DNA of 64,000 nucleotides, from the NCBI RefSeq assembly GCF_030013595.1, contig NZ_CP122768.1, one strand, 5' to 3'. How positions within the stretch are numbered: position 1 is the stretch's first letter; each line of letters starts with the position of its first letter. Shown in pieces: positions 1 through 64,000 of the stretch. This DNA comes from Escherichia coli (GTDB taxonomy: Bacteria; Pseudomonadota; Gammaproteobacteria; Enterobacterales; Enterobacteriaceae). Both the position numbers and the translations under genes were made by a program. The notes below the pieces were generated by a model. That model ran no database searches. It was not told the origin of the DNA and saw only the letters and a program-made list of their open reading frames with translations.

Positions 1-17878: not shown

Positions 17879-18795
17879 TAACATTAACAGTTCAGAATTC
17901 GATAGTGAAAACTATTGATATGAGTCTGCTGCCGCCGCCCGCGTTTGTTAAAACCCCGCTATTTTCAGATGTTAAATCTAATCTATTGTCAGAGCTGCAG
18001 ATATTATATCCACAATTTAACGCACTCCTGGAGTCAGACCCGGCCGTTAAACTGCTGGAAATAGTTGCATACAGAGAAATTATCATTACAGCGCGGGTAA
18101 ATCAGGGGATGCTCGCGGTATTACTCGCGTTTGCAAAAGAGTGGGACCTCGACCAGATTGGCGCTAATTTTGACTGCCTGCGGCTGTTGATAACGCCAGC
18201 TAATCGTGATGCGATTCCCCCGACTGAGGCGGTTTACGAGAGTGACGACGAGTATCGTCATCGCATACAGCTATCGTGGTACGCGCGGAATACTGCCGGC
18301 AGTACAAACGCGTATAACTATTTCGCGCTATCGAGTGATCCCGACGTTCTGTCAGCTCAGGCATACGGACCGCCGGTGACACAACCAGGGTACGTCGATA
18401 TGTATGTCCTGTCGCGAACCGGCGACGGCACTCCGCCTCAATCACTACTGAATACAGTTAATGCAGCGCTGTCTCCTGATGACACCCGACCGCTAACCGA
18501 TTTCGTTACAGTAAAACCTGCGTCGAACCTGAATTACCGGGTTGAGGCCGTTATCGTAGCCGGGCTTGGACCCGACCAGAACGTTTTGCTTAACGGTGCT
18601 CAGAGCGATTTGGCGATATATGTGGATACGCAGCATAAAATCGGAGCGACGGCAGCTCTGTCAGGAATTTACGACGCGATACATCGTGACGGCACTGAAC
18701 GTGTGATTCTGATATCGCCAACAGAGGACGTGATTGCTGGCGTCGGACAGGCTCCGCACTGCACTGAAATTAAACTCAGCGTGCAAATGGGGTAG
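17875..18795 (+). CDS. Baseplate assembly protein (P2 gpJ-like)
   Basis: Blocks LVKLLE, EAVYESD, RIQLS match P2 J. Confidence 0.75.
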   Translation: MITLTVQNSIVKTIDMSLLPPPAFVKTPLFSDVKSNLLSELQILYPQFNALLESDPAVKLLEIVAYREIIITARVNQGMLAVLLAFAKEWDLDQIGANFDCLRLLITPANRDAIPPTEAVYESDDEYRHRIQLSWYARNTAGSTNAYNYFALSSDPDVLSAQAYGPPVTQPGYVDMYVLSRTGDGTPPQSLLNTVNAALSPDDTRPLTDFVTVKPASNLNYRVEAVIVAGLGPDQNVLLNGAQSDLAIYVDTQHKIGATAALSGIYDAIHRDGTERVILISPTEDVIAGVGQAPHCTEIKLSVQMG

Positions 18796-18797
18796 CT

Positions 18798-19424
18798 ATG
18801 GCAAGTCAAAGTGTGCTGCCTCCGAACGCAATAACTCCCGAGAGGGCGCTTGAGGTTGTTTTATCTCACGTCGGCGATCTGCCTGGCGATATTCGAATTA
18901 TTAAAAATCCCGATTTGTGCCCTGCAAATCTGTTGCCGTGGCTGGCGTGGGAGTACGCGGTCACCTACTGGAACCCCGACTGGAGTGAGCAGCAAAAACG
19001 CGAAATTATTAAGGCCGCAGCCTGGCAAAATAAATATCGCGGCACGCGTGGTGCCGTCGAACGAGCATTATTAACGGTGGGATTTGAGAGCAAAATGAGA
19101 GAGTGGTTTGAAGCCACGCCCAGGGACGACCCGTATACATTCGCAATTAAAATATATCTGCTAAAAAGTATAGGGTTAGATTTAGAACTATTGAATACCT
19201 TTATTGCACAAATATTTGATGCAAAAAATTGCCGTTCCTTATTAAAAGAAATAAATTTTGAAACGGGTGTCGATGGTGAGTTTTTTATAGCTGGTGCACC
19301 TTACGCGAAAATAGGCGTAAATATTCCAGCAGACGGCGACGGCGGTGTAAAAATTAACGGCGGGCTATATATATCAGGCTCACCAATTGTTAGTTTAAAT
19401 GTGGAGATAGGGCCAAATGGCTGA
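18798..19424 (+). CDS. Tail protein (P2 gpI-like)
   Basis: LLPWLAWE motif matches P2 I. Confidence 0.7.
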   Translation: MASQSVLPPNAITPERALEVVLSHVGDLPGDIRIIKNPDLCPANLLPWLAWEYAVTYWNPDWSEQQKREIIKAAAWQNKYRGTRGAVERALLTVGFESKMREWFEATPRDDPYTFAIKIYLLKSIGLDLELLNTFIAQIFDAKNCRSLLKEINFETGVDGEFFIAGAPYAKIGVNIPADGDGGVKINGGLYISGSPIVSLNVEIGPNG

Positions 19425-20595
19425 AAATAAAATTTACGCAGTACTGACAGACCGGGGGGCACAACTTGAGGCCGCGGCATTAGCATCAGGTGTGCCGGTA
19501 GTACTGAATAAATTCGTTATTGGTGACGCGAACGGAAACGACGACGTAACACCGGACCCGTCACGAACAGTATTAATTCACGAAACGTATCGCGGAGATA
19601 TTAAATCGTCAGAAAATAGCGGCAATCAGGTTATTTTTACACTGTACGTACCACCGGAAACCGGCGGTTATACTATTCGAGAGGTTGGAATATTAACAGA
19701 TAAAGGCGAGCTGTACTCTGTAGCACGCTCGCCGGATATTTTAAAACCCACGGACAGCAACGGCGCGCTGATTTCAATCACATATAAATACACTCTCGCG
19801 GTGTCCAGCGCGTCTACTGTTAACGTTGTCATTGATAACAGTAGTGGAATGAGCCAAGCAGATGCAGATAAGCGTTATTTGCAGATAAGCAAAAATTTAT
19901 CTGAAATTAAAGATAAGGGCGCGGCGGCGCAACAAGCTGGGCGAGAAAATCTCGGCGTTAACTTAAATAACTATTATAAAAAAGAAGAGATAGATAATAA
20001 ATTTTCAGAAGTGGATAATGAGTTAAATAATATAAACCCAGTCATGACGGTTAACCATTTACAGCCTGATTCTGACGGCAATGTTAATGTGGATTCGGGA
20101 TACGCAAAACTGGGCGGCGACGGGGCATTTAATTTAGTTGCTCTGTTTCCGCAGCAATCTGAACCTGACGCGACAAATAAAACCATGCCTGGTTACCGGC
20201 TTTCTTCTGTGATATTTAAAGCGAATCCCAGCCTTGAAATTTTGGCTCATGGATATTTATTTGGATTGTGGGAATTAATTGCCATTCCGTTAGTGACAGT
20301 ATCTAGCGGATACGAACTGAATGGCGGTGTTTCTGGTGCTGTAATGGCTCGGCGAATTCCTGTTGGCAATATAAACAAATTCAGCAATATAAAAAAACCT
20401 CATTATCCTCAGGGCCGTGGCGTGGTGGGAACGTATGAAACTGCCTACATAAACATTGAATGCGATATTGAGGGAGTTGGAACCGGACTAATATTCACGA
20501 CAAATAATAATGATGTTGAGGAATACGGTCGTCAATTATATCAAAACGCAATAAACGGTATGTACGGCACAGTAACAAACGGTTATCAAAGTTGA
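19417..20595 (+). CDS. Tail fibre protein (P2 gpH-like N-terminus; divergent AT-rich C-terminal region)
   Basis: N-terminal collar/fibre domain similarity to P2 H (LIHE..., PPE.GG, RE.GL); C-terminal half has distinct composition. Confidence 0.6.
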   Translation: MAENKIYAVLTDRGAQLEAAALASGVPVVLNKFVIGDANGNDDVTPDPSRTVLIHETYRGDIKSSENSGNQVIFTLYVPPETGGYTIREVGILTDKGELYSVARSPDILKPTDSNGALISITYKYTLAVSSASTVNVVIDNSSGMSQADADKRYLQISKNLSEIKDKGAAAQQAGRENLGVNLNNYYKKEEIDNKFSEVDNELNNINPVMTVNHLQPDSDGNVNVDSGYAKLGGDGAFNLVALFPQQSEPDATNKTMPGYRLSSVIFKANPSLEILAHGYLFGLWELIAIPLVTVSSGYELNGGVSGAVMARRIPVGNINKFSNIKKPHYPQGRGVVGTYETAYINIECDIEGVGTGLIFTTNNNDVEEYGRQLYQNAINGMYGTVTNGYQS

Positions 20596-20607
20596 TGGAG
20601 GTAATAA

Positions 20608-22107
20608 ATGAGCACTAATTTTTTGCACGGCCCCCGCACGCTCGAATACGACGACGGAACAAAAGAGATCAGCACGGTCGATATTTCCGTTATCGGTATC
20701 GTCGGCACTGCCCCGGATGCGAGCGCCCCCACATGCGCATCACTACTATGGGGATCAGAACTCGCAGATAATCTTGTTCAGTTTTCCACTGTCATGCCTG
20801 GGGCCGACGGAAACAACTGGATTGTCGAAATCGTCAATCTCGGTATTAACGGGAATGTAGCAACTCCAGGATACAGCACACTGCCCGACGGTTCGAGAAA
20901 ATTAACAATGATCACGGACGGTGCCATGACTCCGTCAAAAATGTACGATCAGAACCAGCAGTATAAAGAAGGACTCCAGATTGGAGAATATATTAACGTC
21001 ACATTCGGTGGTGATCACGCAGGAACGGGGACTGTATTCGCGCTCCCCCCAACAAATTTATCCGGTGGTAAAGACGAATCGTTCAAATATAATGTTCCGA
21101 CGTTAATTGCAGGCAGTCAAAAAAAAGCTGGATTGCTCGGTGGGTCTGGCACCCTTCCTCCCGCTGTATCTGAAATCCTAAATCAGGATGACGCTATTAT
21201 TGTTGTTGTCCGCGTTGAAGAAGACAGTGACGAAACAAAAATGAGGCAGAACGTCGTTAACGGGATTAACGCATTGTTGACGTCTGCACAAATAAATCAA
21301 GTGACTCCGAGAATTTTAATTGCTCCAGATTATAGTGCTAACGATTATATCGCTGAACAACTTGAAGTGGTGACAAATAAATTACGAGGTGTTGGGTATA
21401 TCGATTCACCGCGAGGCGCTACGCCTGCTGACGTTGTGAATCGTCGTCAGAGATATGGCGCCAGGATGGAAATTTTACGCCCTCGCGTTTATTCTACGAG
21501 TGATGTCAGTGGGTTATCTCGTCCGTATTCAGCTATCGCTGCTGGTTTGCGAGCCAGAATTGATAATGAAAAAGGATTCTGGTGGAGTAAATCGAACCAG
21601 AATATCTACGGAGTTACAGGGCTTGAACAAGTCGACGATTTTATTATTGGTGAGACAAACTGCACAGCGAACCTGTTGAACGCCAGTCAGGTCAGCACAA
21701 TTATTCGCTATGACGGGTTCCGGCACTGGGGTAACTATCTGTGTAGCCTCAGTCCCCAATGGTCCTTTGAATGCGTTCGTCGAACAGCTGACGTAATTGA
21801 GGATTCTATAGCCCGGGCAATGATGACCGATTTTATTGATCGTCCGATAGATCTGCACCTCGGAACAGACGTTGTCGAGTCGATAAACGCATATCTGCAC
21901 AAATTAGAGGAGCAGGGCGCGATTAACGGAGGGCGTGCGTGGTTAGACGGTGAGCTGAATACAAAAGAAAGTCTGGCCGCTGGTAATCTTTATATTAATG
22001 TTGATTTTGGTCCGAAATCTCCGGCACAAACAATTACGTTAATGTACCGCATTAATAATGACTATACAGTTGAAGCACTGGCCTCACTTTTTAAAGAAAC
22101 AGCCTGA
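20608..22107 (+). CDS. Contractile tail sheath protein
   Basis: Size (499 aa) and position before the tube gene in a P2/Mu-type tail cluster. Confidence 0.7.
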   Translation: MSTNFLHGPRTLEYDDGTKEISTVDISVIGIVGTAPDASAPTCASLLWGSELADNLVQFSTVMPGADGNNWIVEIVNLGINGNVATPGYSTLPDGSRKLTMITDGAMTPSKMYDQNQQYKEGLQIGEYINVTFGGDHAGTGTVFALPPTNLSGGKDESFKYNVPTLIAGSQKKAGLLGGSGTLPPAVSEILNQDDAIIVVVRVEEDSDETKMRQNVVNGINALLTSAQINQVTPRILIAPDYSANDYIAEQLEVVTNKLRGVGYIDSPRGATPADVVNRRQRYGARMEILRPRVYSTSDVSGLSRPYSAIAAGLRARIDNEKGFWWSKSNQNIYGVTGLEQVDDFIIGETNCTANLLNASQVSTIIRYDGFRHWGNYLCSLSPQWSFECVRRTADVIEDSIARAMMTDFIDRPIDLHLGTDVVESINAYLHKLEEQGAINGGRAWLDGELNTKESLAAGNLYINVDFGPKSPAQTITLMYRINNDYTVEALASLFKETA

Positions 22108-22124
22108 TAATTCGGAGAGTAAAT

Positions 22125-22637
22125 ATGTCAGATAGCAACGCTTACCGCGCGTTTGCGCTATTCGTGCAAGGTGAACGGGTTTTAAATTGTACTGAATATA
22201 CTCCTGTTGATATGAAAATAATCGAGGACGAGTTTAAAACAGGCGCGATGGATACAGCCATAACACTGGATGGGGGGATGGAGAAAATGTCAGCCAGTTT
22301 TAAAGTTTCTGGTTCTGATTCTGGTGTTATGAGCTATTTCGGGTTAATACCGGGAGTCAAGACGCGGTTTGAAATTCGTAGTGCGTACACAGACTCCTAT
22401 GGAATAAATTTTGAGCGTATTGATACCTACGAGGGACTTATTACGGCAATCACTGATGACGCTCAGGGGACTGATTCAAAATCGTCAGTGGGGCAATCAG
22501 TAACGATTGCTCCGAGCTATTATAAACGAGTTCAAAATGGACGAATTATTTACGAAATTCATCCTGCAAAAATGAAGCGTGTTATCAACGGTGTTGATGT
22601 TCTTGCAGGCGTCGCTCGAATCCTTCATGTATATTAA
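22125..22637 (+). CDS. Tail tube protein
   Basis: Size (170 aa) and position after the sheath. Confidence 0.65.
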   Translation: MSDSNAYRAFALFVQGERVLNCTEYTPVDMKIIEDEFKTGAMDTAITLDGGMEKMSASFKVSGSDSGVMSYFGLIPGVKTRFEIRSAYTDSYGINFERIDTYEGLITAITDDAQGTDSKSSVGQSVTIAPSYYKRVQNGRIIYEIHPAKMKRVINGVDVLAGVARILHVY

Positions 22638-22649
22638 AAGGTAAGTAAA

Positions 22650-22931
22650 ATGGAATCCTTATTAGACAGTATGACTATTACGCTCTCTCGCCCGTTTATT
22701 ATTAAGGGCGAGAGTTGCGATACAATTACTATTCGCGAACCAAAATTACGCGACCGCATTATGTTCAGTAACGATAAAAGTGGTCTTGAAGAGCGGACAG
22801 CGACAATGCTGGCGCGCCTGGCAAATCTGGAGCGAGATGATTTATATGCACTGCCTGCGTGCGATTACGATCAAATGGAGGCCGCGTTTAACGAACTGGT
22901 AAAGCCCCCGAAAGGCCGACGTCAGATATAG
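22650..22931 (+). CDS. Tail assembly chaperone (P2 gpE-like position)
   Basis: Small gene between tube and tape measure. Confidence 0.45.
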   Translation: MESLLDSMTITLSRPFIIKGESCDTITIREPKLRDRIMFSNDKSGLEERTATMLARLANLERDDLYALPACDYDQMEAAFNELVKPPKGRRQI

Positions 22932-23039
22932 TTATTCTGATTCCGTTTATTGCGAAAAAACTTGCCATCCCGCCCGATACGCAAATGGACCTGCCGTATC
23001 GGGTTTTTAATTTCTATGTAAACGAGGTCATGAAAACCG

Positions 23040-24680
23040 ATGGCTATTTCTCAAAACTTTAAAACTCAGGTTGTATTCGGGGGGCGAATAGACCCGTCGT
23101 TTCGGCGTGGTACAACAGAACTCAACGATGCAATTCGGCAGACGTCGTCTACTGTCGGAAAATTAACGAAAAGCCAGGATAAATTAAAAGACAAAATCGC
23201 AGCAATGAAACTGGCGGGTAAAGACGTTTCTGATTTATCTGCTCAGTATCAAAAGCTGGACCGTCGGATAAAAGCGACAACACAGGACCAGGAAGCTCTG
23301 AATACTCAGCTCGCTAAAAAACAGCGGCTGGAGAAATGGACGGGGCGCGCAAAAGGGGCTGCAAAATGGGGAGGGCGAGCGGCTGCAAGAACGATAAAGG
23401 CAACAGGAAAAGGCATCAAATGGGGGACGCTTGGCGCGGCGGGGCTCATTGGCGGTGCAGCTGCTGGTGCGCTGGCAATGAATGCAGAGACGTCAGAAAA
23501 ACTCGGTCTGGCGAAGTCCTACGGCGTTGGCGTCGAAAAATACGCCGCGTGGGACAATATCGGTAAAGCAGCCGGGCTTAACGGCGAAAATATCGGGGAT
23601 TTGTCAGAAGAACTTACAAATAAAATCGGCGAAATCGGAAACGAAAAAAACCTGAATCCCATGTTGTTTCAAATCGGCCTGACGAAAAAACGAATGGCTA
23701 GCTGGGATCGGGAAAAACAGTTTAATGAGGTTATGCGTCGCATCTCTGAAATGAAAGATGAGAAGCAAGCGGCGAGTCTTGCTGACCAGCTCATGGGGGG
23801 CGAAGCTAATAAAATCATGACGTATATGAAGGCCACTGGTAAAAGTTGGGAACAGACAATGGCCGACGCGCAAAAATCGAATCTGTTAACAAAAGAGGGT
23901 GCGGAAGGAGCGGCGCGTGCGCATGTATCAGTGACAAATCTGTGGGGCTCTATTACGTCGGGGCTTGCAGATACACTCGGTAAAATCGGGGGGGAACTCG
24001 CGCCGACGTTTGACTCAGTACGCGAAACATTTACAGCATGGTTTAAGGACAATCAGGGCGGATTTGTCAGCACAATTACTGAGTGGGTAAAGCCCGAAAG
24101 CATGAAAAAAATGTGGGAGGGGATAGTCAGTTTTGGCGAAGCTTGCGTTAAATTCGGAAAAATAATTTGGGCAGTAGCAAAAAAACTTGAGTGGTTAATT
24201 CCGGACGAGAAAACAGACGAGGAACAGCGCGTATATAACGAAGAATATAATAAGGCGTATCAGGAATTCATGGATAGTGGTGGTAAATATTCACCGAATC
24301 CCGGACAGGCAGCAGATAATGTAGCAAAAGCAAAAGCCGACGAAGCCGTAGATAATATGCGACACCCTGAACGTCTTGCTCGTGCAAAATCACAGGCTGA
24401 ATCAATGCTCTCATTTGCTAACCCGTTTACTGGATTAATAAATAAAAACTCAACGCCTGAATCACAAAACTCAGCAACGTTGAATATTGACGCGCTGAGA
24501 CAGGCAGTCGCAACTCCTGCTCCAGAGCAAAACAATAAAATTGAAATCAATATTGTCGGAGCAACTGATCCGCAATCAATACAGCAATCTGCAGCATCGG
24601 GGGTGCTCGATGGGTTGAGACAAGTTGCGAGTTCGTACAATCGTGGCGCGATGTTTGATAAACCAGCTCCGGCGGGGTGA
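23040..24680 (+). CDS. Tail tape measure protein
   Basis: Long alpha-helical, Gly/Ala-rich protein at the tape-measure position. Confidence 0.6.
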   Translation: MAISQNFKTQVVFGGRIDPSFRRGTTELNDAIRQTSSTVGKLTKSQDKLKDKIAAMKLAGKDVSDLSAQYQKLDRRIKATTQDQEALNTQLAKKQRLEKWTGRAKGAAKWGGRAAARTIKATGKGIKWGTLGAAGLIGGAAAGALAMNAETSEKLGLAKSYGVGVEKYAAWDNIGKAAGLNGENIGDLSEELTNKIGEIGNEKNLNPMLFQIGLTKKRMASWDREKQFNEVMRRISEMKDEKQAASLADQLMGGEANKIMTYMKATGKSWEQTMADAQKSNLLTKEGAEGAARAHVSVTNLWGSITSGLADTLGKIGGELAPTFDSVRETFTAWFKDNQGGFVSTITEWVKPESMKKMWEGIVSFGEACVKFGKIIWAVAKKLEWLIPDEKTDEEQRVYNEEYNKAYQEFMDSGGKYSPNPGQAADNVAKAKADEAVDNMRHPERLARAKSQAESMLSFANPFTGLINKNSTPESQNSATLNIDALRQAVATPAPEQNNKIEINIVGATDPQSIQQSAASGVLDGLRQVASSYNRGAMFDKPAPAG

Positions 24681-25105
24681 CAATGAGTGATGCAATAAAC
24701 GGTGCTGAAGACATCATGCTCGGCTTGGGTGATTTCATTTTTGCTATATCAACAGTAGCGTACAACAAACTGCAACGTAGTGACGCCTGGCGCTGGGCTC
24801 AGCAAACACGATTCGGGAAAAACGACGCGTTGCAGATAACTGGACGACCGAACCCCACTATCACGATTGATGGAAAAATAAACGCGTTATTTCTTGACGG
24901 GTGCGGCGTTGGCCTGTTGACGGATTTGCGGGCATTGGGAAACACGGGAGAACCCCAGCAGCTAGTGCTGGGGACTGGGGAAGTGAAGGGGTACTGGGTG
25001 CTGCGGGAACTAACTGAAACGCAAAACAGCTTTTTGATGGGCGGAACCCCAAAATCGCAGGACTTTTCACTCACGCTCGAATATTATGGAGTTTCGCTAG
25101 ATTAA
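24677..25105 (+). CDS. Tail protein (P2 gpU-like)
   Basis: Position and similarity pattern to P2 U. Confidence 0.6.
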   Translation: MTMSDAINGAEDIMLGLGDFIFAISTVAYNKLQRSDAWRWAQQTRFGKNDALQITGRPNPTITIDGKINALFLDGCGVGLLTDLRALGNTGEPQQLVLGTGEVKGYWVLRELTETQNSFLMGGTPKSQDFSLTLEYYGVSLD

Positions 25106-25274
25106 TACAAAATCAAGCGCTACCAGAGCACTTAACAAGTATAAAAATAAAAAAAACTACGAACATAAATGTAAAACAACCTGATGGTATTTTTTTGACG
25201 CCGAAATACTAATACCTCTCCGACTACTAAAATTAATTCTCATTATGAAATCCTTTTAATTAATGGGGCCCCAA

Positions 25275-25487
25275 ATGATTACATACACTACACGGGACGG
25301 TGACCGTCTCGATCAGATCTGCCTTGCTGTCTACGGGAGAACAGCAAAAACGACAGAAACCGTGTTATATCAGGTTTTAAATTACGGCGTAACGGATATG
25401 TGTGCCGTGTTTCGTGCAGGAGAAAAAATTGTTTTACCAGAAATCGACCCCGAACCGGTTAAAAAAGAAACGCAATTATGGGATTGA
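25275..25487 (+). CDS. Tail protein X (P2 gpX-like, LysM-like)
   Basis: DRLDQICLAVYGRT and C-terminal LW motif match P2 X; start trimmed to M5 of ORF 25263..25487. Confidence 0.7.
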   Translation: MITYTTRDGDRLDQICLAVYGRTAKTTETVLYQVLNYGVTDMCAVFRAGEKIVLPEIDPEPVKKETQLWD

Positions 25488-25490
25488 TGA

Positions 25491-26534
25491 ATGAGTGATT
25501 ACGTAAATACTGGCGTGGAAGCATGGAAGCCCAATTTTTATATATCTGCTGATAATGAAAACATCACGGATAAAATAAGAAAAGGTTTGATCAATATCAC
25601 GCTCACAGATTATGGTGGTTCGAGTAAACAGACAGACGAATTACGCGTAGCAATCGTTTCTGAAACTCTGAAAATTCCGGCCCGCGGAGTAAAAATCAGT
25701 ATTGGGCTCGGTTTCGGTAATCAGATAATTGATAAGGGTGTATACATCGTTGATGGTGCGAGCAGTGGCGGTGAACCCCGGGTAGTTGATTTCACAGCAA
25801 AAGCAGCGCCGATGAACGCATCAAAAGGCTCTCCGACAGTTCAGAGCAAAAAAACTCGCTCCTGGAGCGACGTCACTGTCAGCAATATCGTTGCAACAAT
25901 AGCGAGCGATAACGGGCTAAAACCACGCGTATCAAAGCGGTTTGCAGACAATATTATCACGCAACTCGATCAAGTCGGCGAGTCAGATATGCACCTGATG
26001 TCGAGACTAGCAACACGATTCGATGCGGTGAGTAAACCCGCGGGAGGGTACTGGATATTCCTGCCGCGCGGCGCGGGCGAATCTGTTAGCGGAGCGCCGC
26101 TTCAGCACTACACGCTCACGCGTCGTGATAACTCCAGCTGGGGTTATTCACGAAACGGACAAAGTGGCGATAGTGGTAGCGGTGGCGAAAATCCGGAACC
26201 GACGTATCTGATTAAATATCACGACACAGCAACTGGGCAGATCAAAGAATTGCGGACAGGTAGTGGCGGCGATCCTGTCATTGAATGGCCGACAGTTGAG
26301 CCGTCGCTCGACGCAGCGAAAGAAGCTGCACCAGGGCTCAAGGGCGGTGCAGCTAAAAAAGAGTTCTCTATGACGTACACGACGCCAGCGACGCTCGATT
26401 TAGTGTCGCTGACAGCAGAATGCAAAGTCACAACTCAAGGATTCGGGACCGAGGAGGACCGGGACTGGACTATCAACACGCTGAGCCTGACGCTTGCTGA
26501 AAACGGCTTTTCGGTTCGACTGTCACTGGAGTAA
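25491..26534 (+). CDS. Tail protein D (P2 gpD-like)
   Basis: Size and position as the last tail gene of a P2-type cluster. Confidence 0.65.
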   Translation: MSDYVNTGVEAWKPNFYISADNENITDKIRKGLINITLTDYGGSSKQTDELRVAIVSETLKIPARGVKISIGLGFGNQIIDKGVYIVDGASSGGEPRVVDFTAKAAPMNASKGSPTVQSKKTRSWSDVTVSNIVATIASDNGLKPRVSKRFADNIITQLDQVGESDMHLMSRLATRFDAVSKPAGGYWIFLPRGAGESVSGAPLQHYTLTRRDNSSWGYSRNGQSGDSGSGGENPEPTYLIKYHDTATGQIKELRTGSGGDPVIEWPTVEPSLDAAKEAAPGLKGGAAKKEFSMTYTTPATLDLVSLTAECKVTTQGFGTEEDRDWTINTLSLTLAENGFSVRLSLE

Positions 26535-26539
26535 ATGAA

Positions 26540-27487
26540 ATGGCAGTAATATCGGGTGTATACGCAAACGGGATCGGTGGGCCAGTTGTCGGCGTTCAGT
26601 TAGTATTAACAGCGCGGGTCACGAGTTCAGGCGTAGTAATGACCACCGTTGTAGAGCAAAAAACAGGCGCGGCGGGTGAGTACAAATTTGATATGAAGCC
26701 CGGCGTTTATGTCGTCACTGGTTGTGGCGCGTATCTGGGCGTGATTAATGTTAATCCGGACAGCCCAGACGGTACGCTAAACAACTATTTAACTAATTTT
26801 AGCGCAGACGAAATGACGCCGGCGGCGCTGACCGAGATCCAGGAACTGGTTAACGAGGCGAAGGCCGCGGCGGCTACTGCTCAGGATGCTGCTGCGCAGG
26901 CGATAACCGCAGTAGAAAAAATCGGCACGCCTGCGCCGTACATCCCGCCAGCGTGGGACGCCCCGGGGAGCACAATTTTTGGATATCTTTATATTGATAA
27001 AGGCACGTCATATCTACGGCCGGGGGAGATTGTTTCCGCGTCGTCAATTTACGTTGGCAACGTGACAATGATCGATAAGGGGAGCGGCCCGATGATCGGC
27101 ATGAGTCACACGCAGCAGCCCAGCGGTGGGAGTTGGCGTTTGCAAGGCAGCACAACACCAAATACAGACGCGAGTGTTAAATCAATGCGCAGCGCATTGA
27201 TTTTTCTCAGAATTGATAGCGACAGCCTGTTAACGCCCTCTCTGTTAAAAAGCGGTCGCGGCTCTGCGCGGGTGCGTAATTGCCGTTACGTAAACGCAGA
27301 GGGGACCTCGATTGATTGCGAGATTTTCACAGCAAACAGATGGATTCCGTTTACAGCGGCCGCTGATGACGTAACTGATTGGGGACGAAAAATTTTCAGC
27401 GACGCCCTAGCCGGTTTGTACGGTGTGATTGGCGTATTCGGCGCCCCCCTTTTTCCAGCTAATTGCAGTGAATCACCAGTAGTCTAG
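26540..27487 (+). CDS. Hypothetical protein (315 aa) following gpD; possible fibre-like/receptor-recognition protein or cargo
   Basis: ORF 5 nt after the gpD stop; Gly/Val-rich N-terminal segment then Ala-rich helical stretch; no confident family. Confidence 0.4.
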   Translation: MAVISGVYANGIGGPVVGVQLVLTARVTSSGVVMTTVVEQKTGAAGEYKFDMKPGVYVVTGCGAYLGVINVNPDSPDGTLNNYLTNFSADEMTPAALTEIQELVNEAKAAAATAQDAAAQAITAVEKIGTPAPYIPPAWDAPGSTIFGYLYIDKGTSYLRPGEIVSASSIYVGNVTMIDKGSGPMIGMSHTQQPSGGSWRLQGSTTPNTDASVKSMRSALIFLRIDSDSLLTPSLLKSGRGSARVRNCRYVNAEGTSIDCEIFTANRWIPFTAAADDVTDWGRKIFSDALAGLYGVIGVFGAPLFPANCSESPVV

Positions 27488-27732
27488 CCCCCTGACCATC
27501 ATGGTGTAACAGGAGTTCGCTTGGCTGAAACGGATTCTCGGCGCGGTTATCTCTTGAGTAAATGAAACGGACTTGGGGAGGCTATAGAGAGCGCCAATTT
27601 AGTATTAACGACAGTCGACTGCAAACGGCACCTGCGTTATTTTTATGTGTAAGCCGAAGGACGAAGAGCCTCTGGTGCTGGACGTTGTTATCGTTAGATG
27701 CTGACAATTTTTAATATTGGGAGTTTTCAAAC

Positions 27733-28152
27733 ATGGTCGTTAAAAATGCTCTTGCCTGTGGGATTATGCTTGCTCTTGTCGGTTGTGCTACAAAACCTGT
27801 CTCAAATGAACAAGCCACACCTGTTCCTGAAAAACAAATAATCAGTACCGCGTTACTCGAAAAACGAGACGGTACGGGAGAGGTGATCATCAAGCGTGAC
27901 TCGGGGTTCTTTGGAAGCGCGTGCTTTTCCCGTGTTTATGTTGATGGTAAAGAGGTGGCAGATTTAGGTACAGCTCAGAAAGTCGTTGTATACCCAACGA
28001 TTGGAGATCATGTCTTCAGCGCGTGGCCTAAAGGGGTATGTGGCGGTGGCATGAGCGAACAGGCGGGCAAGGTGACAACAGAACGTACTTTGATGTATCG
28101 CATAGGGTATGGATCAAACGGTGAATATGGCATTCACCCAACTGCGTTTTAA
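27733..28152 (+). CDS. Lipoprotein (139 aa), prophage cargo gene adjacent to the attachment site
   Basis: Signal peptide with lipobox LVGC; own upstream non-coding region (27488..27732); located between the tail genes and att. Confidence 0.55.
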   Translation: MVVKNALACGIMLALVGCATKPVSNEQATPVPEKQIISTALLEKRDGTGEVIIKRDSGFFGSACFSRVYVDGKEVADLGTAQKVVVYPTIGDHVFSAWPKGVCGGGMSEQAGKVTTERTLMYRIGYGSNGEYGIHPTAF

Positions 28153-28373
28153 TTTGTGTTGGGGTATGTGAGTTTTTCTCATACCCCTTTACCTCACTTT
28201 GCTCTTGACTGTTTGGTCACATCAAGGCGCAAAACATCACCATTTTTTGCCAAAAACCTTCAGAAGATGATGAGTAAGACGTGTCATAACTATATGATTA
28301 TTTGATATTCACACACACCATTATGTCCGGATAATTTACCATAATCATTTGAAATTATTGCACAAAACGAACA

Positions 28374-28429
28374 ATTTAAAATCCCTCGGCGTTCGCGCTG
28401 TGCGGGTTCAAGTCCCGCTCCGGGTACCA
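28374..28429 (+). tRNA. leuZ: Partial tRNA-Leu (leuZ-type, anticodon TAA), 3' 56 nt only (anticodon loop to CCA); prophage attachment-site core
   Basis: Sequence aTTTAAAATCCCTCGGCGTTCGCGCTGTGCGGGTTCAAGTCCCGCTCCGGGTACCA matches the 3' part of E. coli tRNA-Leu(UAA); the 5' half (acceptor and D arms) is replaced by phage sequence. Confidence 0.8.
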
Positions 28430-28472
28430 TGGGAAAGATAAGAATAAAATCAAAGCAATAAGCAGTGTCGTG

Positions 28473-28497
28473 AAACCACCTTCGGGTGGTTTTTTTG
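28473..28497 (+). terminator. Rho-independent terminator downstream of the tRNA locus
   Basis: aaaccacc ttcg ggtggttt followed by T7. Confidence 0.6.
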
Positions 28498-28624
28498 TGC
28501 CTGCAACTTGTCGTTACACCCTCCTTAATTTTTAATCACCGGCAAAGCCACTCAAAAAGTATCTCTGTTACGGACCGACATGTAAGATAGGTGCTGGCGA
28601 GTTGAGATCCACAAGGAAAAGCGT

Positions 28625-29290
28625 ATGAAAACGGGACCGTTAAACGAAAGTGAGTTGGAATGGCTGGACGATATTCTGACCAAATACAACACTGACCACG
28701 CCATTCTTGATGTGGCGGAGCTGGACGGTTTATTGACGGCGGTGTTGAGTTCTCCGCAAGAGATTGAACCGGCACAGTGGCTGGTTGCCGTGTGGGGTGG
28801 GGCTGACTATGTGCCACGCTGGGCGTCAGAGAAAGAGATGACGCGCTTTATGAACCTGGCTTTTCAGCATATGGCCGATACCGCAGAGCGTCTGAACGAA
28901 TTCCCGGAGCAGTTTGAGCCGTTATTCGGCTTGCGAGAAGTCGATGGCAGCGAGCTGACGATTGTTGAGGAGTGGTGCTTTGGCTATATGCGGGGCGTGG
29001 CACTTTCTGACTGGTCAACGTTACCCGATTCGTTAAAACCAGCGCTGGAGGCGATTGCGCTGCACGGTACTGAGGAAAACTTCGAGCGGGTAGAGAAGAT
29101 GTCGCCAGAAGCGTTTGAAGAGAGCGTAGATGCCATTCGACTGGCGGCGCTTGATCTACATGCGTACTGGATGGCGCATCCGCAGGAAAAAGCTGTTCAG
29201 CAACCGATCAAAGCAGAAGAGAAACCGGGGCGTAATGATCCTTGCCCGTGCGGTAGTGGTAAGAAATTTAAGCAGTGCTGCCTGCATTAA
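28625..29290 (+). CDS. yecA: SEC-C metal-binding domain protein YecA
   Basis: C-terminal [17 protein letters not shown] motif; K-12 synteny next to tyrP. Confidence 0.9.
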
Positions 29291-29351
29291 GAGATCAAAT
29301 TGGGTGTCAGCGTTAATTCTGGCACCCAATAAGGAATTTGAGGCTATCTGA

Positions 29352-30563
29352 TCACCCCACTTCTGGTAACAAGCCTGCTGCAATCAAAAATTGCACGCTA
29401 ATCACAGCAATACCACAGAGAAACACCACCACCAGCGCCGGACGACCACCTTTCACCCGGTAACCCGCCTGAGGATTGTGCTTTCTGCTTTGCCAGGTCA
29501 ACAGCGAAGGGATAATCAATGCCAGTACCGCCAGCGCCACACCGGCGTAACCCAGCGCCATCACAAATCCTCGTGGATAAAACAGTGCAAATGCTAACGG
29601 CGGCAGAAAGGTAATTGCACCAGTTTGCAATCGTCCACCAACGGTATTTGAACGCTGAAACAAATCTGCCAGATAATCAAATAAACCTAACGCAACGCCG
29701 AGAAATGACGTGGCGAGGGCTAAATCAGCAAATAAATGCACCGCCAGCTCAACATGCGGAGAGGCCACCATTTCGCGTAATGCCTGTAACAGCCCGTTTA
29801 ATCCGGCATGATTAGCCAGCAATCCCATAAAGGTTGTTGAATCAATGCTGCCAAGCGTTGCCACCTGCCAGAAAATATATGCCACCAGGGGGATCGCACT
29901 ACCGGTTATAAACACCCAGCGTAGCTTACGAATGTTGCCATCCATATAGCTGACAATACTCGGCACGCTACCGTGAAAACCAAACGACGTAAAAATCACC
30001 GGGATTGCAGACAGTGCCAGCCCCTGTTGCAACGGCAGGGTTAAAAGATTCACTTTGTGAATATGCGGTAGCAGTAGTACCAGCATTACCACCAGAAAAA
30101 TAATCTTAGCGCTGAACAGAAAACGGTTAAACAAATCGACCAGCGATGTCCCGACACAAACCACGCCACCGGCAACAAAAGTGAACAACAGCACGCCAGC
30201 GGTTGCCGACATTGAAATACCTGTCCAGTCGCTGATGCTGGAGGCCAACAATTCACCAGCCCCGCTGATGTATGCCGCAGTCAGAGCATACATTAAGAAC
30301 ATCATACTGAAGCCTGTCAGCCACTGACCGTAGCGTCCCAGATAGCGTTTTGCCAGCGTGCCCAGACCGGTATCTGCCGGGACATGCTGGTACACCTCCA
30401 GTAGTAATAGCGCCGTGTAGCACATCAACGCCCAAAGCCCAATCAACAAGATTAACGTGACGCTAAAACCAACACCTGCCGCAGCCAGCGGCATTGCCAG
30501 CATGCCTGCGCCAATTGTGGTTCCCGCCACGATAAAAACACTTCCCAGAGTTCTGTTTTTCAC
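29352..30563 (-). CDS. tyrP: Tyrosine-specific transport protein TyrP
   Basis: 403-aa polytopic permease; K-12 synteny. Confidence 0.9.
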
Positions 30564-30753
30564 GCTTTCTTCTGTCCTGACGATCTTTATGAGTGATATC
30601 TGCGGCGCAGGTTAAGGCATAACGGCTGCTTCGTCAAACCGGCGTTACATATGGTGTAAATATAAATGTACAATAAAATGCATTCAGTCCTGCGCTGGCG
30701 CAAAGTCTTGGTAAGCGGCAATCGCTACGCTAGCCTTTTTTCGAGGAGGAACG

Positions 30754-30993
30754 ATGGACTCTATTCACGGTCATGAAGTGTTAAATATGATGATTGAATC
30801 AGGTGAGCAATATACGCATGCCAGTCTGGAAGCTGCGATTAAAGCGCGTTTTGGTGAACAGGCACGTTTTCACACTTGCTCGGCAGAAGGGATGACAGCG
30901 GGAGAGCTGGTAGCGTTTCTGGCAGCAAAAGGCAAATTTATACCTTCGGAAGAAGGTTTTTCGACCGATCAGAGTAAGATTTGCCGTCACTGA
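30754..30993 (+). CDS. yecH: Uncharacterised protein YecH
   Basis: 79-aa ORF at the K-12 syntenic position. Confidence 0.8.
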   Translation: MDSIHGHEVLNMMIESGEQYTHASLEAAIKARFGEQARFHTCSAEGMTAGELVAFLAAKGKFIPSEEGFSTDQSKICRH

Positions 30994-31030
30994 TTTGAAA
31001 CGGCGGCAGTAAACCTGCCGCCGGAGAACA

Positions 31031-31528
31031 TTAGTTTTGTGTGTCGAGGGTAGAGAGTTCTTTGTCGATAAAATACAAACCTTCGCCGCTTTTGCCTGCC
31101 AGACTTAATTTATCAATAATCGATTTGAACAGTTTCTCTTCTTCATGCTGCTCAGAAACATACCATTGCAGGAAATTAAATGTTGGGTAGTCCTGATTGG
31201 TCATTGCAGCATGAGCCAGTTCGTTAATTTTCTGCGTGATTAATTGTTCGTGTTTATAGGTTTCCTGGAATAATTCATCAAGTGAGGAATATTCAGCAAA
31301 CGGAGATTCAACGGTATTAATACGCGGTAAATTGCCGGTATCAGTCAGATAATCAAACAGACGCTGCATATGCGTCATCTCTTCCTGGGCGTGACGGCGC
31401 AGGAACGCGGCAGCACCTTCGAAGGTATGATAGCTGCACCAGGCGCTCATTTGCTGATAAAGCAGTGAAGAGTACAGTTCCAGGTTCATCTGCTCATTAA
31501 GTTTTTCAATCATTTCTGGTTTCAGCAT
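31031..31528 (-). CDS. ftnA: Ferritin FtnA
   Basis: Ferritin-like sequence; start trimmed to MLKPEM (165 aa). Confidence 0.9.
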
Positions 31529-31698
31529 GATAGTGCTCCACAAAGGTTATATTTGTTGCTGTGGCGTCACTATAATTTGTTATTTTATTATTTGCAAAAG
31601 GTAAAATATAAACTTCATTTATTAAAAATACGAATGGGAATAAAACGCATTACCGCTATTTCTTTAATCAGCGAAGATCCCCTCGCTGATTAAAATAT

Positions 31699-32022
31699 TT
31701 AGAGAAAGACAGGGAAGGCGGAATGATGGCACTGATATGACAAAGTGAATTCCGTATTCAAACATAAGGAACCCGCAAAGAGGCTACAGTTGCCTACTGG
31801 CTGACCAAAGGGGATAGCGTGGGTATAGCCTTCCTGCTGGCATGCGCGATCGGCGATCCCGCGACTGACATAACGATCGGTATGGGCATGCTGCAAAAAA
31901 GCCTGGTCATAAACCAACCGTACAATACCTGTTGCCGCGTCAACTTCGCTCACATGGGCCTGGCGAGTAACCGTACACCCCGCCAGCGTTATTAATGAAA
32001 GAGTCAGAATCAGAAGTCTCAT
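31699..32022 (-). CDS. yecR: Lipoprotein YecR
   Basis: Lipobox LAGC; K-12 synteny. Confidence 0.85.
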   Translation of the reverse strand: MRLLILTLSLITLAGCTVTRQAHVSEVDAATGIVRLVYDQAFLQHAHTDRYVSRGIADRACQQEGYTHAIPFGQPVGNCSLFAGSLCLNTEFTLSYQCHHSAFPVFL

Positions 32023-32186
32023 GGTCCAGCCAGAAGAGTAAAAGAAAGCACTATTTTACGCGTTACAGCGCTGCGACAATGGCCGGAAAAGACGCCTGGC
32101 AGGCGCTATTTCTTGCCATCTGTAGGTGTCAGAAATGGGGTAGCTGCTTTTTGATTATCATTTTTATAACATTAAAGGGGTGTTTA

Positions 32187-32202
32187 TGTGATTTGCATCA
32201 CA
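32187..32202. promoter_or_regulatory. CRP binding site (TGTGA-N6-TCACA) in the azuC promoter region
   Basis: Perfect match to the CRP half-sites, upstream of azuC. Confidence 0.6.
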
Positions 32203-32284
32203 TAAAGATTGATTTTTGTGATGGTTGTCATATTATAAGCGCAAAGACAATAACACCTGTATAACAAATGGTCGGAGTGCCGCG

Positions 32285-32371
32285 ATGAAACTGCGCAAAA
32301 TCCTGAAAAGTATGTTCAATAACTATTGCAAGACGTTCAAAGACGTACCGCCAGGCAATATGTTCCGATAA
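32285..32371 (+). CDS. azuC: Small protein AzuC (28 aa; dual-function AzuCR RNA)
   Basis: Translation MKLRKILKSMFNNYCKTFKDVPPGNMFR read by hand; followed by a terminator. Confidence 0.8.
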   Translation: MKLRKILKSMFNNYCKTFKDVPPGNMFR

Positions 32372-32373
32372 CA

Positions 32374-32399
32374 AAAAACCTGCTCCGGCAGGTTTTTTT
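32374..32399 (+). terminator. Rho-independent terminator of azuC
   Basis: cctgc tccg gcagg followed by T7. Confidence 0.6.
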
Positions 32400-32485
32400 G
32401 TGTCCTGATGACGGTGGATGTGACTATCGCTGAAGATGTGAAGCCGCTACTATAACGGCTTTCAAAATGCTATCAGGAGTTTACG

Positions 32486-32737
32486 ATGTCCCAGCCGCTG
32501 AATGCCGATCAGGAACTGGTTTCTGATGTGGTTGCTTGCCAGTTGGTTATCAAACAAATTCTCGACGTTCTGGATGTAATCGCGCCCGTTGAAGTTCGCG
32601 AAAAAATGTCCAGCCAGCTGAAGAATATCGACTTTACTCACCATCCCGCCGCCGCAGACCCGGTCACCATGCGGGCAATCCAAAAAGCCATCGCGCTGAT
32701 TGAACTCAAGTTTACCCCACAGGGCGAATCCCATTAA
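32486..32737 (+). CDS. yecJ: Uncharacterised protein YecJ
   Basis: 83-aa ORF; K-12 synteny. Confidence 0.8.
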
Positions 32738-32815
32738 AAAACCGCTGCTTCAAAAAGATGAGGCAGCGGTTTCTCAAAAACGTCATCGGCGCAATTGTAT
32801 TAGCGCCGATGACGA

Positions 32816-33319
32816 TCAATGCAGCTGATGCGACACGACATTCAGAACATGTTGGTCGGTCTGCACAGGGCACATACCCGCAAGTTTCGCACTGCGCACT
32901 TCATCAAGAATGGTTTGCAGTAACAGGCCATCATGCTGCTGTTCTTTTTCCAGATCGCGCAGGAAATTGACGGTTGAATCATCATTCAGTTCTTTAGCTT
33001 CATCGGCTAACTGTGCCAGCGTGCTTGAACGTTGCTCGTATTCTTCCATCGTTTTTTGGAACAGTTCTTCCAGAGAGTTCAGTTTTTCACCGGGAACATC
33101 AATGGCTTTAACGATGGGGGTAGCGCCGACACTCTTCATAAAGTTAAACATGCGCATCATTTGGGTCACGTTACTCTGTGCCTGGGCGCGAAGGAAAGTG
33201 GCGGTGCCGTTCAGACTCTGTTCAGAACACCAGTTACTCAGGTGAAGGTAGAGATTGGATGCGTAAAACTCGCGGTTCATTTGAGAGTTGAGTTTGAGAA
33301 GCATTCCAGCGGTTGCCAT
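32816..33319 (-). CDS. ftnB: Ferritin-like protein FtnB
   Basis: 167-aa ferritin-like ORF; synteny. Confidence 0.9.
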
Positions 33320-34114
33320 ACCTAATATCCTTATATCCAGAAGTGGAGAGGTGCAAGATAAATCAAAACACCATAATTACTGTTTGCAGAATAATTCCTT
33401 TCTGCCGGTCCGAAATGTGATCGTGGAGTCAATTCTGACGATGATCTGAAATAAGAATAACGTCTGAATGGGTATAAGAAAATGCTTAAATCATCAAGTT
33501 TATATATTTTTACATTTCATTGATGAAATCAATGTAACTGCAATGAATTTTAATGATAGTGCTTTTTGTATCTTGTTGATATTAATCGGTGAATTTGAAT
33601 TCATGATGAAGCAATGATTTTTTAAAACGTTTTTTCATTTTTGCGATATGGCTCTCAGTATACGTGTTCTGTTAATTAATGAGCACGGTGATAATTAATG
33701 GCGAAATGAATGACGCGCTTTTTCCACATCTTTGAGTTGCGGTTATTACACCCTTTCAAAAACTCAACGCCAGGTAATGTGGCCTATTGACTGGTTAAAA
33801 AAAAGACATCCCGCTGGGTACCAAAGACAACAAGGATTTCCAGGCTAATCTTATGGATTAATCTGCTGTGCACTAGACAATTTGTCAGACAAATTGGCTT
33901 TTCCTTATGTCTTTTCCCGCTAAATTTATGCACGTTCTCACTGTAATTCTGCGATGTGATATTGCTCTCCTATGGAGAATTAATTTCTCGCTAAAACTAT
34001 GTCAACACAGTCACTTATCTTTTAGTTAAAAGGTAATGCTTTGTTTTCCGATTAATTTAACGAATGTCATTCGTTTTTGCCCTACACAAAACGACACTAA
34101 AGCTGGAGAGAACC

Positions 34115-35104
34115 ATGCACAAATTTACTAAAGCCCTGGCAGCCATTGGTCTGGCAGCCGTTATGTCACAATCCGCTATGGCGGAGAACCTGAAGCTCGG
34201 TTTCCTGGTGAAGCAACCGGAAGAGCCGTGGTTCCAGACCGAATGGAAGTTTGCCGATAAAGCTGGGAAGGATTTAGGGTTTGAAGTTATTAAGATTGCC
34301 GTGCCGGATGGCGAAAAAACATTGAACGCGATCGACAGCCTGGCTGCCAGTGGCGCAAAAGGTTTCGTTATTTGTACTCCGGACCCGAAACTCGGCTCTG
34401 CCATCGTGGCGAAAGCGCGTGGCTACGATATGAAAGTCATTGCCGTGGATGACCAGTTTGTTAACGCCAAAGGCAAGCCAATGGATACCGTTCCGCTGGT
34501 GATGATGGCAGCGACCAAAATTGGCGAACGTCAGGGCCAGGAACTGTATAAAGAGATGCAGAAACGTGGCTGGGATGTCAAAGAAAGCGCGGTGATGGCG
34601 ATTACCGCCAACGAACTGGATACGGCTCGTCGCCGTACTACGGGGTCTATGGATGCGCTGAAAGCTGCAGGATTCCCGGAAAAACAAATTTATCAGGTAC
34701 CTACCAAATCTAACGACATCCCGGGGGCATTTGACGCTGCCAACTCAATGCTGGTTCAACATCCGGAAGTTAAACATTGGCTGATCGTCGGTATGAACGA
34801 CAGCACCGTACTTGGCGGCGTACGCGCGACGGAAGGTCAGGGCTTTAAAGCGGCCGATATCATCGGTATCGGTATTAACGGTGTGGATGCGGTGAGCGAA
34901 CTGTCTAAGGCACAGGCAACCGGCTTCTACGGTTCCCTGCTGCCAAGCCCGGACGTACATGGCTATAAATCCAGCGAAATGCTTTACAACTGGGTAGCAA
35001 AAGACGTTGAACCGCCAAAATTTACCGAAGTTACCGACGTGGTATTGATCACGCGTGACAACTTTAAAGAAGAACTGGAGAAAAAAGGTTTAGGCGGTAA
35101 GTAA
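34115..35104 (+). CDS. araF: L-arabinose ABC transporter periplasmic binding protein AraF
   Basis: Sequence recognised; start trimmed to MHKFTK. Confidence 0.95.
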   Translation: MHKFTKALAAIGLAAVMSQSAMAENLKLGFLVKQPEEPWFQTEWKFADKAGKDLGFEVIKIAVPDGEKTLNAIDSLAASGAKGFVICTPDPKLGSAIVAKARGYDMKVIAVDDQFVNAKGKPMDTVPLVMMAATKIGERQGQELYKEMQKRGWDVKESAVMAITANELDTARRRTTGSMDALKAAGFPEKQIYQVPTKSNDIPGAFDAANSMLVQHPEVKHWLIVGMNDSTVLGGVRATEGQGFKAADIIGIGINGVDAVSELSKAQATGFYGSLLPSPDVHGYKSSEMLYNWVAKDVEPPKFTEVTDVVLITRDNFKEELEKKGLGGK

Positions 35105-35173
35105 TTTGCCGGAAAAATTCCCCTCTGCATGATGCAGAGGGGGTGTGAACGACCAGTGATTCACGGAGACGTT

Positions 35174-36688
35174 ATGCAACAGTCTACCCCGTATCTCTCA
35201 TTTCGCGGCATCGGTAAAACGTTTCCCGGCGTTAAGGCGCTGACGGATATTAGTTTTGATTGCTATGCCGGTCAGGTTCATGCGTTGATGGGTGAAAATG
35301 GCGCAGGAAAATCAACTCTCTTAAAAATCCTCAGCGGCAACTATGCGCCAACCACGGGTTCTGTAGTGATTAATGGGCAGGAAATGTCCTTTTCCGACAC
35401 GACCGCAGCACTTAACGCGGGTGTGGCGATTATTTACCAGGAACTGCATCTCGTGCCGGAAATGACCGTCGCGGAAAACATCTATCTCGGCCAGCTGCCG
35501 CATAAAGGCGGCATTGTGAATCGCTCATTGCTGAATTATGAGGCGGGTTTACAACTTAAACATCTTGGTATGGATATTGACCCGGACACGCCGCTGAAAT
35601 ATCTCTCCATTGGTCAGTGGCAGATGGTTGAAATCGCCAAGGCGCTGGCGCGTAACGCTAAAATTATCGCCTTTGATGAGCCAACCAGCTCCCTCTCTGC
35701 TCGTGAAATCGACAATCTTTTCCGCGTTATTCGTGAACTGCGAAAAGAGGGGCGGGTGATCTTATACGTTTCTCACCGTATGGAAGAAATATTTGCCCTC
35801 AGCGATGCCATCACCGTCTTTAAAGATGGGCGTTATGTCAAAACCTTTACCGATATGCAGCAGGTTGACCACGACGCCTTGGTGCAGGCGATGGTCGGGC
35901 GCGACATCGGCGATATCTACGGCTGGCAACCGCGTAGTTATGGCGAGGAGCGCCTGCGTCTTGATGCTGTGAAAGCACCAGGCGTGCGTACGCCAATAAG
36001 TCTGGCGGTTCGCAGTGGAGAAATTGTCGGTCTGTTTGGTCTGGTCGGGGCAGGGCGTAGCGAATTAATGAAAGGCATGTTTGGCGGTACGCAAATCACC
36101 GCCGGTCAGGTTTATATCGACCAACGGCCGATTGATATTCGTAAACCGAGCCACGCTATTGCCGCAGGCATGATGCTCTGCCCGGAAGATCGCAAAGCGG
36201 AAGGCATTATTCCTGTGCACTCCGTTCGCGACAATATCAACATCAGTGCCAGACGCAAACATGTGCTCGGCGGTTGTGTAATCAACAACGGTTGGGAAGA
36301 AAACAATGCCGATCATCACATTCGTTCGCTCAACATCAAAACGCCGGGCGCAGAGCAACTGATCATGAATCTTTCAGGCGGAAATCAGCAAAAAGCCATT
36401 CTGGGCCGCTGGTTATCGGAAGAGATGAAGGTCATTTTGCTGGATGAACCTACGCGCGGCATTGATGTTGGTGCTAAGCATGAAATTTACAACGTGATTT
36501 ATGCGCTGGCAGCGCAGGGCGTGGCGGTGCTGTTTGCCTCCAGCGACTTACCTGAAGTCCTCGGCGTTGCCGACCGGATTGTGGTGATGCGGGAAGGCGA
36601 AATCGCCGGTGAATTGTTACACGAGCAGGCAGATGAGCGTCAGGCACTGAGCCTTGCGATGCCTAAAGTCAGCCAGGCAGTTGCCTGA
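35174..36688 (+). CDS. araG: L-arabinose ABC transporter ATP-binding protein AraG
   Basis: Tandem ABC ATPase domains; start trimmed to MQQSTPY. Confidence 0.95.
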
Positions 36689-36702
36689 GTAAGGAGAGTA
36701 TG

Positions 36703-40055
<3,353 letters not shown>

Positions 40056-40061
40056 GAGCGG

Positions 40062-40490
40062 TTAATCTCCCGTAAGTGGAACTAACAGCACATCGACCTC
40101 ACTTGAGGCAATCACTCTTTTCGCCGAGCAGGATGCTCGCGAAAAGAAACTGTGATTGTGATTACCGCAAATCACCAAATCGAAATGATATTTGCGACAA
40201 ACTTCCAGAATATGTTCGCTTAACTCACCGTAGGCAATAAACGTCTTGTCAACGGGATACCCCGCATCCTGAATTAACTTATCAAGAAAGCTTTGCGTTT
40301 CTTCCTGCATCACGCTGCGTAAATCTTCAAGCATCGGCGCAGCTAATTGATTGTACATTTCCGGGTCGGAAGCGAGAGTAATTAAACTGATGTGTCCCTT
40401 TACTGGCCTGGCGATAGATACCGCTTTTGCCAGCAGTTGCTGACTTTCCGGTGTAACCGCAACAGCGACAAGAATATTGCTATAGCTCAT
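40062..40490 (-). CDS. uspC: Universal stress protein UspC
   Basis: 142-aa Usp-family ORF; synteny. Confidence 0.9.
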   Translation of the reverse strand: MSYSNILVAVAVTPESQQLLAKAVSIARPVKGHISLITLASDPEMYNQLAAPMLEDLRSVMQEETQSFLDKLIQDAGYPVDKTFIAYGELSEHILEVCRKYHFDLVICGNHNHSFFSRASCSAKRVIASSEVDVLLVPLTGD

Positions 40491-40992
40491 AACCTGTTCC
40501 TTATTCTGTGAACTTCAGGTGACATTAAAGCTTTACTCCTAATGGAGAAACGACGCAATCCCAACTCAGTCAAACAGGTAAATATTAGTCTGATTATTAG
40601 TAAAGACAATTAATCAATCACTCTCGGTGATCATATGATTTCAACTGTAATTATAAGAAAATAATGTACTGATTCCCCATATTAAACAAGTGGTTAATAT
40701 ATGTAAAACATTTTATTAACATTAAGTTGATTGTTGCCTTTCTTTGTATTTAATTAGTTTGTTGTGCGGTAAGTGTCTGTTTAAAAATAGCTTATCTGGT
40801 ATTGCATTAAAGCAATTATTTATAGCAGATGATTATTTACGGTGAGTTATTTTAACTGTGCGCAACATCCCATTTCGATTATTCCTGTTTCATTTTTGCT
40901 TGCTAGCGTCGCGAAAAACTTTTTAACAGATTGAAATACACCCAAAACAAAAGTATGACTTATACATTTATGTTAAGTAATTGAGCGTTTTG

Positions 40993-41008
40993 TGTGATCT
41001 GCATCACA
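40993..41008. promoter_or_regulatory. CRP binding site (TGTGA-N6-TCACA) in the flhDC promoter region
   Basis: Perfect CRP half-sites about 260 bp upstream of the flhD ATG, consistent with the known CRP-activated flhDC promoter. Confidence 0.6.
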
Positions 41009-41269
41009 CATTATTGAAAATCGCAGCCCCCCTCCGTTGTATGTGAGTGTAGTGACGAGTAAAGTTGCGTCGATTTAGGAAAAATCTTAGATAAGTGTAA
41101 AGAACCCTTTCTATTTGTAAGGACTTATTAAACCCAAAAGGTGGTTCTGCTTATTGCAGCTTATCGCAACTATTCTAATGCTAATTATTTTTTACCGGGG
41201 CTTCCCGGCGACATCACGGGGTGCGGTGAGACCGCATAAAAATAAAGTTGGTTATTCTGGGTGGGAATA

Positions 41270-41620
41270 ATGCATACCTCCGAGTTGCTGAAACACATTT
41301 ATGACATCAACTTGTCATATTTACTACTTGCACAGCGTCTGATTGTTCAGGACAAAGCGTCCGCTATGTTTCGTCTCGGCATAAATGAAGAAATGGCGAC
41401 AACATTAGCGGCACTGACTCTTCCGCAAATGGTTAAGCTGGCAGAAACCAATCAACTGGTTTGTCACTTCCGTTTTGACAGCCACCAGACGATTACTCAG
41501 TTGACGCAAGATTCCCGCGTTGACGATCTCCAGCAAATTCATACCGGCATCATGCTCTCAACACGCTTGCTGAATGATGTTAATCAGCCTGAAGAAGCGC
41601 TGCGCAAGAAAAGGGCCTGA
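41270..41620 (+). CDS. flhD: Flagellar master regulator FlhD
   Basis: Sequence recognised ([19 protein letters not shown]...). Confidence 0.95.
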
Positions 41621-41622
41621 TC

Positions 41623-42201
41623 ATGAGTGAAAAAAGCATTGTTCAGGAAGCGCGGGATATTCAGCTGGCAATGGAATTGATCACCCTGGGCGCTCGTTTG
41701 CAGATGCTGGAAAGCGAAACACAGTTAAGTCGCGGACGCCTGATAAAACTTTATAAAGAACTGCGCGGAAGCCCACCGCCGAAAGGCATGCTGCCATTCT
41801 CAACCGACTGGTTTATGACCTGGGAACAAAACGTTCATGCTTCGATGTTCTGTAATGCATGGCAGTTTTTACTGAAAACCGGTTTGTGTAATGGCGTCGA
41901 TGCAGTGATCAAAGCCTACCGTTTATACCTTGAACAGTGCCCGCAAGCAGAAGACGGACCGCTGCTGGCATTAACCCGTGCCTGGACATTGGTACGGTTT
42001 GTTGAAAGTGGATTACTGCAACTTTCCAGCTGCAACTGCTGCGGCGGCAATTTTATTACCCACGCTCACCAGCCTGTTGGCAGCTTTGCCTGCAGCTTAT
42101 GTCAGCCGCCATCCCGGGCAGTAAAAAGACGTAAACTTTCCCAGAATCCTGCCGATATTATCCCACAACTGCTGGATGAACAGAGAGTACAGGCTGTTTA
42201 A
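41623..42201 (+). CDS. flhC: Flagellar master regulator FlhC
   Basis: Sequence recognised; Zn-binding Cys cluster. Confidence 0.95.
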
Positions 42202-42327
42202 CTTATACGGTGTGGCGCAACATTCCAGCAGCGGTAACGACGTACCGCTGCTTTTTTTTGCCCCAATCGCGCGTTAACGCCTGACGACTGAACATCCTGT
42301 CATGGTCAACAGTGGAAGGATGATGTC

Positions 42328-43211
42328 GTGCTTATCTTATTAGGTTACCTGGTTGTTCTCGGTACAGTTTTCGGCGGTTATTTGATGACCGGTGGAAGCC
42401 TTGGAGCACTCTATCAACCCGCTGAACTGGTGATTATTGCCGGTGCAGGGATTGGGTCGTTTATCGTCGGCAATAATGGCAAAGCGATTAAAGGCACGCT
42501 GAAGGCGCTGCCGTTGCTGTTTCGTCGCTCCAAATACACCAAAGCAATGTATATGGATCTGCTGGCTCTGCTTTATCGGTTGATGGCGAAATCGCGGCAG
42601 ATGGGGATGTTTTCGCTGGAACGTGATATTGAAAATCCCCGTGAGAGCGAGATCTTCGCCAGCTACCCACGCATCCTTGCGGATAGCGTCATGCTTGATT
42701 TTATCGTCGATTATCTGCGTCTGATTATCAGCGGTCACATGAACACCTTCGAAATCGAAGCCCTGATGGATGAAGAGATTGAGACGCACGAAAGCGAAGC
42801 AGAAGTCCCGGCGAACAGTCTGGCGCTGGTCGGGGACTCACTTCCGGCGTTTGGTATTGTCGCGGCTGTGATGGGGGTCGTTCACGCGTTAGGTTCAGCC
42901 GATCGTCCTGCCGCCGAGCTGGGGGCGCTTATCGCACATGCGATGGTGGGGACTTTCCTCGGTATTTTATTGGCTTACGGATTTATTTCCCCATTAGCGA
43001 GTGTTTTACGTCAGAAAAGCGCCGAAACCAGCAAAATGATGCAGTGCGTCAAAGTCACACTGCTTTCTAATCTGAACGGTTACGCACCGCCTATCGCCGT
43101 TGAGTTTGGTCGCAAAACGCTCTATTCCAGCGAACGTCCGTCGTTTATTGAACTGGAAGAGCATGTGCGTGCGGTGAAAAATCCGCAACAACAGACGACA
43201 ACCGAGGAAGC

Positions 43212-43215
<4 letters not shown>
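42328..43215 (+). CDS. motA: Flagellar motor stator protein MotA
   Basis: Sequence recognised; GTG start. Confidence 0.95.
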
Positions 43216-46107
<2,892 letters not shown>

Positions 46108-46127
46108 ATGAGTAAAAAGGTAACAAT

Positions 46128-46631
46128 ATGACCGGTATGACGAATGTAACAAAGCTGGCCAGCGAGCCGTCAGGCCAGGAATTTCTGGTATTTACCCTTG
46201 GTGATGAAGAGTACGGTATTGATATTCTGAAAGTGCAGGAGATCCGTGGCTATGATCAGGTAACACGGATTGCGAACACGCCAGCGTTTATCAAAGGCGT
46301 CACGAATCTGCGCGGTGTTATTGTGCCGATTGTGGACTTACGAATTAAGTTCAGCCAGGTGGATGTGGACTATAACGACAACACGGTAGTTATCGTCCTG
46401 AATTTCGGACAGCGGGTGGTCGGCATCGTGGTTGACGGCGTTTCAGACGTGCTTTCATTGACGGCGGAGCAAATTCGTCCGGCACCGGAATTTGCCGTGA
46501 CGCTTTCAACAGAATATCTCACTGGACTGGGCGCACTGGGCGACCGGATGTTGATTCTGGTGAACATCGAAAAACTGCTGAACAGCGAAGAGATGGCGCT
46601 GTTAGATAGCGCGGCGTCAGAAGTGGCGTAA
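46128..46631 (+). CDS. cheW: Chemotaxis coupling protein CheW
   Basis: Sequence recognised. Confidence 0.95.
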
Positions 46632-46657
46632 TTCTCCCGATTTCCTCAATTGCAATG

Positions 46658-46690
46658 AACCCGATGACCTGCGCATCGGGTTTTTTATTT
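46658..46690 (+). terminator. Rho-independent terminator after cheW (end of the motAB-cheAW operon)
   Basis: aacccgatg ... catcgggtt followed by T-run. Confidence 0.6.
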
Positions 46691-46775
46691 CAGTTTCGCG
46701 GCGGGTGGCATCAGCAATAAAGTTTCCCCCTTCCTTGCCGATAACGAGATCAACTTGTTTTCAGGAAGGTGCCTT

Positions 46776-48437
46776 ATGATTAACCGTATCCGCGTAGTCA
46801 CGCTGTTGGTAATGGTGCTGGGGGTATTCGCACTGTTACAGCTTATTTCCGGCAGTCTGTTTTTTTCTTCCCTTCACCATAGCCAGAAGAGCTTTGTGGT
46901 TTCCAATCAATTACGGGAACAGCAGGGCGAGCTGACGTCAACCTGGGATTTAATGCTGCAAACGCGCATTAACCTGAGTCGTTCAGCGGTGCGGATGATG
47001 ATGGACTCCTCCAATCAACAAAGTAACGCCAAAGTTGAATTGCTCGATAGCGCCAGGAAAACATTGGCCCAGGCCGCGACTCATTATAAAAAATTCAAAA
47101 GCATGGCACCGTTACCTGAAATGGTCGCTACCAGTCGTAATATTGATGAAAAATATAAAAACTATCACACAGCGTTAACTGAACTGATTGATTATCTTGA
47201 TTATGGCAATACTGGAGCTTATTTCGCTCAGCCAACCCAGGGAATGCAAAATGCAATGGGCGAAGCGTTTGCTCAGTACGCCCTCAGCAGTGAAAAACTG
47301 TATCGCGATATCGTCACTGACAACGCAGATGATTACCGATTTGCCCAGTGGCAACTGGCGGTTATTGCGCTGGTGGTGGTATTGATTATGCTGGTGGCGT
47401 GGTACGGCATTCGCCGTATGTTGCTTACACCGCTGGCAAAAATTATTGCTCACATTCGCGAAATCGCCGGTGGTAACCTGGCGAATACCCTGACCATTGA
47501 CGGGCGCAGTGAAATGGGCGACCTGGCGCAGAGCGTTTCACATATGCAACGCTCTTTGACTGACACCGTCACTCATGTGCGTGAAGGTTCCGATGCCATC
47601 TATGCCGGTACCCGTGAAATTGCGGCGGGCAACACCGATCTTTCCTCCCGTACTGAACAGCAGGCATCCGCGCTGGAAGAAACTGCCGCCAGCATGGAGC
47701 AGCTCACTGCGACAGTGAAGCAAAACGCCGATAACGCCCGCCAGGCCTCGCAACTGGCGCAAAGTGCCTCCGATACCGCCCAGCATGGCGGCAAAGTAGT
47801 GGATGGCGTAGTGAAAACGATGCATGAGATCGCCGATAGTTCGAAGAAAATTGCCGACATTATCAGCGTTATCGACGGTATTGCCTTCCAGACTAATATC
47901 CTCGCGTTGAATGCCGCTGTTGAAGCCGCGCGTGCGGGTGAACAGGGCCGTGGTTTTGCCGTGGTGGCGGGCGAAGTGCGTAATCTTGCCAGTCGCAGCG
48001 CCCAGGCGGCAAAAGAGATCAAAGCCCTCATTGAAGACTCCGTCTCGCGCGTTGATACCGGTTCGGTGCTGGTCGAAAGCGCCGGGGAAACAATGAACAA
48101 TATCGTCAATGCTGTCACTCGCGTGACTGACATTATGGGCGAGATTGCATCGGCATCGGATGAACAGAGCCGTGGCATCGATCAAGTCGCATTGGCGGTT
48201 TCGGAAATGGATCGCGTCACGCAACAGAACGCATCGCTGGTGCAGGAATCAGCTGCCGCCGCAGCTGCGCTGGAAGAACAGGCTAGTCGTTTAACGCAAG
48301 CGGTTTCCGCGTTTCGTCTGGCAGCCAGCCCACTCACCAATAAACCGCAAACACCATCCCGTCCTGCCAGTGAGCAACCACCGGCACAGCCACGACTGCG
48401 AATTGCTGAACAAGATCCAAACTGGGAAACATTTTGA
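46776..48437 (+). CDS. tar: Methyl-accepting chemotaxis protein II (aspartate receptor) Tar
   Basis: Sequence recognised; start MINRIRV. Confidence 0.95.
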
Positions 48438-48482
48438 CGAGTATTTACTAACGCGGTCATTGCCGCCTGATGGGGAGCGTTG

Positions 48483-50084
48483 ATGTTTAATCGTATTCGA
48501 ATTTCGACCACGCTGTTTTTAATTTTGATTCTCTGCGGGATCTTGCAGATTGGCAGTAACGGCATGTCTTTTTGGGCATTTCGCGACGATTTGCAACGAC
48601 TGAATCAGGTCGAGCAGAGCAATCAGCAACGTGCGGCATTAGCGCAAACTCGGGCGGTAATGTTACAGGCCAGTACCGCGCTGAACAAAGCAGGCACTCT
48701 GACAGCGCTTAGCTATCCGGCGGATGACATTAAAACGTTGATGACGACGGCGCGCGCCAGTCTGACGCAATCCACCACGCTGTTTAAAAGTTTTATGGCG
48801 ATGACTGCGGGCAACGAGCACGTCAGGGCATTGCAAAAAGAGACGGAGAAAAGTTTTGCCCGCTGGCACAACGATCTCGAACATCAGGCGACCTGGCTTG
48901 AAAGTAATCAACTTTCGGATTTCCTCACTGCGCCGGTGCAGGGATCACAGAATGCGTTTGACGTTAACTTTGAGGCCTGGCAGCTGGGGATCAACCATGT
49001 GCTGGAAGCCGCCAGTGCGCAAAGCCAGCGTAACTATCAGATTTCGGCGCTGGTGTTTATCAGCATGATTATTGTTGCGGCGATCTACATCAGCAGTGCG
49101 CTGTGGTGGACGCGCAAGATGATTGTTCAACCACTGGCCATTATCGGTAGCCATTTTGACAGCATTGCTGCGGGTAATCTGGCGCGTCCGATTGCGGTAT
49201 ATGGTCGTAATGAGATCACCGCCATTTTTGCCAGCCTGAAGATCATGCAGCAGGCTTTGCGTGGGACGGTGAGTGATGTGCGTAAGGGAAGCCAGGAGAT
49301 GCACATTGGTATCGCGGAGATTGTCGTAGGCAATAACGATCTCTCAAGTCGTACCGAACAGCAGGCGGCATCGCTGGCACAAACGGCCGCCAGTATGGAG
49401 CAATTAACCGCCACGGTAGGGCAAAACGCCGATAACGCGCGCCAGGCGTCGGAACTGGCAAAAAATGCCGCGACAACGGCGCAGGCGGGCGGTGTTCAGG
49501 TCAGTACCATGACTCACACCATGCAGGAGATCGCCACCAGCTCGCAAAAAATTGGCGACATTATCAGCGTTATCGACGGCATTGCTTTCCAGACCAATAT
49601 TCTGGCCCTGAATGCGGCAGTGGAAGCGGCTCGCGCCGGAGAGCAGGGTCGTGGTTTTGCGGTAGTGGCAGGTGAAGTGCGCAATCTTGCCAGCCGTAGC
49701 GCCCAGGCAGCAAAAGAGATCAAAGGGCTGATCGAAGAGTCAGTCAATCGTGTCCAGCAGGGTTCGAAACTGGTGAATAACGCCGCCGCGACCATGACCG
49801 ATATTGTCAGTTCGGTGACCCGCGTGAACGACATTATGGGAGAAATTGCCTCTGCGTCGGAAGAACAACGGCGGGGAATTGAGCAGGTTGCACAGGCTGT
49901 CAGCCAGATGGATCAGGTGACACAGCAGAACGCCTCGCTGGTAGAAGAAGCGGCGGCGGCAACGGAACAACTGGCGAACCAGGCTGACCATCTTTCGTCG
50001 CGTGTGGCGGTATTTACCCTTGAAGAACATGAAGTAGCACGACATGAGTCGGCGCAGTTACATATTGCGCCAGTGGTATCCTGA
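48483..50084 (+). CDS. tap: Methyl-accepting chemotaxis protein IV (dipeptide receptor) Tap
   Basis: Sequence recognised; start MFNRIRIS. Confidence 0.95.
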   Translation: MFNRIRISTTLFLILILCGILQIGSNGMSFWAFRDDLQRLNQVEQSNQQRAALAQTRAVMLQASTALNKAGTLTALSYPADDIKTLMTTARASLTQSTTLFKSFMAMTAGNEHVRALQKETEKSFARWHNDLEHQATWLESNQLSDFLTAPVQGSQNAFDVNFEAWQLGINHVLEAASAQSQRNYQISALVFISMIIVAAIYISSALWWTRKMIVQPLAIIGSHFDSIAAGNLARPIAVYGRNEITAIFASLKIMQQALRGTVSDVRKGSQEMHIGIAEIVVGNNDLSSRTEQQAASLAQTAASMEQLTATVGQNADNARQASELAKNAATTAQAGGVQVSTMTHTMQEIATSSQKIGDIISVIDGIAFQTNILALNAAVEAARAGEQGRGFAVVAGEVRNLASRSAQAAKEIKGLIEESVNRVQQGSKLVNNAAATMTDIVSSVTRVNDIMGEIASASEEQRRGIEQVAQAVSQMDQVTQQNASLVEEAAAATEQLANQADHLSSRVAVFTLEEHEVARHESAQLHIAPVVS

Positions 50085-50102
50085 AGTGATTGAGAAGGCG
50101 CT

Positions 50103-50963
50103 ATGACTTCATCTCTGCCCTGTGGGCAAACGTCTTTATTGTTACAGATGACCGAGCGCCTGGCGCTTTCCGACGCGCATTTTCGGCGGATAAGTCAATT
50201 GATCTATCAACGAGCCGGGATCGTTCTGGCTGACCATAAACGCGACATGGTTTACAACCGACTGGTTCGTCGTTTGCGTTCGCTGGGACTGACGGATTTC
50301 GGCCATTACTTGAACTTGCTGGAATCTAACCAGCACAGCGGTGAGTGGCAGGCGTTTATCAATTCGCTGACCACGAATCTGACGGCATTTTTCCGTGAGG
50401 CGCATCATTTTCCTCTGCTCGCGGATCACGCACGTCGTCGTTCTGGCGAGTATCGCGTATGGAGCGCGGCGGCTTCGACCGGCGAAGAGCCGTACAGCAT
50501 TGCGATGACGCTGGCTGACACATTGGGCACCGCGCCCGGACGCTGGAAAGTGTTTGCCAGCGACATTGACACCGAAGTGCTGGAAAAAGCCAGAAGCGGT
50601 ATTTATCGCCATGAAGAGTTGAAAAACCTGACGCCGCAGCAACTGCAACGGTATTTCATGCGAGGGACGGGACCGCATGAAGGGCTGGTACGCGTGCGTC
50701 AGGAGCTGGCGAATTATGTTGATTTTGCCCCGCTGAATTTACTGGCGAAACAATACACCGTGCCGGGGCCGTTTGATGCGATCTTCTGTCGTAACGTCAT
50801 GATCTACTTCGATCAAACTACCCAGCAGGAGATTTTGCGCCGCTTTGTTCCGCTCCTTAAACCCGACGGATTGCTGTTTGCGGGTCACTCTGAAAACTTT
50901 AGCCACCTTGAGCGCCGCTTCACGCTGCGTGGTCAGACGGTGTATGCGCTAAGTAAGGATTAA
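50103..50963 (+). CDS. cheR: Chemotaxis methyltransferase CheR
   Basis: Sequence recognised. Confidence 0.95.
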
Positions 50964-50965
50964 CG

Positions 50966-52419
<1,454 letters not shown>

Positions 52420-52429
52420 GGATGCGACT

Positions 52430-53074
52430 ATGATGCAACCATCAATCAAACCTGCTGACGAGCATTCAGCTGGCGATATCATTGCGCGCATCGGCAGCCT
52501 GACGCGTATGCTGCGCGACAGTTTGCGGGAGCTGGGGCTGGATCAGGCCATTGCCGAAGCGGCGGAAGCCATCCCCGATGCGCGCGATCGTTTGTACTAT
52601 GTTGTGCAGATGACCGCCCAGGCTGCTGAGCGGGCGCTGAACAGTGTTGAGGCGTCACAACCGCATCAGGATCAAATGGAGAAATCAGCAAAAGCGTTAA
52701 CCCAACGTTGGGATGACTGGTTTGCCGATCCGATTGACCTTGCCGACGCCCGAGAACTGGTAACAGATACGCGGCAATTTCTGGCAGATGTCCCCGCGCA
52801 TACCAGCTTTACTAACGCGCAACTGCTGGAAATCATGATGGCGCAGGATTTTCAGGATCTCACCGGACAGGTCATTAAGCGGATGATGGATGTCATTCAG
52901 GAGATCGAACGCCAGTTGTTGATGGTGCTGTTGGAAAACATCCCGGAACAGGAGTCGCGTCCAAAACGTGAAAACCAGAGTTTGCTTAATGGACCTCAGG
53001 TCGATACCAGCAAAGCCGGTGTGGTAGCCAGTCAGGATCAGGTGGACGATTTGTTGGATAGTCTTGGATTTTGA
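52430..53074 (+). CDS. cheZ: CheY-phosphate phosphatase CheZ
   Basis: Sequence recognised; start trimmed to MMQPSIKP. Confidence 0.95.
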
Positions 53075-53079
53075 TTTGT

Positions 53080-53140
53080 ATTGCCTGATGTGGCGTGACC
53101 ACGTCATATCAGGCGATGACGCCGCATCCGACAAACGCAT
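53080..53140. repeat. REP-like palindromic unit(s) in the cheZ-flhB intergenic region
   Basis: Imperfect hairpin gcctgat...atcaggc followed by gatgacgccgcatccgac, resembling the REP consensus. Confidence 0.4.
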
Positions 53141-53262
53141 ACTATGCTTGATGTGTGGCAGCAAAAGCCCTAAATCCCGCCTGTTTTGCCCCTTACTCAA
53201 ACCATTGAACGCTTTGCGCTCTGGCATCATTTACGCTTAATACTCTTTCCAGGATTGGCGAC

Positions 53263-54411
53263 GTGTCTGACGAGAGCGACGACAAAACAGAAGCCCCCAC
53301 ACCTCACCGACTAGAAAAAGCGCGGGAAGAGGGGCAAATCCCGCGTTCCCGTGAACTGACTTCACTGCTGATTTTGCTGGTGGGCGTTAGTGTTATCTGG
53401 TTTGGCGGTGTGTCGCTGGCCCGTCGATTGTCGGGCATGCTCTCCGCTGGGCTGCATTTTGATCACAGTATTATCAATGACCCGAATCTGATCCTCGGGC
53501 AGATTATTCTGCTGATCAGAGAAGCCATGCTGGCGCTGCTGCCACTCATTAGCGGCGTGGTGCTGGTGGCGCTCATTTCTCCGGTCATGCTGGGAGGGCT
53601 GGTATTTAGCGGAAAATCCTTGCAGCCAAAGTTTTCCAAACTCAACCCGCTACCGGGGATTAAACGGATGTTCTCGGCACAGACTGGCGCGGAGTTGCTT
53701 AAAGCAATTTTGAAAACCATCCTGGTTGGCAGCGTGACGGGATTTTTTCTCTGGCATCACTGGCCGCAGATGATGCGCTTAATGGCTGAGTCTCCGATTA
53801 CCGCCATGGGTAATGCGATGGATCTGGTAGGGCTATGCGCGCTGCTGGTGGTGCTTGGTGTCATTCCAATGGTGGGATTTGACGTCTTTTTCCAAATCTT
53901 CAGCCACCTGAAAAAGCTGCGAATGTCACGGCAGGATATTCGTGATGAGTTCAAACAAAGCGAAGGCGACCCCCATGTTAAAGGGCGGATCCGTCAGATG
54001 CAGCGAGCGGCCGCACGGCGTCGGATGATGGCCGATGTGCCGAAAGCGGATGTCATTGTCAATAACCCGACCCACTATTCGGTAGCGTTGCAGTATGACG
54101 AAAACAAAATGAGCGCACCGAAAGTGGTCGCTAAAGGTGCAGGGCTGGTCGCGCTGCGCATTCGTGAAATTGGCGCTGAAAATAACGTCCCGACGCTTGA
54201 AGCGCCGCCGCTGGCGCGTGCGCTGTATCGACATGCGGAGATCGGTCAACAAATCCCGGGTCAACTGTACGCCGCGGTGGCGGAAGTGCTGGCCTGGGTC
54301 TGGCAACTGAAACGCTGGCGTCTGGCCGGTGGACAGCGCCCTGTACAACCTACTCATCTTCCGGTGCCGGAAGCCCTGGATTTTATTAACGAGAAACCGA
54401 CCCATGAGTAA
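53263..54411 (+). CDS. flhB: Flagellar export apparatus protein FlhB
   Basis: Sequence recognised; GTG start; NPTH autocleavage motif. Confidence 0.95.
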   Translation: MSDESDDKTEAPTPHRLEKAREEGQIPRSRELTSLLILLVGVSVIWFGGVSLARRLSGMLSAGLHFDHSIINDPNLILGQIILLIREAMLALLPLISGVVLVALISPVMLGGLVFSGKSLQPKFSKLNPLPGIKRMFSAQTGAELLKAILKTILVGSVTGFFLWHHWPQMMRLMAESPITAMGNAMDLVGLCALLVVLGVIPMVGFDVFFQIFSHLKKLRMSRQDIRDEFKQSEGDPHVKGRIRQMQRAAARRRMMADVPKADVIVNNPTHYSVALQYDENKMSAPKVVAKGAGLVALRIREIGAENNVPTLEAPPLARALYRHAEIGQQIPGQLYAAVAEVLAWVWQLKRWRLAGGQRPVQPTHLPVPEALDFINEKPTHE

Positions 54412-56482
54412 TCTGGCCGCGATGCTGCGCCTGCCCGCAAACCTGAAATCGACACAATGGCAGATCCTTGCCGGACCGATTTTGATCCTGTTGATCTTGT
54501 CGATGATGGTGCTGCCACTGCCCGCATTCATACTCGACCTGTTGTTTACCTTCAATATTGCCTTGTCGATCATGGTGTTGCTGGTGGCGATGTTTACCCA
54601 GCGCACGCTTGAGTTTGCTGCGTTTCCGACCATTCTGTTGTTTACCACGCTGTTGCGTCTGGCACTTAACGTGGCTTCAACCCGTATCATTTTGATGGAA
54701 GGGCATACCGGCGCGGCGGCGGCTGGAAAGGTGGTCGAAGCGTTCGGTCACTTCCTCGTTGGTGGCAATTTCGCTATCGGTATCGTGGTGTTCGTCATTC
54801 TCGTGATCATCAACTTTATGGTTATCACCAAAGGTGCCGGGCGTATTGCGGAAGTGGGCGCGCGCTTTGTTCTCGATGGTATGCCGGGTAAGCAGATGGC
54901 GATTGACGCCGACCTTAACGCCGGATTGATTGGTGAAGATGAAGCGAAAAAACGCCGCTCCGAAGTGACTCAGGAAGCCGATTTTTACGGTTCAATGGAC
55001 GGGGCAAGTAAGTTTGTTCGCGGCGATGCCATCGCCGGGATCCTCATCATGGTCATAAACGTTGTCGGTGGGTTGCTGGTCGGCGTGCTGCAACATGGCA
55101 TGAGCATGGGACACGCGGCGGAAAGTTATACGCTATTGACCATTGGCGACGGTCTGGTGGCACAAATTCCGGCGTTGGTGATTTCTACCGCCGCGGGGGT
55201 CATCGTTACGCGTGTCAGCACCGATCAGGATGTTGGCGAGCAGATGGTGAATCAGCTTTTCAGTAACCCGAGCGTTATGTTGTTAAGCGCCGCCGTGCTC
55301 GGTTTACTCGGCCTGGTGCCTGGAATGCCGAACCTGGTATTTTTGCTGTTCACTGCCGGATTGCTTGGGCTGGCCTGGTGGATCCGCGGACGCGAACAAA
55401 AAGCGCCTGCCGAACCAAAACCGGTAAAAATGGCAGAGAATAATGCCGTTGTCGAAGCGACGTGGAACGATGTACAACTGGAAGATTCTCTGGGAATGGA
55501 AGTGGGTTATCGCCTGATCCCGATGGTCGATTTCCAGCAGGATGGTGAGTTGCTGGGCCGTATACGCAGTATTCGCAAGAAATTTGCCCAGGAGATGGGG
55601 TTTCTGCCGCCGGTGGTGCACATTCGCGACAATATGGATCTGCAACCTGCCCGCTATCGCATTTTGATGAAAGGCGTGGAGATAGGCAGTGGTGATGCTT
55701 ATCCGGGGCGTTGGTTGGCGATTAACCCTGGTACCGCTGCCGGGACGTTACCTGGTGAGGCGACCGTCGATCCGGCATTTGGCCTGAATGCTATCTGGAT
55801 TGAAAGTGCGCTTAAAGAACAGGCGCAGATTCAGGGGTACACCGTGGTTGAGGCCAGCACGGTGGTGGCAACGCATCTTAACCACCTCATTAGCCAGCAT
55901 GCCGCAGAGCTGTTTGGTCGTCAGGAGGCGCAACAGTTGCTGGATCGCGTCGCCCAGGAGATGCCAAAGCTGACGGAAGATCTCGTTCCTGGCGTCGTCA
56001 CGCTCACCACACTGCATAAAGTGCTGCAAAATCTGCTCGATGAAAAAGTGCCGATTCGCGATATGCGCACTATTCTCGAAACGCTGGCGGAACATGCGCC
56101 CATCCAAAGCGATCCACATGAATTAACCGCCGTCGTGCGCGTGGCGTTGGGACGGGCGATTACCCAGCAGTGGTTTCCTGGCAAAGATGAAGTTCATGTT
56201 ATTGGCCTCGATACACCGCTGGAACGTTTGTTGCTACAGGCGTTGCAGGGCGGGGGCGGACTGGAGCCAGGGCTGGCGGATCGTTTACTGGCGCAAACTC
56301 AGGAAGCGCTATCCCGTCAGGAGATGTTGGGTGCGCCGCCAGTTTTATTGGTGAACCACGCGCTGCGACCATTATTGTCTCGCTTCCTGCGCCGCAGCTT
56401 GCCGCAGTTAGTGGTGCTGTCGAATCTGGAACTATCTGATAACCGACATATCCGCATGACGGCGACAATTGGCGGTAAATGA
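54404..56482 (+). CDS. flhA: Flagellar export apparatus protein FlhA
   Basis: Sequence recognised; start trimmed to MSNLAAM. Confidence 0.95.
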   Translation: MSNLAAMLRLPANLKSTQWQILAGPILILLILSMMVLPLPAFILDLLFTFNIALSIMVLLVAMFTQRTLEFAAFPTILLFTTLLRLALNVASTRIILMEGHTGAAAAGKVVEAFGHFLVGGNFAIGIVVFVILVIINFMVITKGAGRIAEVGARFVLDGMPGKQMAIDADLNAGLIGEDEAKKRRSEVTQEADFYGSMDGASKFVRGDAIAGILIMVINVVGGLLVGVLQHGMSMGHAAESYTLLTIGDGLVAQIPALVISTAAGVIVTRVSTDQDVGEQMVNQLFSNPSVMLLSAAVLGLLGLVPGMPNLVFLLFTAGLLGLAWWIRGREQKAPAEPKPVKMAENNAVVEATWNDVQLEDSLGMEVGYRLIPMVDFQQDGELLGRIRSIRKKFAQEMGFLPPVVHIRDNMDLQPARYRILMKGVEIGSGDAYPGRWLAINPGTAAGTLPGEATVDPAFGLNAIWIESALKEQAQIQGYTVVEASTVVATHLNHLISQHAAELFGRQEAQQLLDRVAQEMPKLTEDLVPGVVTLTTLHKVLQNLLDEKVPIRDMRTILETLAEHAPIQSDPHELTAVVRVALGRAITQQWFPGKDEVHVIGLDTPLERLLLQALQGGGGLEPGLADRLLAQTQEALSRQEMLGAPPVLLVNHALRPLLSRFLRRSLPQLVVLSNLELSDNRHIRMTATIGGK

Positions 56483-56874
56483 TGAGAACCTTATTAGCAA
56501 TATTATTGTTTCCGCTGCTGGTGCAAGCCGCCGGGGAGGGGATGTGGCAGGCGAGTAGTGTGGGCGTTACGCTGAATCACCGTGGTGAGTCGATGTCGTC
56601 AGCGCCTCTTTCTACTCGACAACCTGCTGCAGGATTGATGACGCTGGTGGCGTGGCGTTATCAGCTTATCGGCCCGACACCTGCAGGACTGCGGGTTCGC
56701 TTGTGTTCACAATCTCGTTGTGTCGAATTAGAAGGGCAGAGTGGAACCACCGTGGCCTTTTCCGGTATACCGGCGATAGAACCGTTGCGATTTATCTGGG
56801 AAGTGCCTGGCGGTGGGCGGTTAATTCCGCCGCTAAAGGTACAACGGAATGAAGTGATTGTGAATTATCGTTAA
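56482..56874 (+). CDS. flhE: Flagellar protein FlhE
   Basis: Sequence recognised (130 aa). Confidence 0.9.
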   Translation: MRTLLAILLFPLLVQAAGEGMWQASSVGVTLNHRGESMSSAPLSTRQPAAGLMTLVAWRYQLIGPTPAGLRVRLCSQSRCVELEGQSGTTVAFSGIPAIEPLRFIWEVPGGGRLIPPLKVQRNEVIVNYR

Positions 56875-56880
56875 TGATAA

Positions 56881-56914
56881 AAAAGCCGATGTCTGCCATG
56901 ACATCGGCTTTTGC
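56881..56914. terminator. Bidirectional terminator hairpin between convergent flhE and argS
   Basis: aagccgatgtc tgccatg gacatcggctt. Confidence 0.55.
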
Positions 56915-56926
56915 CGTATAACGCGA

Positions 56927-58660
56927 TTACATACGCTCTACTGTCTCAATACCCAGCGTATCCAGACCCAGTTTCAGCGTCTTCGCCGTCAGTTGTGCCA
57001 GTTTCAGACGGCTGTTACGCACTTCTTCGTTTTCTGCGCTGAGGATCGGGCAGTGCTCGTAGAAGCCAGAGAACAGACCAGCCAGATCGTACAGGTAAGC
57101 ACACATCACATGCGGCGTGCCTTCACGGGCAACCACGGTGAGGGTTTCTTCAAACTGCAGCAGGCGAGCTGCCAGTTGCGCTTCACGATCTTCACGGATG
57201 ATAACCGGAGCTGCAGCCAGTTGCTCTTCGTCAATTTCTGCTTTACGGAACACGGACAATACACGCGTGTATGCATACTGCATGTATGGCGCGGTATTAC
57301 CCTCAAACGCCAGCATGTTGTCCCAGTCGAAGATGTAGTCCGTGGTGCGGTTTTTGGAGAGATCCGCATATTTCACCGCACCAATACCAACTGCGTTAGC
57401 CAGTTTTTCCAGCTCGTCGGCTGGCATATCCGGGTTCTTTTCTGCCACCAGACGACGTGCACGCTCCAGGGCTTCATCCAGCAGATCGGCCAGTTTCACC
57501 GTACCGCCAGCGCGGGTTTTGAACGGTTTGCCGTCTTTACCCAGCATCATGCCGAACATGTGGTGTTCCAGCGGTACGGATTCCGGTACATAGCCCGCTT
57601 TGCGGACGATAGCCCACGCCTGCATCAGGTGTTGATGCTGACGGGAGTCGATGTAATACAGCACGCGATCGGCATGCAGTGTTTCATAACGATATTTCGC
57701 ACAGGCGATATCAGTGGTGGTGTAGAGATAGCCACCATCTTTCTTCTGAATGATCACGCCCATCGGTTCGCCTTCCTTGTTTTTGAACTCATCAAGGAAT
57801 ACGACGGTCGCGCCTTCGCTTTCTACTGCCAGACCTTTGGCTTTGAGATCTGCCACGATACCCGGCAGCATCGGGTTATAGAGGCTTTCGCCCATCACGT
57901 CATCACGGGTCAGAGTCACGTTGAGACGATCGTAGGTGATCTGGTTCTGCGTCATGGTGATGTCGACCAGTTTGCGCCACATCTCGCGGAAATATTCGTC
58001 ACCGCTTTGCAGTTTTACCACGTAGTTACGTGCACGCTCGGCAAACTCTTCATCCTCGTCGTAATGCTTTTTCGCATCGCGGTAGAAACCTTCAAGGTCA
58101 GCCAGCTCCATTTCACCGGCGTTTTCTTGCTGCTGCTTTTCCAGCCATGCAATCAGCATACCGAACTGAGTGCCCCAGTCGCCGACGTGGTTTGCGCGAA
58201 TCACTTTGTGACCGAGGAACTCCAGAGTACGCACTGCTGCGTCACCAATAATGGTAGAGCGCAGGTGACCGACATGCATCTCTTTCGCCACGTTTGGCGC
58301 AGAGTAGTCAACCACAATGGTCTGTTTTTCTGGCGTAGCAACACCGAGACGATCGGACGCCAGCGCCTGCTGAACATGATCAGCCAGGAATGCCGGATCA
58401 AGGAAAATGTTGATAAAGCCTGGACCGGCGATCTCAACTTTGCTGGCGATACCGTTAAGATCCAGATGAGTCAGCACCTGCTCTGCTAATTGTCGCGGTG
58501 CCATACCCAGTTTTTTAGCAACTGCCATCATGCCGTTAGCCTGATAGTCGCCGAACTGAACTTTTGCTGACTGACGAACCTGCGGTTCGCAATCCGCAGG
58601 CGCGCCTGCCGCAATCATGGCCTGACGGACTTTTTCTGAGAGAAGAGCCTGAATATTCAC
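56927..58660 (-). CDS. argS: Arginine--tRNA ligase ArgS
   Basis: 577-aa class I aaRS; HVGH motif; sequence recognised. Confidence 0.95.
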
Positions 58661-58875
58661 CGGAATACCTTACATTGATGAAGCGAGCAAAAATTGCCCG
58701 CACCAGTTAAAGAAATTAGGGCGGGAGTATACTGCAAATGGCTGTTTTCGTCAGCAACGTGCGCGTGGCGTATTGCCGTTTTCACTATTGCATCAGAAGC
58801 GGCGTGAAATCAGCGGTTGGTTGGCGCAGGGCAACAGGGTAAATTAACGCTTTTACTGAAAGACGAAGAGTGATT

Positions 58876-64000: not shown

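What the first reader, a model, noticed from the sequence alone, without database searches (positions are those of the whole stretch)
19417..20595. Tail fibre with conserved P2-like N-terminus but AT-rich divergent C-terminal half and no separate assembly chaperone gene
The fibre gene is followed directly by the sheath gene, without the tail-fibre assembly gene found at this position in P2. The C-terminal receptor-binding half has a distinct, more AT-rich composition, which suggests modular exchange.
Basis: partly seen in the sequence, partly recalled or inferred. Interest (0 to 1): 0.3.

Follow-up and report, generated by a model that had tools for sequence, protein, structure and literature searches.

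The report
Tail fibre with built-in chaperone domain
This E. coli prophage tail-fibre gene has no separate assembly-chaperone gene because its swapped-in tip cassette carries the fibre-binding domain of such a chaperone fused to the fibre's own C-terminus, an arrangement that recurs in many phages but has not been tested experimentally.

Summary
ORF 19417-20595 (392 aa) is the P2 gpH-type fibre of an E. coli prophage with a lambda-like head and a P2-like tail. The sheath gene starts 12 nt after its stop, and no fibre-assembly (Tfa) gene lies anywhere in the 64 kb.

Sibling prophages in about 450 E. coli genomes share the first ~164-193 codons. They then carry a different fibre tip plus a small downstream gene (129 or 80 aa) before the sheath. 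The swapped cassette is 19909-20605. Its GC is 0.41, against 0.45-0.47 nearby, so the AT bias is real but modest.

The main result is that fibre residues 318-387 are homologous to the N-terminal ~65 aa of those small downstream proteins (BLASTP E about 1e-13). That module heads proteins with Caudo_TAP or Phage_tail_APC C-terminal domains: four of ten scanned individually pass the Caudo_TAP cut-off. The window's fibre lacks this C-terminal trimerising domain.

The fused form accounts for 35 of the best 150 family representatives. It occurs on P2-like, Mu-like and E217/Pam3-like tails, and none of the five fused loci examined has a Tfa gene nearby.

The most likely role is a cis-acting chaperone or cap that replaces a trans-acting Tfa. 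This is inferred, not shown. It is a new variant of a known kind, of moderate interest.

The parts
18798..19424 (+). gpI-type baseplate/tail protein gene; its stop overlaps the fibre start
   Evidence: PF09684 Tail_P2_I, E=5e-37
19417..20595 (+). Tail fibre gene (392 aa), P2 gpH type, with fused C-terminal module
   Evidence: ORF; full-length match to phrog_5075, E=2.8e-165; annotated 'phage tail protein' WP_064226213.1 in the 100%-identical gene of NZ_CM149870.1
19426..19845 (+). N-terminal baseplate-attachment domain (residues 4-143), conserved among sibling prophages
   Evidence: PF12571, E=1.2e-31; near-identical across three variants; 32-37% identity to H fibres of P2-like phages
19861..19956 (+). 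Shared linker motif ADKRYLQISKNLSEI..AQQAGRENLG (residues 149-180), where the left recombination junctions fall
   Evidence: Conserved in all three variants; the same motif appears in the Mu S fibre (8ju3, weak match) and in P0002, P0015, P0018 and P0026; homology breaks at 19908 and 19995
19909..20605 (+). Exchanged host-range cassette. It replaces 'fibre tip + small downstream gene' of sibling prophages
   Evidence: Breakpoints from blastn against L001, L003 and L004; GC 0.409
20029..20367 (+). Variable beta-rich distal (presumed receptor-binding) domain, residues ~205-317
   Evidence: Anchors GDGAF, G.W and QR.P.G in 13 homologues with mean pairwise identity 0.26; 13.1% mismatches to the close relative L006, against 1.6-4.3% in the flanks; beta strands in the AF2 model
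20368..20580 (+). Fused module, residues 318-388: homologue of the N-terminal fibre-binding domain of a class of Tfa chaperones
   Evidence: BLASTP E=1e-13 and 2e-13 to the N-termini of the sibling small ORFs; profile family of 1450 representatives; partners carry Caudo_TAP or Phage_tail_APC; pLDDT above 90, three beta strands plus one helix; best BFVD match is 'Phage tail assembly chaperone protein'
20219..20253 (+). Protospacer (20222-20253) with AAG PAM (20219-20221), matched by an E. coli type I-E CRISPR spacer
   Evidence: 33-nt 100% matches annotated CRISPR; the spacer lies between two repeats in the queE-ygcE array of NZ_AP019675.1
20608..22107 (+). Tail sheath gene, directly downstream
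   Evidence: PF04984 and PF17482
26540..27487 (+). Second, short fibre-like gene (315 aa) with an Stf-type N-terminus and the same module fused at residues ~238-300
   Evidence: PF08400, E=3e-22; module match E=4e-8 to the fibre and by HMM; present in only 2 of 5426 E. coli genomes

Best explanation
The gene encodes a three-part tail fibre. The first part is a conserved N-terminal domain that docks on the P2-like baseplate (shown by homology and synteny). The second is a linker motif at which fibre tips are exchanged by recombination (shown by breakpoints). The third is a horizontally acquired distal cassette. The cassette consists of a fast-evolving beta-rich receptor-binding domain, joined in frame to a ~70-residue domain. 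That domain is homologous to the N-terminal, fibre-binding domain of stand-alone tail fibre assembly (Tfa) proteins (shown). In sibling prophages the equivalent domain is the start of a separate small gene between the fibre and sheath genes. Here it is part of the fibre, so there is no separate gene. The conserved C-terminal helical trimerising domain of Tfa proteins is absent (shown). Inferred mechanism: the fused domain folds back onto the distal part of its own trimer. There it does in cis what the Tfa N-domain does in trans, nucleating or stabilising correct folding of the tip and probably staying there as a cap. The result is a single-gene, chaperone-independent host-range cassette that can move between unrelated tail types.
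For: Fusion homology: (E=1e-13, 2e-13), and HMM. Tfa identity of the stand-alone form: 10 of 41 such proteins hit PF02413 and 10 hit PF16778 at E<=0.01. On individual scanning, P0011, P0017, P0025 and P0028 pass the Caudo_TAP cut-off, three of them (P0011, P0025, P0028) with their C-terminal halves and P0017 along nearly its whole length. The individually scanned PF16778 hits (P0010, P0012, P0029) fall below that family's cut-off. The sibling's 129-aa protein aligns over residues 2-115 with P0011, E=2e-25. Architecture counts among the best 150 representatives: 41 module-only, 73 module plus C-terminal extension, 35 module at the C-terminal end of a longer protein (22 of them at least 300 aa; 34 start with Met). 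P0043 has fibre, module and Caudo_TAP domain in one chain. The same tip class occurs split and fused: the L004 fibre matches the window's second fibre at E=2e-5. Fused fibres sit where a Tfa gene would be expected but none is present. Examples are sibling prophages L008 and L009 (fibre then sheath), Mu-like prophages L011 and L012 (fibre then com/mom, no U), and L010 and L005. The module is conserved while the receptor-binding part varies: 0.49 against 0.26 mean identity, and 2.6% against 13.1% divergence from L006. Structure: the module is modelled with pLDDT above 90, and the best BFVD match is a phage tail assembly chaperone protein, E=2e-4. Published model of Tfa: a variable N-domain binds the distal fibre, a conserved C-domain trimerises, and TfaMu stays on the virion (PMC9608196; PMC10579305).
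Confidence: 0.6

Rival explanations
1. The fused module is mainly a permanent structural or receptor-contacting tip domain (adhesin-like, as proposed for TfaMu or T2-type gp38), not a folding aid.
For: TfaMu remains bound to the fibre tip and has been suggested to contact LPS (PMC9608196; PMC10579305). 41 of the best 150 representatives are module-only small proteins without the trimerising domain. The module sits at the extreme distal end of the chain.
Against: The module is the most conserved part of the cassette, while the preceding domain carries the variability expected of receptor recognition. The same module is shared by fibres with two unrelated distal domain types.
Confidence: 0.2
2. 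The fusion is a non-functional accident: a deletion in a decaying prophage joined the fibre to the remnant of its tfa gene.
For: The large terminase gene has an in-frame TAG at 9035-9037. The near-identical strain has ISVsa5 in the same gene. The full gene is found in only 3 of 5426 E. coli genomes.
Against: The same fused layout is kept in homologues only 29-45% identical, on P2-like, Mu-like and E217/Pam3-like tails and in other genera. All 13 aligned cassettes end 4-25 residues after the module. The module is conserved.
Confidence: 0.07
3. The fibre is assembled by a chaperone supplied in trans, either a Tfa of another prophage or a host factor, and the fused module is irrelevant to assembly.
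For: E. coli genomes usually carry several prophages with tfa genes (general knowledge). Only 64 kb were examined.
Against: Tfa N-domains are described as specific to their fibre tips (PMC9608196). The cognate binding domain is already present in cis. Five independent loci with fused fibres have no Tfa within 1.7-8 kb downstream.
Confidence: 0.08
4. The C-terminal piece is an autoproteolytically released intramolecular chaperone of the endosialidase / T5 pb1 type.
For: C-terminal position; a general precedent for cleaved C-terminal chaperones in fibres and spikes (PMC10579305).
Confidence: 0.05

Closest known systems
Phage P2 tail fibre gpH with its assembly protein gpG (genes H-G, followed by FI sheath)
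   Same: Same gene order V-W-J-I-fibre-sheath-tube. Homologous N-terminal domain: PF12571, with 32-37% identity to H fibres of P2-like phages.
   Different: There is no G-type gene. The distal 58% is unrelated. The chaperone's fibre-binding domain is part of the fibre chain.
Tfa-type tail fibre assembly proteins (lambda Tfa, Mu U/TfaMu, Pam3 gp25; Pfam PF02413 Caudo_TAP and PF16778)
   Same: Residues 318-388 are homologous to the N-terminal domain of family members whose C-terminal parts match PF02413 or PF16778. The published role of that N-domain is to bind the distal fibre (PMC9608196).
   Different: It is not a separate protein and it lacks the conserved helical trimerising C-domain. Its N-domain type has no Pfam model and no fold match to TfaMu.
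C-terminal intramolecular chaperone domains of endosialidase, T5 pb1 and GA-1 gp12 (Peptidase_S74)
   Same: A chaperone function encoded in cis at the C-terminus of a trimeric fibre or spike.
   Different: No sequence or fold similarity. Nothing suggests a cleavage site. The evolutionary origin is a Tfa N-domain.
[not shown]
   Same: 90-93% nucleotide identity in the flanking tail genes and in the first 164 fibre codons.
   Different: They carry a different fibre tip plus a separate 129-aa Tfa-like gene. They lack the second fibre gene.

Membership tests
P2 gpH-type tail fibre | N-terminal tail-collar fibre domain (PF12571) | tested here: met
   E=1.2e-31, residues 4-143, above the gathering score
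P2 gpH-type tail fibre | Position directly after the gpJ and gpI baseplate genes in a P2-like tail operon | tested here: met
   Baseplate_J, Tail_P2_I, then fibre, sheath and tube
P2 gpH-type tail fibre | Followed by a separate tail fibre assembly gene (gpG equivalent) | tested here: not met
   12-nt gap to the sheath gene; no Tfa-like ORF in six frames of the window
Tfa tail fibre assembly chaperone (Caudo_TAP / Phage_tail_APC) | N-terminal fibre-binding domain | tested here: met
   Residues 318-387 are homologous to the N-termini of family members. The binding activity itself is not tested.
Tfa tail fibre assembly chaperone (Caudo_TAP / Phage_tail_APC) | Conserved C-terminal helical (trimerising) domain matching PF02413 or PF16778 | tested here: not met
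   No such Pfam hit on the fibre. The chain ends 5 residues after the module. All 13 aligned cassettes end 4-25 residues after it.
Tfa tail fibre assembly chaperone (Caudo_TAP / Phage_tail_APC) | Separate small protein encoded downstream of the fibre | tested here: not met
   The module is in frame within the fibre ORF
Tfa tail fibre assembly chaperone (Caudo_TAP / Phage_tail_APC) | Required for folding or trimerisation of the fibre | not testable with these tools
   Needs expression and assembly assays
Endosialidase-type intramolecular chaperone (Peptidase_S74) | PF13884 domain with an autocleavage serine | tested here: not met
   [not shown]
Invertible host-range segment (Mu G / P1 C type) | Inverted repeats flanking the variable fibre part, alternative tip genes on the opposite strand, an invertase | tested here: not met
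   Only one 14-nt imperfect inverted repeat in 18800-21200; no sizeable minus-strand ORFs

The most novel reading that the evidence does not exclude
A widespread, undescribed class of self-sufficient tail fibres captured the fibre-binding domain of the Tfa chaperone in cis. In this class the supposedly essential trimerising domain is dispensable. The fused domain stays as a permanent cap of the fibre tip. The result is a single-gene host-range cassette that moves freely among P2-like, Mu-like and other contractile tails.
Probability: 0.45. Interest if true: 0.55.

Novelty: new variant of a known kind. Interest (0 to 1): 0.45.

Why it matters
Tail-fibre swaps for retargeting phages and tailocins usually have to carry the cognate chaperone gene along with the fibre tip. 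A natural cassette in which the chaperone's binding domain is part of the fibre would be a one-gene specificity module.

The split and fused forms together also act as a natural 'Rosetta stone'. They show that this N-domain contacts the distal fibre. They further suggest that the conserved Tfa C-domain is not always needed, which bears on how Tfa proteins work.

The module family is large: 1450 representatives at 50% identity. It has no Pfam model, and PGAP labels the stand-alone sibling proteins 'hypothetical protein'. Recognising it would improve annotation of fibre and chaperone genes.

Tried and rejected
- **Database searches on the C-terminal half.**
  - Pfam, NCBIfam and PDB sequence searches gave nothing meaningful.
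  - tblastn of the cassette against 50,697 phage records found only the module in the sibling small ORF.
  - The word-indexed protein search found few relatives. The exhaustive HMM search was what opened up the family.
- **Invertible-segment idea.** Rejected: there are no flanking inverted repeats and no alternative tips on the opposite strand.
- **Promoter and terminator scan of 19300-20800.** Nothing above background.
- **The 139-aa ORF at 27733-28152 as a relocated chaperone.** Rejected: it matches a lipoprotein family, phrog_890, and is also present in siblings that have their own Tfa-like gene.
- **Apparent frameshifts in L006 / P0001.** Judged to be sequencing noise, because single-base deletions are scattered through all genes of that contig.
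- **L003 fibre tip against the window's second fibre.** Not significant by BLASTP, E=1.0, so only L004 is used for the split-versus-fused argument.
- **North et al. 2019 (Nat Microbiol) on Tfa modularity.** Not held in the library. Its conclusions are cited second-hand from PMC9608196 and PMC10579305.
- **Literature searches for a described fibre::Tfa fusion.** Nothing relevant turned up. This does not prove that none exists.

Full report
**1. What is at the coordinates**

ORF 19417-20595 (+, 392 aa) is real and intact. Its ATG overlaps the stop of a gpI-type gene (PF09684). Upstream lie gpV-, gpW- and gpJ-type baseplate genes. Downstream lie sheath (20608-22107), tube, gpE-type chaperone, tape measure, gpU, gpX and gpD genes. 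This is the P2 tail-gene order joined to a lambda-like head module (annotation of the near-identical strain).

The window is 99.9% identical to a prophage next to yecA and tyrP in E. coli HCP5S3_I2. Fibre residues 4-143 match PF12571 at E=1.2e-31. They are 32-37% identical to H fibres of P2-like phages.

Only 12 nt, carrying the sheath's GGAGG, separate the fibre stop from the sheath start. In P2 the assembly gene G sits at this position (established knowledge).

**2. Composition**

GC values are as follows:
- 0.409 for 19909-20605
- 0.449 for 19417-19908
- 0.465 for the sheath gene
- 0.472 for the tail cluster

The cassette is in the lowest 2.8% of 697-bp windows of the prophage part. The AT bias is real but modest and would not be convincing on its own.

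**3. Modular exchange is demonstrated by comparison**

Megablast of the gene against 5426 complete E. coli genomes finds the whole gene in 3. About 449 genomes carry only the first ~413 nt, at 88.6% identity.
- The common sibling (L003, and the phage records such as ON470596 = L001) has a 394-aa fibre, then a 129-aa ORF, then the sheath.
- A third variant (L004) has a 305-aa fibre, an 80-aa ORF, then the sheath.

Nucleotide homology to L003/L001 runs to 19908 and resumes at 20606. Homology to L004 runs to 19995 and resumes at 20605. The unit exchanged is therefore 'fibre tip plus whatever precedes the sheath start'.

The left junctions fall in or just after the motif YLQISKNLSEI..AQQAGRENLG, which all three variants share. 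The same motif recurs in Mu S (weak) and in unrelated fibres of the family. I infer that it serves as a recombination linker.

**4. The missing chaperone gene is fused to the fibre**

Fibre residues 318-387 align with the first ~65 residues of the sibling 129-aa and 80-aa proteins (37% identity, E=1e-13 and 2e-13). They also align with residues 238-297 of a second fibre-like ORF in the window. PHROG profiles 1141 and 1795 match all of these in the same region.

A profile of the five sequences (A2), searched exhaustively against 1.84 billion representatives, finds 1450 proteins at E<=1e-3. The best 150 divide as follows:
- 41 are the module alone.
- 73 have the module at the N-terminus with a C-terminal extension.
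- 35 have the module at the extreme C-terminus of a longer protein. Of these, 22 are at least 300 aa and 34 start with Met.

Of 41 extension-type proteins, 10 hit PF02413 (Caudo_TAP), 10 hit PF16778 (Phage_tail_APC) and 2 hit DUF4376, all at E<=0.01. Scanned individually, P0011, P0017, P0025 and P0028 pass the Caudo_TAP cut-off. P0011, P0025 and P0028 do so with their C-terminal halves, and P0017 matches along nearly its whole length. The PF16778 hits scanned individually (P0010, P0012, P0029) fall below that family's cut-off. The sibling 129-aa protein aligns over residues 2-115 with P0011 at E=2e-25.

The module is therefore the N-terminal domain of a class of Tfa chaperones. According to the Pam3 and Mu work, the variable Tfa N-domain binds the distal fibre, the conserved helical C-domain trimerises, and TfaMu stays on the virion (PMC9608196; PMC10579305).

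The window's fibre has the N-domain homologue but not the C-domain. No other ORF in the 64 kb has either.

**5. The fused state is a recurrent, conserved architecture**

Thirteen cassettes of the same type, 29-45% identical to the window's, align end to end. All terminate 4-25 residues after the module. Mean pairwise identity is 0.49 in the module and 0.26 in the preceding distal domain.

Against the close relative L006, divergence is 13.1% in the distal domain, 2.6% in the module and 1.6-4.3% in the flanks (that contig has noisy single-base deletions).

The cassette sits on several different tails:
- sibling prophages, where the fibre is followed directly by the sheath (L008, L009)
- a P2-like prophage (L010)
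- Mu-like prophages, where the fibre is followed directly by com and mom, with no U gene and no invertible segment (L011, L012)
- an E217/Pam3-like tail in Superficieibacter (L005)

None of these loci has another module-bearing ORF or a Tfa C-domain in the flanks examined.

Two further results link the split and fused states. P0043 carries an Stf N-terminus, collagen repeats, the module and a Caudo_TAP domain in a single chain. The distal domain of the split L004 fibre is homologous to that of the fused second fibre in the window, at E=2e-5. Split and fused states therefore exist within one tip class.

**6. Structure**

An AF2 monomer model of residues 200-392 has mean pLDDT 76 and pTM 0.73. 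The module is modelled at pLDDT above 90 as three strands (about residues 322-329, 344-351 and 355-363) followed by a helix (369-379). The distal domain is beta-rich.

**7. Mechanism**

Shown:
- cassette exchange
- fusion of a Tfa N-domain homologue to the fibre
- absence of the Tfa C-domain and of any separate Tfa gene
- conservation of the fused layout

Inferred: the fused domain binds the distal part of its own trimer and acts as a cis chaperone or cap, which makes the cassette self-sufficient.

Rivals considered:
- a purely structural or receptor-contacting tip domain
- a decay artefact
- supply of a chaperone in trans
- a cleaved intramolecular chaperone

The decay reading is weakened by the conservation across genera. 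The cleaved-chaperone reading is weakened by the lack of any similarity to that family. The cap-versus-chaperone distinction cannot be settled without experiments.

**8. Caveats**

- This prophage copy carries an in-frame TAG in the large terminase gene (9035-9037; TGG in L002), and L002 has ISVsa5 in the same gene. The element may be defective.
- I found no paper describing Tfa N-domain fusions.

**9. Verdict**

The gene is a P2-type fibre whose tip cassette includes a fused homologue of the Tfa fibre-binding domain. This is a new variant of a known kind. Interest is moderate (0.45).

Noticed in passing
window 20219-20253: A 32-nt spacer in the E. coli type I-E CRISPR array between queE and ygcE (e.g. 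NZ_AP019675.1 958228-958260) matches 20222-20253 perfectly, inside the fibre's variable distal domain. A canonical AAG PAM lies at 20219-20221. By inference, roughly 55 complete genomes carry the spacer, while only 3 carry the target.
   Followed up: partly
window 26540-27487: A second, short fibre-like gene lies after gpD. It has an Stf-type N-terminus (PF08400) and a different distal domain, with the same Tfa-N module fused at its C-terminus. It is present in only 2 of 5426 E. coli genomes; about 450 sibling prophages lack this ~1-kb insert. Both fibres of this prophage are therefore of the fused, chaperone-less kind.
   Followed up: partly
window 8087-10048 (stop at 9035-9037): The lambda-type large terminase gene has an in-frame TAG where the near-identical strain HCP5S3_I2 has TGG. 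That strain instead has an ISVsa5 insertion in the same gene (insertion point = window 8721-8731). Two independent inactivations of the packaging gene suggest a defective or domesticated element.
   Followed up: partly
L011 4001-6603 and L012: A Mu-like prophage has its fibre (P0018, fused module) followed directly by com, a CHAP-domain gene and mom. There is no U/Tfa gene and no invertible G-segment equivalent.
   Followed up: no
protein P0043 (511 aa): A single chain combines an Stf N-terminal domain, collagen repeats, a distal domain, the module and a complete Caudo_TAP C-terminal domain. It is a full fibre-chaperone fusion.
   Followed up: partly
window 19909-20367 vs L006: The distal domain differs by 13.1% from a close relative, while the flanking genes and the fused module differ by 1.6-4.3%. 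This looks like localised diversification or a nested exchange. The L006 contig has noisy single-base deletions.
   Followed up: partly
L001 (ON470596.1 and three similar records): GenBank 'complete genome' phage records vB_EcoM-569R10, 705R4, 783R5 and 720R5 are only 20-27 kb. They contain the tail and head genes plus the host gene yecA, so they appear to be partial prophage regions rather than complete phage genomes.
   Followed up: no
window 27733-28152: A 139-aa ORF at the prophage end matches a phage lipoprotein family (phrog_890, E=3e-52). It is conserved in sibling prophages and is followed in the annotated relative by a 'tRNA-OTHER' feature (about window 28330-28434) and then yecA. It may be a surface-modification or exclusion gene next to the attachment site.
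   Followed up: no

Follow-up and report, generated by a model that had tools for sequence, protein, structure and literature searches.

The window analysed here, a 64,000-nucleotide stretch of Escherichia coli DNA, contains a prophage whose late genes are all located on the + strand and end beside a 3' fragment of tRNA-Leu and the chromosomal genes yecA and tyrP. Its tail module was found to follow the gene order of the P2/R-pyocin type, namely sheath, tube, gpE-like chaperone, tape measure, gpU, gpX, gpD, and fibre; besides gpU and gpX (Table 1), the sheath, tube, and chaperone also gave Pfam matches, and gpD matched PF05954 weakly. As the original prediction had stated, gpU and gpX are separated by an AT-rich space within a tail operon that is otherwise tightly packed, the packing being borne out by the ORF coordinates. 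The GC content of the spacer was 0.31 against a tail-module mean of 0.48, and only 0.7% of the 169-bp segments of the module were as AT-rich. Leaving aside the 108 bp that follow the gpE-like chaperone and the space past the last tail gene, the spacer is the largest intergenic space of the module. The 108-bp space (22932-23039), which extends from the chaperone gene to the tape-measure gene, is the only other sizeable gap in the module. In P2-type phages, the frameshift extension E+E' is encoded between these two genes, and in the relative L023 a 40-aa ORF is called in the corresponding space.

The predicted spacer length of 157 bp holds when the ATG at 25263 is taken as the start of gpX, but the spacer becomes 169 bp (25106-25274) with the better-supported start at 25275. 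The ATG at 25263 has no ribosome-binding site, and the 4-codon extension that it would give to gpX is not conserved. In contrast, position 25275 is preceded by GGGG, and the PGAP annotation of a near-identical genome (99.6% identity over a 1,001-nt query, differing from the window within the spacer by 4 indel bases) agrees on this start with the N-termini of all relatives; the length of 169 bp was adopted on these grounds. No + strand ORF crosses the spacer in the ORF listing.

Table 1. Features of the gpU-gpX junction in the window (window coordinates) and contents of the same junction in related tail clusters
Feature	Position or locus	Strand	Basis or remark
gpU-like tail protein gene, left flank of slot	24683-25105	+	Pfam PF06995, E 3.2e-31; PGAP start from near-identical genome; stop TAA 25103-25105
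AT-rich spacer, assigned as cargo (moron) slot between gpU and gpX	25106-25274	.	GC 0.31 vs 0.48; homology breaks at flanking codons
gpX tail protein gene, right flank	25275-25487	+	Pfam PF05489, E 5.9e-16; start 31 nt from divergent antisense ATG
Shine-Dalgarno AAGGA, 7 nt upstream of antisense ATG	25251-25255	-	
N-terminal half of antisense ORF (MRINFSSRRGISISASKK)	25190-25243	-	Protein-level conservation in E. fergusonii, Salmonella, and metagenomic relatives
Homopolymer, T7 on + strand and A7 on - strand; frameshift site	25190-25196	.	8 in relatives with intact ORF
C-terminal half, -1 frame (IPSGCFTFMFVVFFIFILVKCSGSA), with transmembrane helix and KCSGS	25113-25190	-	Stop TGA 25113-25115; best match of subfamily HMM, E 9.8e-15
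3-nt (AAT) deletion relative to relatives	25148-25149	.	In frame; one Ile lost from transmembrane helix
Terminator-like hairpin (10 pairs), then UUUUGUAUU	25104-25136	-	Overlaps last ORF codons and stop; ends at gpU stop codon
Protospacer 25251-25282 with ATG PAM 25283-25285	25251-25285	-	100% match to 32-nt type I-E CRISPR spacer of other E. coli strains
gpU and gpX abutting or overlapping (0 bp)	L036-L041 (six relatives)		gpU 62-65% identical
Junction of 84-87 bp, no ORF	L024		
Imm_superinfect gene, 79-101 aa	L003, L016/L033, L017/L034, L025 (E. whittamii), L043 (five lineages)	reverse	PF14373, E 5.8e-11 (L003); PHROG 1039
158-aa protein, hydrophobic signal-peptide-like N-terminus	L044	reverse	
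Junction of 590 bp, ORFs not resolved	L035		
166-aa long form, then 220-aa gene	L046 (Salmonella)	reverse	

Comparison with related tail clusters, a check that the original prediction had itself proposed, revealed that the junction occurs in empty, window-type, and alternative-cargo states (Table 1). The window-type spacer is conserved within one lineage and is absent or replaced in others, so that the slot measures 0, 84-87, 169-190, 237-250, 590, or 639 bp among the relatives. All slot genes identified with confidence read against the tail operon. When the window allele is compared with the Imm_superinfect allele, homology stops exactly at the gpU stop codon and restarts at the gpX start codon. 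A moron, in the Juhala/Hendrix definition, is additional DNA of unusual composition that separates two genes found side by side in related phages, AT-richness being typical (PMC3594210). Both properties were found here: gpU and gpX are adjacent in L036-L041 and separated by 84-639 bp in the others, and the base composition deviates as described above. The definition further names a promoter and a terminator of its own and expression from the repressed prophage; sigma-70 scans gave nothing above background ahead of the antisense ORF described below, and its terminator-like hairpin occurs in the E. coli lineage only. As judged from these sequence comparisons, gpU and gpX enclose a hot spot for cargo, and the spacer is a compact accessory-gene cassette, or moron. 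The recombination scar suggested by the original prediction thus stood in part, in that the junction is a hot spot of recombination and cargo and the short ORF described below may remain from a longer gene, but the suggestion missed a conserved protein-coding gene on the opposite strand. In the Salmonella enterica relative (L046 3001-4233, GCA_007144365.1), the second reverse gene of the slot encodes 220 aa with a weak hint of an OB-fold (PF19913, E 0.004), and the short form found in E. coli could be a deletion derivative of an arrangement like this one.

The segment is present in about 450 of the 5,426 complete E. coli genomes, mostly of ST131, as well as in four GenBank records of predicted prophages, with no other match in the phage collection. 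When the spacer alone was compared with E. coli genomes and phages, it occurred only in the gpU-gpX context and in CRISPR spacers. All 434 full-length matches in E. coli genomes fell in the 95-99% identity band, and among the spacer matches listed the identity was 97.8% in every case except two (98.4% and 96.8%). A profile scan of genome contigs with gpU detected one locus only, in E. whittamii. Since the protospacer at the gpX end of the spacer is matched perfectly by a CRISPR spacer and carries a functional ATG PAM, the phage family appears to have been sampled by CRISPR adaptation in E. coli. The CRISPR spacer, ATCCTTTTAATTAATGGGGCCCCAAATGATTA, is flanked by CGGTTTATCCCCGCTGGCGCGGGGAACAC repeats beside cas2e/iap and lies in an annotated CRISPR in GCM39-10-2-9-3-1, S40, and PapRG-06-3; about 11 complete genomes carry the match without the prophage context.

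Several further observations concern the prophage surrounding the slot. At 28376-28430 the window carries the 3' half of a tRNA-Leu, spanning the anticodon loop TTTAAAATC to ...CCGGGTACCA, and a strong terminator lies behind it at about 28470-28500; the equivalent 105 nt are labelled 'tRNA-OTHER' by PGAP in the near-identical genome, and ARAGORN identified no tRNA or tmRNA anywhere in the window. This fragment probably represents what is left of the attachment site of a prophage that had inserted into leuZ, next to yecA, in which case the intact tRNA would lie beyond the left end of the window. The gene for a 'prophage tail fibre N-terminal domain' protein following gpD (26540-27487; L007 4947-6773) varies widely in length between close relatives, encoding 315 aa here and 307, 336, or 608 aa elsewhere, with some lacking it, and thus is a second variable point, located at the end of the tail module. 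In ST131 (L004 3896-4669 against window 25491-27487) and in the four 'vB_EcoM' records, gpD is truncated, with 257 aa compared with 347 aa, and no fibre N-terminal-domain gene is present; the widespread ST131 copy is therefore a decayed tail-cluster remnant in which the small antisense ORF is still intact. Distant tail-cluster relatives (L048 251-2882 and L049 1-359) lie beside partition genes of the ParA/CbiA and SopB types, suggesting a plasmid-prophage lifestyle for part of the phage family. In the metagenomic L023 (4674-5426), the tail cluster is directly followed by opposite-strand genes for a Tlde1-domain protein and Hcp (type VI secretion). An IS1 insertion in the spacer was considered and rejected: L005 (E. 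coli TUM2367, 2168-3044) and strain 23556 (H16) carry IS1 within gpX instead, truncating tail protein X.

In the majority allele, the - strand of the spacer bears a 44-codon ORF, MRINFSSRRGISISASKKIPSGCFTFMFVVFFIIFILVKCSGSA, whose product consists of a basic N-terminus, one strongly hydrophobic predicted transmembrane helix, and a short C-terminal KCSGS motif. PGAP leaves this ORF uncalled in every RefSeq E. coli record inspected. The antisense ATG is separated from the gpX start by 31 nt in the window and by 33, 31, and 31 nt in L046, L047, and L049, respectively, and upstream sequences of eight of nine diverged lineages were read as containing AGGA or AGGG at 7-10 nt from the ATG. The terminator-like hairpin at the distal end of the ORF is confined to the E. 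coli lineage, being absent in E. fergusonii and L021/L023 and not conserved in other relatives. Two other readings of this DNA were tried and discarded. An 18-aa internal ORF (MFVVFF...) was considered as an Ibs-like toxin, and its ATG is an Ile codon in L006, L013, L019, and L046 and has no ribosome-binding site; a lipoprotein reading of 'PSGC'/'GKC' failed on the lack of a hydrophobic signal segment before the first Cys and on a Lys at -1 that does not make a lipobox.

The substitution pattern between two metagenomic relatives, L021 and L023, bears directly on whether this ORF is a gene. Both have a gap GC content of 0.45 rather than 0.29, a gpU about 66% identical, and a 60-aa homologue of the peptide. 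Over codons 1-46 they differ at 22 nucleotides, 20 of which lie at codon position 3, with 18 of the codon changes synonymous and 3 replacing the residue; the chance of at least 20 of 22 differences falling on one codon position was calculated by hand to be about 3e-8. Beyond KCSES, no third-position bias was seen. Between the ST131-type and E. fergusonii sequences, the gap DNA is 61% identical, both peptide halves are kept, and the replacements are conservative; within KCSGS, the Ser codons swap from TCT to AGC and from AGC to TCA.

Among 1.84 billion representative proteins, a family profile matched only six, four of which were then placed on contigs. Three of these, P0020 (166 aa, Salmonella), P0022 (173 aa), and P0023 (43 aa), are encoded divergently from gpX at a distance of 31-33 nt, and P0021 (67 aa), located at the end of such a tail cluster, is the one located member not beside gpX. 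With an HMM built from one subfamily, the other subfamily scored higher than every one of roughly 2,230 decoys. The top matches of the subfamily HMM were the two halves of the window ORF (E 9.8e-15 for the C-terminal half and 4.3e-10), and the ORF shows the features that define the family, namely the pattern 'MR..N..G..VS.S / TM / KCSG' and the gpX-divergent position at about 31-33 nt. In the long forms (166-173 aa), the helix is followed by an extra domain predicted with pLDDT values of 80-93 and composed of helices and a five-strand OB-like barrel, which would be extracytoplasmic given the N-in topology that we infer. Comparison of this predicted structure with the PDB and BFVD returned weak generic OB matches only and no functional lead.

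Searches of Pfam, NCBIfam, PHROG, and PADLOC with the peptide and the long forms gave no significant match, and the PADLOC models matched none of the seven slot proteins submitted. A word-indexed protein search retrieved three entries only for the 44-aa peptide and only Salmonella 'hypothetical proteins' for the long form, and a literature search for the peptide sequence found nothing. Database names are confined to 'hypothetical protein', and this tiny family includes no characterized member. Based on the codon signature, the retention of the peptide despite DNA divergence, and the homologues at the same position, the antisense ORF is, on sequence evidence, a real gene family under purifying selection rather than an accidental open frame. 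The short form may be no functional unit but what truncation left of the long form; the selection seen on codons 1-46 after truncation argues for a function of the short form. Whereas morons and prophage hot spots as such are known (PMC3594210; PMC9122126), the gpU-gpX slot itself and the unannotated small-protein family, intact in many E. coli genomes, are new here.

The copy in the window differs from the majority allele by an A7 in place of A8 in the Lys-Lys run, and therefore the frame shifts after codon 18; frame 0 of the window runs to a stop at 25157-25159, corresponding to 28 aa. Among 25 sequences (the window together with 24 fetched loci, of which some are one IMG/VR contig fetched twice), the run measured 8 in 21, 9 in one (L007), and 7 in three (the window, L009, and L026). 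The fully intact 44-codon ORF was found in 20 of the 25, ST131 included, with L050 left out because the other homopolymer is shortened there. In E. fergusonii L019 the first run is one base short (a -1 state), yet both halves are conserved. The frame is thus broken at homopolymers in three to four sampled lineages (the window, L007, L050, and L019), indicating that the antisense gene is dispensable. The only other copy of the window allele (L009/L026) is sequence-identical to the window and perhaps derives from the same genome, so that a homopolymer assembly error is possible. Unless the frame is restored by slippage on A AAA AAA, the window copy most probably has no activity.

Whether the spacer needs a gene to explain it was weighed against three accounts without one. 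One would regard it as junk from illegitimate recombination, with the ORF a chance open frame in T-rich DNA. Such an account sits well with the AT-rich, homopolymer-bearing composition, the broken frame of the window copy, and the silence of PGAP on the ORF in the records inspected; it leaves unaccounted for the codon-position bias, a protein conserved across DNA of down to 61% identity and of GC contents of 0.29 and 0.45, a conserved ribosome-binding site, and homologues at the same position in Salmonella and metagenomes. For the family, the junk account is already contradicted by the bias, the conservation, and the positional homologues, and we give it very little credence. Two others had been raised by the original prediction, and neither gained support. 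Of all the readings considered, a + strand internal sigma-70 promoter boosting gpX, gpD, and the downstream tail genes seemed the least probable: the region is AT-rich and contains a TTGACG hexamer at 25195-25200, but this hexamer has no -10 partner at 15-19 nt, a sigma-70 consensus scan found no promoter in the spacer on either strand, and a PWM scan for sigma-70 detected nothing above background on either strand, the best + strand score of 6.2 bits ranking at the 40th percentile of background segments of the same size. Upstream of the antisense ORF, the best score was 5.0 bits without positional conservation, both scans being of the sigma-70 type only. Moreover, relatives with 0 bp between gpU and gpX or with unrelated cargo require no specific spacer sequence, and since U and X abut in relatives, expression of X to D needs no spacer. 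A non-coding small RNA, or a purely cis-antisense regulator of the tail mRNA (for instance a processing site uncoupling U from X-D), would draw on the full complementarity that any reverse-strand transcript has, by geometry, to the late mRNA, and on the hairpin and U-tract of the - strand. Nevertheless, an Rfam search over 24500-29000 at E<=10 gave no match inside the spacer (25106-25274), whole-spacer folding was no better than that of dinucleotide shuffles (z-scores of -0.41 and +0.40 on the two strands), the hairpin is not conserved, and codon-periodic substitutions are not explained by an RNA-only function; this reading was accordingly considered highly improbable.

Two further accounts accept the peptide and differ on what the broken frame or the peptide means. 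The A7 frame might be decoded on purpose, with -1 frameshifting of the ribosome or slippage during transcription giving low, tunable amounts of the full peptide, or the run might serve as a phase-variation switch. A AAA AAA (25190-25196, - strand) is indeed, in frame 0, a heptamer that fits X XXY YYZ perfectly, a -1 slip on it would yield exactly the S-K-K-I-P junction of the in-frame allele, E. fergusonii L019 is likewise in the -1 state with both halves conserved, and run lengths of 7, 8, and 9 all occur. Of what programmed frameshifting calls for, however, only the slippery run in the correct frame was found, and the shifted arrangement is not conserved: in-frame A8 is by far the most frequent allele, the distant members P0022 and P0023 have no lysine run, no stimulatory structure was identified, and the sole other copy of the A7 allele is identical to the window, where an assembly error is possible. 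The +1 state of L007 and the break of L050 at the other homopolymer are what random slippage mutation predicts. This mixture of -1, +1, and second-run breaks, together with the missing Lys run of the distant members, points to ordinary homopolymer mutation rather than programmed recoding, and we regard deliberate decoding as very improbable. Alternatively, the peptide could be a toxin resembling those of type I, restrained by the antisense late-operon RNA or by poor translation, with the frameshifts as an escape from toxicity. The type I toxins of enterobacteria (Hok, Ldr, Ibs, ShoB, and TisB) are short hydrophobic peptides encoded opposite another transcript, and the product here, of about 44 aa with a single hydrophobic helix and antisense to another transcript, is of the same general kind; the recurrence of frame-breaking indels in two homopolymers would also fit. 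Unlike these toxins, however, the family shows no significant similarity to any Pfam or NCBIfam family, including the toxin families held there, has 166-173-aa forms with a folded domain predicted to be extracytoplasmic, conserves its hydrophilic N-terminal 18 residues, and has no evident dedicated antitoxin RNA (no Rfam match, structured RNA, or + strand promoter in the gap). The stable maintenance of the intact allele in hundreds of ST131 genomes also speaks against toxicity, and a toxin is quite improbable.

We therefore favour the reading in which the slot carries a real antisense gene that is broken in the window, a core of the interpretation in which our confidence is high. The fuller explanation, a cargo-slot gene for an antisense membrane protein that is inactivated here, with a proposed exclusion-type role, is probable as a whole. 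The specific proposal that the peptide acts in superinfection exclusion is itself tentative and rather doubtful; it is an analogy drawn from the Imm_superinfect genes that share the slot and the strand in sister prophages, and from HK97 gp15, an exclusion protein of small size that resides in the inner membrane and whose gene lies within a tail operon. According to this proposal, the antisense gene would be expressed in the lysogen while the late operon is silent, as with other morons; the peptide would insert into the inner membrane with its N-terminus inside, and would target either the envelope or phage entering the cell, as superinfection-exclusion proteins do. Late-operon transcription through the antisense gene would oppose its expression during lytic growth. 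A still bolder version would make the 'KCSG' gpX-divergent membrane anchors an unrecognized prophage family for superinfection exclusion or envelope modification, kept intact by roughly 8% of complete E. coli genomes, ST131 among them, switched by length changes or slippage in two homopolymers and opposed by antisense late transcription, with the window copy as an 'off' phase variant; this version is unlikely.

Annotation pipelines routinely miss small membrane proteins in 'intergenic' prophage DNA, and characterized examples such as HK97 gp15 decide which phages can infect a lysogen. The intact allele occurs in pandemic ST131, its slot is occupied in other relatives by a recognized superinfection-immunity gene, and the family offers a concrete and cheaply testable candidate. 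For the window itself the result is modest, its copy being frameshifted and probably inert.

The closest known systems include the hot spots of accessory and defence genes in P2-like prophages, of which the one between gpA and gpQ next to cos carries large defence systems (Rousset et al. 2022, PMC9122126; P2 old/tin locus). The gpU-gpX slot resembles them as a fixed junction of conserved phage genes with alternative cargo in each relative, and it differs in lying in the tail module of a different prophage family and in carrying very small membrane or secreted proteins. Another is the HK97 gp15 moron of the tail operon (Juhala et al. 2000; Cumby et al. 2012; reviewed in PMC3594210), whose small single-pass inner-membrane product keeps superinfecting phages from injecting their genomes. 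Like gp15, the gene described here occupies extra DNA of deviant base composition in a tail operon, between genes adjacent in relatives, and is predicted to encode a small single-pass membrane protein. Unlike gp15, which belongs to a siphovirus and lies at the chaperone-tape measure site, it is found between gpU and gpX of a contractile tail, runs antisense to the tail operon, and has no recognized promoter; its function is inferred, and the window copy is frameshifted. Similarity of the peptide to gp15- or YebO-like exclusion proteins was covered through the Pfam and PHROG profiles, which gave no significant match of any kind, with none to PF14373 at E<=10. The Imm_superinfect proteins (PF14373; PHROG 1039, 'immunity to superinfection'), with two or three helices in 79-101 aa, differ from the window-type peptide, which has one helix in 44 aa, but they are likewise small and very hydrophobic and, in L003, L025, L034, and L043, are encoded in the same slot and on the same strand.

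Follow-up and report, generated by a model that had tools for sequence, protein, structure and literature searches.

A probable short accessory tail fibre encoded directly behind gpD in an Escherichia coli prophage with a lambda-type head and a P2-type tail

The gene that directly follows gpD in the E. coli prophage described here probably codes for an accessory tail fibre that is short and modular; the temperate phage combines a lambda-type head with a P2-type tail, and the role that we propose for the fibre is host recognition. The window, as we call the whole stretch of 64,000 nucleotides that was analysed, contains this prophage next to yecA-tyrP-ftnA, and the ORF occupies positions 26540..27487 of the + strand (315 aa, ATG start). 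The proposal is carried by the identities of the domains of the ORF product, the fold of its anchor, the recurrence of its tip at the ends of fibres, and the exchange and loss of the cassette in related prophages. The best reading is of an accessory fibre that is non-essential, trimeric and receptor-binding; we infer its trimerisation, its presence in the virion, the binding of a receptor, the docking site and the role of a fused terminal domain.

The prophage and its tail gene cluster

The head genes of the prophage are of the lambda type (gpW, portal, S49 protease, decoration protein, major capsid, FI and FII), and its tail genes are of the contractile P2 type (V, W, J, I, H, sheath, tube, E, tape measure, U, X and D). 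A gpV/gpM homologue was neither annotated nor found in the tail cluster. The primary tail fibre is a P2 gpH-type protein of 392 aa (19417..20595, + strand) with a PF12571 N-terminus (E 1.2e-31), and it ends in the same sub-domain of ~57 aa as the ORF product. The sheath gene directly follows this fibre gene, with no gpG/Tfa chaperone gene between them, and the gene behind the ORF encodes a lipoprotein and no Tfa. In the GF43 relative, the tip of H is of another kind, and a Caudo_TAP chaperone gene follows the H gene.

Between the FII-like head-tail joining gene (15027-15407) and the baseplate gene V there are two genes, at 15438-16118 (226 aa) and 16115-16651 (178 aa), whose products have no Pfam match. 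By their position, these proteins are candidate tail completion or terminator proteins, and hence candidate docking partners for a fibre.

The gene for the lambda-type large terminase, terL (8087-10048), is interrupted by a TAG codon at 9035-9037, where the genome HCP5S3_I2 has TGG (A/G at 9036). In HCP5S3_I2 and its sibling genome (99.8% nt), an IS4-family element, ISVsa5, lies inside terL instead. With a TAG in one case and an IS in the other, packaging looks defective in both versions of the prophage, owing to lesions that arose independently, and the tail genes are intact. Thus, the prophage of the window is probably defective, and the combination of an intact tail and a broken terL could reflect either the decay of the prophage or a use of the tail alone, as in tailocins. 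The function of the ORF in its present host is therefore uncertain, though the gene family is constrained.

The ORF and its expression signals

The ORF is present as the original prediction described it, with a length of 315 aa and a start 5 nt downstream of gpD. Its upstream neighbour encodes the gpD homologue, a tail/baseplate hub protein of the Pfam Phage_GPD type (25491..26534, + strand), and the ATG of the ORF follows at that distance from the TAA stop of D (26532-26534). As read from the sequence, the ATG is preceded, at a distance of 8 nt, by a GGAG Shine-Dalgarno sequence (26528..26531, + strand) that overlaps the 3′ end of D. This position suggests that translation of the ORF is coupled to that of D. 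A promoter and terminator scan gave nothing convincing around the ORF, and in the D-ORF interval no promoter-like and no convincing terminator-like site; in the alignments the Shine-Dalgarno sequence and the 5-nt gap are kept in all the alleles compared.

A protein identical to the ORF product is already on record (P0001), and the nucleotide sequence of the ORF is 99.8% identical in two complete E. coli genomes from pigs. Full-length homologues of 307-331 aa, with 43-91% identity, occur in E. coli and Salmonella, and they retain the length of the ORF product and all its motifs. For the N-terminal 104 codons, comparison with two related prophages gives a dN/dS of 0.13-0.15. Judged by this conservation, the ORF is a genuine gene under constraint. 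No close DNA relative was found among GenBank phages, in which tblastn gave only distant matches to the N-domain, in the lateral fibres of siphophages.

The C-terminal tail, residues 301-315 (27440..27484, + strand), is non-conserved and predicted with low confidence, residues 305-314 having a pLDDT <50 in the AlphaFold2 (AF2) model. Most homologues stop 7-10 residues past the YG.V motif. In addition, a run of six C at 27444-27449 is a run of seven in both of the 99.8%-identical genomes, giving a protein of 308 aa instead of 315 aa; this frame change touches only the unconserved tail beyond the YG.I motif of the ORF. The last 15 residues are probably a read-through into a recombination junction, which fits both the character of the tail and the C6/C7 difference.

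The N-terminal anchor domain and the helix

The Pfam family PF08400 (phage_tail_N, prophage tail fibre N-terminal) matches residues 3-124 with 79.3 bits, against a cutoff of 26.6 (E 3.4e-22). About a dozen PHROG tail-fibre families also match the ORF product, and PGAP names the 99.8%-identical homologue in the two pig genomes a 'prophage tail fiber N-terminal domain-containing protein'; the NCBIfam search gave no match. These assignments contradict the description of the protein as unassigned. The related statement that it has no recognisable tail-fibre collar domain has to be narrowed likewise, since PF08400 is present and what is absent is only the collar domain of the P2 gpH type, PF12571, for which no match was found at E up to 1.

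The AF2 model, a monomer predicted from 56 sequences with a mean pLDDT of 85.8, consists of a beta-sandwich (strands within residues 2-71), a helix (94-127) and a globular part (strands within 145-274 and a helix at 280-290). The Gly/Val-rich N-terminal segment of the original prediction corresponds to the beta-sandwich strands, and its Ala-rich stretch to the helix at 94-127. Together with its linker, the sandwich forms an Ig-like, transthyretin-like domain at residues ~3-92 (26546..26815, + strand), the core of the PF08400 match and the virion-anchoring 'collar' domain. In the sequence-profile search of the PDB this domain matches 9e7m (E 1.7e-16) and gp40 (E 9.7e-6), and no part of the protein beyond it has a match. 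The fold of the domain agrees with that of the solved Stf collar domain, and it also conforms to the gp40N/gp82N type, in which an Ig-like domain is followed by a helix of the coiled-coil type.

The Ala-rich helix (26819..26920, + strand) would be a putative trimeric coiled-coil stalk. Because the AF2 model is of a monomer, trimerisation through this helix is a proposal by analogy.

The C-terminal tip module

The distal globular module, residues ~129-300 (26924..27439, + strand), is a putative receptor-binding tip of ~170 aa, predicted confidently by AF2 and carrying the motifs PG, GTW.L.G and RID. The C-terminal 187 aa have no Pfam match, and the module has no match in the PDB either. When residues 125-315 were searched against 1.84 billion representative proteins, the matches fell into two classes.

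The first class comprises about fifty proteins that match residues ~130-300. Of the 44 clusters extracted, 43 have the end of the match at most 13 residues (0-13) from the C-terminus. Seven of the ten proteins scanned have a PF08400 N-terminus, three of these seven also containing collagen repeats and three CBM5_12, and in several of the extracted matches the module is preceded by Gly-rich, collagen-like sequence. Since the module lies at the extreme C-terminus of its carriers, most of those scanned being PF08400 fibres, it is a fibre-tip module. Among its carriers the ORF product has the minimal architecture, in which a short stalk links the anchor to the tip.

To the second class belong ~100 small proteins, which match residues 244-300 of the ORF product with the ~60 residues at their N-terminus. 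This terminal sub-domain of ~57 aa (27269..27439, + strand) has the order strand-strand-strand-helix and the motif RVRNCRY..IDCE..W.PFTA..D..WGR.I...A.AG.YG. It is matched by phrog_1141 and phrog_1795 (positions 8-64 of 194), and tblastn and alignment tie it to ORF-191A of P-EibA, Stf2 of SerU-LTIIb and gp12 of the Pseudomonas phage Itty13. The genes for ORF-191A and Stf2 directly follow a side-tail-fibre gene, and both proteins contain DUF4376 in their C-terminal halves; the gp12 gene follows a tail protein gene. A Pfam scan did not find DUF4376 (PF14301) in the ORF product, which has only the N-terminal ~60 aa in common with ORF-191A and Stf2. For characterised DUF4376 chaperones, a beta-strand region outside the IMC-like body has been described as the fibre-interaction site (PMC10579305). 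It is tempting to see in the terminal sub-domain a chaperone-docking domain now covalently built into the tip.

Two other origins of the sub-domain were considered and rejected. Fission and fusion of genes from one ancestor is not supported by the fibres encoded upstream of ORF-191A, Stf2 and gp12, as they do not have the middle domain of the ORF product. Derivation from a Caudo_TAP/gpG-type chaperone was discarded in view of the lack of similarity to the GF43 Tfa.

An exchangeable cassette behind gpD

The same tail cluster is found at another chromosomal site (yodB/zinT) in E. coli E24377A and GF43, with a PF08400 gene 5 nt after D that encodes 336 aa in E24377A and 608 aa in GF43. The fibre genes of the window, E24377A and GF43 are 87-89% identical at the nucleotide level over their first ~310 nt and diverge completely beyond. 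PHROG tail-fibre families match the GF43 protein over its full length (phrog_4128; also phrog_13714 and 7032). The C-terminal region of this GF43 allele (L003 9001-10827), some ~480 aa, has no Pfam or PDB match; its appearance by eye suggests an alpha-helical repeat or barrel enzyme, possibly a depolymerase.

In an Enterobacter prophage (L013), a PF08400 gene directly follows gpD. In two Salmonella prophages (L010 and L011), reverse-strand pRha or KilA-N genes lie between D and the PF08400 fibre gene, so that the fibre gene there is not coupled to D and needs its own start signals. The inserted antirepressor-like genes are at 7061-7687 in L010 and at 6874-7683 in L011. A Pseudescherichia homologue (L012) combines the same type of tip with a divergent anchor, and its gene lies after gpJ of a lambdoid siphophage. 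The lineage-specific anchors have identities of 59-89%, versus 35-43% to lambdoid Stf anchors. In these alignments, the anchor follows the type of particle and the tip crosses from one type to another, and the slot after D is an exchangeable fibre cassette in which the anchor is retained while the tip is swapped or deleted.

Immediately behind the ORF there is the scar of an older fibre cassette (27497..27713, + strand), recognised from alignments and BLAST. It begins with a diverged second 3′ end of gpD, with its stop and an ATGAA spacer, and continues with the decayed start of a fibre gene, which runs through the LVLT codons and there passes into the final ~100 nt of a GF43-type 608-aa fibre gene. 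In vB_EcoM-720R5 (a 'phage' record), JJ1887 and EC28, the prophage is at the same yecA site and the slot contains no ORF: the scar directly follows gpD, and then comes the conserved lipoprotein gene. In the window, the intact gene is accompanied by a copy of the scar, which lies just behind its stop. The intact gene, the duplicated end of D and the scar together indicate that an intact cassette recombined in front of a deleted one.

The D gene of this lineage occurs in 453 of 5426 complete E. coli genomes, about 8%. The deletion scar is found at an identity of at least 99% in 430 of these 453 genomes, a PF08400 gene in 23, and the allele of the window in two. The 430 genomes with the scar probably go back to a few events that spread clonally. 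Strains labelled ST131 belong to the lineage (O25b:H4-ST131 2017_APHA and JJ1887), and such strains are also among the 430.

The last gene of the prophage encodes a predicted lipoprotein of 139 aa (27733-28152) with the lipobox LVGC (phrog_890 'lipoprotein', E 3e-52). The gene is conserved in GF43, 720R5, JJ1887 and EC28, where it likewise lies behind the fibre slot, and its product may act in the lysogen as an exclusion factor or moron. PGAP annotates a 105-nt 'tRNA-OTHER' in the interval from the prophage end to yecA in a 99.8%-identical genome, corresponding to ~28326-28430 of the window (L001 21787-21891). ARAGORN found no tRNA anywhere in the window, and Rfam gave only sub-threshold sRNA hits. 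The annotated element may be a fragment of the tRNA at the attachment site.

Proposed function and alternative explanations

We propose the following pathway. The ORF would be translated from the late tail transcript, right behind gpD, and three chains would then join via the Ala-rich helix. The three Ig-like domains (residues 1-90, PF08400) would dock the fibre on the virion, as for lambda Stf, XM1 and A-1(L), and the distal module of ~170 residues would bind a host surface structure, giving faster or broader adsorption beside the gpH-type fibre. The last ~57 residues would derive from the fibre-docking N-terminal domain of a DUF4376-type chaperone and would be permanently fused to the fibre; a fused chaperone domain would also explain why there is no chaperone gene behind either fibre of this prophage.

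Where such a fibre would attach deserves separate consideration. The absence of gpV/gpM and the masking of the tube by a contractile sheath make the docking site used in lambda hard to place. By analogy, the alternatives are the neck, as in both myophage precedents, and the baseplate. With a helix of ~34 residues, the fibre would be very short, and from the neck it would hardly reach the cell before contraction; this keeps alive a baseplate site, or a 'collar' role that does not involve a receptor. A bolder version of our proposal, of which we are doubtful as a whole, is that the Stf collar domain is a portable socket adaptor for P2-type contractile particles, probably at the neck, and that the tip is a new receptor-binding fold which has absorbed a domain of a DUF4376 chaperone. 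If this were true, a portable socket and a self-folding arrangement of anchor, stalk and tip would leave both fibres of the phage independent of chaperones and would be useful for retargeting phages or tailocins.

Alternatively, the ORF product could be a neck collar or whisker, attached at the head-tail junction like XM1 gp40 or A-1(L) gp82 and serving to strengthen the neck or, in the manner of T4 fibritin, to control the primary fibres, with no direct role in receptor binding. The nearest structural relatives on contractile-tailed phages are attached to the neck (PMC10457771, PMC10966104), and the covered tube and the shortness of the fibre point the same way, as does the A-1(L) neck fibre, whose tip showed no host binding (PMC10966104). 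We nevertheless consider this explanation unlikely: close relatives swap their tips and keep their anchor, the usual signature of a host-range determinant, the tip module is also found at the end of long fibres with collagen repeats and of a lambdoid side fibre, and the GF43 allele matches tail-fibre families over its whole length. A different objection is that the ORF might be a functionless relic, a fragment of a lambdoid Stf-type gene captured at the prophage end by illegitimate recombination, whose product, even if it is made, is not incorporated in the P2-type particle. The region is rearranged, with a duplicated 3′ end of gpD and a deleted older copy alongside, and the C-terminal tail appears to be derived from the junction. 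The scarcity of the intact gene, missing from 430 of the 453 related E. coli prophages, counts against the accessory fibre too, and the TAG in terL makes current selection on the virion genes doubtful, terL being broken by the IS in the 99.8%-identical genomes as well. Yet a relic would hardly account for the order of D followed by a PF08400 gene, conserved in E. coli, Salmonella and Enterobacter together with anchors specific to the lineage, nor for homologues that keep their length and motifs, the low dN/dS, and a Shine-Dalgarno sequence and spacing preserved in every allele; we regard it as quite improbable.

Co-transcribed cargo had been the second option of the original prediction. The gene would then be a moron unrelated to virion structure, expressed by the lysogen and encoding an adhesin, an exclusion factor or another protein of benefit to the host, and this finds support in its location at the extreme end of the prophage, beside the conserved, moron-like lipoprotein gene. 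The N-terminal sequence of the product contains no signal peptide or lipobox and is a virion-docking fold, the gene has no promoter-like site of its own and appears coupled to gpD, and all the family matches are to tail fibres. With a secretion signal absent and a virion anchor present, we rejected this explanation, which has very little chance of being correct. The other suggestion of that prediction, a second receptor-recognition protein, is the one favoured by the fibre anchor, the coiled-coil-type helix, a tip common to many fibres and the swapping of tips. As to whether the product is a standard tail component of all related phages, its structural homology to a known fibre anchor is clear, but universality fails, most of the lineage having the scar only; the intact gene is thus no standard tail component of the lineage.

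An accessory fibre therefore remains our preferred explanation, and several consequences follow from it. The idea that gpD closes the tail cluster has to be corrected for this lineage, in which there is a second, exchangeable fibre slot that is mostly reduced to a scar. The conservation of such a slot for a second fibre behind gpD, in a prophage lineage common in E. coli, is mildly new, as are a recurrent, uncharacterised tip fold without a solved structural relative and a terminal domain, by our proposal chaperone-derived, in both fibres of one phage. A minimal fibre of 315 aa, made of an anchor whose structure is understood, a short stalk and a compact tip that seemingly needs no separate chaperone, is attractive for the engineering of host range.

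Comparison with known fibres

The collar of Ur-lambda, at the gpV-gpM junction, is made up of twelve StfN domains, from which linkers of ~10 residues lead to four coiled-coil fibres (PMC12617516). The Ur-lambda Stf (PDB 9e7m/9mgh) and the ORF product have the PF08400 anchor and the collar fold in common, and the helix of the ORF product has a position equivalent to that of the coiled coil behind the collar domain of Ur-lambda Stf and of XM1 gp40 (PMC12617516, PMC10457771). The differences are considerable. Lambda Stf has 774 aa, a gp37-like tip and a separate chaperone, Tfa, whereas the ORF product has 315 aa, an unrelated tip and no chaperone gene. The collar of lambda Stf is a 12-mer on a non-contractile tail, in contrast to the P2-type tail without gpV/gpM considered here, and stf is encoded after J and lom, not after gpD.

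The fibres of XM1 and A-1(L) are closer in the type of particle. The collar spike of the Vibrio phage XM1 consists of gp40, six trimers of which are bound to the head-completion and tail-terminator proteins by a 100-residue Ig-like domain, which is followed by a coiled coil (PMC10457771), and in the cyanophage A-1(L) gp82N of the neck fibre attaches to the neck ring (PMC10966104). Thus, gp40 (7kjk) and gp82 (8keg) resemble the ORF product both in the anchor and in belonging to contractile-tailed particles. They differ in that gp40, of 839 aa, includes a body of the tailspike type, and that gp82 belongs to a 100-nm bead chain of three proteins. Their docking partners are head-completion and terminator proteins in one case and a 15-mer neck ring in the other; the neck proteins of the prophage in the window are lambda FI/FII-like, together with two that have no assignment.

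Like P2 gpH, the ORF product is encoded in a P2-type tail gene cluster and is probably receptor-binding. Its gene occupies another genomic slot, and with no PF12571 domain the protein could not use the gpI/gpJ wedge socket in the manner of gpH.

Alteromonas V22 gp27 and A5 gp9 are characterised examples of DUF4376-type chaperone or cap proteins, a type to which ORF-191A and Stf2 also belong. The sub-domain alignment covered ORF-191A, Stf2 and Itty13 gp12, which match the end of the ORF product through their N-terminal ~60 residues, including the C..FT..D..GR...G.G core. They are proteins separate from the fibre, while the ORF product has no DUF4376 or IMC-like helical body and carries the domain within the fibre itself. 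Taken together, these comparisons add a further case of one tip found on both siphophage and myophage tails, and the current view of phage fibres stands.

Follow-up and report, generated by a model that had tools for sequence, protein, structure and literature searches.

In a window of 64,000 nucleotides of Escherichia coli DNA, phage genes, half of a tRNA gene, a small-RNA sequence and the host gene yecA follow one another on the same strand. The tRNA half (28374-28429, +) reads ATTTAAAATCCCTCGGCGTTCGCGCTGTGCGGGTTCAAGTCCCGCTCCGGGTACCA and corresponds to nucleotides 32-87 of leuZ, which is annotated as tRNA-Leu(UAA) in K-12 MG1655, with 56 of 56 bases identical in the three-way alignment described below. 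Identity begins at the final base of the 5′ strand of the anticodon stem (28374), so that the seven-nucleotide anticodon loop TTTAAAA (28375-28381, +; anticodon TAA at 28377-28379) forms the left edge of the block, and extends to the CCA end at 28429. A preliminary description of this DNA had named it as the last 56 nt of tRNA-Leu(UAA), from the anticodon loop to CCA, and both the coordinates and the wording proved exact. In the window from 28373 leftward the alignment reveals no similarity to the 5′ half of leuZ; unrelated sequence with phage genes lies there, in agreement with the earlier claim that phage DNA had replaced that half.

ARAGORN calls no tRNA gene in the whole 64-kb window, and hence no complete tRNA-Leu at this position, and the Rfam tRNA model gives only a partial match (28401-28418) of 13.3 bits, below the threshold of 29; the sequence is therefore a fragment and not a gene. 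A 50-nt portion of it has a single match in the window, compared with 0 in 100 shuffles, and the fragment search finds no second copy of the core inside the window, as expected of a prophage that exceeds the 28.4 kb visible here. PGAP annotates a 105-nt “tRNA-OTHER” in the near-identical genome NZ_CM149870.1 at the equivalent of 28325-28429, and the phage-derived GUCCGGA at 28325-28331 can pair with the 3′ strand of the acceptor, as might be expected of a genuine tRNA gene, or a pseudo-tRNA gene, of unusual form. We consider this extremely improbable in view of the ARAGORN and Rfam results, the absence of the D arm and of the 5′ strand of the anticodon stem, and the documented role of attR fragments as a cause of false tRNA calls (PMC9897764). 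The 105-nt fold is not better than that of shuffled sequences (z = -0.32), and the feature was rejected as a structured RNA, the annotation being a false call caused by the attR fragment.

The 67 nt that directly follow leuZ in K-12 are annotated as the ncRNA 3′ETS-leuZ (b4759). This spacer is said to have been presented by Lalaouna in 2015 as a tRNA-spacer-derived sponge for RyhB and RybB. It is described as a sponge for these two small RNAs; RNase E frees the spacer from the glyW-cysT-leuZ precursor, and the spacer drives RyhB decay by pairing and ends in a Rho-independent terminator (PMC6191717). The window holds a complete copy at 28430-28496 (+), base-for-base the same as the K-12 sequence (67 of 67), but this copy has neither the glyW-cysT-leuZ promoter nor a complete pre-tRNA in front of it, the 5′ tRNA half being absent. 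The copy includes the intrinsic terminator of the operon (28472-28496, +), with a minimum-free-energy hairpin at 28472-28493 and a T run ending at 28496; a simple terminator scan did not flag it, and folding and the published description confirm it.

Prophage body and host flank

Positions 1-28373 (+), ~28.4 kb, form the right-hand part of a temperate myovirus prophage that continues past the left end of the window, as judged by Pfam and by the PGAP annotation of NZ_CM149870.1. Its genes encode lysis functions, terminase, a lambda-type head and a P2-type contractile tail, and the Pfam matches to the left of the fragment include a lambda-family portal, capsid E, tail sheath, gpD and a tail-fibre N-terminal domain. 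The lineage is poorly characterised, the tail sheaths of the closest isolated phages being only ~46% identical. The terminase gene terL (8087-10048) carries an in-frame amber codon at 9035-9037 (TGG to TAG, W317*), a position that reads TGG in both the NZ_CM149870.1 prophage and the homologue in strain SE11; in NZ_CM149870.1, terL is instead interrupted by ISVsa5 at the equivalent of window 8721-8731. Two independent terL lesions in sister prophages suggest that these prophages are defective, as the copy in the window probably is.

The last prophage gene (27733-28152, +) encodes a 139-aa lipoprotein with the lipobox LVGC, which is without a Pfam match and corresponds to phrog_890 “lipoprotein” (E = 2.9e-52); its position at the end of the prophage resembles that of a moron. 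Between it and the tRNA half lies the phage P arm of the junction (28153-28373, +), which is ~95% conserved beside the leuZ fragment in other lysogens and contains, after the last phage gene, an inverted-repeat hairpin (28161-28187). Within the P arm, CAGAAGATGATG (28260-28271, +) is a candidate arm-type site of the integrase, chosen by a shared motif: GAAGATGAT of the P arm is common to a tandem TCCGAAGATG pair in the P′ arm at the opposite end of the prophage (L002 21450-21471). Of the three occurrences of the repeated motif, (T/C)(C/A)GAAGATG, one is in the P arm and the other two form the tandem pair of the P′ arm; all are candidate arm-type binding sites.

To the right, yecA (28625-29290, +; Pfam UPF0149 and SEC-C) is the first chromosomal gene after the junction and is followed by tyrP, as in the K-12 order leuZ-yecA-tyrP. 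Farther along the window, Rfam reports MicL (59974-60281, +; 365 bits) and C0465 (46651-46728, -; 100 bits), both chromosomal, consistent with the E. coli yecA-to-cutC region and unrelated to the junction.

The integrase end and the att repeat

An intact tRNA gene and an integrase had been expected at the other prophage end, outside the window, and this is where they are seen in NZ_CM149870.1 (E. coli HCP5S3_I2), a genome that is 99.9% identical to window 1-29000 and whose sole structural difference over that stretch is the ISVsa5 element in the terminase gene. There, pgsA, glyW, cysT and an intact leuZ are followed by the integrase gene, a DUF4224 excisionase gene and early genes, and these in turn by lysis, head, tail and lipoprotein genes, the leuZ fragment, yecA and tyrP. 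The prophage is ~48.5 kb long, with the start of the window falling ~18.7 kb inside it from the leuZ/integrase end, and exactly two copies of the repeat, in direct orientation, bracket this one prophage. In strain A42 the same prophage is free of IS elements and spans ~45.5 kb from one of these ends to the other, again with an intact leuZ, a tyrosine integrase, an excisionase and a 126-bp direct repeat. K-12, with the order pgsA, glyW, cysT, leuZ, 3′ETS-leuZ, yecA and tyrP, represents the empty site, and an uninterrupted site in which leuZ leads directly to yecA is also found in SE11. The attL and integrase belonging to the window itself would be of the same kind, judging by genomes that are 99.9% identical to it over 29 kb. 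Taken together, the direct repeat, the integrase, the phage genes and the empty site bear out the proposal of site-specific integration at a tRNA gene.

The integrase of NZ_CM149870.1 (338 aa; L002 21496-22512, -) lies on the opposite strand, 130 bp from leuZ. It matches PF00589 (34.2 bits, cut-off 27.1), PF22022 above its cut-off, and phrog_1, and the excisionase beside it matches phrog_1266. In an alignment to lambda Int (E ~1e-8), R195, K218, H291, H314 and Y323 are conserved, and the Arg-II position is taken by Lys294 (HDLK) where lambda Int has Arg311 (H-E-L-R). Four homologues of 49-99% identity, among them mEp390 Int and the integrase of the SE11 prophage, which occupies a different site, all have this Lys. 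Hundreds of clean insertions suggest that the enzyme is active.

These insertions were counted over 5,426 complete E. coli genomes, of which 432 contain the junction between the P arm and the leuZ fragment and 428 the junction between leuZ and int; the integration module is thus present at leuZ in ~430 genomes, or about 8%. Several elements unrelated to one another use leuZ as a hot spot, the repeat reaches four copies in some genomes, and tandem or successive insertions do occur, so that the fragment could be imagined as the relic of an older, unrelated insertion and not as the end of the adjoining phage DNA. Such an origin is very improbable: the same P arm adjoins the fragment in all 432 of the genomes just mentioned and the matching integrase adjoins an intact leuZ in the 428, just two copies surround one prophage in NZ_CM149870.1, A42 carries the same element uninterrupted, and only one repeat copy lies in the window. 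A mis-joining of contigs at the repeat, which would turn the truncated tRNA into an assembly artefact, has a vanishingly small probability, given that the identical junction recurs in hundreds of independent complete genomes and that a matching attL end is found as well.

A three-way alignment of attR (the window), attL (NZ_CM149870.1) and attB (K-12) defines the extent of the duplication. Identity between attL and attR starts at 28374, passes the CCA end and runs to 28499, so that the full direct repeat (attR copy 28374-28499, +) measures 126 bp, with 125 of 126 positions matching the NZ_CM149870.1 attL and all 126 matching the K-12 attB. It consists of the 56-nt tRNA half, the whole 67-nt 3′ETS-leuZ with its terminator, and 3 bp more. 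The preliminary description was therefore right that an att core had been duplicated, and its length of 56 bp is to be replaced by 126 bp.

The sole difference between attL and attR is at 28440 (+), where the window and the K-12 attB have A and the NZ_CM149870.1 attL has G. All sampled genomes with a single copy of leuZ show one or more base differences from the NZ_CM149870.1 attL in the shared stretch, which is what this A/G difference would predict. The attR copy runs on into the host flank, which stays identical to K-12 for ~40 bp more before the first host polymorphism. The A at 28440, shared with K-12 attB, and the continuity with the host flank show that the attR copy in the window is the host's original sequence, and that the attL copy of NZ_CM149870.1 is phage-derived from 28440 onward; the fragment was thus aptly called displaced.

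The single polymorphism at 28440, a marker informative for the NZ_CM149870.1 lineage only, as the attL of strain A42 has A there, would place strand exchange within 28374-28439, an interval and not one base. The right prophage boundary had been described as precisely defined; phage-specific DNA does stop at 28373, but the junction is better given as that interval. Within it, the anticodon loop (28375-28381) is the probable region of strand exchange, since identity begins at the anticodon loop and a crossover in this loop is one of three recognised tRNA att sub-sites (PMC4383910).

We are thus highly confident that a ~45-kb temperate myovirus prophage was inserted into leuZ by a tyrosine integrase of the lambda Int type and that 28374-28499 is its right junction, attR. 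The attP of this phage would carry 126 bp of host-like sequence, comprising the leuZ 3′ half from the anticodon loop, the complete 3′ETS-leuZ and the operon terminator. Campbell-type recombination with the chromosome by the lambda-Int-like recombinase, most likely in the anticodon loop, would then leave two unequal products. At attL, outside the window and beside int and xis, the phage copy would complete leuZ, the 3′ETS and the terminator, so that the glyW-cysT-leuZ operon would still be functional and its transcription would stop before the convergent int gene. At attR, the original host 3′ half, 3′ETS and terminator would be stranded behind the phage tail and lipoprotein genes. The repeat ends 3 bp after the T run, and selection to restore both the terminator and the sRNA would be the most economical reason, because the tRNA operon is strongly transcribed toward int and a tRNA half alone would lose terminator and sRNA; a simple historical capture of host DNA is the alternative.

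The stranded 3′ETS-leuZ copy and its distribution

The two parts of the repeat are also duplicated together across E. coli as a whole. The 56-bp tRNA half occurs at 7,098 places in 5,424 genomes, corresponding to 1,674 extra copies, and a 70-bp 3′ETS block at 7,096 places in the same number of genomes, corresponding to 1,672; as the two figures show, an extra leuZ half is essentially always accompanied by an extra 3′ETS copy. Judging roughly by the 1,672 copies and by the rows sampled, perhaps one complete E. coli genome in four has one or more extra 3′ETS copies.

Whether such copies matter depends on expression and on sequence. The stranded attR copy could act as an expressed second sponge gene, or the phage allele at attL could alter sponge function, and in either case lysogeny would change the buffering of RyhB and RybB. 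It would be consistent with such a role that a complete 67-nt sRNA with its terminator is preserved at attR, that every leuZ-targeting element examined keeps the 3′ETS, and that RyhB is reported to become less stable and less abundant when the 3′ETS accumulates in a mutant of pcnB, the gene for PAP I (PMC6191717). The P arm even contains a sigma-70-like site, TTCACA-16-GATAAT (10 of 12 positions; 28308-28335, +), that points into the tRNA half and the 3′ETS; however, one such site against 2.0 expected from shuffles is not above chance, and the hairpin at 28161-28187, past the last phage gene, may stop read-through from upstream. The natural sRNA, moreover, depends for its release on a cut by RNase E in a pre-tRNA, but the spacer at attR follows no more than half a tRNA, and the attR copy of A42 has a substitution in the predicted pairing block, as expected of an unselected copy. 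On balance we regard an effect of lysogeny on sponge function as unlikely.

Predicted pairing between RyhB and the 3′ETS is far stronger than for shuffled sequences (RNAduplex), and that between RybB and the 3′ETS does not reach significance against shuffles by this crude RNAduplex measure. The A/G difference at 28440 would shift the RNAduplex energy by 0.1 kcal/mol for RyhB and by 0.9 kcal/mol for RybB. In A42, the 3′ETS at attR (L010 ~47860-47870) reads AAGTAGTG, compared with AAGCAGTG in the A42 attL (L010 ~2350-2430) and in K-12. This substitution alters the block predicted to pair with RyhB and RybB, at a cost of ~2 kcal/mol by a crude duplex estimate; either drift in a copy free of selection or a host allele could account for it.

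Several practical consequences follow from the arrangement. The junction provides a clean right boundary for annotating this prophage lineage and explains the spurious RefSeq “tRNA-OTHER”. In lysogens the operon-transcribed 3′ETS copy is the phage-derived one, with ~1,670 extra copies of the sRNA sequence over the 5,424 genomes, and in work on RyhB or RybB in natural isolates, probes for the 3′ETS or deletions of it may reach two to four loci. A broader generalisation, to which we give only an outside chance, would be that all leuZ-targeting elements carry 3′ETS-leuZ in attP, and that lysogens transcribe the phage allele along with the tRNA operon and keep one to three stranded copies. Were any of these expressed, or were the phage alleles unequal in activity, insertion of a prophage at leuZ would tune the sRNA buffering of iron stress and envelope stress.

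Comparison with known systems

The use of the 3′ part of tRNA genes as an integration site by phages and islands is long established (Reiter 1989; Williams 2002). In kind, the present finding is already known: the tRNA-att mechanism is a textbook one, the site has been listed before, and public genomes already contain homologous prophages. The one point that was not found in the searchable literature is an att block that includes the whole of 3′ETS-leuZ; no paper linking 3′ETS-leuZ to prophage att duplication was found, the two terms co-occurring in four full texts, with only one or two mentions of each in any of them, but in no title or abstract. Nor are the predicted P arm and P′ arm of this lineage joined, as they would be in attP, in any record of the phage collection. 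Four vB_EcoM-...R records (ON470624.1, positions 1-666; ON470596; ON470604; ON470627), labelled “complete genome” and 19.9-27 kb long, match the P arm and the core and then run into host yecA, including the attR junction; they were rejected as attP or packaged genomes, the host gene marking them as prophage excerpts with host flank. CP025923 (phage 520873) was likewise rejected as attP, since the record continues into the host flank.

As an insertion site, leuZ is listed for prophages and integrative elements in genome studies of STEC. Elements of STEC O121:H19, O145:H28 and O157:H7 share the target, between cysT-leuZ and yecA, but differ from the prophage described here, the O157 element being a degraded P2-like prophage. 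At attL this O157:H7 remnant keeps the 3′ETS up to the T run, where identity ends, with the allele C at +9. A different kind of change was observed in strain IH5 (NZ_CP168269.1; L009 4177-4300), where the leuZ 3′ETS stops 21 nt past CCA and gives way to sequence similar to a tuf 3′ end and then to chiA-bfd-bfr, apparently through a chromosomal rearrangement that broke within the spacer.

Phage mEp390 (JQ182729) offers a parallel at the level of the integration module. Its integrase is 64% identical in protein sequence, and the 121-bp putative attP annotated beside it (L005 1526-1646) combines the leuZ 3′ half, starting at the anticodon loop, with a 3′ETS-like spacer and a terminator; mEp390 differs, however, in being a lambdoid siphovirus with unrelated structural genes. 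Its leuZ copy has a compensatory change from C-G to T-A in the T stem, and its 3′ETS copy has diverged at many positions and by small indels, with the terminator stem kept and the loop changed from TTCG to GAAA, so that both leuZ and the sponge would be expressed as variants in mEp390 lysogens. Related integrases are also found in ZF40 and Fostie. The reverse combination is seen in SE11 (NC_011415.1 2261815-2308960), where a prophage that shares the head, tail and lysis genes (~92% identical at the DNA level) lies beside yodB and not leuZ, and has an integrase only 49% identical to that of the leuZ prophage. The presence of the same structural module at another site therefore indicates that integration modules have been swapped within this phage group.

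With regard to the enzyme, the core-binding and catalytic domains align to those of lambda integrase (PDB 1Z1G, 1P7D; E ~1e-8), with the differences that Lys replaces the catalytic Arg311 and that the target is a tRNA gene, whereas lambda attB is intergenic. With regard to the site, the arrangement belongs with the class of integration at tRNA 3′ ends, for which the principle of a regenerated target and a displaced 3′ fragment has been described (Islander; PMC4383910): a tyrosine integrase acts at a block of identity that starts at the anticodon loop, the target is regenerated at the integrase end, and the displaced fragment is left at the other. The principle is the same in leuZ, but here the block goes 70 bp past the tRNA and includes a co-transcribed sRNA together with its terminator.

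Follow-up and report, generated by a model that had tools for sequence, protein, structure and literature searches.

The uspC-flhD intergenic region of an Escherichia coli genome is free of insertion sequences at all documented target sites examined

Some laboratory lineages of Escherichia coli K-12 carry IS1 or IS5 elements upstream of flhDC that raise motility (PMC5100188, PMC4183435, PMC11237407), the copy in MG1655 being IS1H. In K-12, the IS-free state is one of poor motility and should not be read as a normal one (PMC4183435, PMC11237407), and insertions at this locus increase motility while lowering acid survival (PMC11237407). A thyA cassette placed at the IS sites likewise gives motility, and activation is therefore ascribed to disrupted upstream repression rather than to a promoter carried by the IS (PMC4183435). 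The same spacer has been hit in nature-derived material as well: insertions there make EC958, a natural strain of ST131, more motile (PMC5425062).

The DNA surrounding these insertion sites has many described inputs. H-NS, LrhA, OmpR, RcsAB, IHF and Fur are listed as binders of the upstream and leader DNA of flhDC (PMC5493358, PMC5425062), with RcsAB among those listed for this DNA in the first of these papers (PMC5493358). The literature further describes a “cAMP/CAP site at -72” for flhD and an antisense RNA, AsflhD, which starts 22 nt inside flhD (PMC9600491). The flhD leader is a target of the small RNAs McaS, ArcZ, OmrA/B and OxyS and of CsrA (PMC3634460).

We analyzed this locus in a stretch of 64,000 nucleotides from E. 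coli (contig NZ_CP122768.1 of assembly GCF_030013595.1), hereafter the window. We consider it very probable that positions 40491-41269 hold the ancestral, uninterrupted flhDC class-I regulatory region of E. coli, belonging to a natural-isolate lineage rather than to K-12, and nothing in the evidence contradicts this structural reading. An IS-free region upstream of flhDC is already known and ordinary. Its documentation here is useful bookkeeping for motility, biofilm or acid-stress work with the source strain, and the population context of the CRP and -10 alleles is a mildly useful by-product.

The uspC-flhD spacer and its empty insertion sites

The open reading frame listing and annotation transfer place the spacer at 40491-41269, which is exactly the interval given in the initial annotation, with a length of 779 bp. 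On one side lies uspC (40062..40490, minus strand), a 142-aa reading frame with no internal stop that encodes universal stress protein C and is divergent from flhDC. Its product is identical to UspC of strain VCSW5 and differs from the K-12 protein at three amino acids. On the other side, flhD begins with an ATG at 41270. The wider gene order runs from otsBA, beyond uspC, through divergent uspC and flhDC around a spacer of about 780 bp to motAB-cheAW after flhC. The spacer has a G+C content of 34.7%, compared with 50.5% for the window's chromosomal portion, and individual 200-bp segments drop to 27-32%. The initial description of about 780 bp of native, AT-rich sequence was accurate.

In MG1655 (NC_000913.3) the spacer is 1555 bp long, and the window aligns with it collinearly and without indels except for one block. 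The additional MG1655 sequence consists of the annotated IS1H (768 bp) and an extra CATTTATG 8-mer, and the arithmetic closes exactly (1555 - 768 - 8 = 779). This 8-mer flanks both ends of IS1H in MG1655 and is present in a single copy in the window, at 40965..40972. Counted from the flhD transcription start at 41072, as are all signed positions in this article, the empty IS1H target lies at -107..-100.

We also searched for IS elements directly. With MG1655 IS1H, IS1B, IS5A, IS30A, IS3A and IS911A as queries in a sensitive blastn search (word size 7), the whole window gave only chance matches to IS1, IS5, IS30, IS3 and IS911, of 12-27 nt and with E >= 0.2; the matches to IS30A were likewise of the chance kind (E >= 0.79). 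No match to the 20-nt IS termini was found in 40401-41350, even with up to six mismatches tolerated. A repeat finder returned no IS-like terminal inverted repeats; its output was limited to two weak 13-nt pairs, one direct and one inverted, both unlike IS ends. The initial annotation, which had proposed an alignment against MG1655 as the check and IS terminal repeats as evidence against its claim, was therefore correct that no IS lies upstream of flhD: the alignment shows an empty IS1H site in a collinear spacer, and neither terminal repeats nor similarity to the IS elements searched for came to light.

The remaining insertion sites tell the same story, and all of the documented targets examined in the spacer are empty. 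Read from the sequence, the tetranucleotide TTAG at 40754..40757 (-318..-315) corresponds to the distal K-12 IS5 insertion reported at -315 (PMC5100188; PMC5493358, legend of Fig. 4), and CTAG at 40903..40906 (-169..-166) to the IS5 target reported at -166 (PMC5100188); both are unoccupied. So is TTAA at 40973..40976 (-99..-96), the hot spot at which many motile K-12 strains carry IS5 (PMC5100188). The position at which the pig isolate EC24 carries an IS1 is unoccupied too, and we place it at 40890..40898 (-182..-174), as the EC24 flanks align up to 40898 and again from 40890, implying a 9-bp duplication.

The genes that this region would control are intact. The 116-aa flhD product (41270..41620, plus strand) is identical to K-12 FlhD, and the 192-aa flhC product (41623..42201, plus strand) has one conservative difference, E111D. 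A further 13 genes, namely motA, motB, cheA, cheW, tar, tap, cheR, cheB, cheY, cheZ, flhB, flhA and flhE, are open at full length, so that all 15 motility genes from flhD to flhE are open. IS-mediated loss of flhDC of the kind seen in non-motile lineages (strain E05 or the Shigella type), whether through insertion into flhD or flhC or through an IS that borders a deletion, is not the case here.

Promoter, leader and allelic differences from MG1655

The flhD start at 41072 was transferred from MG1655 coordinate 1978395, which is the end of AsflhD, and is not a measured start. More generally, the start, CRP and IS positions used here derive from secondary literature statements and MG1655 annotation, which we checked against one another. 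The transferred start agrees with a CRP site at -71.5 and with IS5 targets at -99..-96, -169..-166 and -315. The initial annotation had placed a CRP site in the region, and a pattern search bears this out with the predicted cAMP-CRP site TGTGATCTGCATCACA (40993..41008, plus strand), which is centred at -71.5 from the transferred start and agrees with the consensus in both half-sites. A CRP site at about -71.5/-72 is a feature by which native flhDC class-I regions are recognized, and it is present. The perfect consensus occurs twice in the 64 kb, where 0.05 occurrences would be expected by chance. The other occurrence, TGTGATTTGCATCACA (32187-32202), falls between yecR and azuC, some 83 bp upstream of azuC (32285-32371), which encodes a small protein.

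We assign the -10 hexamer to TAAAGT at 41060..41065 (plus strand), which differs by an SNP at 41062 from the TACAGT of K-12 and most E. coli. The putative -35 hexamer, TTGTAT at 41037..41042 (plus strand), precedes it by 17 bp, a placement that also suits the transferred start. A scan for consensus sigma-70 promoters passed over the flhD promoter; its only two candidates lay on the minus strand, a number not above chance expectation. The flhD promoter was missed because its -35 hexamer matches the consensus at just three of six positions; such a miss is expected for an activator-dependent promoter, yet it is not positive evidence for one.

The 5' untranslated leader that follows the transferred start is 198 nt long (41072..41269, plus strand) and has no indels relative to K-12. 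On the opposite strand, AsflhD was transferred from MG1655 ncRNA b4839 (1978176-1978395) to 41072..41291, and its promoter region is identical to K-12 over the first 69 nt of flhD. The sequence TAGGAAAAATCTTA at 41076..41089 (+5..+18, plus strand), identical to MG1655, occupies what we take to be the RcsAB-box position. Downstream, the sRNA MotR was transferred from MG1655 ncRNA b4828 to 42165..42259 (plus strand), with two SNPs in the 163 nt compared. Rfam gave no match in 40300-42400, even at E <= 1, and the predicted fold of the leader is no more stable than that of shuffled sequence (z = -1.1). Elsewhere in the window, two RNAs reached Rfam gathering scores: MicL at 59974-60281 (plus strand, 365 bits), within and just past the 3' end of cutC, and C0465 RNA at 46651-46728 (minus strand, 100 bits), in the cheW-tar spacer. 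The reported cis elements of the K-12 flhDC region are all present and collinear in the window.

From the K-12 and ST131 work, we infer the following roles for these elements. A weak sigma-70 promoter (TTGTAT, 17 bp, TAAAGT) would direct transcription from about position 41072 and would depend on cAMP-CRP bound at -71.5 (40993-41008). Some 500 bp of AT-rich DNA further upstream would serve as a platform for repressors and nucleoid proteins (H-NS, LrhA, OmpR, IHF, Fur and others) and keep basal expression low, and the 198-nt leader would carry the post-transcriptional inputs, namely sRNAs, CsrA and the antisense AsflhD. An IS entering the upstream platform would displace repression and so raise motility in some strains. 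The trans regulators, such as LrhA, OmpR, RcsB and H-NS, lie outside the window, and IS absence speaks for cis architecture only.

Within that cis architecture, the window is not a copy of the reference. Its spacer shares 96.9% identity with that of MG1655; of the 24 SNPs between them, three fall in promoter elements: -64 in the CRP site, -26 in the promoter spacer and -10 in the -10 hexamer. Five more are in the leader (+33, +36, +54, +64 and +159). At -64, the CRP half-site reads TCACA, which is the consensus, compared with TCACG in K-12; at -26, the window has A and MG1655 has C; and at -10, the change is the one between TAAAGT and TACAGT. None of the promoter or leader SNPs is a lesion. 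The initial annotation took the absence of an IS to indicate wild-type flhDC regulation, and of this the cis architecture stands as ancestral; regulation itself is not established by it, given SNPs in the CRP site, at -26 and -10 and in the leader.

These differences raise the alternative that the region, although IS-free, does not regulate as the reference does, and that lineage alleles (the consensus CRP half-site, -26A, the TAAAGT hexamer and the five leader SNPs) set another basal level of flhDC. In that case, the term wild-type regulation, as understood from K-12, would be out of place. The number of SNPs and the location of three of them in defined promoter elements are what this alternative would call for, and the core promoter is uncommon: among 5387 complete E. 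coli genomes, just 270 (5%) contain the exact 56-mer at 41030-41085. Like K-12, most genomes have two mismatches to it. The haplotype also belongs to a distinct set of strains, as the two that we aligned, 746 and WCHEC96200, carry the same combination of -26A, -10A, +33A and +64C. The CRP allele points the other way: 4225 of 5387 genomes (78%) have an exact copy of the 40-mer around the site, so that on these counts TCACA is the species majority and the TCACG of K-12 the minority, unusual form. As for the -10 hexamer, C and A are both non-consensus at its third position, and the effect of that change may be small. Weighing the two sides, we think a different set-point unlikely, and prefer the reading of an ancestral, uninterrupted region. 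Slightly less likely again, by our estimate, is the narrower proposal that the minority haplotype (-26A, -10A, +33A and +64C, in about 5% of genomes) could shift the basal level or the CRP dependence of flhDC. If it did, motility would be tuned in nature through point mutations, a route distinct from IS insertion.

Lineage and population context

The spacer is 100% identical in the soil isolate VCSW5 and the human isolate KE55, and 99.9% identical in pig isolates including HCP5S3_I2. At 99.9% identity, the agreement with HCP5S3_I2 also covers window positions 1-40500, the last 10 bp or so of which belong to the spacer. In seven other diverse E. coli, the spacer measures 779-780 bp and aligns collinearly, without indels.

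The spacer was found in 5421 of 5426 complete E. coli genomes. To estimate how often it is uninterrupted, we drew an evenly spaced sample of 60 from the genomes that have it; 56 of these carried an uninterrupted spacer of 776-781 bp, two (an MG1655 derivative and the pig isolate EC24) had an IS1 within it, and two (E05 and EV36 mutant 5a) had a spacer truncated by an IS and a deletion. The larger BLAST count, with at least 80% of the spacer in one place in 5271 of 5421 genomes, is not equivalent to an uninterrupted state, since IS1-sized gaps get joined. No more than 101 of 5426 genomes had the IS1 junction of MG1655. The IS-free state is thus the species default, held by roughly nine in ten sequenced E. 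coli, and not a distinguishing feature of this strain.

The IS1 of EC24, at -182..-174, is independent of that in MG1655 and in the opposite orientation. In E05, an IS1 is accompanied by a deletion of flhDC-motAB-cheAW that extends into tar. For EV36 mutant 5a, the match to the spacer stops at 40977 and gives way to an IS5, at the TTAA of -99..-96, with flhD and the 5' part of flhC deleted.

The lineage data bear on two further explanations of the empty sites, both of which we hold to be very improbable and have dropped, as neither left a trace. One is that an IS present in the real genome was lost from the sequence through a repeat collapsed or skipped in assembly; IS elements are known to disturb assemblies, and with no positive evidence for such a loss here, it is opposed by the tendency of repeats to break contigs and seldom to vanish cleanly, by seamless junctions with every target site in single copy, and by the identity of the spacer in two independent complete genomes. 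The other, equally remote, is that the spacer once held an IS that was later precisely excised, as the existence of K-12 stocks with mixed IS+ and IS- populations might suggest (PMC11237407); no footprint is left and no 4-, 8- or 9-bp target is duplicated, the haplotype is common to other IS-free natural isolates, and precise excision, being traceless, is not needed as an explanation.

The same lineage data qualify the frame of the initial annotation, which had set this region against laboratory K-12 strains with motility-raising insertions. Such strains exist, and the comparison is factually right; the window is not K-12, its spacer being nearer to a pig strain (99.9%) than to MG1655 (96.9%), and the comparison is uninformative for this strain.

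A separate feature of this chromosome is the prophage at the start of the window (positions 1-28430), which combines head genes of the lambda type with a contractile tail like that of P2. Over 88% of its length, it matches Escherichia phage vB_EcoM-705R4 at 93.6% identity. The prophage adjoins a 3' fragment of tRNA-Leu (leuZ) at approximately 28374-28430, just before yecA, and ARAGORN found no complete tRNA in the window. In VCSW5, that position is free of prophage and the glyW-cysT-leuZ tRNA cluster is intact. The terminase large-subunit gene (8087-10048) contains an in-frame amber codon, TAG, at 9035-9037, where the HCP5S3_I2 prophage (99.9% identical) has TGG (Trp); in HCP5S3_I2, the same gene is interrupted by ISVsa5. 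The two lesions look like independent inactivations, on the strength of which the prophage is probably defective.

Comparison with described flhDC upstream regions

Set beside the described systems, the region shares with the IS-free, poorly motile K-12 strains (such as BW25113 and IS-less MG1655 stocks) the 779-bp length, the gene order and the element positions, without indels. It differs from them by the 24 substitutions, by TCACA in place of TCACG and TAAAGT in place of TACAGT, and by its natural-isolate lineage. The IS-activated K-12 alleles, with IS1H at -107..-100 in MG1655 (CGSC 7740 / U00096) and IS5 at -99..-96 in the RP437 and MC1000 types, occupy the same locus and the same target sequences, whereas in the window these sites are empty. 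The uspC-IS30-flhDC marker of wastewater-adapted E. coli (PMC5007776) involves the same intergenic region, here without IS30. Among natural isolates, VCSW5 is without the leuZ prophage that the window carries; in the spacer itself, VCSW5, KE55, HCP5S3_I2, 746 and WCHEC96200 are 98.6-100% identical to the window, with no difference of consequence.

Follow-up and report, generated by a model that had tools for sequence, protein, structure and literature searches.

The short flhE–argS junction of an Escherichia coli genome is a common allele without yecT and yecV that carries a predicted terminator hairpin

The flhE–argS junction and its hairpin

In the window, which is the whole 64,000-nucleotide stretch of E. 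coli DNA that was analysed (contig NZ_CP122768.1 of assembly GCF_030013595.1), the genes flhB, flhA and flhE lie in this order on the + strand and are followed by argS, yecM and cutC. The coordinates of the junction between flhE and argS are collected in Table 1, together with those of the other features discussed below. The flhE open reading frame begins with an ATG at 56479, and the RefSeq version of the gene, with 393 nt, starts at 56482. Since the flhE product matches the FlhE family in Pfam (PF06366) with an E value of 3e-41 over profile positions 1-106 of 106, and since the ArgS protein of the window shares 99.8% amino-acid identity with K-12 ArgS, both genes are intact. A sequence-only reading of this DNA had put exactly 52 bp between the two convergent genes, and the positions of both stop codons confirmed this distance. 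RefSeq annotates no feature inside the flhE–argS gap of genomes with this short junction (the short form). The 3' end of flhE itself consists of three consecutive in-frame stops, TAA-TGA-TAA, and TAA was the first flhE stop in every E. coli short form checked.

Table 1. Positions of the features at and around the flhE–argS junction and at the loci used for comparison. Positions refer to the window unless a locus is named.
Feature	Location	Strand	Basis or remark
flhE	56479..56874	+	last gene of the flhBAE operon; ORF list, Pfam, RefSeq in an identical genome
flhE stop codon, TAA	56872-56874	+	sequence, ORF list
Three consecutive in-frame stops	56872-56880	+	TAA-TGA-TAA
flhE–argS intergenic spacer, probable empty-site allele without yecT and yecV	56875..56926	.	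52 bp; sequence, K-12 alignment
Hairpin, predicted bidirectional intrinsic terminator	56881..56912	.	folding of both strands, terminator scan (- strand)
Left arm of hairpin	56881-56893		pairs with right arm
Loop of hairpin	56894-56899		
Right arm of hairpin	56900-56912		pairs with left arm
ORF of 35 codons, rejected as a gene	56792-56899	-	ATG in hairpin loop
argS (arginine--tRNA ligase)	56927..58660	-	convergent with flhE; ORF list, RefSeq in matching genomes
Complement of argS stop codon, TTA	56927-56929	-	
Site without IS1H	40965-40972		K-12 alignment
Cross-matching segments, apparently of tar and tap	47616-48241 and 49329-49960		K-12 alignment
yecV of K-12	L001, 2838-2882		14 codons
MFS_2 and GH88 genes, example	L022, 4658-7382		
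MFS_2 and GH88 genes, example	L008, 5851-7719		
Type VI secretion cluster with YecT homolog	L083, 2183-5808		
Type VI secretion cluster with YecT homolog	L082, 1-5818		

The content of the 52-bp spacer is essentially one stem-loop between an A-run and a T-run. The left arm (AAAAGCCGATGTC) pairs with the right arm (GACATCGGCTTTT) in a 13-bp stem, where a GC-rich core of 9 bp is extended by A-U pairs, and the stem is closed by a loop of 6 nt. The hairpin starts 6 nt past the stop codon of flhE and 14 nt past that of argS, and on the + strand it is flanked by A6 upstream and T4 downstream, with six A ahead of the GC core. When both strands were folded, the + strand reached -25.4 kcal/mol (z -5.7) and the - strand -25.7 kcal/mol (z -4.3), and on neither strand was any of 200 dinucleotide shuffles as stable. 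On the argS (-) strand, the stem is followed by TTTTTTATCATT, with U6, and the terminator consensus scan, which needs at least 5 T in 8, reports an intrinsic terminator on this strand. On the flhE (+) strand, the bases after the GC core are only TTTT, then GCCG, and the scan left the + strand uncalled. In strain LF82, the T-tract of the flhE strand is interrupted (CTGTT).

Based on these features, the hairpin would serve the argS strand as a canonical Rho-independent terminator, in which a GC-rich core is followed by UUUUUU. The same hairpin presents UUUU after the stem on the flhE strand and probably stops the flhBAE transcript too, at a lower efficiency; termination in the flhE direction is probably weaker because only four U follow the hairpin there. 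The earlier reading that only a shared hairpin separates flhE and argS agrees with this layout, the hairpin filling most of the 52 bp. While the folding was computed, transcription termination on either strand is what we infer from it.

Comparison with K-12 and frequency among E. coli genomes

In the K-12 reference NC_000913.3, the ends of argS and flhE are at 1961795 and 1962580, respectively, and the 784-bp gap between them holds yecT (b1877, 489 nt) and yecV (b4778, 45 nt). The sequence-only reading had placed yecT between argS and flhE in K-12 and had proposed a comparison with the reference; the annotation of NC_000913.3 bore out the presence of yecT, and with 784 bp in the reference the same 52-bp spacing was not found there. 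Its description of yecT as an extra small ORF stood only in part. While yecT is indeed extra in K-12, with a product of 162 aa it is no particularly small gene, and the window also lacks a second gene of K-12, the tiny yecV. A tblastn search with K-12 YecT returned nothing in window positions 52001-61000, and in the K-12 alignment the start and body of yecV (ATGTCCATTTTCAGAATACATTTAGATGGC...) were not found in the spacer of the window.

A global alignment showed that the window and K-12 are homologous up to the last sense codon of flhE and again from 3 nt ahead of the argS stop codon. Within the K-12 spacer the alignment gave short chance matches only. Since this spacer does not contain the 52 bp, a simple deletion from the K-12 form was rejected. 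The stems of the terminators are GCCGATGTC/GACATCGGC in the window and GCCTGATC/GATCAGGC in the argS-proximal terminator of K-12, between flanks that are ~98% identical. The argS-proximal terminator of the yecT-bearing long form and the short spacer are weakly similar, with a score of 10 vs 3.2 +/- 1.6 in shuffles. This similarity could reflect distant homology or merely a shared terminator shape, and it would fit an insertion as well as an old deletion beside a shared terminator.

Across the 34 kb compared, the window and K-12 diverge by ~2%. The most divergent 500-bp bin is 56500-56999, which contains flhE and the junction, at 5.9%, and the FlhE proteins share 95% identity. A deep haplotype block around the indel was considered and rejected, as the flhE bin gave only a modest peak and no strong allele-linked block was seen. 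LF82, which has the short form, is as distant from the window in the flhE–argS region as K-12 is.

The alignment with K-12 gave two observations elsewhere in the window. Upstream of flhD, the window is without the 768-bp IS1H that MG1655 has, and the alignment blocks abut at this site with an overlap of 8 bp, which is consistent with a single-copy IS1 target-site duplication. At the expected position of tar and tap, two segments gave reciprocal cross-matches of 73-75% to the K-12 locus, which looks like ordinary paralogy of these adjacent chemoreceptors.

The population counts were made on 5,426 complete RefSeq E. coli genomes. Using a 141-bp junction-spanning query of which at least 80% was covered in one place, we found the short junction in 1,783 genomes (33%), and yecT was present in 3,638 (67%). 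Considering that the two numbers add up to 5,421 of 5,426, the flhE–argS locus is essentially dimorphic, at ~33% vs 67%. LF82, which we take to belong to phylogroup B2, has the short form, and K-12, SE11 and O157:H7 strains, presumably of phylogroups A, B1 and E, have the long form. The region itself contains no Clermont marker for the phylogroup of the window strain. Both the 52-bp spacing and the TAA stop were also present in four other short-form E. coli strains checked. The suggestion of ordinary strain variation is borne out by these counts, and the short junction is a common, already-annotated allele with nothing novel about it. Not every E. coli has the K-12 order argS-yecV-yecT-flhE. 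In one third of the complete genomes the junction is the bare 52-bp terminator, and when annotation is transferred from K-12, yecT and yecV are not to be expected here.

The site in other Enterobacteriaceae and the origin of the two alleles

A search for FlhE in GTDB species representatives returned 80 loci, and E. fergusonii, E. marmotae and the main E. coli representative were not among them. The short form with the stem arms of the window was found in E. albertii NBRC 107761 (L005) and in Escherichia sp. SCPM-O-B-8794 (L002), which is a distinct Escherichia species whose argS shares 92.6% nucleotide identity with that of the window. The long form with yecT was found in Escherichia sp. E1V33 (L003) and E. 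whittamii (L004), and their yecT cassettes are 94.5% and 91.7% identical to that of K-12, respectively, a divergence of 5.5-8.3% that is about the same as in the flanking genes.

Among the loci from other genera (L006-L081), ~69 of 76 carry genes for an MFS_2 sugar transporter and a GH88 glycoside hydrolase between flhE and argS, and in Salmonella and several Citrobacter a PBP2-like transpeptidase paralog is added at this site. None of these 76 loci has yecT downstream of flhE, and yecT occupies this site in Escherichia loci only (L003, L004 and K-12). In four Enterobacter/Lelliottia species the junction measures ~55 bp, and its argS terminator is the same as that of relatives with the two-gene cassette; these species collapsed the site independently and kept the argS terminator. 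Considering that their ~55-bp junctions retain it, the argS terminator is the fixed element, while the DNA between it and flhE turns over, and the flhE–argS site is a family-wide spot of gene-content turnover.

Taken all together, the 52 bp are very probably the complete spacer of a common natural allele without yecT and yecV, containing a predicted terminator and representing the older empty-site state, into which the cassette was gained. Judged by the outgroups, the older, empty-site allele is most likely the one in the window, and the cassette of K-12 is most likely a gain. We regard the short form as the older one because its stem arms occur in E. albertii and SCPM-O-B-8794, because yecT is found at the site in Escherichia only, and because MFS_2 and GH88 genes are found there elsewhere. 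The stems shared with these two species also suggest that the short form predates the diversification of E. coli. As a course of events, the Escherichia ancestor would have lost the MFS_2/GH88 pair and kept a short spacer with nothing but the terminator; some Escherichia lineage would later have gained the yecT cassette; and homologous recombination in the conserved flanks would then have moved both alleles from lineage to lineage. Since the divergence of the cassette between K-12 and the two long-form species matches that of the flanking genes, the long form is also old, and the two alleles may instead represent an ancestral polymorphism.

The opposite direction, in which yecT and yecV were deleted from a K-12-like ancestor and the short junction is a loss, not a gain, seems improbable. 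The argS-proximal spacer of K-12 (ATAAAAAAGCC...GGCTT...CGA) is closer to the 52-bp spacer than shuffles are, a deletion reaching from the flhE stop to a shared terminator is geometrically possible, and a different cassette was independently deleted at the same site in Enterobacter and Lelliottia. However, such a loss is at odds with a K-12 spacer that does not contain the 52 bp and with hairpin stems that differ despite nearly identical flanks, and it does not sit well with window-type stems in E. albertii and SCPM-O-B-8794 or with the presence of yecT at the site in no genus outside Escherichia.

We consider it very unlikely that, besides the terminator, the spacer encodes an sRNA or a small protein or contains a repeat element (REP/BIME or a MITE remnant). 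An ORF of 35 codons does start from an ATG in the hairpin loop, but it runs antisense to flhE, and the loop ATG is gone in LF82 and FDAARGOS_1256 (loop TGCAAT) and in the other Escherichia species; with its start codon not conserved, this ORF was rejected. Rfam gave no match at E<=1 in window positions 56000-57600 and sub-threshold noise only at the K-12 locus, and in the complete E. coli genomes the 141-bp junction query matched a median of 1 place per genome and never more than 2. Because the spacer is single-copy and without an Rfam match, it is not a REP-type repeat (REP/BIME, MITE) or a known sRNA, and the gap is likewise free of RefSeq annotation. An error of assembly, or a lesion private to this strain, has practically no probability as the cause of the short gap, given that 1,783 complete genomes, LF82 among them, share the junction in identical or near-identical form and come from many hosts and countries, and that both flhE and argS are intact.

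The absent cassette and comparison with known arrangements

The cassette, present in K-12 and in about two thirds of E. coli, is an AT-rich stretch of ~730 bp between the stop codon of flhE and the argS-proximal terminator, with 39% GC vs 53% in argS and flhE. The product of yecT is a periplasmic protein of the LprI/DUF1311 family (PF07007, E 1e-17 in Pfam, 162 aa). When a solved structure for YecT was sought by sequence search, the best hit had an E value of 0.18 and was an unrelated protein. The yecT gene is activated by BglJ-RcsB and partly repressed by H-NS/StpA (PMC3950696). Considering that AT-richness and partial H-NS/StpA repression of yecT are typical of acquired DNA, the cassette looks acquired. 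The second gene, yecV, has 14 codons in K-12 (MSIFRIHLDGNKKA) and reads toward argS; its last codons and stop overlap the A-run and the left arm of the argS-proximal terminator hairpin of K-12, and a conserved version of it, with substitutions, is present in the long-form species E1V33 and E. whittamii.

The closest YecT homologs outside Escherichia, at 61% identity, lie inside type VI secretion system (T6SS) clusters (L083 and L082). In L083, VgrG is followed in order by a protein of 761 aa with a pesticin/lysozyme-like domain, an LprI protein of 124 aa and the YecT homolog, directly behind which come PAAR and then TssM-type genes. In L082, the YecT homolog, again directly ahead of PAAR, comes after a protein with a CHAP domain and after four small ORFs. 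The contigs with these clusters had no megablast match in the 5,426 E. coli genomes and are therefore not from E. coli. DUF1311/LprI proteins have already been described as T6SS immunity proteins (PMC12135965; Etsi4 in PMC12981562). Since its homologs reside in T6SS clusters and such immunity proteins are described, yecT is plausibly an orphan immunity-type gene, a relative of the LprI/DUF1311 proteins of T6SS clusters.

A more far-reaching reading, which we hold to be rather unlikely, would make the flhE–argS junction an ancient trans-species polymorphism for the presence or absence of yecT, maintained by balancing selection, with yecT as an orphan T6SS-immunity-like gene. It is suggested by the YecT homologs in T6SS clusters and by the finding of both alleles in several species of Escherichia, where they diverge at the level of species. 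If it were true, protection from the peptidoglycan-hydrolase effectors of rivals would be set against the cost of carrying yecT, and the strain of the window would be a naturally 'unprotected' genotype. The overall significance of the junction is small. The one mildly interesting lead is the absent yecT, as an orphan-like relative of the T6SS-cluster LprI/DUF1311 proteins, and this lead concerns the absent cassette and is not a property of the window.

Returning to the empty-site allele that the window most likely carries, its hairpin can be compared with the bidirectional Rho-independent terminators between convergent bacterial genes, which are an established general class. The likeness is one GC-rich hairpin with A-tract and T-tract flanks between two convergent stop codons, and the junction is a clear natural case of two convergent genes with what appears to be a single, shared hairpin terminator. 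The difference is that the T-tract on the flhE strand of the window has only 4 residues, so that termination that way may be weak.

Compared with the argS-yecV-yecT-flhE locus of K-12 MG1655 (b1876-b1878, b4778), the window has the same flanking genes in the same convergence, at nucleotide identities of 98.3% for argS and 97.7% for flhA, and both have an A-run/hairpin terminator within ~20 nt of the argS stop. In contrast, K-12 has 784 bp with yecT and yecV where the window has 52 bp with neither, its terminator stems are different, and its flhE stop is TGA instead of TAA. E. albertii and SCPM-O-B-8794 share with the window the architecture, identical stem arms and the ATAAAAAAGCC lead-in, while their loop is 3 nt longer and their tail is different. 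In these two species, the first flhE stop of the E. coli short forms, TAA, is replaced by a sense codon (CAG/CAA), so that flhE has one more codon before TGA and FlhE is one residue longer. In most Enterobacteriaceae, which have the order flhE-MFS_2-GH88(-PBP2 paralog)-argS, the site is likewise bounded by flhE and argS and the argS terminator is positionally conserved, whereas 2-3.7 kb or more of metabolic and cell-wall genes occupy the place where Escherichia has 52-55 bp or the yecT cassette.
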